Below, piece after piece: positions 1-64,000 of a stretch of 64,000 bases of DNA. The position numbers were made by a program, and so were the translations under genes. Each line of letters begins with the position of its first letter. The stretch's first letter is position 1. The stretch comes from Isurus oxyrinchus (taxonomy: Eukaryota): positions 37,448,001 to 37,512,000 of the forward strand of contig JANJGN010000026.1 of the NCBI GenBank assembly GCA_026770705.1. Direction: 5' to 3'. The notes under the pieces are model-generated. The model was not told the origin of the DNA. It saw nothing but the letters and a program-made list of their open reading frames with translations, and did not search any database.

Positions 1-209
1 GCCCTAGATTATTTGTCTCTGTTTTCTGACGCCTACGTCACTAAGACAGAACGTGTTCATTTGCAGAAATCGATGAATTTCTTGTTCATAAATTCTTTAA
101 CCCGCAACCGATGAGGTGATGATTGTTCATTTCGGAAGAATGTAAGGCTTGCGAACACCCTAATCATCAAAGAAGTATGTCAACTAAATTTCAGAATGCC
201 AAGTATATG

Positions 210-535
210 CGAACATAGGAAATGGGAGCAGAAGGAGGCCTATCGGCCCTTCGAGCCTGCTCCGCCATTCAATAAGATTGTGGCTGATCTGATTGTAACC
301 TCCCACCTACTCCCGGTTACCTTTCACTCCCTTGTTTATCAAACATCGATCTACCTCTGCCTTGAAAACATTCAAAGACTCTGCTTCCCCTGCCCTTTGA
401 GGAAGGGAGTTCCAAGGGCTCACTACTTTCTGAGTGAAAAAAAAATTCTCATCTCTGTCTTAAGTGGGAGACCCTTTATTTTTAAACAGTGACCCTTAGT
501 TCTAGAATCTCCCACAAGAGGAAAGATCCTTTCCA
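210..535 (-). mobile_element. CR1-type LINE 3' fragment
   Basis: Reverse complement matches the 3' end of the CR1 copy at 34600-34870 (…GATCAGCCA…GAATGGCGGAGCAGGCTCGAAGGGCCG…CTATGTT). Confidence 0.75.
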
Positions 536-726
536 CGTGTGATTTTTATTTGTACAGAGGGTTAATATGTATGTTATATTGTCATGTTATTATAAATAAT
601 AAAAATAATTTCATTCCATTAAATTACTTGGATGATGAACTGCTTTTTTTGCAGGAGTGACTTGTATCACTCTTCTTGCGTCTAAAACACATGCTCTGAT
701 TGTCTCCCGAGTCCCCATGTCGAGTG

Positions 727-1045
727 AGTTCTAGTACAGTCTCCTCCCCTCCTTGTCTCCCCGTGTTTCACCGCACTGTATTAAACCGCAGCATCTGAGA
801 ACTTAACCGAGTGAACGGTGAGAGTGGCAGAGCCTTTCTCACCCTCCATAGATACCTTAAACCTTCCCTTAACCCTTTCATCACTGAATATGGAGCCGAG
901 ATGCTGGGGAGTTCGATTGCAGAATTGCTGATACGAGAATATAAGTTCATTTACAGCAAAAGTAGAGTTATGGTTAAGCAAAATTATTTCTGTTGCGTTC
1001 CTGAAAAACCGATATCTGATTTTTTTCCCATTGGGAGCATGTAGC
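727..1045 (-). pseudogene. TCR V pseudogene, Cys-less family (family Y)
   Basis: LNHNSTFAVNELIFSYQQ…GRFKVSMEGEKGSATLTV…DAAV*YSAVK; RSS CACGGGG(759-765), 23-bp spacer, ACTAGAACT(727-735); stop codon, His/Ser at the Cys positions. Confidence 0.8.
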
Positions 1046-1432
1046 TTTCAAAATAAGAAGAAAATTAACATATTGAGATATACAAGGGAAATTAAATAAA
1101 GTGATTGTGGAAATAGGTAGAATAACCTCATGAATCCACTCATCTGCCTATCCACCCTTGGTCCACCTGAGTTAGCGGTTCTGTAAGAATAGCCCATAAT
1201 TATCAGCTATAGGAACTGTAGATCTGAGAGCTTTCATTACCTCTGTTCGCAAATCGATATTCCGGAGAGGCTCGGAGCTATTAACCCTATAAATGGCGGC
1301 GTGGAGTTAAGTTTACATATTTCCCAAAACTGCTTCTCTGTGGATTTGTTCAAGGACAAACAGGACAATAAAACTGCGGTAAATAGACCTGTCTGTTTCC
1401 CTTCTCTGGAACCCGGGAGCAAAAACCGCTCA

Positions 1433-1992
1433 GGTTTTTGTACGGTGTTGTGGCTGTGATCTAACGCTGTTCCTCATTAGACAGTAATACACCTCCACAC
1501 TCAATTCGATTATATTGAGGCAACCGTTCTTTTGAGACTGGTCAGCAGCCGCCAGATATCGTCCTGAAATGTCATCTTCTTTCAGTGCTAAGGTAACGGT
1601 AATAATCCATCTTGGTGGCTGTGCAGTTTGCTGCCGGTACCATTGCATGTAGTACATATTCTGATCTGTATACTCACAGTCTAACTGCACCGAACCCCCT
1701 TCTGACACTGTTATTCCACCGGGGACTGAGTTACTGGATCTGCTTATAGCCTGCCTGTGAGGAAGAGAAATGAAATATCAAGCGGTTAAGCAATGTTGAT
1801 CAAAATTTGTTTCTAACTGTGTGAGTTTGTGGAACCTCCTATCGACCTAGCTGTCCATCACATGGATATTTCTGATCGTTAATTGTTTTAAATATTGTCG
1901 CAACCTCTTAACCGCAGATTAATCTAATCTGCCTTGATGAATTTAATCCAGTGTTTACTGTCCAACAGCGCCGCCAGTATTATCAGAAACTT
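1433..1992 (-). pseudogene. TCR V pseudogene (family Z, paralog of 6355-6898)
   Basis: Leader start ATG->AAG (1990-1992); stop and frameshift at the start of the exon; DGA deleted before VYYC; heptamer AACAGCG(1465-1471), 23-bp spacer, ACAAAAACC. Confidence 0.9.
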
Positions 1993-2939
1993 GTCTGAGT
2001 GAATCTCTCTCAGAGAATGTGAATGGAATGAGCCAGAGATTGAGAAGGAGAGAGGGAACCCGGGCTCTGTTCAGCTCATTGCTCCACCCATATACTGCAG
2101 GGACCGAGCCCATTCTGACTTCACTCAGGAAACCATCCCTATTGGCTTTGGCCTTTCCACCACATGACGCAGTGACTCCCATGCTTGAACTTGGCGCCCG
2201 TCGCTGGTGATTTCGGTTCAATCCGTGTTTGGATGCGGCCGTTGATTGGATTGAGGGTTTATTGAAATGCACATCAAGACACGAATGTTCCCCAGAAGCC
2301 AAAATTTGAGCTGTTTAGACACAATCATCGTTCCTGCCGATGTTTATGTCGGAGCGTGATGTTAAATCTGTACGAATCATCGCTGAAGTTCTGTGTCCAA
2401 AACCTAGGCGCGACGAAGAAGAAGGAATGTCAAGATTTTGGAGAAATTGCCGGACGCTGTACACCAGAATGGCACCAGAGATGAGGAAAGTTTACGCGAA
2501 TAGGCAAGAGAAACTTGGAGTTTTGCCCTCGTAACAAAGACGGTAGAAGAGAGACTCAACTGATGTGCTAAAAATTATGCCCCTTTGAGAGGTTAGGTCG
2601 CAATTTCTTCCATTTTCAGAAGATTCAATAACCAAATAATTTTGATTTCATGAAAACAATAGAGAGGGAAAGATATGTTTTATTTATTACATTGTATGTG
2701 TTACCATCTAAAACACCATGCTTGAAATGACGGGGGAAGGAGATTTAATCGCAAATTTCAATACGGAGTTGTTATAAGTTGAAAAAAGAAAACAAAGTGG
2801 AAAATGCGGGGTTTGAAAGGCCATTGGGATGGGTCTTTCAAATAGACATAGATACTGCAAGTGGCGTCCTCATTCCGCTTTGTAAGTTTCTATGATTCTG
2901 CTCCCTTTTTGCCCCTCCCGCATTATTTATTATTAGCCA

Positions 2940-3185
2940 TTTGATGTGTGAAAAGGCGCAGGATGCTCACAGGCTTCTGGAGTTTCAACCATCGCTATTT
3001 CCGCTCCATCAGTTCCGGCTGCAGCTGATCACCGCCGCGCACTTTTATCAGTTTTCAATCTGCTGCATCCCCGGCCACATCTTCCGTTTGTTCCTCTCCT
3101 CTGACCCGATTTTGTTCTTGGAGGTATTGCTTCCCCATTCTGCCATTGGACAGATCAGCAATGCAGTGAACCAGCGACCTGATTT
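2940..3185 (+). promoter_or_regulatory. Orphan copy of the family-H V promoter/5' module, truncated by a CR1 fragment
   Basis: Aligns by eye to 19560-19820 and to the reverse complement of 47860-48100. Confidence 0.65.
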
Positions 3186-3189
3186 GAAA

Positions 3190-3455
3190 TAGAGATGATG
3201 CGAGTTTATTTTTTCACTCACAAAGTCGTGAGTATTTGAAACTCTCTCCCTGAAAAGGCGGTGGAAGCAGAGTTTTTATATATTTTAAGGTAGTTGTGGA
3301 TATATCCTTGGTAAGGGAGGGAGTGAAATGTTATCGGGTGTAGGTAGGGTGCACATTTCAGATTATAATCAGATCAGCTAGGATTTTATTAAATGGTGGA
3401 GCAGGTTCGAGGGGCTAAATGGCTTATTCCTGCTCCTTGCACGTATGCTTGTATG
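3190..3455 (+). mobile_element. CR1-type LINE 3' fragment
   Basis: …GAAATAGAGATGATGCG…AATGGTGGAGCAGGTTCGAGGGGCTAAATGGCTTATTCCTGCTCC tail. Confidence 0.7.
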
Positions 3456-3833
3456 ACCTGACGGATAATTACCCGCACTGAACATCGACAGACTCAATAA
3501 TTATCACTGTTAAAGTTTCGGTCAGCCGTCATACAGCAGAATCACATGTACACATGTTCAGTAAAATGTCCGAATCGACTCAACTGATTATAATCCTACA
3601 ATTAATCAATGCTGAAGATGTTCTCACAATGAAGACTGCTCTCAACGAATGACTATTTCTCCTAGCAGATACTTTATGCTGTGACTGTCACAATCTCTGA
3701 TCATAGCCGCTATTTCAAGGGTTTGATAAAGCTAGCGGCAGCCTCCATTTGCTGCTCTGGTTCTGAACCATCATGCCTGCTCTGTGTTATTGGAGAGATC
3801 GCTGCAGCAGTTCCGGGCTGTAAACAGGAGGGA

Positions 3834-4302
3834 GGTTTCTGTACAATGACTGCCGCCTTTCCTCTCAGAGTGGGGCTCTATCGCATAGTAGCACACAGCG
3901 GTATCCGCGCTGTCCGTCTTCTCAATTGGCCCCGTTTGTCCTCGGTGGAAAGTTCCAATTCGAGTCAGTCCTTTCTATCGTTGCCAGCCGTTATTCTCTT
4001 CATTATCCACTCCAGCCGCTGACCGGGCTGCTGTTTGTACCAATACATTCCGTAAATGCTGGACATGTCATAGCTGCAGTTTATCTGCACGAAATCCCCG
4101 CCCTGGACTATTCTCGCATTGGGAAACTGGAACACTTGTTCCGGACGACATCGACCTGTAAGAATTTAGACAATGAGACATTGAAGCAACGTGTGTATAA
4201 ACAGATACTCTCTACAGGTTACTGAATAAAACCCCAATACTTACAAGTTAGTAGCACTAGAATGACAGGGAGTAGCAGTAGAATGACAGGGAGTAGATTC
4301 AT
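3834..4302 (-). pseudogene. TCR V pseudogene
   Basis: Leader 4245-4302 with GTAAGT donor; exon from 4155 EQVFQFP…INCSY…MYWYKQQPG…; stop, frameshift, DTAVCYYA; RSS CACTCTG, 23-bp spacer, ACAGAAACC. Confidence 0.88.
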
Positions 4303-6354
4303 TTGTGTCGTAATGCATTCCTGCAATTAAAGTATCAGTAAGAAAAGGAAGCACAGCTCACATCAGCAGAGCACGGTTCGTCTGAGCGAAGTCAGTAGTC
4401 GGTTCATGTGACAGGGAGGGATAATGTTCCAGTCACGTGGTTTTGCTGCTGTTGGATTGGTTAGAAATAGACTTTGTTCTCGTGGCCTAAGGATGTTGTT
4501 TTTGACCCCCTTCTCATTTCTCCATCGGTTCCCATTGGAACATTTGAATTGTCGAAACTCCAGGAATTTCCTTCACTCCTTGTGGTGCGATGTGAGCGGA
4601 ACGCAATAACTTTGCGGCACTGACTCTCTAAAGGGACAAGCTTGGGCTCTGCGTCTTTGTAACCATTTGAAACTCTGTACAAAGATTGTCTTAAGGAATG
4701 AATTCAGCTTGTTGTTAAAATCCTATCTTATGATCTCTCGTGCTGAAATTGTACTTTTAAACTCCCATAACTGTAAGATTCCTGAATCTGCATCGGGACA
4801 GAATTGAAGGAGAAACGCACTGGCGCTTTTCGGTGATTCATCATACACCTGTGTGTATCATACTCCTGGCAGCATTGCCCGTGGAGCTGGTTCAAACCCC
4901 CTTAGGGCGAGGGATAGGGTGGGGTCTAGATAACTTGAAGAGAGTGAAAACTGAGCATGAAAGTCTTCCCTCGCAGCTTTAACATAAATTAGTCAAGGAT
5001 GTGATGCAGGGAAAGAAACCAAATGCAGGGCCGTGTCAATGTATCACTTTCCATTTTAACTTTGACCTTCAGCAAAGACACAGTTGATGCGATTTGCAAA
5101 AAAAATTCAGACAGCGAGTAGTAATGGGGTGTAATTCACCGCCGGGAAGTTTGGTCATTCCAGAGGGCATTGGATGATTAATTAAATAGAAACAATGTGC
5201 AGGGTTATGATGGAAAGGCAGGAGATTGGCATTAAGTTCAAATGCTCAGAGAACTGGTGAAGACACGATGGGCTAAATGGACTCTTTCTACACCGTAATA
5301 ATTCTGTGATTCTTTATTTATGTGATGTCAGATATTGGTGTGTGTCTTCTGTTTACACCACTTACTGTTTTATCTATCTTCCACACCCGGTGTTCAGCTG
5401 CCTCATGCTCAGCTACCATTGTCTAATATTGGATGGAATGCGTTAGATATGATAAAGCCGTACATGTAATGATTGTTGTCCGATGTATTTGAGATAATTC
5501 AATTCAGAGACAATTGTCAGAGAAATAATGTTTTATCCAATTGTCAAAGAAATAATGTTTTATTTATCGTATAGGACTTGATCCAAAGAATAAACATTCA
5601 TATCGGCTGCCCCCTGCTGCCTGTTCTGAGGAATGACCAGATGTGATGAGCAGGGAGTGTTCAATCGCCTGTCTGCAGTCCCTCTTTAAATATGCTCTGT
5701 CGTAACGGCACTTGTCTGATATTCAGGTCAGAAAGAAAGGGTTTGCATCATTACTTCAAGGACTAGAATGAGGGAATGTATAGGATTGTAGGTAATGTGT
5801 GGGGTCCAGGGAAAAGATGAGACCATCAAGCATGCAAAAGGAATGGATGGAGAATAGATAAGCTCAGGTGCCACTGACGAATTTGCGAAGTTGACTTGTA
5901 CTGGAAACGGAAGTTGAAAATGTCAAGTAATATATTTGTGCCGTTGCACCTTGTATGAGTTATGTTGAGCACTTTGTTCTGTTGCCTCGTTAGCAAGGGC
6001 CAGGTGACTCTTGCTCTGTAGGTTGAATCACTTGTGCTGTTCTTCTTTACCACTTTGTCAGAACTAATTGGAATTCTCAATGTGAATCTCTTCCGGGTAA
6101 TTTTCAGCCATAGCAACTAAAGTCTTTGAGCTTTAATCACCTCTGCCGGCACATCAATACTCCGGGTTTATATTGAGCTTGAAAAAGGCGGAATGGTGAT
6201 AGGCCCCAAGATTTTCCAAGACAGGGGCAACGACAGTAATATAACAGTACGAAAAACAGACCTGACAGCTTTTGCCTGCTGTGAACTCGAGATCAAATAC
6301 TTCCCTCCGACAAGGCACGAAAGAGAGCTGATCGGAGCTGCAAATGCTCACTGA

Positions 6355-6898
6355 GGTTTTTGTGCGGTGTTCTCGCTGTGATCTGACGCTGTGCCTCACT
6401 GCACAGTAATACACCGCCCCGTCCTCCACACTCAGTTCGCTTATATTGAGGTAACCGTTCTTTTTAGACTGGTCAGCAGCCGCCAGGTATCGTCCTGAGA
6501 TTTTATCCTCCTTCAGTGCTAAGACATTGGTAATAATCCAACTTGGTGGCTGTGCTGTCTGCTGCCGATACCATTGCATGTAATCCACACTCCGATCTGT
6601 ATATTCACAGTGTAACTGCACCGAACCACCTTCTAACATCATTATTGCCATCGGGGCCTGAGTTACTACGTCCTCACATAGTCTACCTGTGAGGGGAGAG
6701 GAACGAAGTGTCAAAAGGTTAAGAAGAGGTGTGCGCATGTCAAAGCTTCCGTCTAACAGCTATCAATAATATGGCAATTTATGATAGATAATTATATTAA
6801 CCGTTATTCGGAACATTTGCATTAATCTGCTAATACGCCTTGATTAAATTAATTCAGCACTTACTGTCGAACAGCGCAGCCAGTATTATGAGAAACAT
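6355..6898 (-). CDS. Intact TCR alpha/delta V segment (family Z); leader 6865-6898, V exon 6394-6686, RSS 6355-6393
   Basis: MFLIILAALFDS/RLCEDVVTQAP…VQLHC…QWYRQ…DGAVYYCAVR; phase-1 GT-AG intron; CACAGCG, 23-bp spacer, ACAAAAACC. Confidence 0.93.
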
Positions 6899-7042
6899 GT
6901 CTGACTGAATCTCTCTCAGTAAATGGTGATAGGATGAGTCAGAGATTGAGAAGGAGGGAACCCGGGCTCTGTTCAGCTCATTGTTCCACCCACACACTGC
7001 AGTGGGCCAGGCCATTGTGACCTCACTCTGGCTACCACTCCT

Positions 7043-7070
7043 ATTGGCTTTGACGCTGCGCATCACGTGA
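7043..7070 (-). promoter_or_regulatory. V promoter: CCAAT box, CRE half-site, E-box
   Basis: ATTGG 7043-7047, TGACG 7051-7055, TCACGTGA 7063-7070; similar arrangement in paralogs at ~2140, ~18855, ~48810. Confidence 0.6.
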
Positions 7071-7096
7071 CCTTGACATGACCATGCTTGGACTTG

Positions 7097-7110
7097 GCGC
7101 CTTCTGCTGG
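7097..7110 (-). promoter_or_regulatory. CTCF motif upstream of V promoter
   Basis: CCAGCAGAAGGCGC on the minus strand. Confidence 0.7.
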
Positions 7111-7710
7111 CGGATTCTTTTCAGTCCGGTTGAGAAAGCGACAATTCAGCGTGTTCAGGGTTATTTGAAATCCATAGCACGACATTTATTTCACGCAATG
7201 TTTCTGTGAAATTTAAACTGGAGCTGCTTGGACATAGTCTTTCTTTAACTCTTAATATTTATGTGATAATGCGGCGTTAACAGCGTAGAACACTCACTGC
7301 AGTCTCCTATCCAATCCTGGGCGGGACAAATCTGAAAGAATATGAAGATTTAGGAGAACGTGTGGAGGCTGCACATCAAACTCATGCCAGGGATGTTAGA
7401 CATTAATGCGAACAGACTAAGGAAACTGCTATTCTACCCCCTATAACAACCCTATAACAAGCAGGGTGCAAGGCCGAATTAATTGACGTGTTCAAACGCA
7501 TGTGGTTTTGACACAGCCTACCGCACGTGATCGTTTCCGTTAACAGAGGATTCAGTAGCGAAATCGTCCCGATTTCGTGGAAGAAAATGGATGGGGAAAG
7601 ATACATTTTATTTGTTACATTGCGATACTTTACCATCAAGAATACGGTGCTAAATTATAGGGGGAAGGAGATTCATGGTTAAATTTCTTCAAGGAGTTAC
7701 AAGCTTGGAA

Positions 7711-7773
7711 TGGTGGGGGGGGGGGGGGGGGGGGGGGGGGGGGTGGGGGGCGGTGCGGGGTGTGGGGGAGGGA
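7711..7773. repeat. Poly-G / G-rich tract
   Basis: Run of about 29 G plus GGGGG blocks. Confidence 0.85.
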
Positions 7774-7959
7774 GCAATAATGAGCGAGAGGGTAGATGAT
7801 TGCCATAACTCTTTCGAATAGGTAGGGTAAGCCGAATCTCACTCCATTCCATGGCTTTCAATGCTTCTGGTGCCTTCAGCCCCCTCCCGCACTACTCGTT
7901 CGCAGTCCCTTGAAAAGTGAGCATGAGCAGGATGAATGTAGATTTCCTGAGGTACAACC

Positions 7960-8246
7960 GTCGCTTTTTCCGCTCCAACACTCCCGGAAGCAGCTGAGCG
8001 TCAGCGCACACTCCTGTCAGTTTTGAGTCTGCACTATCCCCGGCCACTGCTTCCGCTTCCCGCTCTCGCTCTGCCCAGACTGTGGAATCGGAGAGATAGC
8101 TGACGCTGGTCCGTTCCAGCCATTGCTTAGAACAGCAGTAGAGCGGGCCGGGGATCTGCATTTCTGCTCTGAAAGAGAATTTCCTGCATCGAGGAGAGAC
8201 TGGCAAAGGAACTGTCATGGGGAGCCGTCTCGTACCGCTCCTCATT
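7960..8246 (+). pseudogene. Orphan family-H promoter plus truncated leader (MGSRLVPLLI), no V exon
   Basis: Homologous to 19610-19900 and to the 47752-48050 leader/promoter. Confidence 0.65.
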
Positions 8247-10300
8247 AGAGAATTAAATGACCAGGGTCTATCATGACTTAAATATGAAAGAACATAATGT
8301 TTGGTGCAGCAGTAGGTGAAGCATGTCCTTGCATAGTATGAACAGAGTCATGGCATATTGTATTGAAAAATTAATCAGTGCGTTGTGTGACATAAGCAAA
8401 TAAATTACCTAATGCAGTAACAATGAAACGGGGCCCAGTGTAATTTAACGGGAGGCAGTGAAATGAGTACAATGAACAGCGGCACGGTCTAGTGTAGCGG
8501 CAGCAAATACAGAGCCCGGAGCAATATTAACACAGGCTGGGCATTGCATAGTAATTCACGATATAATGTCTTGTGTAATATAAATAAAGGCAGGACTTGA
8601 TGCAATAAAACAGGGAAATTATCAAGTGCAGTATGAGACAGGCTCCCGTGCAATACAAAGAGAGATAATTGCCTTGATAATCGAGACATATGCAAACGTG
8701 AAATATCACTCGGCAAAATGTAGATTTTCTGCCGTGAATGGATTTCAACTTCTCACGAGATCATTCCAAAGCTGATTGCGAAGTTATTGACAGAATAGAC
8801 ATTCGAATCGATTGAGGTGAGAGAAATCTATATTTTTTAACCTGTGGATCTTTGGGTGTGACAAAGAGAAATGAACTGCCCAATTTAATCCAACTTGGTT
8901 CTAGAAGCGCAAGAAAAATTGAACCACTGAACTTTTGATAGTCAAGTCCAAGGCCAGGATGGATGCAGTTATCTCCAGGAAGTTTAGCTGACTGACTCTA
9001 TGTGTGACCTGTCTAATGTTGACAAGAGATCGGCACTTCCACATAGACGCTGCAGGTGATTCCTGGGGTTTTGCTGCCATCTGGAGGAGTAAATTAGAAT
9101 TTCACCCAACCAATATTTTCATCAACTTCGAGAACGATTGTTCACAAATTTCTTTTGCAAGACGTTCAGAAGACTATGATAATTGAATAATTGCAGTTAG
9201 TGCAATATAAAGCGCAGTTAACGAATCAGATTGCTAAGCATCTTGCCAGCTACGGCAATGATTAAATGATGAAATGTTTGCACAGATTGCCTCTTATAAC
9301 AAAGTCGATCTAAAAAAATACCGACTCGATTTGAAAACCATCCGTTGCAATGAAGAGTTCAATCTTTCTTTTGTATCTGTAAAGATCCCGTAACATCACT
9401 TTTGGTCCTGGGTTGTGATTTACATTCTTGAAAATATCCTTGTTGCTTCTTCACTGCCTCAAATTTGCACCTTTCACATTTGGAGATTATATGTGTTTTT
9501 TTTTAATTAAGTTTTAGGAAAGTCTTGCGGAAATGGTACCATGCCATTCTGCTCTCGTTACAAATAATTAGTGCAAAACAGAAAGCCATTAATATCTCTG
9601 GGATATTTACCACTCGCTTGTGTGAGTGCGCGTTGTCTTATCTGGTCATTGTGCACTGTCCTTTCCCTGGTTTGTAACTCATTTCCGCCGCCCTTCGGAG
9701 ACTTTTGCAATCAGACTTTTGTATTCAGTCAGTTTCTGACCATCTGTCCAGAATACACCACACCCGGCTTTATAGATTAATACTCCAATAAACATTGTTC
9801 ATCAGCATCTAATCGTCTCCTGAAAATAATCTCTTTGTACCGGTTTATATTATGGATTAGTTTTAATACGTTTAAAGCGCCTTTACTGTTTAGAAGTCTT
9901 TAATCGGGCTATTAAAATTATTAGGATCATCTCCCCCGATCCATCCCTCTGCTAAAAACAGATATTTTAAACCTAAAATTATTTGTATGTTTTCCATGTG
10001 TTCATTGTGAAACAGTGATACACGGATATAACCAGTTTCAGGGCAACTGCAGGTGTTTGTATTCTCAATGGTCGTGGCGAGCTTCCAGATATCTTCAAGT
10101 AAACAGAAGCCAATTCTTCCCTCACGCAGTGAATGTAATAATCAGACAGAGTCAGTATTCGATGTGAACGATTTTAAGTTGTGTTTGTGTGGATTGTGGT
10201 CAGGTTTTGCGCGCACAAGAATGAATTCATATATCAGTGTCTCACCCGCTGTTATACACAGCCCTCAGCAAACAGCAGCTGTGACCCAGAAACCTGCGCC

Positions 10301-10730
10301 AGTTATTGTATGAGGCTTTCAGTCATTGTGAGGTTTTGTGCACAGTAATAGACCGCAGTGTCTGACGTTCGCGGTGTCTGCTGCCATTTCCATAACCAGG
10401 ACAGGAGTGTTTGTTGCAGAGAAATGAGACATTAACACCGCTCTCTGCTGATCACAGGGACACAAGAGTAAATATAGACGGTTTCACCTCTCATTGACCC
10501 GAGAGACAGTTAGATATCTAATTGATCTGAGAGACAGTTTGAAATTTTATTGACATTAGAGACAGTTTGCTCTCTAATTGGTCTGAGGGATAGTTTGATC
10601 TCTAATTGCCCTTTGAATCAGTTGGTTCTTCATTTGATTAGAGAGAAAGTTTGAACTTTAATTGACCTGATCGACAGTGTCTTGATGGACTCCTCCTCTG
10701 CTGTACTGGTTCATTGATCTCCACCTGCAA
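10301..10730 (-). pseudogene. Disrupted TCR V remnant
   Basis: SDTAVYYCAQN; CACAATG(10324-10330), 14-bp spacer, ACAATAACT; 3' flank homologous to that of 51433; FR1-like sequence beyond the minisatellite. Confidence 0.7.
10475..10678. repeat. 28-bp minisatellite, about 7 diverged copies
   Basis: Unit ~GAGACAGTTTGATCTCTAATTGACCTGA. Confidence 0.85.
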
Positions 10731-11009
10731 CTGAACCAAAACATTGTTACCTGTTCAGACCTGCCTCAATATCTCGGTAATGAATTTAATTTGGTTTAAC
10801 ATTTCCAACTCAACCATCAAGAGCTGATGGTTAGCGACATGAAGAGAAAACAATAACAGTGAAATTTTAACAGGCTCCAGCCGGCCCTATTGACGCTATC
10901 CCTGCAGAATGGATGATATCTGTGCACCTGTAGTACACAAAAGAGTCAGCACATTGAGGAGAGCAGAGGCCGCTGTAGAGGTGATCTGCTCGGAATGGTT
11001 GGTTTATCT

Positions 11010-11300
11010 CTCAGTGCCTCACTGCACAGTAATACACCCAAGACTAATACACCCCAGTTTTTGCTCCCATGGTGCTGGCCCTACGGGGACTGTTATAACA
11101 TCTTGTTGGGTAAATAAATAGGTTGAAGAATGTGATAACAGCTGATATGATTAATTTCGGGCCACGGTTCTGTCGAATTCTATAGCAGTGAATACTCTCA
11201 GAGTCTCTGGTGATTAGATTTTACTGCATTTCAATCGATTGTCCCTCTTGTGTAAAGATCCGCTGTGACTGGTGGATTACAGCCTCTCCACCGATAGCGG
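11010..11300 (-). pseudogene. TCR V pseudogene
   Basis: AG acceptor then AIGGEAVIHQ…QEGQSIEMQ*…IHCYR…VYYCAVR, followed by CACTGAG; stops; no good nonamer. Confidence 0.75.
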
Positions 11301-12054
11301 CTGTTACAAAAGAGAAATAGTGTTCTAATGGCGAACACTATTCTCCACAAAGTCCTCACCTAAAGTCAAAATCAGAAGCTGTAATTCCATTCAGTGCGTT
11401 TTCCTGGTTTCTGCATTTGCGGGATCAGAAATATTACTGGAGAATTGATTTAATTTGGGGTCACTGAAATTTACAATCAAAGATATTTTTGTGGTAAATA
11501 CCTTTCATATCGTCAACGAGGGCAAAGGAGCAAACCGATGCTGATGTCTTTTTTCCACTGACATGCCCTCTGGAGCCAGGTTTCTCATTTTCCCTTTTTA
11601 CGAAAAGACGCAACTGTCTCCCAAACCCCAGGAACTGAGGTTTATACTTTTATACAAGGATGGACATCTATTGTGTCTGATAGGGACTCATCAAATCAAT
11701 TGTTTTGATGCTGCGATTTCTGCTGAATTTAATTCGAGCCCAGAAAATGAGTCGAGACCGCATTTGGTGTTGAAAATGAAGGCTTTGATATAAAATGGAG
11801 AGTTTTTGAGGCCTGTTGTTGTGGCGAGGAATGTACATGGCTTGTGTTGTTGCTGCGCCCTATTGAGTAATCTCCTCTTCTACAGCAGTAACAGGCTTCT
11901 AATCCTGAAGACTCCCCAGGGAATGGAATGCAAAAGCAACACTTGGATATTTTCAATTATTCAAATAATTACGATGGAATAGAGCGCCGCCTGGGTGGAC
12001 AAATACTTGTTCTTCAAACGTGCCTGTTAAGTGACAGGCAGAGGAAGAATCACA

Positions 12055-13095
12055 TTGAGAGACAGAGAGAAAGAAAATGAGGGAGAGACAATTGCAGAAA
12101 CAAAGATGGAGAAAAAGTGAGAAAGGCTGAGTGAGAGGCAGAGAAATGAAGGCAGATGGAGATATAGAGAGAAAAACGGGAGGAAAGGCGACGTTTGAAA
12201 TGAAGGAGAGAGATGGAGGTAAACAGAGAGAGATAACAAAGGGAGAGGCATTACGAGAAATGAGAGAGAGAAGTAAGGAGAGATTTAGCGGGAGGCAATA
12301 GCCTAGTGACCTTGCCACTGGACGAGTAATCCAGAGGCCCAGGGTTTTCCCCCGGTCACGCTCTGGGGATGCGAGTTTGAATCTGGCCATGGCAGATGGT
12401 AGAGTTTGAATTCAATTCAAAAAATCTTGAATTAAACACCTAATGATGACTATGAAACCATGTCCGATTGTCATAAAAACCCACCTGGTTCACTATGTTC
12501 CTTTAGGGAAGGAAGTCTGTTGTTCTTACCTGGCCTGGCCTACATGTAACTCCAGATCCGCAGCAATGTGGTTGACCCTTAAATGTCCTTTGAACAAGGG
12601 CAATTAGGGTTGAGCAATAAATGCTGGCCAAGCTAGGGACATTCACATCCCATGAATGAATAAAAAAAGATGAAGATACAGTGAAGGAAAGAGATGCAGC
12701 AATATGAAAACATACAAACTGAGAAATGAAGAGAAAAAATTAAAAAGATAGCGAGTAAATCAGAGGCAGAGACTGTGACAGAAGTAGAGACAGAGAGGGT
12801 AAAACATATGGAGATACAGGGAGGTAAACAGGAGGGAAGGGAATGATAGAAATCAGGGAGATAAACAGTGGGCAGACAGTGAGAGAAATGAGGGAGGGGC
12901 GGAGACAAGGAGGGAAACAGATGAAGACACATTGAAGGGAATAGAAATATAGAGACAATATAGACTGAACAACGAAGAGAGACAAACCAAGAGAAACCGG
13001 CATAGATAGTGAGGGAAACAAAGGGACATAGTGAGGAGAACAATGCTCGAAAGGGAGGCAGGAATTCCAGGAAGAGAAAGAAAGATAACATAACA
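12055..13095. repeat. GA-rich low-complexity region interrupted by a SINE
   Basis: Strong purine skew at 12055-12285 and 12670-13095. Confidence 0.75.
12290..12668 (+). mobile_element. tRNA-derived SINE, near full length
   Basis: tRNA-like head, body repeated at 21835, 30345 and 40530, tail GGGCAATTAGGG…GCAATAAATGCTGGCC, A-rich end. Confidence 0.8.
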
Positions 13096-13859
13096 TAGGA
13101 CGCGATATGGAAAAGATGATTTCCGATAGGCACTTGGCCTCCTGGATTACTAAAGCAGCCTCATAACCACCATGTTATCGTACCCGTACCCGCTGCAGTA
13201 AACACACGGGCGATCAGGGAGCTCCAATTACTGGAGCAAGATACTGTTGCACGATTATGTCACATTTCTCGAGTTCTTCTTCTTATTATTATAATGTATT
13301 TTAGTGCAGGTGAACTTATACTCGCGGGTTAATTCAAACTTTACTCTAAATCCGTGTGGCACCCTTGTTTATTTTAATATTTTGGCCATTAAAGGTTAAA
13401 AGAAGCTTGCTTTAATGAAATGAAACAACCGAGATCCAGATGGGACGCCGAGCCTTAAATATCAACATAGACATAGGATGTAAATAGGACACCTGCAAAG
13501 TTTGGGATTTGAATATAACTGTTCCCATTTTAATGCCACCTCTGAGCTGCGGTTAAATAATGTATGTTTTGTCGCTGCTCCTATTAATTGAGCACTCTTC
13601 TGAGCGCATTGAAATGGGAGACTGGGATAAATTGGGTTTTCTGCACTCTGAACTTAGGGAAAGCGGGAGAAAGAAAAAGAGGCAGAGAAAGCGTGTGCAA
13701 TGGAGGGTCAGAAAGGGGAGATAGAGCCACAGAGACCGAAAGTCAAAGCGAGACTGAGAGATCCCGAGACCAAGAAAGATCCAGAGAAACCGAGAAAGGC
13801 AGGTTGGAAGAGGAAGTCAGAAGAAATAATCGGTCCAGAGCTAACACTGATGGGTGTCC

Positions 13860-13970
13860 AACTGTCATCTGTTCTGAGACACCAGCCAATCTTGCAGCTG
13901 GGGAACGCCCCTTCGTTTCTCAGTAAGTGAAGCCTGCCCTTGATCTGAATTTCCTGTTTAATATAAGAAC
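13860..13970 (+). promoter_or_regulatory. V promoter (family D): CCAAT, GC box, TATA-like
   Basis: CCAAT 13886-13890, ACGCCCC, TAATATAAG; conserved at 25750-25855(-) and 61905-62015(+). Confidence 0.6.
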
Positions 13971-14028
13971 AGAAGTGTCAACATATCTCAAATCTTATTT
14001 ATTTCTTCAGATCTGTAATCCTGTTATC

Positions 14029-14478
14029 ATGTGCTCCCCATGTTCCTTACTGCTAATAATGGTCTTGCTGTCCGGTGAGTCAATGTTTAAATGGTCAATG
14101 TCTGTTCCTTGTGTTACCTTCACTCCCAGATATTTGATACATTCTGTGTTTTGTTGCAGAAACAAATGGTAAAGATTCAGTGTCCCAGGATCCCCCTGAA
14201 TTCACGGTTCTGGACGGACAGAGCATAAAACTGGATTGTAATTACTCTACAGCTGATGTTCCAACTCTGTTCTGGTACATCCAATACCCCGAAGAAGGTC
14301 CGAGATATTTAATGAGGATATATAGCTCGGGGGGTGCAGAGAAGTCTCCAGAATTCGCAGACAGGTTCTCTGCTGTTTTACACAAAGGAAACAAAATGGT
14401 TCTTTTAAATATCGCCGGGGCTCTTCTCTCGGACAGCGCCGTGTGCTGCGGAGATATAGCGGATGTCGTACAAAAACC
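14029..14478 (+). pseudogene. TCR V pseudogene (family D): open frame, but YFC and heptamer deleted
   Basis: Leader 14029-14074, exon from 14160 DSVSQDPPE…LDCNY…LFWYIQYP…DSAV; ~25-bp deletion at ~14444 relative to the 25248 paralog; nonamer ACAAAAACC 14470-14478. Confidence 0.9.
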
Positions 14479-14501
14479 CCACTGGGATTTCCAGTTAGTG
14501 C

Positions 14502-14515
14502 TCAGAAGAGGGCGC
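14502..14515 (+). promoter_or_regulatory. CTCF motif 23 bp downstream of RSS nonamer
   Basis: TCAGAAGAGGGCGC. Confidence 0.6.
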
Positions 14516-15228
14516 TCTCACACCGACAAACAGAAGCAATAACTCAGCCTGTGAGAGCCACAGAACCTTAAATAAAATATCAAAACAAAGACAACGCCGA
14601 AGAAGGGCGGGTGAGCAGCAACTGAGGGATTACATTAGTTGACTTTAACTTGCAAATATACTAAAAATGAATTCCACAAATAAATTTGTATTGCGCTAAC
14701 TCACATTTAGTCTTTTGATGATCTTTCCTTGCTTCTCTGAACTCTTAAGCAGCCTTTTCTCCATCTCCACTCTCTCCTTCGAGTTCCCTTTGTCAAAGCC
14801 TGTACGTAGTGTCCATTTGACCAGAGTATTTTGCTGCTTCAGAAACAGTGTGTAGAAAATGAAGACATTTCACCAACTTGTGTTTGCACTCTTTAAAACA
14901 AGCCCCGAGCATAGGTTTCGAGTGTCCATTAAAAGTTTTCTGACACCATTAACAAAGCAGTGTTTCTGCCTTGTAACAACGAGACCAGGAGATGCAGTCC
15001 CATCCCTATCCCTAACTACGTAACCATCCCTCTTATAAGAACACTGGCCATAGCCCAGCTCTTGTTGTTTCCATTCGCTGACAGCCGACTCCTACCTACA
15101 GGTCTTAAAGGATCACTGGGGACAGAAAGAAGTGAGGTTAGAGGATCCTGAGACTTGATACTTGATGATGCAAATTAAAACGAGTTTCTCCTAATCACAC
15201 TTTCTATTTTACAAAACGGACATCAGCA

Positions 15229-15750
15229 ATGCAGCCACCCAGCATCTGGGTTCAAATGGGGAGGGGGAGTGGTGGTTGGTGGTGGTGGGTGGTTGGGGGT
15301 GGCCAGGAGCGAGGCATTTCGGATAGGTAGTTAAGGAACAAACTTATTTCGTCTCTTTCCTGAATCAAGGTTTCAATCTGAATTCTAAAGAACCTCCAAT
15401 CAGGCAATTTCCTGTTTGTGCATGATTTCAGATCTGAGCCCTGGAGATTTTGTCACTCAGCTACTGTCCTCAAATGCTTAGACCGAAGAGAAGTGGCTGC
15501 TTTAAATATCATCTATGATATTTCTTGTGGAGAACTGTGTTTTATTCTGGTACTGGCTGGTATTTGCAGGAAAAGTCTTACTCATGTTTTCAGGCAATCG
15601 GAGAGAGAAAACAAATTAGCAACAGCACAATTCAGGCGGCCAGATCTCTCTCTGAGCAGAGAAAGTGGACTCTAAAGAGCTGATCAGAAGCAGGACTCAC
15701 AGCTGAAAGATGTTTCTGATCCTCCATCCAGACCGACTGGCGTCACACTG
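15229..15750 (+). pseudogene. Degenerate delta-like V pseudogene
   Basis: Promoter, leader and exon start (CAG/ATCTGAGCCCTGGAGATTTTGTCACTCAG) homologous to the 23630 gene; FWYW remnant. Confidence 0.65.
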
Positions 15751-16214
15751 ACTGTAGGATGACATCACAAATGTTACAAGGCGATGTCATGGACACCGCA
15801 AAATAACGCCTCATGGACGGATGCTCTGAAGTATGCGCACCCCACTCCCTCACACCCCATCAATGCTGAAGCCCCCTCGCAGCTTCACTTTGTGATCACA
15901 AGTCCCAGAGCCCCGTGTCTGGCGGACACAGTGTAACTGGTGTTGGGCTCAGTTTGATGCACAACAGCGATGACTTCAGCAGGTGACTCTCTTGGTTTCA
16001 GACTTCCTACAGTTATTTTATTCAAGTCGATAGCATCCGACACATGAATCTGAGAATCACTTTAGTGACCATATTCCTGGATATTTTACTCTTTCCTGCG
16101 TGTGTGTGATCACTATTTCTGACACAATATTTCACACATCAGACCCGTTATCTTCTGCTAGATGTACTTTGCTTTATTATATTTCCTTGTATGATGCTAA
16201 ATTGTAATCTTTGT

Positions 16215-17375
16215 TCATTTTGCAGGATGTTGGCTAGGTCAAAACTTATTGCCTATCCCTAATTGCCCTTGAGAAGGTGGTGGCGACCTGCCTTCTTGAA
16301 CCGTTGCAGCCTGTGGTGTAGGTAGACCCATGGTGCTGTTAGGCAAGGAGTTCCAGGGCTTTGGCCCAGCGACAGTGAAGGAACGGCAATACATTTCCAA
16401 GTTAGGATGGTGAGTGCCTTGGAGGGGGACTTCCAGGTGGTGGCGTTCCCATGTATCTACTACCCTTGTCCTTCTGGCTGGTAGTGGTCGTGGGTTTGGA
16501 AGGCGCTGCCTAAGGAGCCTTGGAGACTTCCTGCAGTGCATCTTGTAGATGGTACATATGCCTGCAATTGTTCGTCCGTGGTGGAGGGGATGAACGTTTG
16601 TGGATGGGGTGCTAATAAAGCGGGCTGCTTTGTCCTGGATGGGGTCAAGCTTCTTGAGTGTTGTGGGAGCTGCACGCATCAGGCAAGAGGTGAGCATTGC
16701 ATCACACTCTTGACATGTGTCTTGTGGACAGGCTTTGGAGAACCAGGAGGTGAGTTACTTGCCGCAGGATTCCTAGCCCCTGACTTGTTCTTTTAACCAT
16801 TGTGTTTATATGGTTACCCAGTTCGGCTTCTGGTCAATGGTGGCCCCCAGGATGTTTATAGTGGGGGATTCAGTGACTGTAATTCCATTAAACATCAAGG
16901 GGCAATGGTTGGATTCTCACTTGCTGGAGATGGTCGTTGCCTGGCACTTGTGTGGCGCGAATGTTACTTGGCACTTGTCAGCTCAAGCCTGGATATTATC
17001 CAAATCTTACTGTATTTACATATGGACTGCTTCAGTATCTGAGGATTCGCGAATGGTGCTGAACATTGTGCAATCATCAGTGAACATCCCCACTCCTGAC
17101 CTTATGATGGAAGGAAGGACATTGATGAAGCACCTGAAGATGGTTGGGCCAAGGACTCTGCCGTGAGGAACTCCTGCAGTGATGTTTTGGAACTGTGGTG
17201 ATTGACCTCCAACTATCACAGCCATCTTCATTTCTGCTCGAGATGACTCCAGCCAGCGGAGAGTTTTCTCCCTGATTCCTAATGACGCCAGTTTTGCTAG
17301 TGCTCCTTGATGACACACTCAGTCAAATGCTACCCTGATGTCCGCGGCAGTCAGCATCTCCTCACCCTTTCACCT
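16215..17375 (-). mobile_element. 5'-truncated non-LTR retrotransposon (CR1/L2-type RT)
   Basis: GVPHGRVLGPTIF…FINVLP…MFTDDCT RT motifs; 3' tail shared with the SINE. Confidence 0.88.
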
Positions 17376-17426
17376 CAACATCCTTTTAAAATCAGTTACC
17401 TTCTGTCGAAGTCTATATCAGACACT

Positions 17427-17790
17427 ATGTGCCCTCTATGGTCCTTTCTGATAATGGTCATACTCTTGGTGATTCAATATTTAAACGTTCATTGTCTATT
17501 CTATGTGTTAAATTCAATTCCAGATTTTGACACATTATTTGTTTTGTTACAGTAATAAGTGTTGCTGACGAAGTGTCCTTGGAACCCTCTGAGTTAACTG
17601 CGTGGAAGAACAGGGCATAATGCTCAACTATAGTTATTCCATATCTTTGAGTTTTCTCCAACTCTGTTGGTACACCGATATTCCGGGCAAGCTCCGAGAT
17701 CTTTACTGAAGCGCTTTAACTCGGGCCATGGAGCCAAGCCTCAAGGTTTACCAGACCGGGTCCCTGCTGATTTGGACAAGGCTGAAGTCA
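17427..17790 (+). pseudogene. Truncated TCR V pseudogene (family D)
   Basis: Leader MCPLWSFLIMVILL; frameshifted exon ending at …PADLDK; promoter replaced by the LINE. Confidence 0.78.
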
Positions 17791-17906
17791 GCAATACAAA
17801 TGTTTCATAATAAACCTGTCAGTTTTTGTTTATCCTCAGCCGCGGAACAAAATAAAGCAGCAGATAGGCATCCAAAACACTTAACTGGCCAGTAAATACT
17901 CGCTGA

Positions 17907-18422
17907 GGTTTTATCTGACGCTGGGCCTCACAGCAATGTAAGAGACCGCACCTTCCTCCACACTCAGGCTGCTTATATTGAGGAAACCAGACTGTTTAGA
18001 ATTGTCAGCTGCACTAGTTATCCTCCTGAGGTTTTATCTTTTTGTTACTTTGCTAGTGATCCAACTGAGAGGCTGTGTCAGTTTCTGCCGATACCATTGC
18101 ATACTGTACGTATCCTGGTCTATATATTCACAATCTAACTGCACCAACCCCCCTTCTGACACAGTTCATGTCACCGCTGACTGAGTTACTGGATGCGCAT
18201 AGTCCGCCTGTGGAAGTAGATGAAGAAAGGAGCAGAAATTTAAAGAGGATCGATCTAAACGTGTATTCTTCTGTATGAGTGTGTGTAAATTCGCATTTCC
18301 CAAACTGTCGTTAATTACATTAATTCCTAGTATAAGCTCTTTGCAACAATCTGCTAACCTATCTTGATAAACATAGTCCAATATGTACTGTCCAACAGCG
18401 CAGCCAGTATTATCAGAAACAT
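17907..18422 (-). pseudogene. TCR V pseudogene (family Z)
   Basis: Leader MFLIILAALLD; frameshifted exon with MQWYRQ; heptamer CCCAGCG, spacer largely deleted. Confidence 0.85.
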
Positions 18423-18551
18423 GTCTGACTGAATCTCTCTCAGTTGAATGTGAATGGAATGAGCCAGGGCTTAAGAAGAAGAGAGGGACCCCGGGCTCTG
18501 TTCAGCTCATTGTTACACCCACACAGCTCCAGGACCCAGGCCCTTTGTGAC

Positions 18552-18832
18552 CATAAGGCCACAAGAGCAGAAGTAGGCCATTCGGCCTATCGAGTCTGCT
18601 CCATCATTCAATGAGATCATGATTGATGTGGCATTCCGCAACTCCACATTTCTGCCTTTACCCAATAACCCTTGATTCCTTTACTGATTAAACATGTGTC
18701 CATCGCAGCCTTGGGTATACTTAAGGACCCAGCCTCTACAGCCCTCTGCGGTAAAGAATTCCACAGGTTGACTGGCCTCTGAGAGAAGAAATTCCTCCTC
18801 TGTCTTAAATGGGCGACCCCTTACTCTGAGAG
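18552..18832 (-). mobile_element. CR1-type LINE 3' fragment inserted in a V promoter
   Basis: Similar to 210-535; splits the GTGACC/TCACT promoter sequence that is intact at 7015-7030. Confidence 0.8.
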
Positions 18833-18908
18833 ACCTCACTCGGGATACCATCCCTTTTGGTTTTGACGTTGGTGACGCGTGACTTTCTAATGAGCATGCT
18901 TGGGTTTA

Positions 18909-18922
18909 GCGCCCTCTGCTGG
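18909..18922 (-). promoter_or_regulatory. CTCF motif upstream of V promoter
   Basis: CCAGCAGAGGGCGC, consensus. Confidence 0.8.
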
Positions 18923-19870
18923 TCGATTCTGTTCATTCCGGCTTAGAATCGGGGCCATCGAGTGGGTTTCGGGTTTCTTGATTTACATATCAAAACACTA
19001 ATGCCATGTATGTATTCCCAGAAATTTATATTGGATCTAATCAGACTTAGTCCTTATTTGTTAATGTTTATGGCAGAAAGTAATGATGATCATTTATAAA
19101 TCACTGTTTAGCCACCAATGATCTACCATTTACATGAATGTCAAAATATTGGAGAAAGTAAACTGGAATGGCACCAGGGCTGACGACTTTCAACGTGAGC
19201 AGGCTAGAGAAACTGTTATTAGTCTTCTTCTGTCAAATGATTAAAGGAGACATTTAATTAAAATACTGAAAATGATAAGAAATTTGATGTAATAGATTGC
19301 GTATAACTGTTTCCATTAGCAGAAAATTCGAAAATCCAAGCGCACCAATTTGAGAGCAAAAATATGGGGAAAGATTATATTAAACTATTACATTGCCATT
19401 TCTTCAGAGCTGGAACCACTGCTATGAGGAAAATGCGGGACGAAATGTGAATTTGATCACTCTTTCAATGAGGCATAGACACATGATAGGCCGAATGGCC
19501 TCTGTCCTTGCTTTAAGATTCCAAACCATTCCTGTCCCTCCCACTTTGTTTGTCATCAGTCAGTTGAACAGTGAACAGGTGCAGAATGGTCAGAGACTCC
19601 TGCAGATTCAACCGTCGCTCTATCCGCTCCACCAATTCGGGGTGCATCTGAGAGTCACCGCACAGTTCACGCAATATTGAGACTGCGGTATCCCCACCCA
19701 CAGCTTCCGTTTGCTGCCGTCGCTCTGACCCGATTGTGTTATTGGAGAGATTGCTGCCGCTGGTCCATTCCTGTCATTGGTTGGGTCAGCAGCGCAGTGG
19801 GACGGGAACCTGTATTTCTGCTCATTCAGAGGATTTCTCGCACTGCGGAGTTACAGACTCAGGAAGTATC

Positions 19871-20395
19871 ATGGGGAAAGTCTCTCTCCGCTCCTCATCA
19901 TTATCTCAATTCCGTCCCAGTGAAACACCATTCTCCCCTTGACTGCTCTAACCCAGATGCTACCGTCGGTAAAAAAAAATGGTGATGGTGATGACGATTA
20001 TGTTTATTAATATGAGACTGACGCTGATTGTTGTTATGGCTATTGTGTTATGTTAGAATGGAGCCACCAAGACACAATGGAACAACCGGTTGCTGAAATA
20101 ACTGCGAAGACGAAATGTCACACGAACTTGCACCTTGGAAACAAGCGATTCTAACCTTAAGATGCACTGGTACAGTCAGCGCCCCAAGCAGCCTCCACAG
20201 TGCATGCTTTATATTCTGGGAGTGAAACTATACAGACGCACCGACATCACATGTTGCTTTTCAGCTTCATTACATAATACAGCCAAGAGTACCGAGCTAT
20301 TGATCTGCAGTACCCTGATCTCTAACAGCGCGGTAAATTTCTGTGCCATGATGCCCACGCTGCTGCAGAGATACAGCGAGTCCCGTACAGAAATC
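19871..20395 (+). pseudogene. TCR V pseudogene (family H)
   Basis: Leader lacks donor; exon from 20057 WSHQDTMEQ, frameshift, MHWYSQ…SAVNFCAMMP; CACGCTG, 24-bp spacer, ACAGAAATC. Confidence 0.87.
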
Positions 20396-20419
20396 CCACA
20401 CTGAGTTCCAGTTAGTGTT

Positions 20420-20433
20420 CCTGCAGAGGGCGC
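20420..20433 (+). promoter_or_regulatory. CTCF motif 24 bp downstream of RSS nonamer
   Basis: CCTGCAGAGGGCGC. Confidence 0.75.
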
Positions 20434-21179
20434 TCTCGCACCGATAAATAGGACCAAAAACCCCGACTCCGCAGTGTGAGCCACAAGCACCGTCGTAAAA
20501 TTGGAACAGAGCACAAACCCTTCAAGAGCAGATAATGACCACTTCAGCGTTAATATTAATGTGCGATTTCAACTGGCGTATCAATGGTGCCTTAACTCAC
20601 CATTTTTTTCTTTGGATGATTTTCCCTGCAGATTGTTTTTTTTTCACCCGCTGTCTCCACCCGTTACTCAAAAATTCAGACATTCCTCCTGCCATTTTCT
20701 CCAGACCATCGATACTTCTTTGTACACTAACTCAGGACGACTCTAACCCTACTGTCCATAGATTCAGCCTCAGTATTATCCGAGGTTGTTAATGAAGGTT
20801 TCGTTTATTATTGTTTGAGTTACTAATCCTGACATATCTGTGTTCACCCTGCACTCCGTCAATATGGAATAAATACGAAAGTACCGCAGCTCATATACAG
20901 AGACATGGTTATATCATTTTCAAAGGGAACATTATTATTGACGTCAGCTCCTTACAATTCGATTCGATGTGTGACGGCACCTCCTGCTGCGGCCCTGCTC
21001 ACAGCTCCCGTTTGCTGCCGTCGCTCTGACCGGCTTTGCCTGCCCTGTGTTTTTGGAAAGATTGCTGCTGCTGTTCTCTGTTTGGCATTGTTTGGATCAG
21101 CAATAAAGTGGGGCAGAGCTCGGCATTTCTGCTCTGACAGACAATTTCCCGGACCGCAGCATTGTAGAAAGAAGGACCA

Positions 21180-21685
21180 TCCTGCGGAACCATATCACTC
21201 CGCCCCTCAACATTCTATCACTTCTCAAAAAGTATTTCCTTCCCAGTGAAACTCCATTCACCCCATGACTGCTGTAAACCAGATGCAATCATTGATATGC
21301 TGATGATGTTGCTGCTGATCATGAAATTATGACTCTTATTAATATTTACGTCATAATGGAGCCAGTAAGACATGGTGGAACAGTCGACAGCTGAAATCAC
21401 GGTTGAAGAGGAACGTAACATCAGCCTAAACTATACCTTCAAATCAAGGTGTTCTCACGGTCACATGTTCTGGTAAAGTAACACGCCTGGCACCCTCCAC
21501 AGTACGTGTTTGATCTCTATGGAGGAAGAACAAACTGGAACCCCAAGGTTTTCATTCCGGTTTAGTAAAACTACGAAATCACCAAGTAAATGATCTGAAA
21601 AGCCCTGCTCTCTAACACCGCCGTGCATTTCTGTGCCGGGGTCCCGACACGGCTGCAGAAACATAGAAGACCCTGGACAAAGTCC
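21180..21685 (+). pseudogene. TCR V pseudogene (family H)
   Basis: WSQ*DMVEQSTAEITVEEERN…MFW*…TAVHFCA; splice sites lost; GACACGG, 24-bp spacer, ACAAAGTCC. Confidence 0.82.
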
Positions 21686-21700
21686 TACACCAATTATTTC

Positions 21701-21714
21701 TCAGCAGAGGGCGC
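21701..21714 (+). promoter_or_regulatory. CTCF motif 15 bp downstream of RSS nonamer
   Basis: TCAGCAGAGGGCGC. Confidence 0.72.
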
Positions 21715-21834
21715 TCTCACACTGCAATAATTCACCCTTAAGTGTGGTTCAGAGGGGTCTTTCCAAAGCTGCAATAAAACACAAAATGCAATATTCTGAA
21801 GTTCATGTTTACAATTATATTAGCTTTTGATCTC

Positions 21835-22218
21835 AACTTTTTTATCCTTTCATTGGATGTGGGCATCGGTAGCAAGGCCAGCATTGTCGTCCATCCGGAA
21901 TTGCCCTAGAACTGAGTGAATTGCTATTCCATTTCTGAGGGCTGTTATGAGTCAACCACATTGTTGCGTGTCTAGAGTCACATGTAAACCAAACTAGGTA
22001 AGGATGGCAGATTTCCTGGACATTAATGAACCAGATGAGTTTTTAGAACAATTCATGATAGGTTCATGGTCACTAACACTGAGATTTGTATTCCAGACTC
22101 ATTAACTGAGTTCAAAATCGGCTGCTATGTTGGGGTTTGAGCGCATGTCCCCAGGTCGTTAGCCTGGGTCTCTAGATAACTAGTCCAGTGACACTGCCAC
22201 TACGCCACCGTCTCCCCA
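21835..22218 (-). mobile_element. tRNA-derived SINE (same family as 12290)
   Basis: Reverse-complement similarity over head, body and tail. Confidence 0.8.
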
Positions 22219-22542
22219 CAGAGATTGCAATGACCTCGAAATTGCAATAAAATAAACTTTACAAATGCAGTTGTGGAGCCTTGACTGATTCTAAGTATTT
22301 ATGTATCTTTTCACAGTCAATCTCTTCTCTCCCCTGGTTTCCACTCATCGTTCAAAAACGTTTAATTTTCGTTGCCCCAGTCTTTAGACTGACGATAGCA
22401 AATATTTGTTTCTGCTTAGCATAATAACTCAGAACTGCAGCAACCCGGCTTCCCACAAACAGGAACTGTCAGGTCAGGCCATTGAATAACAAAAGGATCT
22501 GTCAAACTCTGTCTACCGACATCTGAGCACGTCTCAGATTAT

Positions 22543-22556
22543 CTACGAGATGGCGA
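22543..22556 (+). promoter_or_regulatory. Possible CTCF motif
   Basis: CTACGAGATGGCGA. Confidence 0.4.
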
Positions 22557-23629
22557 CCGATCACAATATCCCTCTTGTGGATCACAGCAAAGCATTAAGC
22601 TTAGTCCTCTGTTTCTCGAAAAAGCATAGTGTATTTGCCATAAATCGAATTCAAAGTGTTGATATCTTGCACAAAATTTGCTGAGAAAGTGCACTAATCA
22701 TCACAAAAACACATTCACATGTCGAAGGATTGGAACCTGATATTAGACAGAGCGTAGAGTAAGTGAATAACAAGTGTGGATGCTGGGGAAAGAATGTGAA
22801 AATGTGACTGAAAGACGCTGAAGCCTTTCACTGTAATGGCTTCGGCGTCATATCCGTTAATACGATGAGTGAAAGCTACAGGGAAAGGCTTTTCTGGTGG
22901 CTGGTTAATGTCCCTTAGGCTTGTGAACCTGCTCTTTGAGCTTTGGCCCTATAAATTTGAGTAAATGGGCGTAAAATCGCTCTAAAGCGCCGATGTGGCG
23001 TTTGGGCCAATCTCTCTTATAGAAAATCCAAAATCAGAGGGTTCTGGTTGATTAAATAAACGATTACAGACACAAAAAAGGACTCTAATTAACCAGAGAG
23101 AATTTAATCATTTTAAGCAGAAGGTGATGGTGAGCGAGTACCTGCCTACATCGGGGAGGAGTTTGATCTTTAAATCTGTTCATTTGTCTGTTCAGTAACA
23201 ACATTTATCGCTGTTCTAATATGACAGATTTATAAACCACTCTGACAAAATCTATAATCATAATTAGCTTACTGGTTAAGTGGTTCATGAGTAAAATCTC
23301 ACTGGAGCCAGGGTCCTCTGCATACTGCTGGTAAGATTACCATCAGTGTTGAGATCAGATTGTGCAGAGTAAACTAGATCCACGAATAATCCTATTGTGG
23401 ATAGTTAGAATGACCAGACATGGACATAATAGTCACCATTCCCTCTGTAAAACGGAAACATACCCCGTATAAAGTCACTGACTGTAGTCCAGCTCATGGT
23501 GTTTCCATTAATTGACAAATGGAAGTGAGGTTAGAACATCCTGAGACATGACAGCAGATTATTGAGGGTGGGGTTTAGAATGGGTCTCTTGAAATATCCA
23601 GCTTCTCTTTTACAAAGCGGACAGCGACA

Positions 23630-24133
23630 ATGCGGTTACTCAGCATCTGCGTTGTGTGGGGAGCATTTCTGATAGGTAATTGTGGACCACACACATTTCA
23701 GCTTTTCACACATTTTTCAAACATGGTTTAAAACTGAATTTTAAATAATTGTGTGTCTGATCTGCTTCGGCATTGAACATGTTTTTCAGATCTGAGTCAT
23801 GGAGATTCTGTCACTCAGCCTTTGTCCTCAAATGTTAAATCAGAAGGAAAAGATGTGACTTTAAGCTGTACCTATGATACCACATGGAACGACTATTATT
23901 TATCCTGGTACTGGCAACACCCAGACGCAAAACCTGAGTTTATATCGTGGAAATACTCGAACGGTGGTGAAGATAAAGCAAATTTTGCTAAAAGCCGTTT
24001 CTCTGCAGAGCTTGAGTGCGACCAAACTCACCAGCTTAAACATCTTGTGTCTGCAGCTGACTGACTTTGCCATGTATTACTGTACTATCACATTCACAGC
24101 GATGGAACACAGTCTCACACCTGTACAAAAACT
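23630..24133 (+). pseudogene. Delta-like TCR V with a single FR3 frameshift
   Basis: Leader 23630-23675 MRLLSICVVWGAFLI; exon from 23790 DLSHGDSVTQ…LSCTY…SWYWQ…RFSAELE, frameshift ~24016, …DFAMYYC; CACAGCG, 23-bp spacer, ACAAAAACT. Confidence 0.88.
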
Positions 24134-24359
24134 GTCTTTACTCTGTGTGTGGGAGTTCCTCTCTGATGGGGTTTATACAGAATCTCTGGCAGATGTAGCC
24201 ACAATGTTCAGTGGCGCTGTCAGCCGCTCAAACACAAACCAAGGGGAAATCACATTCACCTCGGATCAAACTGTCAACAACTGTTTGCAGGAGCGGCCAA
24301 GAGAAGAAACTGCAGAATCCGATCGGACCGACGATCATCACAGAATCAGATTTGAAATG

Positions 24360-24470
24360 CCCACTCTCAATAACTTGTTGCTATGTCTCAGGATGCTCTC
24401 ACCTCACTTCCTGGTGTCTTCATTGGTCTGTGAGATCTGTCGGTGGTGAACTGACTGACACCCCGAACTG
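24360..24470 (-). promoter_or_regulatory. Inverted copy of the delta-like V promoter downstream of the RSS
   Basis: Reverse complement GGAAGTGAGGTGAGAGCATCCTGAGACATAGCAACAAGTTATTGAGAGTGGG matches 23521-23572. Confidence 0.7.
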
Positions 24471-24584
24471 GATTACAGTCATGTAGGGTAATGGCTGGAC
24501 TTTTAGACCCGGGTCTGAGGGGAATCAAATCCTGGTCCGTTCATTATCACCAGAAAACTCGGGATTGTTAAACTGGGATTGGGA

Positions 24585-24722
24585 TCAAAGGTTATCCGAG
24601 TTAGACGGGAATGTGGAAATCGAAACACAAGAGGATCAGCCATGATCTTATTGAATGGTGGAGCAGGCTCGAGGAGCCGAATGGTCTACTCCTGTTCCTA
24701 GTTCTTACGTTCTTATGTTCTT
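24585..24722 (+). mobile_element. CR1 3' tail fragment
   Basis: GATCAGCCATGATCTTATTGAATGGTGGAGCAGGCTCGAGG…TTCTTATGTTCTTA. Confidence 0.75.
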
Positions 24723-25171
24723 AATCGTGATAGAAAACATTCCAGCATGAAGGGGACATTCTGAAGCTCAATGGTCAGTGGGAGAACTCTGAACCTGGGG
24801 CTTGTTATAGAGATCATAGTCACAACCTGATGAACGTCGCTCATTGTGTATAAACTGTCTCTGATTCATCAACACACTCTGATCAAATGAAATCCGTGAA
24901 CAGGCCACGGTCAAAGACTCCAGAAAACTGATAGGGGAGATGGGGAAGGGTTGTTCAATATGACAGACAGGCACAAAGCTACACCAAAAGGTAATAAGTA
25001 AATGAAAGTATGAAAATCGATTATGGTACAAATGCAAGTTGAATTCAGCTAATATAATTCCACAAGTGTTCCTCAGCTCTTCTTGTTTGTTGTTTGTTTT
25101 GGATGTTTTCGGAAGGTCCCTGTGACTCTCACTGTGGAGGCTGCTTTATTTTCCTACTTATCGGTGCGAGA

Positions 25172-25185
25172 GCGCCCTCTAGTGG
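25172..25185 (-). promoter_or_regulatory. CTCF motif 24 bp downstream of RSS nonamer
   Basis: CCACTAGAGGGCGC, consensus. Confidence 0.82.
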
Positions 25186-25209
25186 ACCCCAGATGGAACT
25201 ACCAATGGG

Positions 25210-25685
25210 GTTTTTTGTACGGGATCCGCTATCTCTGCAGCAGTGTGGGCTTCATGGCACAGAAATACACGCCGCTGTCGGACAGAAAAACCCCGGCGAT
25301 ATTTAAAGTAACCGTTTTGTTTCCTTTGTTCAAATCAGCAGAGAACCTGGCTGGTAATTTTGGAGACCTTTCTTCATTCCCCGAGCTATATATTTTTAGC
25401 AAATATTTCGGAGCTTCCCCGCGATACTGGACGTACCAGAACAGAGTTGGGGAACCGTAGGTTGTCAAGTAACTGCAGTTCAGCGTTATGCTCTGTCCTT
25501 CCAGAATCATTAATTCAGAGGGATCCTGGGACACTAAATCCGCGCTATTCGTTCCTGTAACACAAATGCAAAATGTTTCAAAAGTGAGGGAGTAAATATA
25601 ACCCCTGTAAATACATTGACTATGTAGACATATACTCACCAGGCAACAAGGCCATTATTATCAGTAACGTACATGGTGAGCACAT
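25210..25685 (-). CDS. Intact TCR alpha/delta V segment (family D); leader 25640-25685, V exon 25248-25554
   Basis: MCSPCTLLIIMALLPG/TNSADLVSQDPS…LNCSY…LFWYVQ…DSGVYFCAMKP; CACACTG, 22-bp spacer, ACAAAAAAC. Confidence 0.93.
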
Positions 25686-26709
25686 GGCGTCTTGTATTGA
25701 GTTCGACAGAAAATCATAGATTATTCTAAATATGTTGATCCTCTAGTCTGATATTAAAGCGTAAGCCGGAACAGGATCAGGCTTCACTTATTGAGAAGCA
25801 GAGGGGCGTTTACCCGAGAGGGGATTGGCTGGTCTGTCAGCGCTGATGACAGTTCCTCACCAATCAATGAGAGCCGTGGGCAGTTGCTTTACCTCTCTCT
25901 CTCTCCCTCTTTCCTGACATGTTTAGCTTGTCTGCCTCTCTGCTGTGTCAAACTCTCCTTAAAATAAATGTTCCCTCCTCAGTAAAACGCATTGAAATGA
26001 CAAGTAAACAGGGGGTGAATACAGAATACAACAAATTTGGCAAGCATGAGGTTATGCGTGAAGACCTCCAGGCGGCGTTCCCGTCAGTCTGGAGTTTTCG
26101 CATTGAAATTGGACTCAAAGTTAATCAATAGGTGCCGTTTTTGATTGTCTCATTCAGTGAAGCCATATTGACCACAGGGTATAAGGGCAGTGCGGTAAAT
26201 ATAAACTGCACAGGTACGGAAAGGAAATATGAAACAAATGTGCATTTAAAGGTGAACGAGTGAAATAACTTAGGGTATCCAAGGCAGACAATAACGAACC
26301 AGCAAATAGAGCTGTTAAATACAAACATTCTAAGCCGGTGATAACCATTGGAGTTAGACATATCCCAGAGATCAAATAATCCTGAAAAAATAACCTATTC
26401 GCATGCAGGGAAAGAGAAATTTATTCGCAGTGATGGGTCAAGAGGTCATTGCATGGGACAGTCAATCACTGGGTGAGCAATTGAATGACGTCTGAGGGCA
26501 ACATCAAATAATATGCCGATTGGTGAGGACGTCACTCATCAGTCATTCATTATATGAGGAAAATTTGAAGTTCTCCTCTCTCCCCCTCCTCTCCACCATT
26601 GAGGGTCCTGAACTCGGCAGCAAGTCCCAGTCTGGAAATCAGTCCCTGATTGATCTGCCTTTTGTCCATCTTCATCGTCCTGAACAGAAACCCCCACAAA
26701 TTCCTGTTT

Positions 26710-27147
26710 CTAGTTGGAGCCCTGTTGCTGTTTATATTGTGTGAGTTTGCTTATCTAATCAGATGCATTATCTTACCAAACTCTTAAGAACCTGTCGTGG
26801 TTTGAGTAATTTTTCCTTTGTTCACAGCCATTCAACGTGAGGATCAGAGCTCCCACCCTGAGTAGGTGGTGTCTCGGGAAGGGGTACGGGTTGAACTGGA
26901 CTGTCGGCTCTCTGTTGGTATTGGTTATTCTGTATCCTGATACAGACAAACACTGACAAAGGCTCCGATCTTTATCGCCTCCATATACCAGGAGAATGTG
27001 ACCACAGGACGCTACACACTGTCCTTTGACCGAGCAAAGAAGTCCAATACATCTCTATAGACAACACAGCTGTCCAGGTCGCTGGAATGTATCACTGCAT
27101 GAAGCAGACACAGTGAGTCAAAGAGCGGATCCGGCTGTACAATATTT
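26710..27147 (+). pseudogene. TCR V pseudogene (family E)
   Basis: Exon from 26828 EDQSSHPE*VVSREG…LDC…S*YRQ; frameshift; CACAGTG(27109), 23-bp spacer, ACAATATTT. Confidence 0.87.
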
Positions 27148-27364
27148 TCTTCACTGCCGTGTCTCCACTGAGCCTTTAACCTTTCCTCAAACGAGACCTT
27201 GAAAATGCCAACGATGTTCAGAAACGTTACTTTCCCTTTTTCAAACCTCCGTCTGGATAAAATTATAAAATCCCAAATCTGTTACTCTAGTTACTGTATC
27301 CAGAAACATATTCCATCCCCACACTAGGAGATGAAAGTGTTGGGGGAAGGTATGAACTATCCCG

Positions 27365-27500
27365 GAACCGTGAGGAAAGCTCAACCACTCTCATGCTTAA
27401 CACGGTTCAACTGTTAGATGCTGCGATGTATTATAGTGCCGTGAAACAAAAAGGCGAGGATCTTGTACATGGACTCATTTGACATGGGGACTGAGGAGGC
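27365..27500 (+). pseudogene. FR3 remnant of Cys-less family Y
   Basis: ESSTTLMLNTVQLLDAAMYYSAVK followed by the GACATGGGGACT flank shared with the ~715 and ~39370 copies. Confidence 0.72.
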
Positions 27501-28583
27501 AACCAGCTCATGGGCTTTCGAAGTGCATGAGATACAAGTAAAATCAGTTTTAGAATGGTAAATTTCATCATCAGAGCAATTTAATGGAACAAAATAATAT
27601 TTAGTTATCGGTACGACAGGAATTGACCTGTAAAAATATAAGGTAATATCATATATGTGCAAACAATGAAACGCTAAAGCAATCAGAACAATGAAAGAAG
27701 CACTGCTTGTTATTGGTACAGTTCCTGTACCTACATATTTACAGCCAGAATGACGAATACTAGATGCATCCTCACAGTTCATAAGCTAATAAGCAAACAG
27801 GAAACAGCTGGCATTAGACGAACACGAATCGGGTGAACACATTGAGAAGCTGGATAACCAAAGAAATCAATTTAAAGTCACGTGGATTTCTGCTCTTGGA
27901 TTGGTTGGAACTCTTTGCTGTTCACACGATGTCAGAAGCAGTTTGTTGATCTGCTGCTCCCTACCCCAGCGACTCATATCAGAACATATCAATTGTCTGA
28001 AGACCAGCAAGTTCTTCTCCTCCATATGGAGAGAACGGAAAGAATCCTGTCGCTCTCTGATAGTGCCTCTGGAAAGGAACATATCAGGCGCTGGGTGTTC
28101 AGATCCAGTAAAATAATTTACTAATAGAATGAATGGAGCCTGGAGAAATTTACCCCACATTGAAATCAACATCTTGAGGCAAATCCCAGCGGTCTTTTAT
28201 TCAGATGCCTGTTCCAGACAATTAAAATATCTCCAAAGGGAGAAGGGAATTCAAAAAGAAATGCAGTTTTTCTCGTTTTTGCAACTTTCTTTTAAGGCTT
28301 TCTTTTACCGTTGGTTTTCAAACTCGTTATTTGTACTTTCTTTTATTTATTTTTCTTATTTCATTAATATGCTCTCTTGACATGAATTAGCAAAGTTTTC
28401 TACCTGTTCCCTCACTCATTTTTCTCTTCTGTTGTCCGTGTATGTGTTTCCAATTCTCTTTATTTCGTACTTTTTGAACCCTGTCTCTTCTCCATTTTCT
28501 AATTTAAGCTCATTCACTGTAGCTTTCCATTATTATTACCGGATACCCCAAAACGCAGCAGAGCAGATCTCCCGCTGGGTCCA

Positions 28584-29195
28584 AGTTTCTGTACGGACTC
28601 TCCGTCTGTTAGTTACGCTTTGGCCTCACGGCGCAGAGACCGGCGGCGCTGTCTGTCACTCGGGGGGCCCTCACTGTCATGGTGCTGAATTTAGTGCCTC
28701 CCCGGTTTGAAGCAGTGACACTTCCTTCTTAAATGTCTCATTTGTGGCCATCACCAGATGCTGGAGGGGCTGATTCGGGCGATGTCTGCCCCAGCAGTCA
28801 ACGGAGCGGTAGCCGAGCAGTTCAGAGATGCGATTCCCGCTTTACGGAGAACTATCCGCCCAGAGAGCTGCCCCACCTCATCCTCACTTGTCACAGCCGT
28901 GTGGAGAAGTATGTAAACCAGTACGAAAACTCGGTAAACCCGGAACATTATTGGACCGGATGAAATGCTGAGAGAATGAATTGTTCACGGAGTTCGGGTT
29001 AGAACTAGGATACGGATATCATGTTATATTATATTATATTATATTACATCGAGGAAAATTAACAACCAGCTAAACACCCACTTCAGGTCCAACTCAGAAG
29101 TTTCTTCGAGTAAAAAAACTAAAAAGCCTGTGCTCGGGGTGTGCTTACTCCCGGAATTCCCATATTCGGTGCTTCTCACGAACTGCAGCCTACGC
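28584..29195 (-). pseudogene. TCR V pseudogene
   Basis: VTSEDEVGQL…SLNC…VTDSAAGLCAVR; acceptor CGG; CAAAGCG, 23-bp spacer, ACAGAAACT; donor at 29143-29148. Confidence 0.8.
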
Positions 29196-29296
29196 TGTCT
29201 CTCAACTCACACGCGGTACCACACACTCCGTCTTTCTGCAGGATACCAGCTCACATTCTAACTTCAGACCGGGCCGCCCACACTCAGTGTTTCACA

Positions 29297-29310
29297 CTGC
29301 CCTCTTGTGG
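29297..29310 (-). promoter_or_regulatory. CTCF motif upstream of V
   Basis: CCACAAGAGGGCAG. Confidence 0.75.
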
Positions 29311-29699
29311 CGTGTACTACTGATTGCGATGTGCTTTTATTGCTGCTGAATTCGACAAGTTGTATTTCATAGGAGAGTTGTAAATGGGAGCAGATTTTCC
29401 CTCCTTCTTGGTGTTGTTCGTTTATCCGGAGAGATCTTAATTCCCACCTTTCTTTGCAAACCTCAACATTTAGTGTGTTTCTCTCCTCCAGTCTAATTTG
29501 ATTATTCCTATCATAAAATATGTTTTTATTTATTGAACCTTTGCCTTACCCAGGTGTGTGCACAATGACACCTTCTTCCTGCTGTTTCAATATATCAACA
29601 GTAGTAATAACATTGGTAAATGATAATCAAAGATCGAAATAAACTCTTTCATTCATTTAACATTTTTCACTATTACTGAAGCCTCGAAGGGCTTATAGT

Positions 29700-30077
29700 C
29701 ATTGAAGCACTGATTGAAGTATGGTCATTGTTTAATGTAGGAAATGTAATGTTTAATTTCCGTTCGCCAACTCTCACATACGACAATGTGACAATGACCA
29801 TATAACTTGTTTTTGTGATGTCGATTGAGGGATAAACATTGTTAATTCCAAAGCTCTTCTTCGATGAAGTATCATGAGACATTTTACATTCACCTCAGCA
29901 GAGACTTTCAGACTCGGGTTAATGTCTCATCGAAAAGACGTCACCTCCGGCGATGCAGTTCACCTTCAATGATGCACCTGAGCGTCAGCCATGATTTTTG
30001 CGCTCAAGCCCTGGAGTGAGATTGAACCCAGAATCTTGTGATTCAGTTTGGGAGTCTGGATGAACGAGGGCTGACAA
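29700..30077 (-). mobile_element. Deu-domain SINE (SacSINE1/AmnSINE-like), diverged
   Basis: Reverse complement contains …GGAGGTGACGTCTTTTCGATGAGACATTAACCCGAG… core and a tRNA-like head; family recognised from memory. Confidence 0.65.
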
Positions 30078-30344
30078 TATGTACGAAAATATAAAAGGAT
30101 ATGTACCAATTTCAAAGCAATGGTGCTATTTTTCAAAGTTCTTTGCAGCCTTCTAGACTCAAGACTGAGTCCAATAATCATAGATCATGATCTTTGCCTC
30201 CATCTTATTCATTTTTTTTTGCTGGTTCATCCTTGTCCCGTTTCTTTCTTTATTCCTTCAGATGGCTGTTACGGACCCATACATCTCATTTGGAGAAGTT
30301 ATTAGTTTGTTTAGAATATTCATTGCCATTTTTTTGGCTTTTTA

Positions 30345-30712
30345 AAATTATTTGATGTGATGTTGGCGTCGCTGACAGGACCCATTTGTTGCCCATCCAT
30401 AATTGCCCTTGAACTGAGAGGTTCCTGAGGCTATTTCGGAGGGCCGTTAAAATCCAACCATATTGCTGTGCGTGTGGAGTCTCATGTAGACCATACCAGG
30501 TAAAGATGGAAGATTCCCGTCCCTAAAGGATATTGTTGAACCAATAAATGTTGCTTTCATGGTCACTATCACAAAAGTAGCTTTCGTTTCCAGTTTTTGT
30601 GATTTAAATTTAAAATTCACCACCTGCTGTGTGGAGGGTTTTAAACCCGTGCACGACACCCCGAGTCGCTCAATTACCAATGCAACAACATAACCACTAG
30701 GCTACTGTCTCC
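30345..30712 (-). mobile_element. tRNA-derived SINE (same family as 12290), diverged
   Basis: TTGCCCATCCATAATTGCCCTTGAAC…CATGTAGACCATACCAGGTAA. Confidence 0.75.
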
Positions 30713-30852
30713 CTATTAAATATACCCACTACCACAAAGCAGGCAATGAGGGTCAAAATGAATAAAATCAAATGGAACCTGTGGGCGGGTCTGCCTGTGC
30801 AGGGTTACTGCCGGTTGTCTCTATAATGCCCAGGAGTTAACAGGGAGGAACT

Positions 30853-30866
30853 GCGCCCTCTATCGG
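30853..30866 (-). promoter_or_regulatory. CTCF motif
   Basis: CCGATAGAGGGCGC. Confidence 0.62.
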
Positions 30867-31446
30867 CATCTCTTAGAATTTTGCGCAACCAGAACAAAGA
30901 GAAAAATGAAAATGTATCCGTGGCAGAATTCAATAACCAGCTTCCGGCAACATTTTCAGAATATCCAACTGTGCAACTATGAAGGATATATGAGTGATGT
31001 TAAAGAAAAGGGAATTCTACTTTGTTTGGGATCCTTTTCATTCATAACTTAATCCAACCTTTTAAACTCTGTTCATGACGCTCGTTTTTTGTCCCATTTT
31101 CTTTCATTTATTTTTCCATCCTTGTCGCTTTTTCTGAATTTTGCACTTGCGATTGCTACACCGATTCGCTTTGCTTTTGTCGCTCACTCATTCTGGCTTG
31201 CGTCTTTTCTTCCTTTCCCTGCGTCTCAGTTTCCACCTCTCTTCATTTATGAACCCCTTTAAATCTTCATATATTTCCTTGCATTTGCGCTCAACGCCAC
31301 TCAACCCCACACCCCAACCCGCCCTGACCCACCACTCCAACCCCGCCCCCCCCCACCCCCCCACCAAACCCATATACGGCCCTCGTATTTTTATCACCGC
31401 GCCACCCGCAACGCCGATCGTGGAAACACGGTAGAACGGAGTTCCC

Positions 31447-31762
31447 ACTCTGTGTACGAGCTCTCAGTTTGCTTGTTACACTGTGGCTGACGGCGCAGAG
31501 ATAAGTGGCCGTGTCTGTAACCCCAGCGTCTCTCACAGTCAGGATACTGAGTTTGATGTCTCCCGATTGAAGCAGTGATGCTCCCGTGTTGATTAGTTCC
31601 TCTTGTGGTCATCTCTAGATGTTAGGGTGGTTGATTGGGGAGCTGCCTGTACCAACTCACCGTGTTCACTCCACTGGTGATGATGTAGTTCATGGATACG
31701 ATTCCCGCTTCATTAACAACCATCCGCACTGGGAGCTGCGTCACCTCATCTTCGTATGTCAC
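31447..31762 (-). pseudogene. TCR V pseudogene (paralog of 28584)
   Basis: EDEVTQLP…VSWYRQLPNQPP*…DTATYLCAVS; first Cys missing, stop, frameshift; CACAGTG, 23-bp spacer, ACACAGAGT. Confidence 0.85.
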
Positions 31763-32125
31763 TTCAGTTTAGATCAAAACGGATAAGAAGGAATAGAATC
31801 TGCAAATCCGGAGCATTATCACGTCACATGGAATACCGGCTGAAGCAATTGTCCACGGAGATCAGGTTCGAGCCAGGAAATGGATATTATGTTCAGAAGA
31901 TTCAACAAGGAGACAAACACCTGCTTCAGGTCAAACACAGAGACGTCTTTGTCGAATTAACGAAAGAAGCCGAGCCTTGATGTTTACCGCTTCAGGATTC
32001 ACACTAACACCGGTTCACACTGTCTCTGAGCTCATAGTTGGCCAACTACAATGACTACTTCACAGTGATATCGGCTCACACTGTCTCTGAACTAACACGG
32101 GGCCGCTCACATTCAACGTTTCTCA

Positions 32126-32139
32126 CTGCGCTCTGGTGG
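32126..32139 (-). promoter_or_regulatory. CTCF-like motif upstream of V (paralogous to 29297)
   Basis: CCACCAGAGCGCAG. Confidence 0.55.
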
Positions 32140-32879
32140 TGTGTACCGGTAATTGCATGCTGCAGTTGTTCATTGGAATTCCAGCCAAGCTGCAGTTTAA
32201 ATGATAGTTGTAAATGAAAGCAGCTAATCCCGCCTCTCTGTTATACGTCTCTTAACCGTGGACGATCTACCCCGCCATATCATCTGAAACGTCCAACGCT
32301 TCCATTGCATTTTTCTGCTGCATTCAGGCTGAAGCTTCATTCTACACTGATCATTCACAGTATGACAAGAGGAATGTCCTAATATTGATCTAAAATCTCA
32401 TTTTATGGTTTGAACCAGCATGTTTGCCCATATGGATGCAGGGCGAGCTTTTCCATCGAATATTTATACCCTACCACTGACAACTCATAATAATAAATTA
32501 TGTCGGACAAGCCAAAATGCCTGCTCATGTTAAAATTATTCGTTGCTCCCACGTTCGTTTCTTAATCACCTTTCCTTCAATGAAGCTACTGAACACGTTT
32601 GAGAGTCTGGAATTCGCCCCAACACTGAGCACATATCTCAGTGCTCTCTTCTGGCGGTGACGTGGTACTGCAAGGCATAGCTGTTCAGTAGTTTTTAGCT
32701 TTCCGAATTCCAGATACCTTTCGACAGTCTCCCACCCTAACCTAAGCGCACTATTTTCTTTTCCTTTTTTATGCTTTATCTTTGCATTTTTGCTGTTAAC
32801 GTTTGCTGATGAATCCGATTTCCTAATTACACCTTCGCCAGGATTATCATTTGTATATTTGTTTGTACCATTCCCACAG

Positions 32880-33125
32880 CTCTTCTCTTGGGACACCGTC
32901 CCCCTTGACATTTAACCTCTCCTGCCTTGCACCTTATTGCAGGCTTTGCTACTTGTATACTTCCGCCTTAGCCTGCATTTGTACTTGCCTAAAATCCGTT
33001 CTATTTGTACCTATATTTTCCGGCTCTGATAAACCTAACCGAATAAAACTTAGACTGTTTCTCTCTCCAAAGCTGCTGTATGCCCTGCTGAGCGTCTGCA
33101 GAATTTTGCATTTACATTTCGGACA
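32880..33125 (+). mobile_element. Old Penelope-like terminal repeat remnant
   Basis: CTGTTTCTCTCTCCAAAGCTGCTG…CCTGCTGAGCG resembles 46756-46830. Confidence 0.45.
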
Positions 33126-33306
33126 CTATAAAGTTCCTATCGCAATGAGGGAGGCCATGCCGCCAATTCTGTCTCAATAATTCGGCAATGCATCAATTCC
33201 CTCCCCCAATGTGCCCCCAAACATTTGCTTAAATTAGTTAGGTCACTAGTCAGCTTCAACTCCAGCTAGGATTTTATTTCACACATTCTTCACTTTCTGT
33301 GTGTAG

Positions 33307-34928
33307 ATCTGAGTCATGGAGATTCTGTCACCTGGCCACTGTTAAAACAGAAAGAGAAGCGGTGATCATCTTCCGAGATTCTATAGACTCTGGAACAGTT
33401 CCTACAGATTGGAGGGTAGCTAATGTAACCCCAATATTTAAAAAGGGACGCAGAAAGAAAAAGGGAATTATAGACCAGACAGCCTGACGTCGGTAGAGAG
33501 GAAAATTCTAGAGGCCATCATAAAAGATTTAGTAGCTGAGCACATTGAAAACAGAGGAAGGATCGGGAAGAGTCAGCATGGATTTATTAAAGGGAAATTA
33601 TGCTTGACAAATCTACTGGAATTTTTCGAGGATATAACTAGTAAAGTTGATGAGGAGGAGCCAGTAGATGTGGTTTATTTGGGCTTTCAGAAGGCTTTCA
33701 ACAAAGTCCCACATAAGAGATTGGCATGTAAAATTAAAGTGCATGGGATGAGGGGTAGTGTATTGAGATGGGTAGAAAACTGGTTGGCAAACAGGAAACA
33801 AAGAGCAGGAATAAATGGGTCTTTCTCCGAATTGCAGGCAGTGACTAACTGGATACTGCAGGGATCGTTGCGGGGACCCCAGATAATCACAATATCTATT
33901 AATGATTTAGATGAGGGAATTAAATGTAATATCTCCAAATTCGCAGATGACACAAAGCTGGGTGGGAGGGTAAGCTGTGAGGGGGATGCAGAGATTCTTC
34001 CGTGTGACTTGGACAAGCTGAGTGAGTGGGCAAATGCTTGGCAGATGCAGTATAAAGTGGATAAATGTGAGGTTATCCATTTTGGTAACAAAAACAGGAA
34101 GGAAGATTATTATATGAATGGCTATAAATTGAGACAGGGGAATCTGCAACGAGACCTGGGTGTCCTTGTACACCAGTCGCTGAAGGTGCGCATGCAGGTG
34201 CAGCAGGCAGTAAAGAAGGCAAATGGTATGTTGGCCTTCATAGCGAGAGGATTCGAGTACAGGAACAGGGATGCCTTGGTGCAATTGTACAGGGCCTTGG
34301 TGAGACCACTCCTGGATTATTGTGTGCAGTTTTGGTCTCCTTATCTGAGGAAGGATATACTTGCTATGGAGGGAGTGCAGCGAAAGTTTACCCGACGAAT
34401 TCCTGGGATGACAGGACTGACATATGAATAAAAATTGAGTCGATTACGATTATGTTCGTTGAAGTTCATAAGAATGAGGGGGGATCTCATAGAAACCTAT
34501 AAAATTCTAACAGGACTAGACAGGATAGATGCAGGAAGAATGTTCCCAATGGTGGTGGAGTCCAGAACCAGGGGTCACAGTCTGAGAATATGGGGTAGAC
34601 TATTTAGGACTGAGATGAGGAGAAATTTATTCACCCAGAGAGTGGTGAGCCTGTGAAATTCGTTACCACAGGAAGTAGTTGAGACCAAAACATTGTATGT
34701 TTTCAAGAAAGAGTTAGATATAGTTCCTGGGGCGAAAGTGATCAAATCGTATGGGGAGAAAGCAGGAGCAGGCTATCGATTTGGATGATCAGCCATGATC
34801 ATAATGAATGGTGGAGCAGGCTCAAAGGGCCGAATGGCCTACTCCTGCTCCTAGTTTCTATGTTCTATGTTGTTACTGCTCCTTGGGACTCAAAGTGAGT
34901 ATAACGGCTCAATCCTCGCACAGAAACT
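33307..34928 (+). pseudogene. Delta-like V split by a CR1 insertion (FR1 33307-33365; 3' end and RSS 34872-34928)
   Basis: AG/ATCTGAGTCATGGAGATTCTGTCAC left of the LINE; TACTGC…CAAAGTG, 22-bp spacer, ACAGAAACT right of it. Confidence 0.72.
33362..34870 (+). mobile_element. CR1-type LINE, 5'-truncated (RT ORF 33604-34431)
   Basis: TNLLEFFE…KAFNKVPH…KFADDTKL…LVRPLLDYCVQFWSP; 3' tail ending TTCTATGTTCTATG. Confidence 0.95.
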
Positions 34929-35137
34929 CCCGCCATTACGTACGACAGTGGTTGTTCTTGCCAACGCCGGTTCTAATGCGGATCAATTGTGAAGACCAGG
35001 ACAAAATGATTATTTCAAAATTCTGCCATTTGTTTCTGGTAAATTACAATATCAGCAATAACTGTCTTTAATTGGCGCACATTGGACTGATTCCCCGACT
35101 TTCTCTGAATTCGTTTCATAACGTTTACAAGCGCTCG

Positions 35138-35151
35138 CTACCAGATGGCAG
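35138..35151 (+). promoter_or_regulatory. CTCF motif
   Basis: CTACCAGATGGCAG. Confidence 0.6.
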
Positions 35152-35214
35152 GAGGAAGATGTTCAGCTGCTGGTTTGATGGTCGGGACGGATTACACACT
35201 GAGTTTTTATTATT

Positions 35215-35520
35215 ATTTATTTATTTATGGGTCAGCATTCATTGCCCATCCCCAGTTGCCCTTGAGACGATGTTGATGAGCTGCCTTCTTGAACCGCTGC
35301 ACTCCATGTGGTTTAGGTACACCCACTGTGCTGTTAGGAAGGGAGTTCCAGGATTTTGACTTAGTGAAAGCGAAGGAACAGGGATATGTTTCCAAGACAG
35401 AATGGTGAATGGCTTGGAGAAGAACTTCCAGGTTGTGGTGTTCCCATCTATCAGCTGACCTTGTCCTTCAAGACGGGAGAGATTACGGGTATAGAAGGTG
35501 CTGTCAAAAGAGGCTTGACG
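35215..35520 (-). mobile_element. 3' fragment of the LINE family at 16215
   Basis: Aligns to 16240-16520. Confidence 0.78.
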
Positions 35521-36214
35521 TGTTTATTTAATTACTTCATTTTCAATTCAGAAATCAATATCCCATGAATGTCGGTGGTTCAGTTGATTCGCTAATAAAT
35601 TGCTGTGAACACCATTATTTTTAATATAAGCATGCTTTGAATATTTCTAATGATCAACTCATCCAACGTTGCTGCGCAGATACGTTGTCCGCAAACTCCC
35701 ATCCTGCTAAAATCAATCAAATAGCCAAACCCCTCCCTTTCACCATTTAATTAATTTCAAATGCGGCGTTTCTCTTTTGACCGCATTGTTGTATTAAAAT
35801 TCCTCAGGGCCCACTGGCCGTCTGTATCTCACACTCAGAGAGCAGTTCCTCTAACTGGCTTCCCGAACAGAACAATTTTAACAGTTTTCCATCTCTGTCC
35901 CTGCCTCACAAATTGAACCTGATAAAGGACGAACACTAGGTTTAACCATCGTCCAGTGCCCAGATGTGAGATGAGCAAATTCACTTTGTCCGTTTCTCTC
36001 CGTGCCGAAGGATTCGAGATCCCAGGGGTTGTAAGATCATAGGTTTAATTGAAGACAAAGGAGTTTTAAGCTGATTGGATGTCAGCGGATGATGCTGCCA
36101 GGAAAAAACCAATGAGCAGAACGGCGAATGTTACTCAATCCCTTGCGAATTCTTGACTAAAACAATTTCAGATTCAGCCCCTCCTGCTCAAATCTGCCCG
36201 AGCTCTCTGCAAAC

Positions 36215-36997
36215 ATGTCTCCTGTTACTTTGTATTTATCCCTCACTACTGCAGCTCTTTTAACCGGTAGGTTCACAAGTTGCACAACTCTGTGTTTCGC
36301 ATCTTTACCAAACATTACGTTTACTGGGGCAATTCTCTCAACACATAGATAACAGTGGATTGATCCCGGGTGAGGAAATCTTCCGTATCCACTTTGCCCC
36401 AACACGGGCTTTGACAAACACTCGAGTTTTTAACCCATAGACGGTTTTCCGTTTGCCCTCCAATTTACAGGAAACGACGTCGAAATGTCCGTTTATTTAA
36501 TCGGTCCAAACAGCTTCCCATTACAGCCCCTGAGCTGCGGGAAATCTACATCTGTTTAGCCGCCCTGATTCATTTCTCAGGTTAACGGGCCGATTCTGGC
36601 GGGGACGTAGTGAAGTGACATTGTATAATTGAATATCTCTCCGGGCTCTTACAGGACATTGTGGAGGAGATTCCGTTTCACAGACACCGGCCGCAGTCAC
36701 AGTGAGTGAAGGACATAATGTTCAGTTGCTCTGTAATTTTACAGCTACAACCAACAACCCTGACCTTTTGTGGTACCGTCAGTATCCCAGCGGATCCATG
36801 GAGTATATGCTGCAGAGGAATAAATTTAGCGAGGACACAGGAAGATTACCGGGAGACCGTTTTTCAGCGGCGTTTGATGATATGAATCGCACGGTCCCGC
36901 TGAAAGTGTCTAAAACTGAACTGAGCGACTCTGCGGTCTATTACTGCGCAGTGAGACCCACAGAGACACAGAGCTAGGCTGAACCTGTACAAAAACT
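36215..36997 (+). CDS. Intact TCR alpha/delta V segment; leader 36215-36266, V exon 36655-36958
   Basis: MSPVTLYLSLTTAALLTG/HCGGDSVSQTP…QLLCNF…LWYRQYP…DSAVYYCAVRP; CACAGAG, 23-bp spacer, ACAAAAACT. Confidence 0.94.
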
Positions 36998-37269
36998 GCC
37001 AGACTGTCTCTCAACATAACCGTGCAGTAGGCAAACAATATGATCAGGGGTGAGTCTGACCTGATTCATGAATTTCCGATGTCTCGTACTTTTAACTCTA
37101 TTATATAGTTCATTCGTAATATGTATATTATTAAAGTGCAGTCAGTTTCTTGATATCCCAAAGTATCTCACCGTCACTGTTATAAAGCAACTCAGAAAGC
37201 TCAGCGCCAGTTGGACCCAGCATGATCCTACATACAGTAATGTTTCAATGGCTTACCCGTTCCGGTGAC

Positions 37270-37500
37270 GGTGATTGATGGATAGATATTGTCCAGGACA
37301 ATTTCCTTCTCCTTCTTCCAAAGTGGAGCCGGAGGCATCCTGCACAGCCGATTTAAAAGCTGGTCCCTCTGACGGTGCACCATTCCCTAAGGGCTGCATT
37401 GGGGTATCAGCATTGATCCTGGGCCTCAAGTCTCTGAAAGGGGATTGGAAGCTTGAAGCTCCTGATTCAGAGGCGATAGGGCTAATACCGGAGCCTCATC
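37270..37500 (-). mobile_element. Degenerate Deu-domain SINE
   Basis: Colinear with 29820-30075. Confidence 0.5.
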
Positions 37501-38837
37501 TGATAAGCAATGGTTTCAAATTAGCCCTTATGCTGTTAATTCTAAGACACCTGTATTTTTATGATAGGTAATATATAATGCATATGTGCACATGCAGGTA
37601 GGTGAGTGCAAAGTTTCATAGAGGTGATCAGCCTGATGATTCATTAGCAGATTGGCATCGGCCTCTCGGTGTTTCTACCACCTCCTCTCCCTGAACAGGA
37701 TGTCAGTTTCGATCAGATTCTCCCCAGTAAATGCCCGGACTGTAGTTCCCGACAAACTGCTGATATCCTGTTGAGTGGAAAATATCTCTGAACAGACTGG
37801 AGACCAAATCCGGGAAACCCCAGGATGTGGTGACCGCTCATCAATACAATCCAGGAAGGAGGACAGGTTGAAATAAAGAAAAACAACTAAATCATACATT
37901 ACTGGTCTACGTGGAAATAAGCAGACAATAAATTTAACCCCTGGATTGAAACATTACTCGACAAGACAAAGAAAGTCTTCTCCTGATGTCGTGCTTTTCC
38001 TGACTCAGGGCGTTCGGAAGCCTTTCCAACTTCAGCAAGTACGTTTCCAGTGAAGTCACTGTTGTGATGTTAGAAGCATTAGTTCCACAGTGGGCAGCGG
38101 AGATGTTTACTTCTCTGCTAGAATGGGTTGTCACTCTGACCCTGGATTAAAAGAATTTGTGGTTCCAGGTATTTTCCGGATACTTTGAACTTGTGGCAAA
38201 TGGCAACCAGACGATTTGGTAACAACATGTCTTTTTCTCACTGTGTTTTTGCCGCATTGAGGAATATTGATCAAAAAATTATGCTGCCCTCCTTATACAG
38301 GCTACCTCGTGATAACGGACCACGAAATACAATGGCTTAGCGAGTTCACTCTCTTGATCTCCTGTGTCATTCTCCTCCACATATCATGCAGTGAGATGGC
38401 ATTGGCAACCATGAACTTGCATTGAGTTTGTCCATGATTATGCGTGGTAAAGTACTGTGGTGGTTTAATGTTGCCTTCTGCAGTATGGGTAACCTGGAAA
38501 CTCTCCTGTTCTTACTGCCTGCCATGAGGCGTATTGAAAGGATTTACAAACTGATAATTAACTTGCTTGTCCGCGTTATGAACGCACACTCGGTGGCGAA
38601 CAAGTCTTGAAATGGGAATTGAACCGGGCACTTCTGACCAAGAGGACAGGGACACTGCTTTTGCTCCGGCGCACCTCGTTCTATGCTATGACAGCAGTAA
38701 TCCACATAAAGGCTCTTGCCCTAAATGCGCAATCGTTTGCGGTGAACTGTCACGACGCCAAGCTATTTCCGCAGCTGTCACCTGTGACAGTGGAGAACTG
38801 ACAGCTTTGTGAGTTTTGCCAAAGATAACGTCTTTCA

Positions 38838-38851
38838 GCGCCATCTAGTGG
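38838..38851 (-). promoter_or_regulatory. CTCF motif
   Basis: CCACTAGATGGCGC, consensus. Confidence 0.78.
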
Positions 38852-39383
38852 AGTCCTGTCTGTGTAACAGCGATTCTCAATCTATTCTCCAATATTGCTG
38901 CATGACATTGCTGGATAATTATTGTCAGATTATTAAGGTTCCTTCGATTTCATTATTACCATCACTGCTGTATTTTTCATTGTTTTGCTTTTCCTACCTT
39001 TACTAGTGAAAACTAATTCCGAGGTTATTTGTCTTAGTTTTCTGACAAGCCTCCGTCATTAAGATGGTAAGCTCTAATTTGCACAGATAGATGAAGTTCA
39101 CTTTCATAAATTCATAAACCCAAAAATGATAAAGTTGGATTGTTCCTTTGTAATAATGGAAGGGTTGATACGGCTCTAATAATCAAATAAGGATATTGAA
39201 TGATGTATATATTTCAATTGAACATTAATCTTTATGTTCTATAATTATAAATATTAAAGTGCTGTGTTATTATGTTAAATTTCACGGATAAAGCGATTTA
39301 CATTTCCCTTTACTGATTTTAGCTGTGTTGCTTTCATCCTGGAGCCCATGGGCGTGTTGTCTTCTCAGTCCCCATGTCGATTC

Positions 39384-39703
39384 AGTTACAGTACAGACTC
39401 CACGCATTTTTACTTTACCGTGTTTCACTGCACTGTTATACACGGCAGCTTCAGCCAGCCGAAACGTGTTAACAGTGAGAGTGGAGGATCCTTTCTCACC
39501 GTTCACAGATGCTGCAAACTTTACCCGAACACTGTCATTTCTGAGAGTGGAGACGAGATACTCGTGAGCTTGATTGGAGAATTGCCTGTACCAGAAAATA
39601 AAGTCATTTGCAGCGAAATTGGCAACATGGTGAAGCGAAATGGTTTGAGCTGCAGTCCTTGGGTAAAATAATACCTGCAATGCCTCCGAGTGACAAGAAA
39701 TGG
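39384..39703 (-). other. Open TCR V-like exon lacking both canonical Cys (family Y); no leader recognised
   Basis: AG/…TISLHHVANF…IFWYRQ…GSSTLTV…AAVYNSAVK; CACGGTA, 23-bp spacer, ACTGTAACT. Confidence 0.8.
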
Positions 39704-40106
39704 CTGCCAAAGCAAACAAAAAAATTTTACATAGCTGTTTATAAAAGGAGAATCAATTAAAATGCTTGTGGATATAGGAATAATAAACTTATCGATCTCT
39801 ATCTATCTCTTTATCTATCTATCTCTCTCCGTGCTTATTTTTCTTTCTTTCGCATATGGATCTTTCTAGGTACATGAGAATCAGAACTCTTTTTCTGCCC
39901 ATCCCTTTATTTGATGTGTTGTAGAACCAAACAGAGAACATTTTATTTAAAATATTTCGATATTCTATGTCTGCAGTAACAGCGAGAGGATGTTGCAACT
40001 TCATCCAGACCGAAGCTTCAAAAAGGAAAGAGTACAATTTCTGAATATCAGCGGAGTTTCAAAAGTTCTTGGTTTGAGGAAAGGGGGTGAAACACGACAA
40101 CAAACA

Positions 40107-40424
40107 AGGTATTGTACAGCCGGATCCGCTCTATGTCTCATTGTGTCCCCATCGCATAATAATGCAATCCGGTGTCCTGGGCCGCGGTGCCATCTATAGA
40201 AATGGTATTGGAATTCTTTGCTCGGTCAACGGACAGTGTGTAGCGTCCTCTGTTCATATTCCTCTGGTATATGGATCCGATAAAGGCAGGAGCCCCTGTT
40301 AGTGCTTGGCTTAACCAGGCTACGGGTACGGCTTGTACGGAAAGCCGACAGTCCAGTTCAACCCGTTCCCGTTCCCGAGACATAATCTGCTCGGGGTGGG
40401 AGCTCTGATCCTCACACTGAGCGG
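40107..40424 (-). pseudogene. TCR V (family E): open exon, second Cys->Tyr, leader disrupted by a SINE
   Basis: EDQSSHPEQ…LDCRL…VAWLSQ…DTGLHYYAMG; CACAATG, 23-bp spacer, ACAATACCT. Confidence 0.85.
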
Positions 40425-40529
40425 CTGCGAAAAAAAGAAAAATCATTCACAGACTGCACGGTATTAAGAGTTTGGTGAAACAAGGCGTCTGATCAGATAC
40501 CTAAACTCACGCTGGTTCCGATTTCCTTC

Positions 40530-40732
40530 TCAAAAAGGGCATTAGCGTTTGCTTAGACAGCAATCGACAATGGCTTCATGATCATCATTAGACTTTCAAT
40601 GGCAGATTTTTTATTAAATTAAAATTCTACCATCTGCTATGGTGGGATTGTGAACCCAGGTTTCGAGCGAACTACTCTCGATCGCTGGAGTACTAGTCCA
40701 GGGGAAGTGCCACTACGTCATCGCCACCCCTC
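40530..40732 (-). mobile_element. SINE 5' half
   Basis: Reverse complement of 12290-12490. Confidence 0.7.
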
Positions 40733-41129
40733 ACACATTGCCTTTTGATGCTGTTTCGGTGCCAGTATGTAATATTGACCAACGCCTCCCCATCTCTCCC
40801 GACCGTTCCCGGCAGCCTTTGACCGCGGCCTGTTCACAGGGTTTATTTTGATCAGAGTGTGTTGCTGGGTCAGAGAATGTTTATGCACAATGAGCAGCTT
40901 TCACAAGGTAGTGACTGTGATCTTTAACACAAACCCAAAGTACAGAGTTCCCCCGCTGACCATTGAGCTTCAGAATGTTTCTTTAATGCTGGAATGTCTT
41001 CTGTTCCCATTAACAATCCCGAGATTGCAAGTTATAATTACTAGGCCAGGATTTCATCCCCCTGACCCCCGTCTCTAAAAGTGCAGTCATTCCTCTATCA
41101 GGACACTGACTGGACTGCAGCTCGGGGTG

Positions 41130-41250
41130 TTTGTATTCAATGTCAGACAGCTCACCGCCGACGGATCTCACAGGCTAATGGAGGCACAAGGAAGTGAGGT
41201 GAGAACATCCTGAGACATGGCAGCAAATTATTGAGAGTGGGGATTAGAAC
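41130..41250 (+). promoter_or_regulatory. Inverted copy of the delta-like V promoter downstream of the 41462 V
   Basis: GGAAGTGAGGTGAGAACATCCTGAGACATGGCAGCAAATTATTGAGAGTGGG. Confidence 0.7.
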
Positions 41251-41461
41251 GGGTGTGTTCATGCCTGATTCTGTGATGGATCTGTTGGTTCGGTCGGATT
41301 CTACAGTTTAAAGCAAACTGGAAACCGTTTCGTGACAGTTTCATTCGAGGTTCATTTGGTTTCCTAGCTGGTTGTGTTTGAGCGACTGACAGTCGTATCT
41401 GCATCTGCGGAGATGCCATATAACCTGCAACGGGCAGCAGCTGGAATCTATAGTTGAAATA

Positions 41462-41933
41462 AATTTTTGTAGAGTGAGTGAGAGAGCGCAGTAATACACG
41501 GCAGCGTCAGACAGCTGCAGAACCGAGATGGTTAAACTGGTGAATTAATTCGAGGTCTGGAGCTTTACAAAGAATAGACTTTAAAGAATATCTGATTTAT
41601 CTTCACCACCACCCTAGTATTTCGCCAATATTAACTCAGGCTGTGAGTCTGGGTGTCGCCGGTACCAGAACAAATAGTAGATGCTCACTGTGGTATCATA
41701 GGTACAGCTTAAAGTTACCGCTTCTCCTTCTGTCTTAACATCTGAGGGACAGCGGCTAATTGACAGAATCTCCATGACTCAGATCTGAAAAGCATGTGGA
41801 AACAGAAAAAGGTCAGACTGACGGCTGTTTAAAATTAACGTTTCAACCATGTTGTTAAAATCAGAGAAAATATGAAACGTGTCTAGTCTGTCAGAAATGC
41901 TCCCCACATAACCCAGATGCTGAGTTGCCGCAT
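41462..41933 (-). pseudogene. Delta-like TCR V pseudogene (paralog of 23630)
   Basis: Leader MRQLSIWVMWGAFL without donor; DLSHGDSVN*; frameshift; DAAVYYCALS; heptamer and spacer collapsed onto nonamer ACAAAAATT. Confidence 0.88.
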
Positions 41934-42691
41934 TGTCGCTGTCCGCTCTGTAAAAGGAGAGTTGGATATTTGAAGATATCTGTTCTAAATGCCACCTTCA
42001 AAAATCTGCTGTCGTGATTCAGGATGTTCTCACCTCACTTTTGTATGTCCCCAGTGGTGTTGTGAGACCGGTAGATGATGAGTTTACGGTCAGTGAACGG
42101 AAACATCCCGGGCCGAGAGACAGTCAGTGTTCTTACAGGGTGAAATGGTTTCGCAGTTAGTCACGTCGGACAGGAGACTGAAACCTTTGGTTAGTTGTTG
42201 TGATCGGAAACATGGGATTGCAAATTGGGTTCTTTATTCTGGCGTCAATTCTTCAGTTCGAGTTCCAGTAGCCTTACCATCAGGGCACAGGTAACTGTGA
42301 TTCCGCTGAGATTTCCATCCTCAATCAGTGAAGTAGTGAACTAACAATCATTCCGCATTTTTCCAGAGTGGTTTTTGCGTCCGCCATATTAAAGGGGTGT
42401 TACCTGCTTTTGCTAAACATGAAACGAGGTAAACATAAATAATAAACTCGTGCTGCAATTTAATCAGCGTTACCATAACTGTCCTTTTCCATGGCCTACA
42501 TTTAAATTTCTGTTTAAATTAGCTTTGCTGAATTGTGACATTCTTTATGTTCGTGATGATTAATCTAAACATCCATAATAGACAGTTTGGATTTGCGATG
42601 AAAGAGAATTTGGAGTGCGGCACACCATTTTTCTTTTAGCAATTTGCCTCTCATGGGTTTGAAGTGGCAGGGAACAGAGCGCGGGTTGAAT

Positions 42692-42935
42692 GTAAAATAC
42701 TGCGGATGCTGGAAATCTGAAATAAAACAGAAAATGCTGGCAAATCTCAGCATCTGGGTGGTGGTGGGGGTGGGGGGGGGTAGTGGGGGGGGAACAAGTT
42801 TAACATTTCGAGTCCGTATGACTCTTTATCAGGGCTATGTTTCCCTCTCCACAGAAGCTGCCAGACCTGCTGAGTTTTTCCAGGTATTTTTGTTTTTGTT
42901 TTGGATTTCCAGCATCCGCAGTTTTTTGCTTTTCT
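42692..42935. mobile_element. Short inverted-repeat derivative of Penelope-like termini
   Basis: ACTGCGGATGCTGGAAATC … GATTTCCAGCATCCGCAGT arms; right arm matches 46765-46850. Confidence 0.8.
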
Positions 42936-43377
42936 CTGAGACATGTTCAGGCGCCTCTGATCAGGTTGTAAGAGGTTAAGCGTTTAATCACCGACAGTTC
43001 CTATTTCTAGGATGTGCAGTTTGAGCTGTCCTGGCTTAATATTCAGAACAGAAGCAAAGGTTTCATATCATTCAACTACAGACTATAACAAGGAAGGTGC
43101 AATGATTATGGATGAAAAATGAAGACAGGCAACGAGACGGAATGATTAGGGAAAATATATCGGAAGGCAGGAGGTCAGTTAAGCTTCCACAGGTGCATCT
43201 GTAAAGTTTATTTTCATTATAAATGTGAGCTGTTGATACAATTTTACAAGTGGACCTCACCTGTTCTTTTTGGGTGTTGTGTTTCATTGCAGTTTATATA
43301 AACCCTGTTAATCTTACGGTGACGGCTGAATTATTGCTTCTGTTTTAATACTACCTCTAACTGGAACACTTGGCGTG

Positions 43378-43880
43378 AGTTTTTGTACAGTATCCGCTAT
43401 ATCACTGCAGCATTGTGGCTTCATGGTACAGAAATACACGGCGGTGTCAGAGAACAGGGCTTTGATAATCATTAACTCAGTAATTTCGGCAGCTTTCCTA
43501 AACGTCGAAGAGAATCTCTCTGTAAAGTCTGGATTCGCTTTGCTATCGCTCCATAGGGATAAAACACAAACTGTGGAGGCTGCCCGGGCTGCTGACCGTA
43601 CCAGAAGAGATAAGGGCTGGGGCCGCTGGTTTTCAACGTGCACTTTATGGTGACATTTCCTTCCTGTTCAACCGTCATTTCAGGTACTGACTGCTCCACT
43701 GTATCTTTATGACTCCATTCTGACATAGATGATGACAATATTTATCGTACATTATCATAACAAGCACTTTGCTATTAACGATGTTTGAGATACGGCAGCC
43801 AGGGGCAGAATGGATTTTTACTGGGAAGCATATACTTACTGAGAGGCGATATAATGAGTGGCGTGAGATAGTTCCACCAG
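43378..43880 (-). pseudogene. TCR V pseudogene (family H)
   Basis: Leader start ATC; WSHKDTVEQ…IKC…LFWYGQ, one frameshift ~43550, DTAVYFCTMKP; CACAATG, 24-bp spacer, ACAAAAACT. Confidence 0.88.
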
Positions 43881-44254
43881 ATGTTCTCTGGGCCTGTAAC
43901 TTTGCAGTCTGTGAAATCCTATGTCAGGGTAGAAAAAGAGATCGCCCTCCCACTGTCCATCCAACCAATGTCAAACTGGAAAAAGCGGCAACAATGTCTA
44001 CTTTAAACAGGGCAGGCAAGGCAAGTCAGAGCGAGAACAGCAAAAGGAAGCTGCGGGCGGGGCTACTGCAGGCAGCTTTGTCACACATAAGATTTATCTA
44101 CTGAATCACACCTCCGAAAATTATATAACTTTCACTCTCTGTAAGAACGGTAGTTTCATCCTTTTCCATATTGCCGGCCAGCAGGCTTGCAAAAGCAGTG
44201 TCCGAGTTAGCAAATTATTCAATAGTAAGCAAAAGCTTCACCAATGACAAAAAG

Positions 44255-46855
44255 TACCTGGAAACACTTAGCGGGTCTGGTAGCATCTGCGGAGAGCAAC
44301 ACAGTTAACATTTCAAGTCCGTATGACTCTTCAACAGATCTAAGTAAAAATAGAAAAGAGGTAAAATATAAGCTGGTTTAAGGTGGGGCGGGGGGTGGGG
44401 GTTGGAGTGCAGGAGGTGTGGTGGGGGGGAACAGGTTGAGCTGGATAAGGGCCAGTGATAGGTGGAGACAGGCAAAAGATGTCATGGACAAAAGGACAAA
44501 GAGGGGTTGAAGGCGGTGATATTATCTAAGGAATGTTCATATTAAGAGTAGTAAGCAGGACAAGCAAGCACAGATAGCCCTAGTGGGGGTGGAGTGGGGT
44601 GAAGGGAAGAGATCGAAATAGGCTAAAAGGTAGAGATAAAACAATGGATGGAAATTCATTTAAAAATAATGAAAATAGGTGGGAAAAGAAAAATCTACAT
44701 AGATTATTGGAAAAAAGGGGCTATCGGAAATGGGGTGGGAATGGAGGACAGAGTTCATGATCTAAAATTGTTCAACTCAATATTCAGTCTGGAAGGCTGT
44801 GAAGTGCCTATTTGGAAGATGAGGTGCTGTTCCTCCAGTTTGCGTTGGGAAGGGACTGACAAGGGGAGAGAGAATCCAGTCCCTTCCCACCTACATCCAC
44901 GATTCCTCTGACACTCTCCATCATATCAACAATTTCCAGTTCTCTGGCCCCAACTGCCTCCTCTTCACTATGGACGTCCAATCCCTCTACACCTCCATCC
45001 TCCACTGGTATGGCCTGATGGCTCTCCACTTCTTCCTCGGACAGAGGCCCGAACAATCGCCATCCACCACTACTCTCCTCTCTCTGGCTGAACTTGTTCT
45101 CTCACTGAACAATTTCTACTTAAACTCCTCTCACTTCCTCCACATAAAAGGTGTGACTATGGGTACCCACATGGGCCCCAGTTATGCCTGTCTCTTTATG
45201 GGGTATGTGGAACATTGTTTGTTCCAGTCCTATTCTGGCCCCCTCCTACAACTCTTTCTCCAGTACATCGATGATTGCTTCAGTGCTGCGTTATGTGTCT
45301 TCTGGAACTGGAAAAATGTATTAATTTTGCTTCCAATTTCCGCCCCTCCATCATTTTCACATGGTCCATCTCTGACACTTCCCTTCCCTTCCTTGACCTC
45401 TCTGTCTCAATCTCTGGTGATAGACTGTCCACCAATATTCATTACAAGCCTACCGAATCCCACAGCCACCTCGAATACAGCTCCTCACACCCCGCTTCCT
45501 GTAAGGACTCCATCCCATTCTCTCAGTTCCTTTGCCTCCATCACATCTGTTCTGATGATGCCTCTTTCAAAAACAGTTCCTCTGACATGTCTCCGTTCTT
45601 CCTTAACCGAGGTTTTCCACCCACGGAGGTTAACAGGGCCCTCAATCATGTCCGGCCCATCTCCCACACATCTGCCCTCACATCTTCTTCTCCCTCCCAG
45701 AACCATGATAGGGCCCCCCTTGCCCTCACTTATCACCACACCAGCCTCCGCATTCAAAGGATCATACTCTGCCATTTCTGCCAACTCCAGCATGATGCCA
45801 CCACCAAACACATCTTCCCTTCACCTCCCTCCCCCTGGCAGCATTCCGCAGGGATCGTTCCCTCTGGGACACCCTGGTCCACTCCTCCATCACCCCCTAC
45901 ACCTCAACCCCTTCCCACAGCACCTTCCCATGCAACCGCTGAAGGTGCTACACCTGCCCATTTACCTCCCATCTCCTCACCGTCCAAGGGCCCAAACACT
46001 CCTTTCAAGTGAAGTAGCATTTCACTTGCACTTCCCTCAATTTAGCCTACTGCATTCGTTGCTCCCAATGCGGTTTCCTCTACATTGGAGAGACCAAACG
46101 CAAACTGGGTGACAGCTTTGTGAATACCTTCGGTCTGTCCGCAAGCATGACCCAGACATCCCTGTCGCTTGCCATTTCAACACTCCACCCTGCTCTCATG
46201 CCCACATGTCCGTCCTTGGACTGCTGCATTGTTCCAGTGAAGCTCAACGCAAACTGGAGGAACAGCACCTCATCTTCCGACTAGGCACTTTACAGCCTTC
46301 CGGACTGAATATTGAGTACAACAATTTTACATCATGAGCTCTCTGATCCATCCCCATCCCCTTTCTGATCCCCCCTTTTTTTCCAATAATTTATGTAGAT
46401 TTTTTTTCCCACCTACTTTCGTTATTTTTAAATGTATTTCCATCTATTGTTTTATCTCTACCTGTTTTCGATCTCTTCCCTTCACCCCACTCCAGCCCAA
46501 CTAGGGCTATCTGTACCTTGCTTGTCCTGCTTACTACCCTTAATTTGGACATCCTTAGATAACATTACCACCTTCAACACCTCTTTGTCCTTTTGTCTAT
46601 GACATCTTTTGGCTATCCCCACCTATCACTGGCCCTCTATCCAGCTCTACCTGTCCCACCACCACACCCCCCACCCCCTTAAACCAGCTTATATTTCACT
46701 TCTTTTCTATTTTTAATTAGTTCTGCTGAAAAGTCATACAGACTTGGAACGTTAACTGTGTTCCTCCCCACAGATGCTGCCAGACCTGCTGAGTTTTTCC
46801 AGGTATTTTTATTTTGGTTTTGGATTTCCAGCATCTGCAGTTTTTTGCTTTTATC
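44255..46855 (+). mobile_element. Penelope-like retroelement (RT + GIY-YIG) with inverted terminal copy
   Basis: MDVQSLYTSI…GVTMGTHMGPSYACLFM…YIDD; YCIRCSQCGFLYIGETKRKLGD at ~46048-46113; 44255-44850 is an inverted copy of ~46250-46805; frameshifted. Confidence 0.92.
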
Positions 46856-47267
46856 TTCATTAGTGATGCAGACTGAAATCAGGACCGAATACATGAGCAA
46901 CAGGATTTGGAGTGGTTCTGTAAGAACGTACCAGGTAGTAGGAAAAGCTTTAAGTTGACATGAAAGGCGAGAAAAAGGAAATATGCACAATTTTCAGAAA
47001 GACTGAAGACACGAGGGGTAAGGAATAACTGGGAAGGGAAACATTTGGAAAAGTAAAAAAGAAGAAATAAGGCATCACCAATCCATTTCTCAATCTCATA
47101 TCTATTAAAAATACAAGGTGCAATTACAAACCAATATGATTGTGCAAGTGGACCTCACTTGCTGCTGTTATTGAGTGCTGTGTTTTGTTGCAATTTTAAG
47201 AATCTCCCTGTCACTCTCACTGTGGAAACTGAATTACCGGTGAGCACAGGCTGAAACTGCCAGTGAG

Positions 47268-47797
47268 GGTTTTTGTACGTGTTTCGCTGTAGGTCTGTAG
47301 CAGTGTGAGCTGCATGGCACAGAAATACACGGCGCCGTCAGGGATCATTGTGTTATTGATCGTTAGTTCTGTAATCCTGTTATTTTTATTAAACATCGAA
47401 GAAAATCGATCCGTGAGGTCGGTGTTCCTGTGCACATTCTCTCCAATAAAATGAAACATGTACATTGGAGGTTTCCCGGGGTGCTGACTATACCAGTACA
47501 CATAAGGGTTAGGATCGCTTGTTTTCAAGATGCAGGTTAGTGTAACATTTCTCTCCTCTTCAACAGTTATTTCAGCAACCAGCTGTTCCACTGTATCTTG
47601 GTGGCTCCATTCTAATATAAACAAAAGCAATAACAACAATCAGTATCAAATTGACTAACATAAACATCATCACTGTTATTTTACTAACAATAACACCTGG
47701 GTCACAGCAGTCAGGAGGAGAATGGAATTTTACTGGAAAGGAAATACTTACTGAGAAGTGAGATAATGACGAGGAGTGGAGCGACTCTGTTTGCCAT
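47268..47797 (-). CDS. Intact TCR alpha/delta V segment (family H); leader 47752-47797, V exon 47308-47611
   Basis: MANRVAPLLVIISLLK/WSHQDTVEQ…TLTC…YWYSQ…DGAVYFCAMQL; CACACTG, 24-bp spacer, ACAAAAACC. Confidence 0.92.
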
Positions 47798-48771
47798 GTT
47801 ACTTCCTGGGTCTGTAACTCTGCAGTGTGAAGAAATCTTCTGTTGGAGCAGAAATGCAGATCCCAGTCCCGCTGCACTGCTGATACCACCAGTGACAGGA
47901 ATGGACCAGCGGCAGTAACCTCTCCAATAACACAATCAGGCCAGAACGACAGCAGCAAATGGAAGCTATGGGCGGGGATACCGCAGTTTTAAAACTGAGC
48001 AAAGTGTGCGGAGACACTCAGCTGCACTTTGAACGGAAATAGTGACGGTTGAATCTCCAGCAGCCTGTGACAATCTGCACTTGCTCACTGTTCACGTGGC
48101 TGAGAAGAAACAGAGTGAAAGGGGCATAAAGAGACCGCGAGCATGAAGACATTGGAATCATAGAATATTATAGCAAGCAATGAGGGCACTCAGTCGATGA
48201 TGCCAGAGCCTCTAGCATGACTATCCATATCTCCAGGCAATAAGATGAATGTAAAAATGAATGTTGCCACAGAGACTCGGGTTCCTACGTGGGAAGGTTC
48301 GGACTGAGGTCAGAATGGCGTGAACAGCACGGGGCTGGATTCCCGACCCGGGTGATGGATTTGTGACCTTCCCCCTTGTCCTGCCGGTGTTAGAGGTCAT
48401 AGCGTGGTGAATTGGACCTGCCCTTTGGCAGAGAACTGAAGAAGATATAAGGTGAACCATCTCAGTTTACCTTGCCTATTCGCATAGAAGTCTCTAATCT
48501 CTGGTGTATTGCCTCTGCACTTTCCCCGAAGTCATGACATTCTCTCTAATTCACCTCGTTCAGAATTGGACACTGACTTCTAGTCGATCGCTAAACAGTG
48601 ATTTATGAAGATTTGACATCACTTTCTGGTTTAACATCCTAAGCACAGTGTATAATTAGTTCCAGTTTAGGTTTCTGGGAGACATTGTCTGATATTTGTC
48701 CTTTGATATGTAAACCAGTGAACACTGAATCCACTCAATGGCCCCATTCTTAATGGATTGAACAGAATCCA

Positions 48772-48785
48772 TTAGCAGAGGGCGT
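48772..48785 (+). promoter_or_regulatory. Degenerate CTCF motif upstream of family-Z promoter
   Basis: TTAGCAGAGGGCGT, same position as the 7097 and 18909 motifs. Confidence 0.55.
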
Positions 48786-48987
48786 TACGATAAAGCATGG
48801 GCCTCACTGAGTCACGTGGTGGAAACGCGAAAGCTAATAGGGAAGATTTCCTGAGTGAGGTCACAATGGGCCCGGCCTCCTGCAGTGTGTGGGTGGAACA
48901 ATGAGCTGAACGGAGCCCAGGTTCCCTCTCTGCTTCTCAATCCCTGGCTCATTCCATTCACATTCAATGAGAGAGAATCAGTCAGAC

Positions 48988-49530
48988 ATGTTTCTGATAA
49001 TTCTGGCGGCTGTGTTTTACAGTAAGTACTGGATGATGTTCATCGAGAAAGTTTAGAAGATTGATGCGAAGAGTTGTATTGGGATTTAATGTACTTAGCG
49101 GTCATATATATTATGGACAGCTTGGTAGATGAGTATTTTTACGCACAGCCAAATAAGTTTAGTTCGATTCTGTTTAACATCGTGCTTTTTTGTTCCTCTA
49201 CATTCACTGGCGGGCTATTTGAAATTCAGTAACTCAATCTCCGATGACATCAATGGTGTCTGAAGGGGGTACGGTGCAGTCAGATTGCGAATTTACAACC
49301 CAGGATTTTTAAAACTTGCGATGCTATCGGCAGAACCCAGCACATGCTCCAACTAGATTATTAGCAAAACCGTTGGCTTTAGGGGAAAGGAAATCTCTGT
49401 GCAATACCTGGCGACTGCTGACAAGTCTGGTTACCTCAATGTAAACGGGTTGATTGTGGAGGTCAGGTTCGTCTATTACTAGGCAATGAAGCACTGTGTC
49501 AGAGAAAAGCCAAGACTCGGCACAAAAGAT
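48988..49530 (+). pseudogene. TCR V pseudogene (family Z)
   Basis: Intact leader MFLIILAAVFY/GTAAGT; acceptor lost; stops; VYY*; CACTGTG, 23-bp spacer, ACAAAAGAT. Confidence 0.85.
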
Positions 49531-50188
49531 TAAACGATTGCTTACAGCTCCGCTAGGTATTATTTGCTGCATTGATCTGCTGATTTAGTTTGATTCCAGG
49601 CTTAGGGAGAACAAAGACTATCATTTTTTAATATTGTTGTCTTTATTTTGTCCGAAATGAACAGGGAATCGGTTTGGGAAATCTTCACACTTATTTCCAT
49701 GCTCCGAGCTGTATTGCCTAAGTAAATATCTCAGAGCTTCCCTGGATTATGATGGAGCAATGCGTGCAGAGAAATCATGTAGCTGAACATGATGGAGTGC
49801 CCTTTCAAGGATGCTAAGCCAGACGGATCCTGGGGCAACAGGTCTGTGTCACTCATTCCTGTAAAAGCAAATGGAATGCGTTAAAAATCTAGGATTGAAC
49901 ATGATGCATGAGATATACAATTCCCCATTTAAACATAGATTCACCGAGAAGCAAGGCCACTGTTATCAGGGAAGAATATTGCGAACACATGGTGCCTCCT
50001 TTAGAACTGGACAGACAATAACAGAATATTCAAAGTATGTCGACCCTTCTTGTCTGATATTCAAGAGTAAACCAAGATAGGGGCAGGATTCACTCATTGA
50101 AGACGGAGAGATGTTTTACAGTGAGTTGTAAAAAAAACGGCACTCTGGTAACGACACAGACTACAAACGTTCAGAATCAAATCCCACA

Positions 50189-50743
50189 GGTTTTTGTATG
50201 GTCCGTGTTGATCTTCGCTCCACTTTGTTTGTACTGCACAAAAATAGGTGGCGGTGTCTGCCACGCAAGTGTCGTGAACATTCTGAGCACTGTGTTTCTC
50301 TGCAGCAATGAACCTAGCCGTGACCATGTCCTGATCACCTCTACCTCTCGCTAGGTGCTGTATGGTTGGACCTGTGTATCGTCTGTAACATTGGAGGATC
50401 AGTCCTGCTATTGTGGTCGAATAGATCCATGATAAAGTGTTTCCCTCGGTAACAACCACTGACTTAGGAAATTGTGATACCTCTTCATTGCCAGTTGCGT
50501 CTGGAAGGAATATGCAGATGTCGAAATATATAATTAATAAATAATATTATAAAATGCCATCATAATATAGTACAATAAAATACAACATTTTATAACACAA
50601 TCAAGTAAAATCTAACCCAACGTAACACAATGCACATAGTATCTGATGTGTAATATATTCCTGTCACAGATAGTGACCACACTCACACGTGGGCAGAGTA
50701 AGGAATTCAAGAGGATAAACACGAAAGTGGAGCTCGGACTCAT
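50189..50743 (-). pseudogene. TCR V pseudogene
   Basis: Leader MSPSSTFVFILLNSLLCP; exon EEVSQFPKSVVVTEG…QCYRR…DTATYFCAV; first Cys and Trp lost; CAAAGTG, 23-bp spacer, ACAAAAACC. Confidence 0.85.
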
Positions 50744-50949
50744 GCCTCCTATCGACTGTTGTAAAGTAGCTGTCGTCAGATTCAAGGCCCAGGTAGTTTT
50801 CTGGGAAATGCAACGCTCTTGAGTACCAAATTGAGCCGAGGTGCAGTTTACACTGTAGTCGCCAGACACGGGTCTCTGAGACTTGTGATCAGAAAGTGAA
50901 GTTGTGAGGGAGGCTTCAGCATTGATGAAGCTTGAGGGGAGGACGGGGC

Positions 50950-51030
50950 TGCGCATGCGTCAGAACATACGCCTGTCTGACGTCAGACTGTACCCTCTGT
51001 GACGTCAGCCTGTTGGATCTGTGGCGTCAG
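50950..51030. promoter_or_regulatory. Cluster of CRE (ATF/CREB) motifs upstream of the 50189 V
   Basis: TGCGTCA 50956, TGACGTCA 50978 and 51000, TGGCGTCA 51022. Confidence 0.7.
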
Positions 51031-51432
51031 AGCGAAGACTCCGAGACGCATGTCTGCAAACTCTGTGATATCAACATGTAATGATTACCTGACGTGCGTC
51101 TTTCTACACTGTAGACTGATATTTTAAACAAATTAGTACCTCCCTGTTTGCCATGAGCTATCTTTGAAACAGCGGTAAACTGGCAGAACTCGTTCCAGTA
51201 AAGCGGCTGGAGTTTGTTTTGCCAATGAGAATGGTGAGCAGCCAGTTTTGCCTTCACATCGTGAATGTCAAAATGAGGCGGAATCAGTGGTTACAGGAAA
51301 TGGTTTTAGATGATGTTTGTGTGGATGGTGCTCAGGACCTGCGCTCAGAGGAATGGATTCACTTGTCAGTGTCTGACCCGCTGTGATAAACATCCCTCAG
51401 CAGACAGCAACTGTGACCCAGAAACCTGCGGC

Positions 51433-51770
51433 AATTATAATATGAGGGTTTCACTCGTTCCCATCACTGTGAGACTCAGTGTACTAGACTGCGGTGTCAG
51501 ACAGACGCAGCTCCGAGATGGTCAATCGGTGCGACTTGTCTGACTGCTGACCTGTATCAGAAAACCCGCTCTGAGCGAAATCCGCCTTCAATTCCCAACT
51601 GCCGTCCATGTATCTCTGCAATGCAAACTCTGGATGTTTGCCGGGGTGTTGTCGGCACCAGAATAAGTAATAACCAGCGTCGGTATAGGTGCAGTTTAAA
51701 GTGACATCCTCTCCCTCTGTCTGTGTGAGCGAGGATTCCCCGTGAGTAACAGAATCTCCATCGCTCAGAT
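51433..51770 (-). pseudogene. Delta-like TCR V pseudogene
   Basis: DLSDGDSVTH…VTLNCTY…LFWCRQHPG…LSDTAV*Y; CACAGTG, 23-bp spacer, degenerate nonamer. Confidence 0.87.
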
Positions 51771-53124
51771 CTGGAACGGGTCAGAATAAATTGTAGTCAG
51801 TGTTCCATTGAATTAGATAACACTTGGAGCCTAAAATAAAACTTCATTCGACACAATGGATTTCTATGTTTTACACCCCGATAGCATCCTCCACCTCTCT
51901 TCATCTCACTCTATGAGAATGCCCTTCCAACCCTTTCTACATAACCCTTTCATTTCGTTTCTCCCTGAGTCCATCGAGGTTAATCACCTCATCCCTCCTT
52001 GTGACATTGATTTCCACAGCACTGACACTCTCTGGGTAGTGCAGTTTCTCATCAGTCCCGCTTCTTAATATTCATCGTTTTTAAATCGTCCAGAGATGGA
52101 ATAATTCCCTGAAAGACTAACATAGGAAACAGCTTCAACATTGCTAAAGACCTCTATCAGGTTGTCCCTCTGTCCTCACGGTGCGAGAGAGAAGATCCCC
52201 AGCTTGAACAATGATTTCTGATAGTTATTGAATTCTACTATCATCCTGGTAAATCGCTTTTTCCATTTACACCGTTGCCCTTATATCATTTTCCTAAAAC
52301 TCGAAGTCCGGTGTATCACTGCTCGGTACAAGTTTACAATGAAGTATTTGCATTTGAGATTCATTGCTCTGGAAATCATTCATTTGAAAAAAAAATGTAT
52401 TAATCGTCTTACCGATGCTGAATGTTATCCAGGCCACAGCGAACAGGGAAAGCCGCATCGCTCCGGAACTCAAGAGAGAGATTTTGCATCTCAGGAACAT
52501 GCAGAATAACCAACAAAAAGCGGATGTCACCTCCTGCAAACTGGACTGGTTTGATGTCACTTCCTGCAGAAAGTCGGAGCGGAAGAATGTTGGATGTTGT
52601 CTGATGTCACTCCATACTCGATGTCATAGTGAGCTCCATGGACTGAGTCTGACTGCTCTGATCTTCCTTTGCAACAAGTGCGTTTTTATTTAAGGGAATG
52701 TGAAGATTAACACCGCAGGGAATCCTCTGTGGAAAGCAGGAATATAGATCACCGCCATACTGCACAGCTCCTCACAACAGAACAAAAGGAGGCAGGTGTG
52801 CGGAAATGTCTACACTAAAACAGGGCAAGCGATGCAGGTCCGAAGGAGAGAAGCAATGGAGATGCTGCGGGATGAGTGTTCAATGGATGTTCAAGCTGTA
52901 AAGAACTGAATTCAGTAATAATATCTTATTTGACTATTATATAAGTCCGCATGTATGCAATGGTCACGTGACTTTGCCTTTGCCTGCCTGTCCGGACAGG
53001 CAGGACAGCGACAGGAATTGAAGAATTATTATATGACTAAACTGCATCAATGGATGTGCACAGCTTATTTACACAGGACTCGCAGGTGTCACGATGCAAA
53101 TTTGGGAGCGTATGACATTCACAG

Positions 53125-54225
53125 GATCACAGAATCACAGTGCAGAAGAGGCCCTTCGGCCCATCGAGTCTGCACCGACACGTGAGAAATACCTGACCTA
53201 CCTACCTAATCCCATTTACCAGCACTTGGCCCATCACCCTCAATGCTATGACGTGCCAAGTGCTCTTCCAGATACTTTTTAAAGGATGTGAAGCAAACCG
53301 CCTCCACCACCCTCCCAGGCAATGCATCCCAGACCGTCACCACTTTCTCAGTAAAAAAGGTTTTCTGCACATCCCCCCTAAAACCTCTGCCCCTCACATT
53401 GAACTTGTGTCCCCTCGTGATTGACCCCTCAACTAAGCGTCCCTATCTACTTTGTCTATGCCCCTCATGATCTTGCACACCTCGATCAGGTCGCCCCTCA
53501 GTCTTCACTGCTCCAACGAAAACAATCCAACTGTATCCAACCACTCTTCATAACTTAAATGTTTCATCTCAGGCAACATCCTGGTGAATGTCCTCTGCAC
53601 CCCTCCAGTGCAATCACATCCTTATAATGCAGCGACCAGAACTGCACACAGTACTCTAACTGTGGCCTCACCAAGATTTTAGACAAGTCCAACATGACCT
53701 CCTTATTTTTGTAATCTATGCCTCGGTTGATAAAGGCAAGTGTCCCTTATGCCTTTTTCACCGCCCCACTAACATGCCCCTCCGCCTTCAGAGGTCTCTA
53801 GACACACACGCCAAGGTCCCTTTGTTCCTCAGGACATCCTAGTCTCATGTCGTTCATTGAATACTTCTTTGTCAAATTGCTCCTACCAGAGTGTACCACC
53901 TCACAGTTTTCAGGGTTACATTCCATCTGCCACTTATCTGCCCATTTGGCCATCCCATCTTTATCTTCCTGTAGCCCAAGACACTCAACCTCACTGTTAA
54001 CCACCCGGCCAATCTTTGTGTCATCCGCAAACTTACCAATCCTACCCCCACATAGTCATCTATGTCGTTTATATAAATGAGAAATATTAGGGGACCCAGC
54101 ACAGATTCCTGTGGTACGCCACTGGACACTGGCTAAGGCATCCTTCTGCCTTCACCATCTGTCTCCTACAACAAAACCAATTTTGAATCCACCTCATCAA
54201 TTTACTCTGTACCCCAGGTGCATTA
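53125..54225 (-). mobile_element. CR1-type LINE, 5'-truncated
   Basis: SSGVPQESVLGPLIFLIYINDID, KFADD; TFFTEKVVTVWDALP. Confidence 0.9.
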
Positions 54226-54335
54226 ATGGGGATAGAGATTAGTTCAAAGCAATTTTGCCATGATTGATATTGAGGAAGTTTCAGTCGATGTGGGTCGATG
54301 CGCGGTTTGCCAAAGTGGGAAACTGTGTTCTGTCA

Positions 54336-54349
54336 CTGCCACCTGGTGG
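54336..54349 (-). promoter_or_regulatory. CTCF motif
   Basis: CCACCAGGTGGCAG, consensus. Confidence 0.75.
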
Positions 54350-55281
54350 CCCATCTTAAAATTCTTAGTCCGGGCTTCACAGTACACGGTTATCTCTAGG
54401 TAATTCTGTGCAAAACGTTCCCATATCATATCATCTGTGAGTAGAGCCCATGTCCAGTGAGCTGCTCCATCAATGGGGATCTCTGGCACTGACAAGGGAC
54501 TAAGGTGAATGCTTTGCTTCGGTTATCCCACCTCAAATACTGCCCCAGTCACTGCTGTGATCAGAAGGATTTCACTCGAACCCCTGCCCCCTGCACTGCC
54601 CCCATCAACCGGAGAGCAACTGGGCTCAGCGCTGAATGGATGGATGCTGGTCAGTTGATTGGGTGACACCTGCTGCCTTGGTCCAGGCCGAACAAAAGGG
54701 CAGAGGGGTCGCATGTCACCCATCATCGCCCCACCGCTGGATGGGAAGCCATTTAAGTTGAACCCGCACAGAGAAATGAATCAGTGGAAACGTTGGAGTA
54801 AAAAGATAATGCATATCTTGACCCCGTGGGGCATGTAGACAAAGATCATGTTATCTGGGACCAGTTAACTGGAAAGAAAATTTAAGTTACTTTTATAAAT
54901 ACAGGATAGCTGTATGTTGTGCAGTTCATTAAGGCTCAAATTGGCGAGCAGACGCTCTGAATTTCCAATCGCCATTTCATCGGATGATTTTTATGTCCTG
55001 GGACCGTTGATATGAGGAATGACATTCACAACCAGCATCTCCCTATAAAACGGAATTTGAAAAGTCCCCAAAGATGCATTGATTGTGCATATAGGTACAC
55101 TGTTTTCACCCAGTAAGCGGTGTGCAATTTCACATCACCTCCACCAGAGGACGTTGTCGTCACATTTTTCTCACTCCTCCCTCAGGAATCAAGCAAAGTT
55201 CTCAAATATTTGTGGAAAGCCAAAGATTTCTGAAACCTGTTTAGAATTCAAGCGGTGTTTGTCGGATTCGGAAATAAAGTG

Positions 55282-55853
55282 TTTTTGAACTCAGTCTATT
55301 TTTTTCTGAAATTCGTGGTGAAAATACACCGTACAACAGTGAATAATTACCTAACTATACCGAAGGTTTCAATGCAATTAAGAATTAATGCTCTAATATC
55401 ATTTCAAAGACTAATTTCGAAACTATATTCTTAAACATGACATCATGAATGAAGTCATATTCATACGAACATGTTGCCCGGGTTCTTGACTGTACCAGAA
55501 CACGAAAAGGTTAAGGAGACTTGTTTCCAAGATGCAGGTCAATGTGATGTTGTTTTCCTCTTTGCCCATTGTATCTGCAGCAGACACGGCCAATGTGCCT
55601 TGGTTGCCCCATTCTAAAATAAAGTTAAGGGGCTTCTAACATAAAGGGATAGATGTTTTTGTCATCGGGGTCATCATCATCACCACCAAGCAGCATAATA
55701 AGCAAGCAGTACCATTTTACAAATAATAACATTTGGGTTACTGGGTTACTTATCAAGATGTCGGGGGATTGTGGACTTTTTTTTCTGGGAAAGAAATACT
55801 TACTGAGAAGTAACATAATAATAAGGAGAGGTGTGATGCAATTCCCCAAGATG
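55282..55853 (-). pseudogene. Degenerate TCR V pseudogene (family H)
   Basis: AG/AA WGNQGT…NITLTCILETS…VFWYSQEPG; 3' half decayed; family-H promoter module extends to ~56060. Confidence 0.78.
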
Positions 55854-56079
55854 CTTCCTGACCTCTGCAATCCGCCCAGTTCTCTGTCAGGACAGGAATA
55901 CAAATCCCAGACCCCTGTGCTGCTGATCCAACCAACATCAAACAGGGGACAGAGGCAATCACCTCTCCAATAACACAGGAAAGACAAGGGAGGTCAGAGT
56001 CAGAGAAACAAAGAGAAGCTGTGGGTGAGGCTGGCGCTGAGGTCTTGTCACACGTAAAATCCAACTGCACAAAAGTGAA

Positions 56080-57945
56080 AGGAAAAGAGCAAGTGAGTGA
56101 TGCTCCTCTAGAGAGTGAGGCTGGGGAATTAATAATGGAAAATAAAGAAATGGTGGACGAATTGAATAGGTATCTTGTGTCTGTCTTCATTGTAGAGAAT
56201 ACAAATAACATCCTGGAAATAACTGGCGATCAAGAGGTGAAAGGGAAGGAGGAGTTTTAAAAAGTACAACACCAGGGAAAGGGAACTGGGAAAAGTATTA
56301 GAACCGAAAGCAGACAAGTCGCTGGCTCCTGGCGGACTTCATCCTAGACAGGGAAACGAAGTTGCAGCTGGGATAGTAGATTCATTGGTTTTAATTTTTC
56401 AAAACTCCTTAGATTCTGGAAAGCTCCCAGCAGATTGATAAATAGCAAATGTAACACCTCTTTTCAGGAAAGGAGGGAGGCAGAAAAGAGGAAACTATTG
56501 GTCAATTAGCTTAACATCTGTCATAAGCAAATTGCTGGAATCTATTATTAAGGAGGTTATAGCGGGGCACTTAGAAAATCTCACTGCAATCCGGCAGAGT
56601 CAACATGGTTTTGTGAAAATGAATCTGTGTTTAACTAATCTATTAGAGTTTTTTGAGGAAGTAGCAAGCAACGTGGACAAAGAGAAACGGTGGATGTTGT
56701 GAACTTAGATTTCCAGAAGGTATTTTACAAGTTATTGATCTCCTAATAACACCAAAAGTTAGCACACGAAGCAAAAGTTCGTATTGTACAGGGTAAAATG
56801 TTGGCATGGATAGAGGATATTCAGGTAACAGGAAACAGAGAGTAGACAATAATTGATCATTTATGTGTTGGCAAGACACAACAATAGGAGTTGACCTGCC
56901 ACTGGTATCAGTGCAGGGGCTTCAACTATTTACAATCTATGTCAAGGACTTGGGCGATTGAACTGAATATTTTGTTGCTAAATTTGCTGATGACACAAAT
57001 ATAGGTAAGAAAGTAGTGAAGATGACATAAGATTAGTTAAGTGAATAAGCAAAAAAATGGGCAGATGTAATATAATGTGGGAGAATGTGAACAGCCCATT
57101 TTGGCAGGAAGAATAGAAAATCGTAATATTACCTAAACAGAGAGATATTGCAGGGCAGTGAGTTACAGAGGGATCTGGGTATCCTGATCCATGATCAAAA
57201 AAATACGGTGCAAGTACAGCGAGTGGTTAGGAAGGCAAATACAATGTTGCACTTTGTTGCAAGGTGGCTGGAATATACACATAGGGACGGCGTTTCACGC
57301 CAGAACGGTTTTGATGTCCCGCCGAACTCAATAGAGTTTAGAATGACGCCCGCATGTGACGGCCCCATACCTGCCACGATAGTGAAGTTTCGTTATTGCT
57401 GATATTAGGGCATATAGGGTATTGCTGAGACCATATCCAGAGTACTTTGTACAGTTTTGGCCTCCTTATTTACGAAAGGATATAACTGCATTGGAAACAG
57501 TTCAGAGAAATGTCACTCGACTGATCCTTGAGATGAGGGGGTTATCTTATGACAAAATGTTGGACAGCTTGAGCGTATGTCCACTGGAGTTTAGAAGAAT
57601 GAATGTGATCCTATTGAAACAAATAAGACCATGAGAGGACTTGACAGAGTGGATGAGCCCTATGTTGGGCAGGCCAGAGCCAGGGGGCACAGTTGAAAAT
57701 TATGGGGTCTCACATTTAAGACGAAGATGAGGAGATTGTTTTCTCTCAGAGTGGTGCAGGCAGGATCATTGAATATTTTTAAAGCAGAGGTGGATAAATT
57801 CTTGACTAACAAGGTAGTCAAAGGGTAAATGGGGTAGGCAGGAAAGTGGCATTGAGGCCACAATCAGATCACCCATGACCTTATTGAATGCCCGAGGAGA
57901 TTCGAGGGGCCGAATGATTTACACGTGCTCCTAATTAGTGTTTTC
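56080..57945 (+). mobile_element. Degenerate CR1-type LINE
   Basis: TNLLEFFEE, KFADDT, LQRDLG, LRPYPEYFVQFWPPYLRKD and CR1 3' tail. Confidence 0.88.
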
Positions 57946-58362
57946 ATAAAGACCTGAATTCACAAATAACTCGCTAATCAGAAATTCGTTAATTCTGTCT
58001 CTATAAGAACTGTGTTACTTGTATATTCATGCCAAATCTGAGACAAGCAGGCACGCGACAGGAATTAGGGAACTGTTGTGTTATTCTATAGTTACCAATA
58101 ACTTCATGGTTGAAATCGGTTAAGGCAAGGGGCTGAATATGTCAGTGGAGAGCCAAACACATGGGCAAACCATCCCAATGCCTGGAGCTGAACTGCTCAT
58201 TAACACTGACCTAACCTTCTCAATTGTGGGTCTGTGAGCAAACGTCACCTTGAAGAGCATAAATATGAGATCAAACACAATTTCTACGGAAGCAATATAA
58301 ATAAATTATCTGTCAGTGTTGGTTCTTGCAAAGCAACAGACGATGGGAATCCGTGGCATGAT

Positions 58363-58376
58363 TCGCCACCTGATGG
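58363..58376 (-). promoter_or_regulatory. CTCF motif ~42 bp downstream of RSS
   Basis: CCATCAGGTGGCGA. Confidence 0.62.
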
Positions 58377-58418
58377 TCGGATTTAAGGAATCTCAATTCG
58401 ACTGATCTCACAGAACAA

Positions 58419-58700
58419 GGTAACGGCACGAGGTAACCAGAGGCCTTTTTCAATGTGAACCTCAGCACACCATAGGACACGGTACTGTCAGCGATCTGCA
58501 GCCTAGTCAAAGTGAAAGCAGCTATATTCTTGGGTGTTCCTAGAATGACCGAAAGGCAACCTTTAACTTTGTTCCTTCCGAATTACGAAATGTGACCGAA
58601 TTACAAAAGTGGGAGCAATTTTCTGGTTCTGACGATAAAGCTCCACGCAAAAGCTCAGGTCCTGAAGTTGAACAGAGGCAATTTATGCTCATAAAGCTTT
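58419..58700 (-). pseudogene. TCR V pseudogene related to 63323
   Basis: MSINC…ELYRQNQKIAPT…FTLTRLQIADSTVSYGVLR; CACATTG, 23-bp spacer, degenerate nonamer. Confidence 0.72.
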
Positions 58701-59261
58701 CTTACAGACAGATAGATAGATAAATGTATCCATAGATAACTCCATCTTTTAAGAACACTTTGCTCCAGAGGCAAAGGATGGAGGGAAAGGTGAATTGATA
58801 GATTTTATGGTGATGAGTGAGATGAAGATATAATGACACAGACCAGGATATATAGTTGGGCTGAGAGGCGAATAGAAATATAGATCGATGAATAGAGGAG
58901 AATTGTATCAAGGTTGGAATGGGCAAATAGAAATAAAATCAAAAATAAATAAAGCAACAAAATAACAAAGTTGGAAGAACCATACATCGAAAACCCCAAA
59001 CCACAGTACTTCAGAGCTGGGATCCCGCATTTAACCTGGTGCTTCCTGTCATTTGGCGCCTTTGTGCTGAAGGGCAAGAATTCCTCATCAGTTCCTGCAT
59101 CAGACAAGAGTCCGGTTTCAATGAGCCACCTGTGGGCATTGGAGCTGCCAGCGTGAATCATCACTACATGTGGCCCGGGCAAGCAGTCTCTTGTGCAGTT
59201 TTGCTTTATCCCTGATATCTGAGCCACAGACCTCGACATTGAGGATTCTGTCTTCTCCTCA

Positions 59262-59441
59262 NNNNNNNNNNNNNNNNNNNNNNNNNNNNNNNNNNNNNNN
59301 NNNNNNNNNNNNNNNNNNNNNNNNNNNNNNNNNNNNNNNNNNNNNNNNNNNNNNNNNNNNNNNNNNNNNNNNNNNNNNNNNNNNNNNNNNNNNNNNNNNN
59401 NNNNNNNNNNNNNNNNNNNNNNNNNNNNNNNNNNNNNNNNN
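59262..59441. other. Assembly gap (180 N)
   Basis: Run of n. Confidence 0.99.
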
Positions 59442-60097
59442 CCCAGGAGTGCTTGTCTGCAAAAGTAAATCCTTTAATTAAATTTTATTCCCCAAAAGAG
59501 CTCCAGTCTAACCGTGTTTTGAAACTGTTGCTCATCATTAAGGAAACAACCATTTCTGGGTGCTCTTGTTGCTAAAGTTTTCGATTTCACAGCAATGGAA
59601 ATCCATCAGACATTTCTACAGTGTCACAGCCTCAGGGTATTCTATTATAGAAGGTTTATTCTCGAACGCTTTTGTCTGCATCTCTGACTGTATTTATCTG
59701 TCTCTGTGTCTAATATTGTGTTTAGTTGTCTGTCTTTCCCTCTCTCTGTGTTGGCCAGTTTGCGTGTATTTGTATGTGTTATTTGTCTGTGTGTATCTGT
59801 CAGTATGTATGTATTTACCTATATTAGTTTCGATATTTGCGTTGATCTCTTTGTATGCCCATGGCTGTCGATTTCTCTGTGTCGGTAGGGTGATTCTGTG
59901 CTCTATGTATAAGGTTTGTGGTGAATATGGAAGGTACCTCTGGTCACTTAGTAAAGAACGTACACCGTGAACAACTCAACCGATGAGACTTCAATATTCT
60001 CCATCAGGATCCTGCCTTTATAACGGCGCACGTTAGATTTGATGGCTGTGTCAGTACATGTCTGCGCAGCTGGTTCTGTGCCTGTTTCCAATACTGC

Positions 60098-60111
60098 CCA
60101 CGCGAGGGCGC
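60098..60111 (+). promoter_or_regulatory. CTCF motif upstream of V promoter
   Basis: CCACGCGAGGGCGC. Confidence 0.62.
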
Positions 60112-60295
60112 TCTATGATCACTTGCTAAAAATCACGTTTCGCTTCTACAGAAAGTGAATCGGAAGATGTAAAAATAGGCGGGGAGAAGAAATCCCAGCT
60201 GATCACACACAGTCCCCGGCTCTGTTCAGTTTCTCTAATTTCAAGTCTGGCGCAGACAGAAAACACTCTCTGTTGATGGAGGTCAGTCTGGAACC

Positions 60296-60809
60296 ATGGG
60301 GCTGAAATACTGTCTCACTCTGGTTATGTCCTGAACACAGGTCGGTCTGATTGAACCTCCCTGCTAAATTCACCAATTCTCATGTTATTTCTCATTTTCG
60401 GTGGTTATTTTCCTTCTGTTAGTCCATCTAACCCGCTGTGTTTCCGCTGTTTATTTTCAGGGATGAGTCATGGAGACTCAGTGTCCCAATAAGAACAAGG
60501 CATGGAAGCAGAAGAGGGTAAAGTTTCATCAATAACCAGTAGTTACTCAGCATCGAGTTCAGCTACAAGCTATGGCCTGTTCTGGTGTCGGCAGTATCCA
60601 GAAGAAGCTCCACGGTATATGATCCAAGCTAATAATTATGGGTATAACGAGACGGCTCCCAGCTTTGAACGCTTCAGCGAGAATTTCAACCCGACACAAA
60701 GCACTTTTCACTTGTTCATGAAAGGTTTGAATATGACAGACAGCGCCGTGTATTACAACACGTTGAGACCCAAAGTGAATGAGGAGCCTTCGGGTCTCAT
60801 ACAAAAACT
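60296..60809 (+). pseudogene. TCR V pseudogene
   Basis: Leader with stop; SHGDSVSQ*; both Cys lost; DSAVYYNTLRP; CAAAGTG, 23-bp spacer, ACAAAAACT. Confidence 0.87.
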
Positions 60810-61021
60810 GGGTGCAACTGGATAAAAGCGCCGGTGCCCGGAAAATACAAGGGGTTGCATCCTGGACGATATGTACAGAGAATGAATGTGACAATACAGC
60901 CTGATACGAGCATTTTCTCCCGTTCAGGTCAATGGTTGTTAGTGTTGTTAGGAAATGTGACATTTGGCGGCCGTTTTAATCCAGAATCGAATTAACAGGT
61001 TTCCCGATCCCATTAACACAA

Positions 61022-61418
61022 GCCTTGGAAGAATGCGAAGTGATCTGCATGAAACATATGAGATTATTAGAGGGTTTGATAAGCTAGATGCTGGGAAAAT
61101 TCATTTTTTCCTTTTAGGGGAGTCTAAAACTAAGGAGCTACAGTTTACAAATAAAGAAGTTCCAATTTAAGGTGTAGGCGAGGGAGATTTCACCTGTCAG
61201 AGAGCTGTTAATCATTAGAATTCTCTGCCCAAGAGGCCGAGTCACTGAATGTATTCGAGGATGAATTAGACATTTTTTTGATCTACGAGGGAATCAAGGG
61301 TTATGGACAGGAAAGTTATTCCAGCCATAACCCGGTCAGCCGTCTTCTTATTGAATGCCAGATCAGGATCGAGATGCAAAATCGCTGACTCCTGTTGTTA
61401 TTCCTTATAATCTTATGA
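61022..61418 (+). mobile_element. CR1-type LINE 3' fragment
   Basis: RMRSDLHETYEIIRGFDKLDAG and tail. Confidence 0.75.
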
Positions 61419-61906
61419 AGATCTCCGGACTGAATAATAACCTGTCCTTGTAAAAGTGATCGGTCTGGAGCCTATCTGAGGTCAACATTTTCCTAATCTC
61501 ACAGGCTTTCTCAGAGGTGTCACAGATTAAAGTTTCTGGGGTAGAAATAGTAATTGACTGAAATTTACTGGTGCTATCGCATCTCGGTTTGGAGTTGGGT
61601 AGCTGCTTATCATTTGGGTTTATTAATTGTGCATATGGACTGGACGGCTTTGATCAAATCTAGGCAAAGACTAATTGTGAATTACTTCACTTTTCATCTT
61701 AATTAGAAAGAAAGGTCTACCTATCTAAGTACATAGATATTGAGCTCGGAGTGAGGGAGTTAAAGTGAGCAAAAAGACAGAATGACTGGTAATGTGAAAC
61801 AGAGGAACGGAACGAGAAAGACAAACAGACAAACACAACCAGGGATAGAATGTGATTGGGGATAGACAGTTGTTATATAACCCTGAACTAACAGTAACTG
61901 GTCCAC

Positions 61907-61960
61907 AGCTGACGTCAGCTCAGGGAAACCAGCCAATCGCAGCACTGAGAAACGCCCCTC
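61907..61960 (+). promoter_or_regulatory. V promoter with perfect CRE, CCAAT and GC box
   Basis: AGCTGACGTCAGCT palindrome 61907-61920, CCAAT 61933-61937, ACGCCCC. Confidence 0.7.
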
Positions 61961-62069
61961 AATTTCCAATAACTGAAACCTGCCGTTGATCTGAGTTTAC
62001 TCTTTGATATAACACTAGAAGCAGCAACATATTTTCAGCAGTGTGCTGTTTACTGTCGAGCCTGGAACC

Positions 62070-62546
62070 ATGTGTTCCCTGTATGTTTTACTGATAACAA
62101 TGGTCGTGCTACCCGGTGCGTCTGGACTAAAATCCTCAGTGTGTGTTTCATGGGTTATATTTACTCACAGATTGTTGACACATTCTATATGTTGTTACAG
62201 GAACGAGTGGCCAAGATTCAGTTTCCCAGGATCCGCTTGAATTAACATTTCAGGAAGGACAGACCATAATATTGAACTGCAATTACACAACAAAATACCC
62301 TTCAACAACTCTCTTCTGGTACATCCAGTATCCAGGGGAAGCTCCGAGATATTTGCTGAAGAAGTACGGCATGGGGAAGGGGGATAAGTCTCCAGATTTC
62401 CCTGACAGGTTTTCTGCTGATTTGGATCAGGACAAAAAAACCGTTCCTTTAAATATCGACGGGGCTCGTGTGTCTGACTCTGCCATGTATTTCTGTGCGT
62501 TGGTGCCCACAATGTAACAGAGACGCAGTCAGTCCCTACAAAAACC
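62070..62546 (+). CDS. Intact TCR alpha/delta V segment (family D); leader 62070-62115, V exon 62201-62507
   Basis: MCSLYVLLITMVVLPG/TSGQDSVSQDP…LNCNY…LFWYIQYP…DSAMYFCALVP; CACAATG, 23-bp spacer, ACAAAAACC. Confidence 0.94.
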
Positions 62547-62864
62547 GGCAAAGGCACTCTCCCCTCCTCTCAGTCACTCAGATATGTGAACTGCTAATAT
62601 AACCAAAAGCTCATTATGAAGGCCAGCATGCCCGAATGATCTCTTTCTGAAGAGCTGAATGTGTGCCATTCTATGTAAAATCCCTCTTTGTACTCGTTTT
62701 CATGGTCTCCGAGCAGCTCTCTGAATAGGAGATTCTGGTGCTGTTATCAGAACAACATTAACTATTACCCATCACTGTCCCTTCTCAAAGATTAACTCCA
62801 TTAAAGGACCAAAATTCGCTTGAATGCCTATTTTGTTATTATTCTCGAGTACACAGACGTAATT

Positions 62865-63057
62865 GTTCTGTACCTGAGTATCTTCAAGGACGGTGCCGAT
62901 AGATTTGTCAATATTAAGGAAAATAAGGGATTTGAGGATATTGCAGGAAGGTGGATATGAAGTAACTCTACCATGATCTTATTGAATAGCGGAGCAGGAC
63001 CAAATGAAGGACTGAATGATCCACATGAGCTTCTATTCTTATTCTCTTATCTTCTTC
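62865..63057 (+). mobile_element. CR1 3' tail fragment
   Basis: CCATGATCTTATTGAATAGCGGAGCAG…. Confidence 0.6.
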
Positions 63058-63322
63058 AGTCCAATTAGTTAGTTGTCAGAACAATTTATAGTGATTCCAT
63101 GTAGCTTATTCTGATGTCACGGATTGGAGCGCAAAGAAAGTGTGAGCTGATTGGATGAAATGTAGGACAAAAGAGCTTTGAGCTGATTGGGTGTCACCTG
63201 GTTCTGTCAGGAAGGAACCAATCGGTAGCGAAGCTGGATATTACTCAGCATCTTATCAACTCTCAATTAAAACAGTTCATCTTTAACTCATTGTGTTCAA
63301 ATCCACCAGCAGCTCTGTAAAC

Positions 63323-63889
63323 ATGTTGGGTGTTACCTTTTCCTCATTCCTCACAGCTGTAGCTCTCTTAAATGGTAAGTTCACAAGTTGCGCAAGTTTC
63401 ACTTTGCTCGTGACACTGTCAAATTAATCTCCCCTTTAATTGTGTTTTCTCTCTAATTACAATCTATTTCTACAGTTACCCTGATATTATCGTTCATAAT
63501 AAAGTAACAAAAAGCTTAAATTCTGTATTTCTTTATTTTGCAGCCGTTAATGCTGCAGACACGGTCTCACAGGAGCCGGTTACAGCAGCAAAGTTTGAAG
63601 GAGACTCGGTGACCATTAATTACAGCTATTCCACCATTGCTGATTCATACTCTTTACAACTGTACCGTCAGGATCGGGGTGAAGCCCCTACAATCTTAAT
63701 CTACATCCCTAAGTATGGAGATGTTTTCAGAGCAGACGGCGTGGGGACTCGATTTTCTGCCTCTCTCGACTCTTTGAAAAGTGAAGGGAATTTCACCATC
63801 CGTGACCTGCGGCTGTCTGACAGCGCTGTGTATTACTGCGGGCTGAGAGACACAGTGACAGGAACCAGAGGGAGCCCCGTGCAAGAACA
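63323..63889 (+). CDS. TCR V open reading frame with first Cys->Tyr and Trp->Leu; leader 63323-63374, V exon 63544-63850
   Basis: MLGVTFSSFLTAVALLN/AVNAADTVSQEP…TINYSY…QLYRQ…DSAVYYCGLR; CACAGTG, 23-bp spacer, GCAAGAACA. Confidence 0.82.
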
Positions 63890-64000
63890 CTGTCGCAATG
63901 TGGCAAGGTGAACGGAATGGGGGGGGGGGGGGGGGGGTGGTGGGTGTGCGGGGGGTGCAGAGTGGGAAGAAACTGAAATGAAAGACAAGAATGTGCTAAA

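Follow-up and report, generated by a model that had tools for sequence, protein, structure and literature searches.

CTCF elements adjacent to RSSs have been described for mammalian Igh, where they are linked to the view that loop impediments tune weak RSSs. In the VH genes of mouse and human clans II/III (VH5-2/VH81X type), the CTCF core follows the V nonamer at a fixed, short distance (PMC6746451, PMC4914699, PMC11153149). An added CTCF element rescues a weak mouse VH RSS (PMC11153149), and a weak RSS with a CTCF element is also reported in PMC4914699. In two V families, D and H, of the TCR alpha/delta locus of Isurus oxyrinchus, a similar core distance is kept, and as in VH the elements are confined to clades, co-oriented with the V, marked by a CpG at the core's 3′ end, and lost or weakened in some members. 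The core starts 22-25 bp past the nonamer in D/H, 17-19 bp in mouse VH (with the motif written two bases earlier) and 19 or 48 bp in human VH. Unlike VH, the D/H genes are cartilaginous-fish TCR alpha/delta genes with consensus-like heptamers and nonamers and a 24-bp spacer, and their CTCF element is predicted here from sequence. D/H Vs and motifs occupy both strands, whereas >98% of mouse VH sites face one way. In human VH, all 44 open genes (44/44) have 23-bp spacers and 24 bp occurs in pseudogenes only; in shark D/H, 24 bp is the norm in intact genes, and horn shark appears to share the 24-bp spacer.

Off-length spacers of 23 ± 1 bp are known and usable, as in V-lambda and TCR-beta (22/24 bp; PMC2212390) and IGHJ (21-22 bp; PMC7753069), and use of 24-bp V spacers has been observed in humans (PMC2212390). 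A 24-bp spacer lowers joining drastically according to a secondary source and moderately according to another study (both in PMC7753069). Our literature search found no paper on a family-wide 24-bp spacer, and PMC2435157 yielded nothing on 24-bp spacers.

Materials and Methods

The window is a stretch of 64,000 nt of I. oxyrinchus contig JANJGN010000026.1 (C26), positions 37,448,001-37,512,000 of the forward strand. The survey set comprised 321 V regions of the TCR alpha/delta locus, 128 of families D/H and 193 others; D/H loci were fetched deliberately, a few of them via a motif pattern. Copies are non-independent, and part of the scaffolds could be alternative haplotypes. Weak antisense shadows and Vs near the locus end were excluded from the count (17 and 5/250 in the first pass), and RSSs scoring worse than 3 were set aside (118/321). 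A CTCF core was called at ≤2 mismatches to CCASYAGRKGGCRS, the consensus as printed in PMC6746451, within 50 bp behind the nonamer. A gene was termed intact if its 91 codons ending at the Cys were free of stops, it showed a C...W pattern and it matched a seed strongly; NAR-TCR Vs, which had no seed, were not scored for intactness. In a delta-type family, three signals called as 25 bp are probably 23-bp signals whose nonamer is GCAAGAAAA; they were counted as called. For the conservation alignment, 8 of 51 rows without the core span were dropped and 43 lineages kept. Spacers of other species were read from predicted read-through proteins, not from DNA.

Results

V genes and CTCF-type cores of the window

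The exons are of TCR alpha/delta V type, being V-set with Cys/Trp/Cys, a leader intron and a 3′ long-spacer RSS, and one homolog is annotated as TCR alpha chain-like. The features discussed here are as follows.

7097..7110, - strand: promoter-side, co-oriented CTCF core of the intact family-A V at 6393, ~720 bp upstream of its heptamer
14160..14445, + strand: family-D V exon, pseudogene, open until a deletion of the Cys codon, V end and heptamer
14446..14478, + strand: RSS remnant, spacer 14446-14469 (24 bp, inferred by homology), nonamer ACAAAAACC
14502..14515, + strand: CTCF-type core, 2 mismatches, 23 bp past the nonamer
18909..18922, - strand: promoter-side, co-oriented CTCF core of a 23-bp family-A V
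20356..20395, + strand: RSS of a frameshifted family-H V (pseudogene), CACGCTG-24-ACAGAAATC
20420..20433, + strand: CTCF-type core, 1 mismatch, 24 bp past the nonamer
21646..21685, + strand: dead RSS of a decayed H-type V, GACACGG-24-ACAAAGTCC
21701..21714, + strand: CTCF-type core, 1 mismatch, 15 bp past the nonamer
25172..25185, - strand: CTCF-type core, perfect match (0 mismatches), 24 bp past the nonamer
25210..25247, - strand: RSS, CACACTG-22-ACAAAAAAC, or alternatively 23 bp with CAAAAAACC
25248..25685, - strand: intact family-D TCR alpha/delta V gene with leader, intron and open V exon
43378..43417, - strand: 24-bp RSS of an H-type pseudogene, CTCF core deleted (a counter-example)
47268..47307, - strand: perfect CACACTG-24-ACAAAAACC RSS of an intact H V, core deleted
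47308..47797, - strand: intact family-H V gene
62508..62546, + strand: 23-bp RSS of an intact D0-subfamily V, no core behind it

Matches to the core at ≤2 mismatches number 23 in the window, compared with 8.3 ± 3.0 in shuffles (0/100 shuffles reach 23). An earlier note on this DNA had described CTCF motifs behind four Vs with off-length spacers. All four cores are real; each is on the sense strand of its V, and their distances beyond the nonamer are 23, 24, 15 and 24 bp. That at 21701 stands so close because 9 bp of its upstream flank are deleted, a gap visible in the aligned, near-identical copy L196. The spacers read as given there (24 by inference, 24, 24 and 22 bp), except that the last, at 25247, also reads as 23 bp, an ambiguity due to an extra A in two of its three genomic copies. 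Motif and spacer are thus present in all four Vs, of which only that at 25247 is open, those at 14445, 20356 and 21646 being pseudogenes with a deletion, frameshifts or stops. Two 24-bp Vs of the window without a core had been missed, one open (47307) and one a pseudogene (43417). The core of the former was lost by a deletion near 47240 between two CACC repeats, a natural knock-out found in three genomic copies. The 'decayed remnant' of a motif proposed behind the 23-bp signal at 62508 does not stand: the string starts inside the nonamer and aligns to the nonamer end and upstream flank, and the position of the core is a gap in the module alignment, which rules it out as a positional homolog. 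This V belongs to a separate subfamily, named D0 here, whose flank lacks a core in all three lineages seen.

Distribution and constraint of the core

A core was found behind the nonamer of 97/128 D/H Vs and 1/193 others, where about 0.5 and 0.8 would be expected from the chance rate of 0.004 per 50 bp (70 V-free samples); it is thus limited to the V clades D and H. The distance from nonamer to core is 22-25 bp in all 83 D/H copies with both a readable RSS and a core. Across 43 lineages, the seven fixed core positions differ in 13/301 cells (4.3%) and are better conserved than the nonamer (30/344) and the linker (197/1046; 18.8%); the region beyond differs in 331/1342. The core CpG is retained in 36/43 lineages, compared with 21-30 for six other CpGs. 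In two-part CTCF sites, a TGCAG-type motif stands upstream of the core. Candidates for it precede the extended core by 5-6 bp, as GGCAGTTCC/GGCAGTACC in one branch of H and as GGGAGTTCC/GAGAGTTCC elsewhere, and were judged by eye against examples in PMC11417384.

The core is always in the sense orientation of its own V, and across the locus the cores do not share a single orientation facing the recombination centre. Of the stall-and-cut arrangement suggested in the earlier note, the conserved, co-oriented CTCF-type element behind the RSS in the geometry of mouse/human VH is supported; one-way scanning is a poor fit, with 39 motifs on the + and 32 on the - strand of C26.

The 23-bp families A and E have a sense-strand core within 1.5 kb upstream in 11/16 and 5/6 lineages, respectively, a few of these matches being a neighbour's module. 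Two CTCF designs, RSS-side (D/H) and promoter-side (e.g., A), are divided by family within one locus.

The 24-bp spacer

The spacer is 24 bp, not the canonical 23 bp, in 82/105 readable D/H signals. Genome-wide, 52/60 RSS pattern matches (25 forward, 35 reverse) are 24-bp signals. CAC-24-nonamer with ≤1 nonamer mismatch occurs in 28/41 intact D/H genes, and seven more intact 24-bp genes have lost the first CAC. The heptamer stands at +15 from the Cys codon in 94/105 signals, which is the productive heptamer position in zebrafish (PMC10322711) and also the usual one in 23-bp family B and D0. Contigs of organisms B and C cross the RSS with the spacer ungapped.

Tabulated over the V set, as the earlier note had proposed, spacer length and core are associated at the family level, D/H against the others. 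By lineage, the counts are 31 off-length with core, 19 off-length without, 0 23-bp with core and 48 23-bp without; since lineages share ancestry, Fisher P values for this table are not counted as evidence. Only four D/H lineages are 23 bp: three are D0, and the fourth (H) keeps the module, with 2/4 fetched copies passing the cut-off. The further proposal that the motif compensates for the spacer is not supported, in view of this 23-bp H lineage, of the 18 off-length signals outside D/H, all without a core (including nine 22-bp NAR-TCR Vs), and of intact 24-bp genes that persist with an altered core. Of the 28 intact CAC-24 genes, 10 have a core that is deleted (3 copies) or at three mismatches (7 copies), so that, over recent time scales at least, the core can be dispensed with.

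A module shared between families

The 3′ module was rightly said to be common to D and H despite their differing exons. Between D and H, identity is 40-66% in the exon and climbs to 85-92% around the RSS; among H copies, it is 61-90% in the exon and 95-99% over the RSS. The two families separate in the exon tree and not in the module tree. These sequence comparisons indicate that the module (V end, RSS and core) is one unit exchanged between D and H rather than the product of many events, and the four cases of the window are, as had been conceded, homologous and not independent.

In predicted read-through proteins, horn shark shows eight codons followed by TKT and SAEGAL, which corresponds to 24 bp plus core, and skate P0026, bamboo shark P0015 and records P0117 and P0176 show 23 bp with module-like peptides. 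The core register is apparently the same in skate and horn shark, the skate reading depending on a stop codon of unspecified type. Percomorph TRAV read-throughs suggest a core ~34 bp behind 22-bp signals. Searching proteins with only the RSS read-through region as query gave no match. As judged from these predicted proteins, the CTCF motif appears older than the extra spacer base, so it probably tolerates that base and did not arise to fix it.

The recombination centre and expression

Contig C242 holds D/H-type Vs, NAR-TCR cassettes, C-delta, 91 J segments and C-alpha; C26 is unjoined to it in the assembly. Between 560 and 760 kb of C242, a single site has ≤1 mismatch; it lies at 656,329, matches perfectly in reverse orientation and is found at the 5′ edge of the J-alpha array. 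The CTCF architecture of mouse Tcra/Tcrd includes V-upstream elements, the TEA element and EACBE (PMC10516640, PMC7515734), and the TEA element is placed like the shark site (PMC10516640). Shark and mouse further agree in CTCF-like repeats in reverse orientation 3′ of C-alpha and in co-oriented sites lying upstream of certain V families; the V elements described in the passages on mouse lie upstream of Vs, RSS-adjacent ones going unmentioned there, whereas the shark has both, by family. J signals have 12-bp spacers in 86/91 cases, which rules out compensation for the 24 bp on the J side.

A contig of a relative, organism A, has the leader joined to the H exon with the intron skipped; the RNA status of this contig is a guess, and splicing is no proof of rearrangement. 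Searches of four organism A runs against 10 kb of the J-alpha array for V ends at junctions gave repeat-derived matches only. No RNA data set was listed as containing an intact H V, matching V strings were absent from four supplements of the nurse shark TCR-alpha paper, and no rearranged D/H transcript was recovered.

Discussion

The explanation that we favour builds on the observed sequences and their distribution, conservation and mosaic structure. D and H share a module of 24-bp RSS and CTCF core in which the core would have come first, the link between the two being permissive and historical rather than a case-by-case compensation; we put the probability of this explanation at about one half. 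The core likely binds CTCF and would hold D/H Vs near the J-alpha recombination centre, and this would probably allow cutting at a 24-bp signal in spite of its mild weakness. A CTCF element would first have stood on a 23-bp RSS, one base would later have been added to the spacer in a shark lineage, and the module would then have spread by D-H exchange and block duplication. Because Vs and motifs face both ways, capture by stalled loops and short-range diffusion seems more likely than one-way scanning. Mouse Igk likewise has Vs in both orientations that need short-range diffusion capture at loop impediments (PMC11153149); there, however, RSSs are unusually strong and 0/103 Vk have an RSS-proximal element, whereas the shark D/H genes have an off-length RSS with such an element.

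A neutral coincidence, in which the core serves general folding or insulation, shark RAG tolerates 23 ± 1 bp and the 24-bp spacer hitch-hiked on the module, seems to us rather unlikely. It would accommodate the NAR-TCR Vs that use 22 bp without a core, the promoter-side cores of families A and E, the homogenisation of the module between D and H, and the perfect RSSs retained by core-deleted H genes. The invariably short nonamer-core distance, in apparently the same register in skate and horn shark, argues instead for an RSS-linked role, and D0 fits a link as well, albeit as one event, being the only D/H subfamily that lacks a core and has a 23-bp spacer of apparently old date. A stricter link, in which 24 bp cripples the RSS and the CTCF site is kept since such Vs cannot rearrange otherwise, is improbable. 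The lineage table agrees with it, as do the mouse precedent of a weak RSS with a CTCF element (PMC11153149; PMC4914699) and the joint presence of 24 bp and core in horn shark and the Isurus genome. The table, however, mirrors one shared module; within D/H, its 23-bp side is D0 alone apart from the H lineage that keeps the module. Moreover, 23 bp with the motif appears in other chondrichthyans, and intact 24-bp genes without a core exist.

The spacer might also be misread, with RAG cutting at the second CAC of CACACTGCT (+17, heptamer CACTGCT, 22-bp spacer). Two open-frame lineages did lose the first CAC and keep the second (CTCACTG, five intact copies; CCCACTG, one), and 22-bp spacers are found elsewhere in the locus. 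Nevertheless, we regard such a shift as very unlikely. CACTGCT departs from the heptamer at three positions and has no T at position 6, which SARP-seq showed to be the one favoured base (PMC10536018). Lineages that have no second CAC because they read CACAGTG, CACATTG or CACAATG are still 24 bp, the heptamer usually stands at +15 in family B and D0 as well, and CACACTG is apparently paired with 23 bp in relatives. It is scarcely credible that the 24-bp Vs are amplified relics or conversion donors that do not rearrange. While 87/128 D/H regions fail the intactness rule and the transcript searches were negative, 28 genes combine an open frame, CAC and a near-perfect nonamer, H copies agree far better over the RSS than in the exon, and the organism A contig, if it is RNA, suggests leader-H splicing.

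Returning to the permissive module, a shark TCR clade with the geometry of VH would date this design to early jawed vertebrates and extend it to T cells. Intact genes with 24 bp as the family-wide spacer put the 12/23 rule to an unusual natural test. The genome has built-in controls, namely 24 bp with the core, with the core deleted and with a CpG-mutated core, and 23 bp with and without the core, so that one repertoire experiment could separate spacer from CTCF effects. That a V class weakened by its 24-bp spacer is switched on only by the adjacent CTCF element, folding and not signal strength gating its use, is a doubtful proposition on the sequences in hand; if it were true, the RSS-side CTCF design would predate the shark/bony-fish split and would not be a speciality of mammalian Igh.

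Setting of the V Regions

On its two strands, the window (C26:37,448,001-37,512,000 of G000, a genome of 4.98 Gb) contains ~25 V regions of TCR alpha/delta type. Their relatives form duplicated islands that extend over about 17 Mb (23.9-40.3 Mb) of the same contig, C26, and also lie on several smaller scaffolds. In 10-kb samples taken at roughly even intervals, a V turned up in only 10 of 80, the other 70 being V-free. Copies of the window's block, 97-98% identical, lie near 32.2 and 34.5 Mb of C26. A separate scaffold, C242, carries further Vs, inverted NAR-TCR cassettes, D/J/C-delta, a J-alpha array and C-alpha. Within the TCR alpha/delta region, intact IgH-type V segments with 23-bp RSSs were found at L097 (C26:27.35 Mb), L119 (C26:31.41 Mb) and C242:584,698-584,988. 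This make-up of TCR Vs, NAR-TCR and IgH-type Vs agrees with the account of a shark antigen receptor complex in PMC12227049, and the gene content points to a shark-type cartilaginous fish. The NAR-type Vs of the C242 cassettes have 22-bp spacers; every cassette also contains, on its own strand, CTCF-like motifs that do not adjoin the RSS.

C242:426,000-551,500 (L177-L190): tandem inverted NAR-TCR cassettes, ~21-23 kb each
C26:30,055,874 (L111), minus strand: NAR-type V domain resembling a germline pre-joined gene
C26:37,903,660 and 37,909,395 (L144), both minus strand: NAR-type V domains of the same appearance

The pre-joined look of the L111 and L144 domains comes from a V that is followed, with no RSS, by a GSGT motif like that of J segments and by a splice donor.

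Spacer Length and the CTCF-Type Core

The earlier note had described four window Vs with a CTCF motif 15-24 bp past the nonamer and spacers of 24, 24, 24 and 22 bp, and these cores and lengths were confirmed. As genes, three of the four are pseudogenes, the exception being the V at 25247, whose signal reads as 22 bp, or as 23 bp when the start of its nonamer, which an A extends, is moved on by one base; the extra A is absent from its copy at 32.23 Mb. Two more 24-bp Vs in the window, at 47307 (intact) and 43417, have the core deleted. The V at 62508 has the 23-bp spacer ascribed to it, but not the "decayed remnant" of a core, since the flank of its subfamily (D0, the 23-bp branch of family D) aligns with a gap across the core. 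The D0-like predicted protein P0164, from another record, has a core-less flank identical in kind.

Window 24200-24240, plus strand: RSS-like string standing by itself ~65 bp past the RSS of the family-B V at 24095; spacer, 25 bp

We tabulated 321 V regions drawn from the window, from 30 loci found by searching and from 180 stretches that were fetched; D and H loci were targeted, so the share of each family does not reflect the locus. A core was called on the sense strand at ≤2 mismatches and ≤50 bp from the nonamer. It was present behind the nonamer in 97 of 128 D/H Vs versus 1 of 193 others, where background would give ~0.5 and ~0.8, respectively. Among the 203 V regions with a readable RSS, D/H spacers (n = 105) were of 24 bp in 82, 23 bp in 9, 21 bp in 8, 22 bp in 3 and longer in 3, and those of other families (n = 98) of 23 bp in 80, 22 bp in 12 and other lengths in 6. 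Genome-wide, an RSS pattern that left the spacer length free matched 60 sites, all on V-bearing contigs (24 bp, 52; 23 bp, 6; 22 bp, 2), and a nonamer-plus-core pattern gave 12, all within the locus (reversed control, 0). The proposed association of off-length spacers with a CTCF motif is therefore strong at the level of families. None of the 18 off-length signals outside D/H had a core.

In 94 of 105 D/H signals the heptamer was placed at +15 relative to the Cys codon, the position it also has in family B and in expressed zebrafish Va genes (PMC10322711, in part); a shifted register, in which the cut would fall at a second CAC two bases on and leave a 22-bp spacer, is unlikely. D/H nonamers are mostly exact, and the J partners are ordinary (12-bp spacer in 86 of 91 J signals). 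As excerpted, PMC2212390 confines 24-bp spacers in human VH to pseudogenes and cites 22- and 24-bp spacers as used in V-lambda and TCR-beta, and the secondary account in part of PMC7753069 has one study in which joining fell drastically and another in which a one-base spacer change lowered it moderately. A contig of a related organism (organism A) joins a leader to an H exon across a GT-AG intron at ~98% identity, with no rearrangement seen. Some intact V frames (D family L043, L048, L056, L059 and L062; H family L015) have the first CAC mutated and keep the second, a possible 22-bp register.

Origin and Age of the Module

D and H exons are 40-66% identical; identity is 68% at -40 to -20 of the heptamer and 85-92% from -20 to +40. 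D and D0 exons share 52-78%, falling to ~45% behind the nonamer. In the exon tree, D (with D0 inside) and H are separate long-stemmed clades; in the module tree, which is weakly resolved and carries no formal clade test, they intermix and D0 sits on a long branch. The simplest reading of these sequences is that D and H exchanged a module (V end, 24-bp-spacer RSS and core) across the end of framework 3. In effect, the 24-bp state has a single origin.

RSSs of relatives were read from predicted proteins running through the signal, not from genomes; with a 24-bp spacer, the nonamer stays in frame with the heptamer (TL, 8 residues, TKT). These proteins are 45-76% identical to their best-matching loci here, where tested. 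Horn shark P0003 shows the 24-bp pattern followed by HTESS..CSAEGAL, the module itself, and P0009 also reads as 24 bp. A 23-bp spacer with module-like peptides in register occurs in skate P0026 (QKVALGVAVSAH, then stop), bamboo shark P0015, P0117/P0151 (SADGAL) and P0176 (GDQQRARPH), so that the core seems older than the extra spacer base. P0044 (23 bp) matches the module peptide poorly, chimaera P0177 and P0193 (23 bp) stop short of the core position, and smooth-hound P0157, whose flank is ambiguous, has a 22-bp reading. Contigs of organisms B and C cover the RSS with no spacer gap. Among teleost-type read-throughs with 22-bp spacers, 13 of 39 with sufficient tail matched one of a few peptides that a core could encode, although the offsets of some were scattered and one match is probably fortuitous. 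Taken together, the HQRE, STRG and PLEG frames spell a core ~34 bp past the nonamer. This suggests a CTCF-type core at that distance behind the 22-bp-spacer RSSs of percomorph TRAV (P0034, P0070, P0120, P0088, P0103 and others). In the literature covered on CTCF, RSSs, TCRs and spacers in sharks, cartilaginous fishes and teleosts, with subscription papers on the nurse-shark locus mostly outside its scope and the supplements of PMC10322711, which may bear on spacers, only partly inside it, we found neither CTCF sites at fish TCR RSSs nor a 24-bp V family.

Possible CTCF Anchors and Orientation

C242:656,329 (L160), minus strand: perfect reverse CTCF core just 5′ of the J-alpha array
C242:764,112-776,676 (L171-L172): 43-bp tandem repeat, ~289 copies, ~15 kb 3′ of C-alpha
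Window 7097-7110, 18909-18922, 29297-29310 and 32126-32139, all minus strand: promoter-side co-oriented CTCF cores of families A/E

The core at 656,329 is the only site at ≤1 mismatch across C242 560-760 kb, and its position is like that of the mouse TEA element (PMC10516640, in part). In each unit of the repeat, a CTCF-like motif faces in reverse (11 units are at one mismatch), and the repeat is possibly a boundary array. Forward-facing V cores could find partners in these reverse anchors. Cores on C26 face both ways (39 and 32), however, so about half would lack both convergent and deletional orientation. This favors loop stalling with diffusion over linear scanning of the stall-and-cut kind proposed earlier. 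Families A and E, with 23-bp RSSs, have their co-oriented cores 550-1100 bp upstream of the heptamer. Two CTCF designs coexist in the locus, split by family, so Vs with off-length spacers would not be the only ones that CTCF helps.

Readings of the Association

Strict compensation of an off-length spacer by the core has a precedent in mouse, where elements lying no more than 20 bp from a weak VH RSS increase recombination-center contact, removal abolishes use and an added element makes a barely used VH dominant (PMC11153149, in part); PMC4914699, in its accessible part, ties this state to clans and suggests that factor binding can offset poor RSSs. Here, 10 of 28 intact D/H genes with heptamer CAC and a 24-bp spacer have the core deleted or at 3 mismatches, and one 23-bp H lineage retains the module. 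We consider strict compensation improbable.

Neutral hitch-hiking, by which the 24-bp spacer merely came along on the exchanged module, is somewhat less doubtful, although still unlikely.

Across 43 lineages, most of them pseudogenes, differing cells numbered 13 of 301 at the seven fixed core positions, 40 of 257 at degenerate ones (23 of the 40 still within consensus), 30 of 344 in the nonamer, 197 of 1046 in the linker and 331 of 1342 in the distal flank. The core CpG is retained in 36 of 43 lineages and other CpGs in 21-30. A stretch resembling the upstream motif (examples in PMC11417384) lies ahead of the core at roughly the expected distance. For mouse VH, the same contrast between core and linker is reported (PMC6746451, in part). 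Because the lineages are non-independent and mostly pseudogenes, this conservation supports, but does not prove, CTCF binding at the predicted core. The reading we prefer, at a probability of about 0.5, is that, with an old CTCF element beside the RSS, these shark V families came under looser selection for spacer length.
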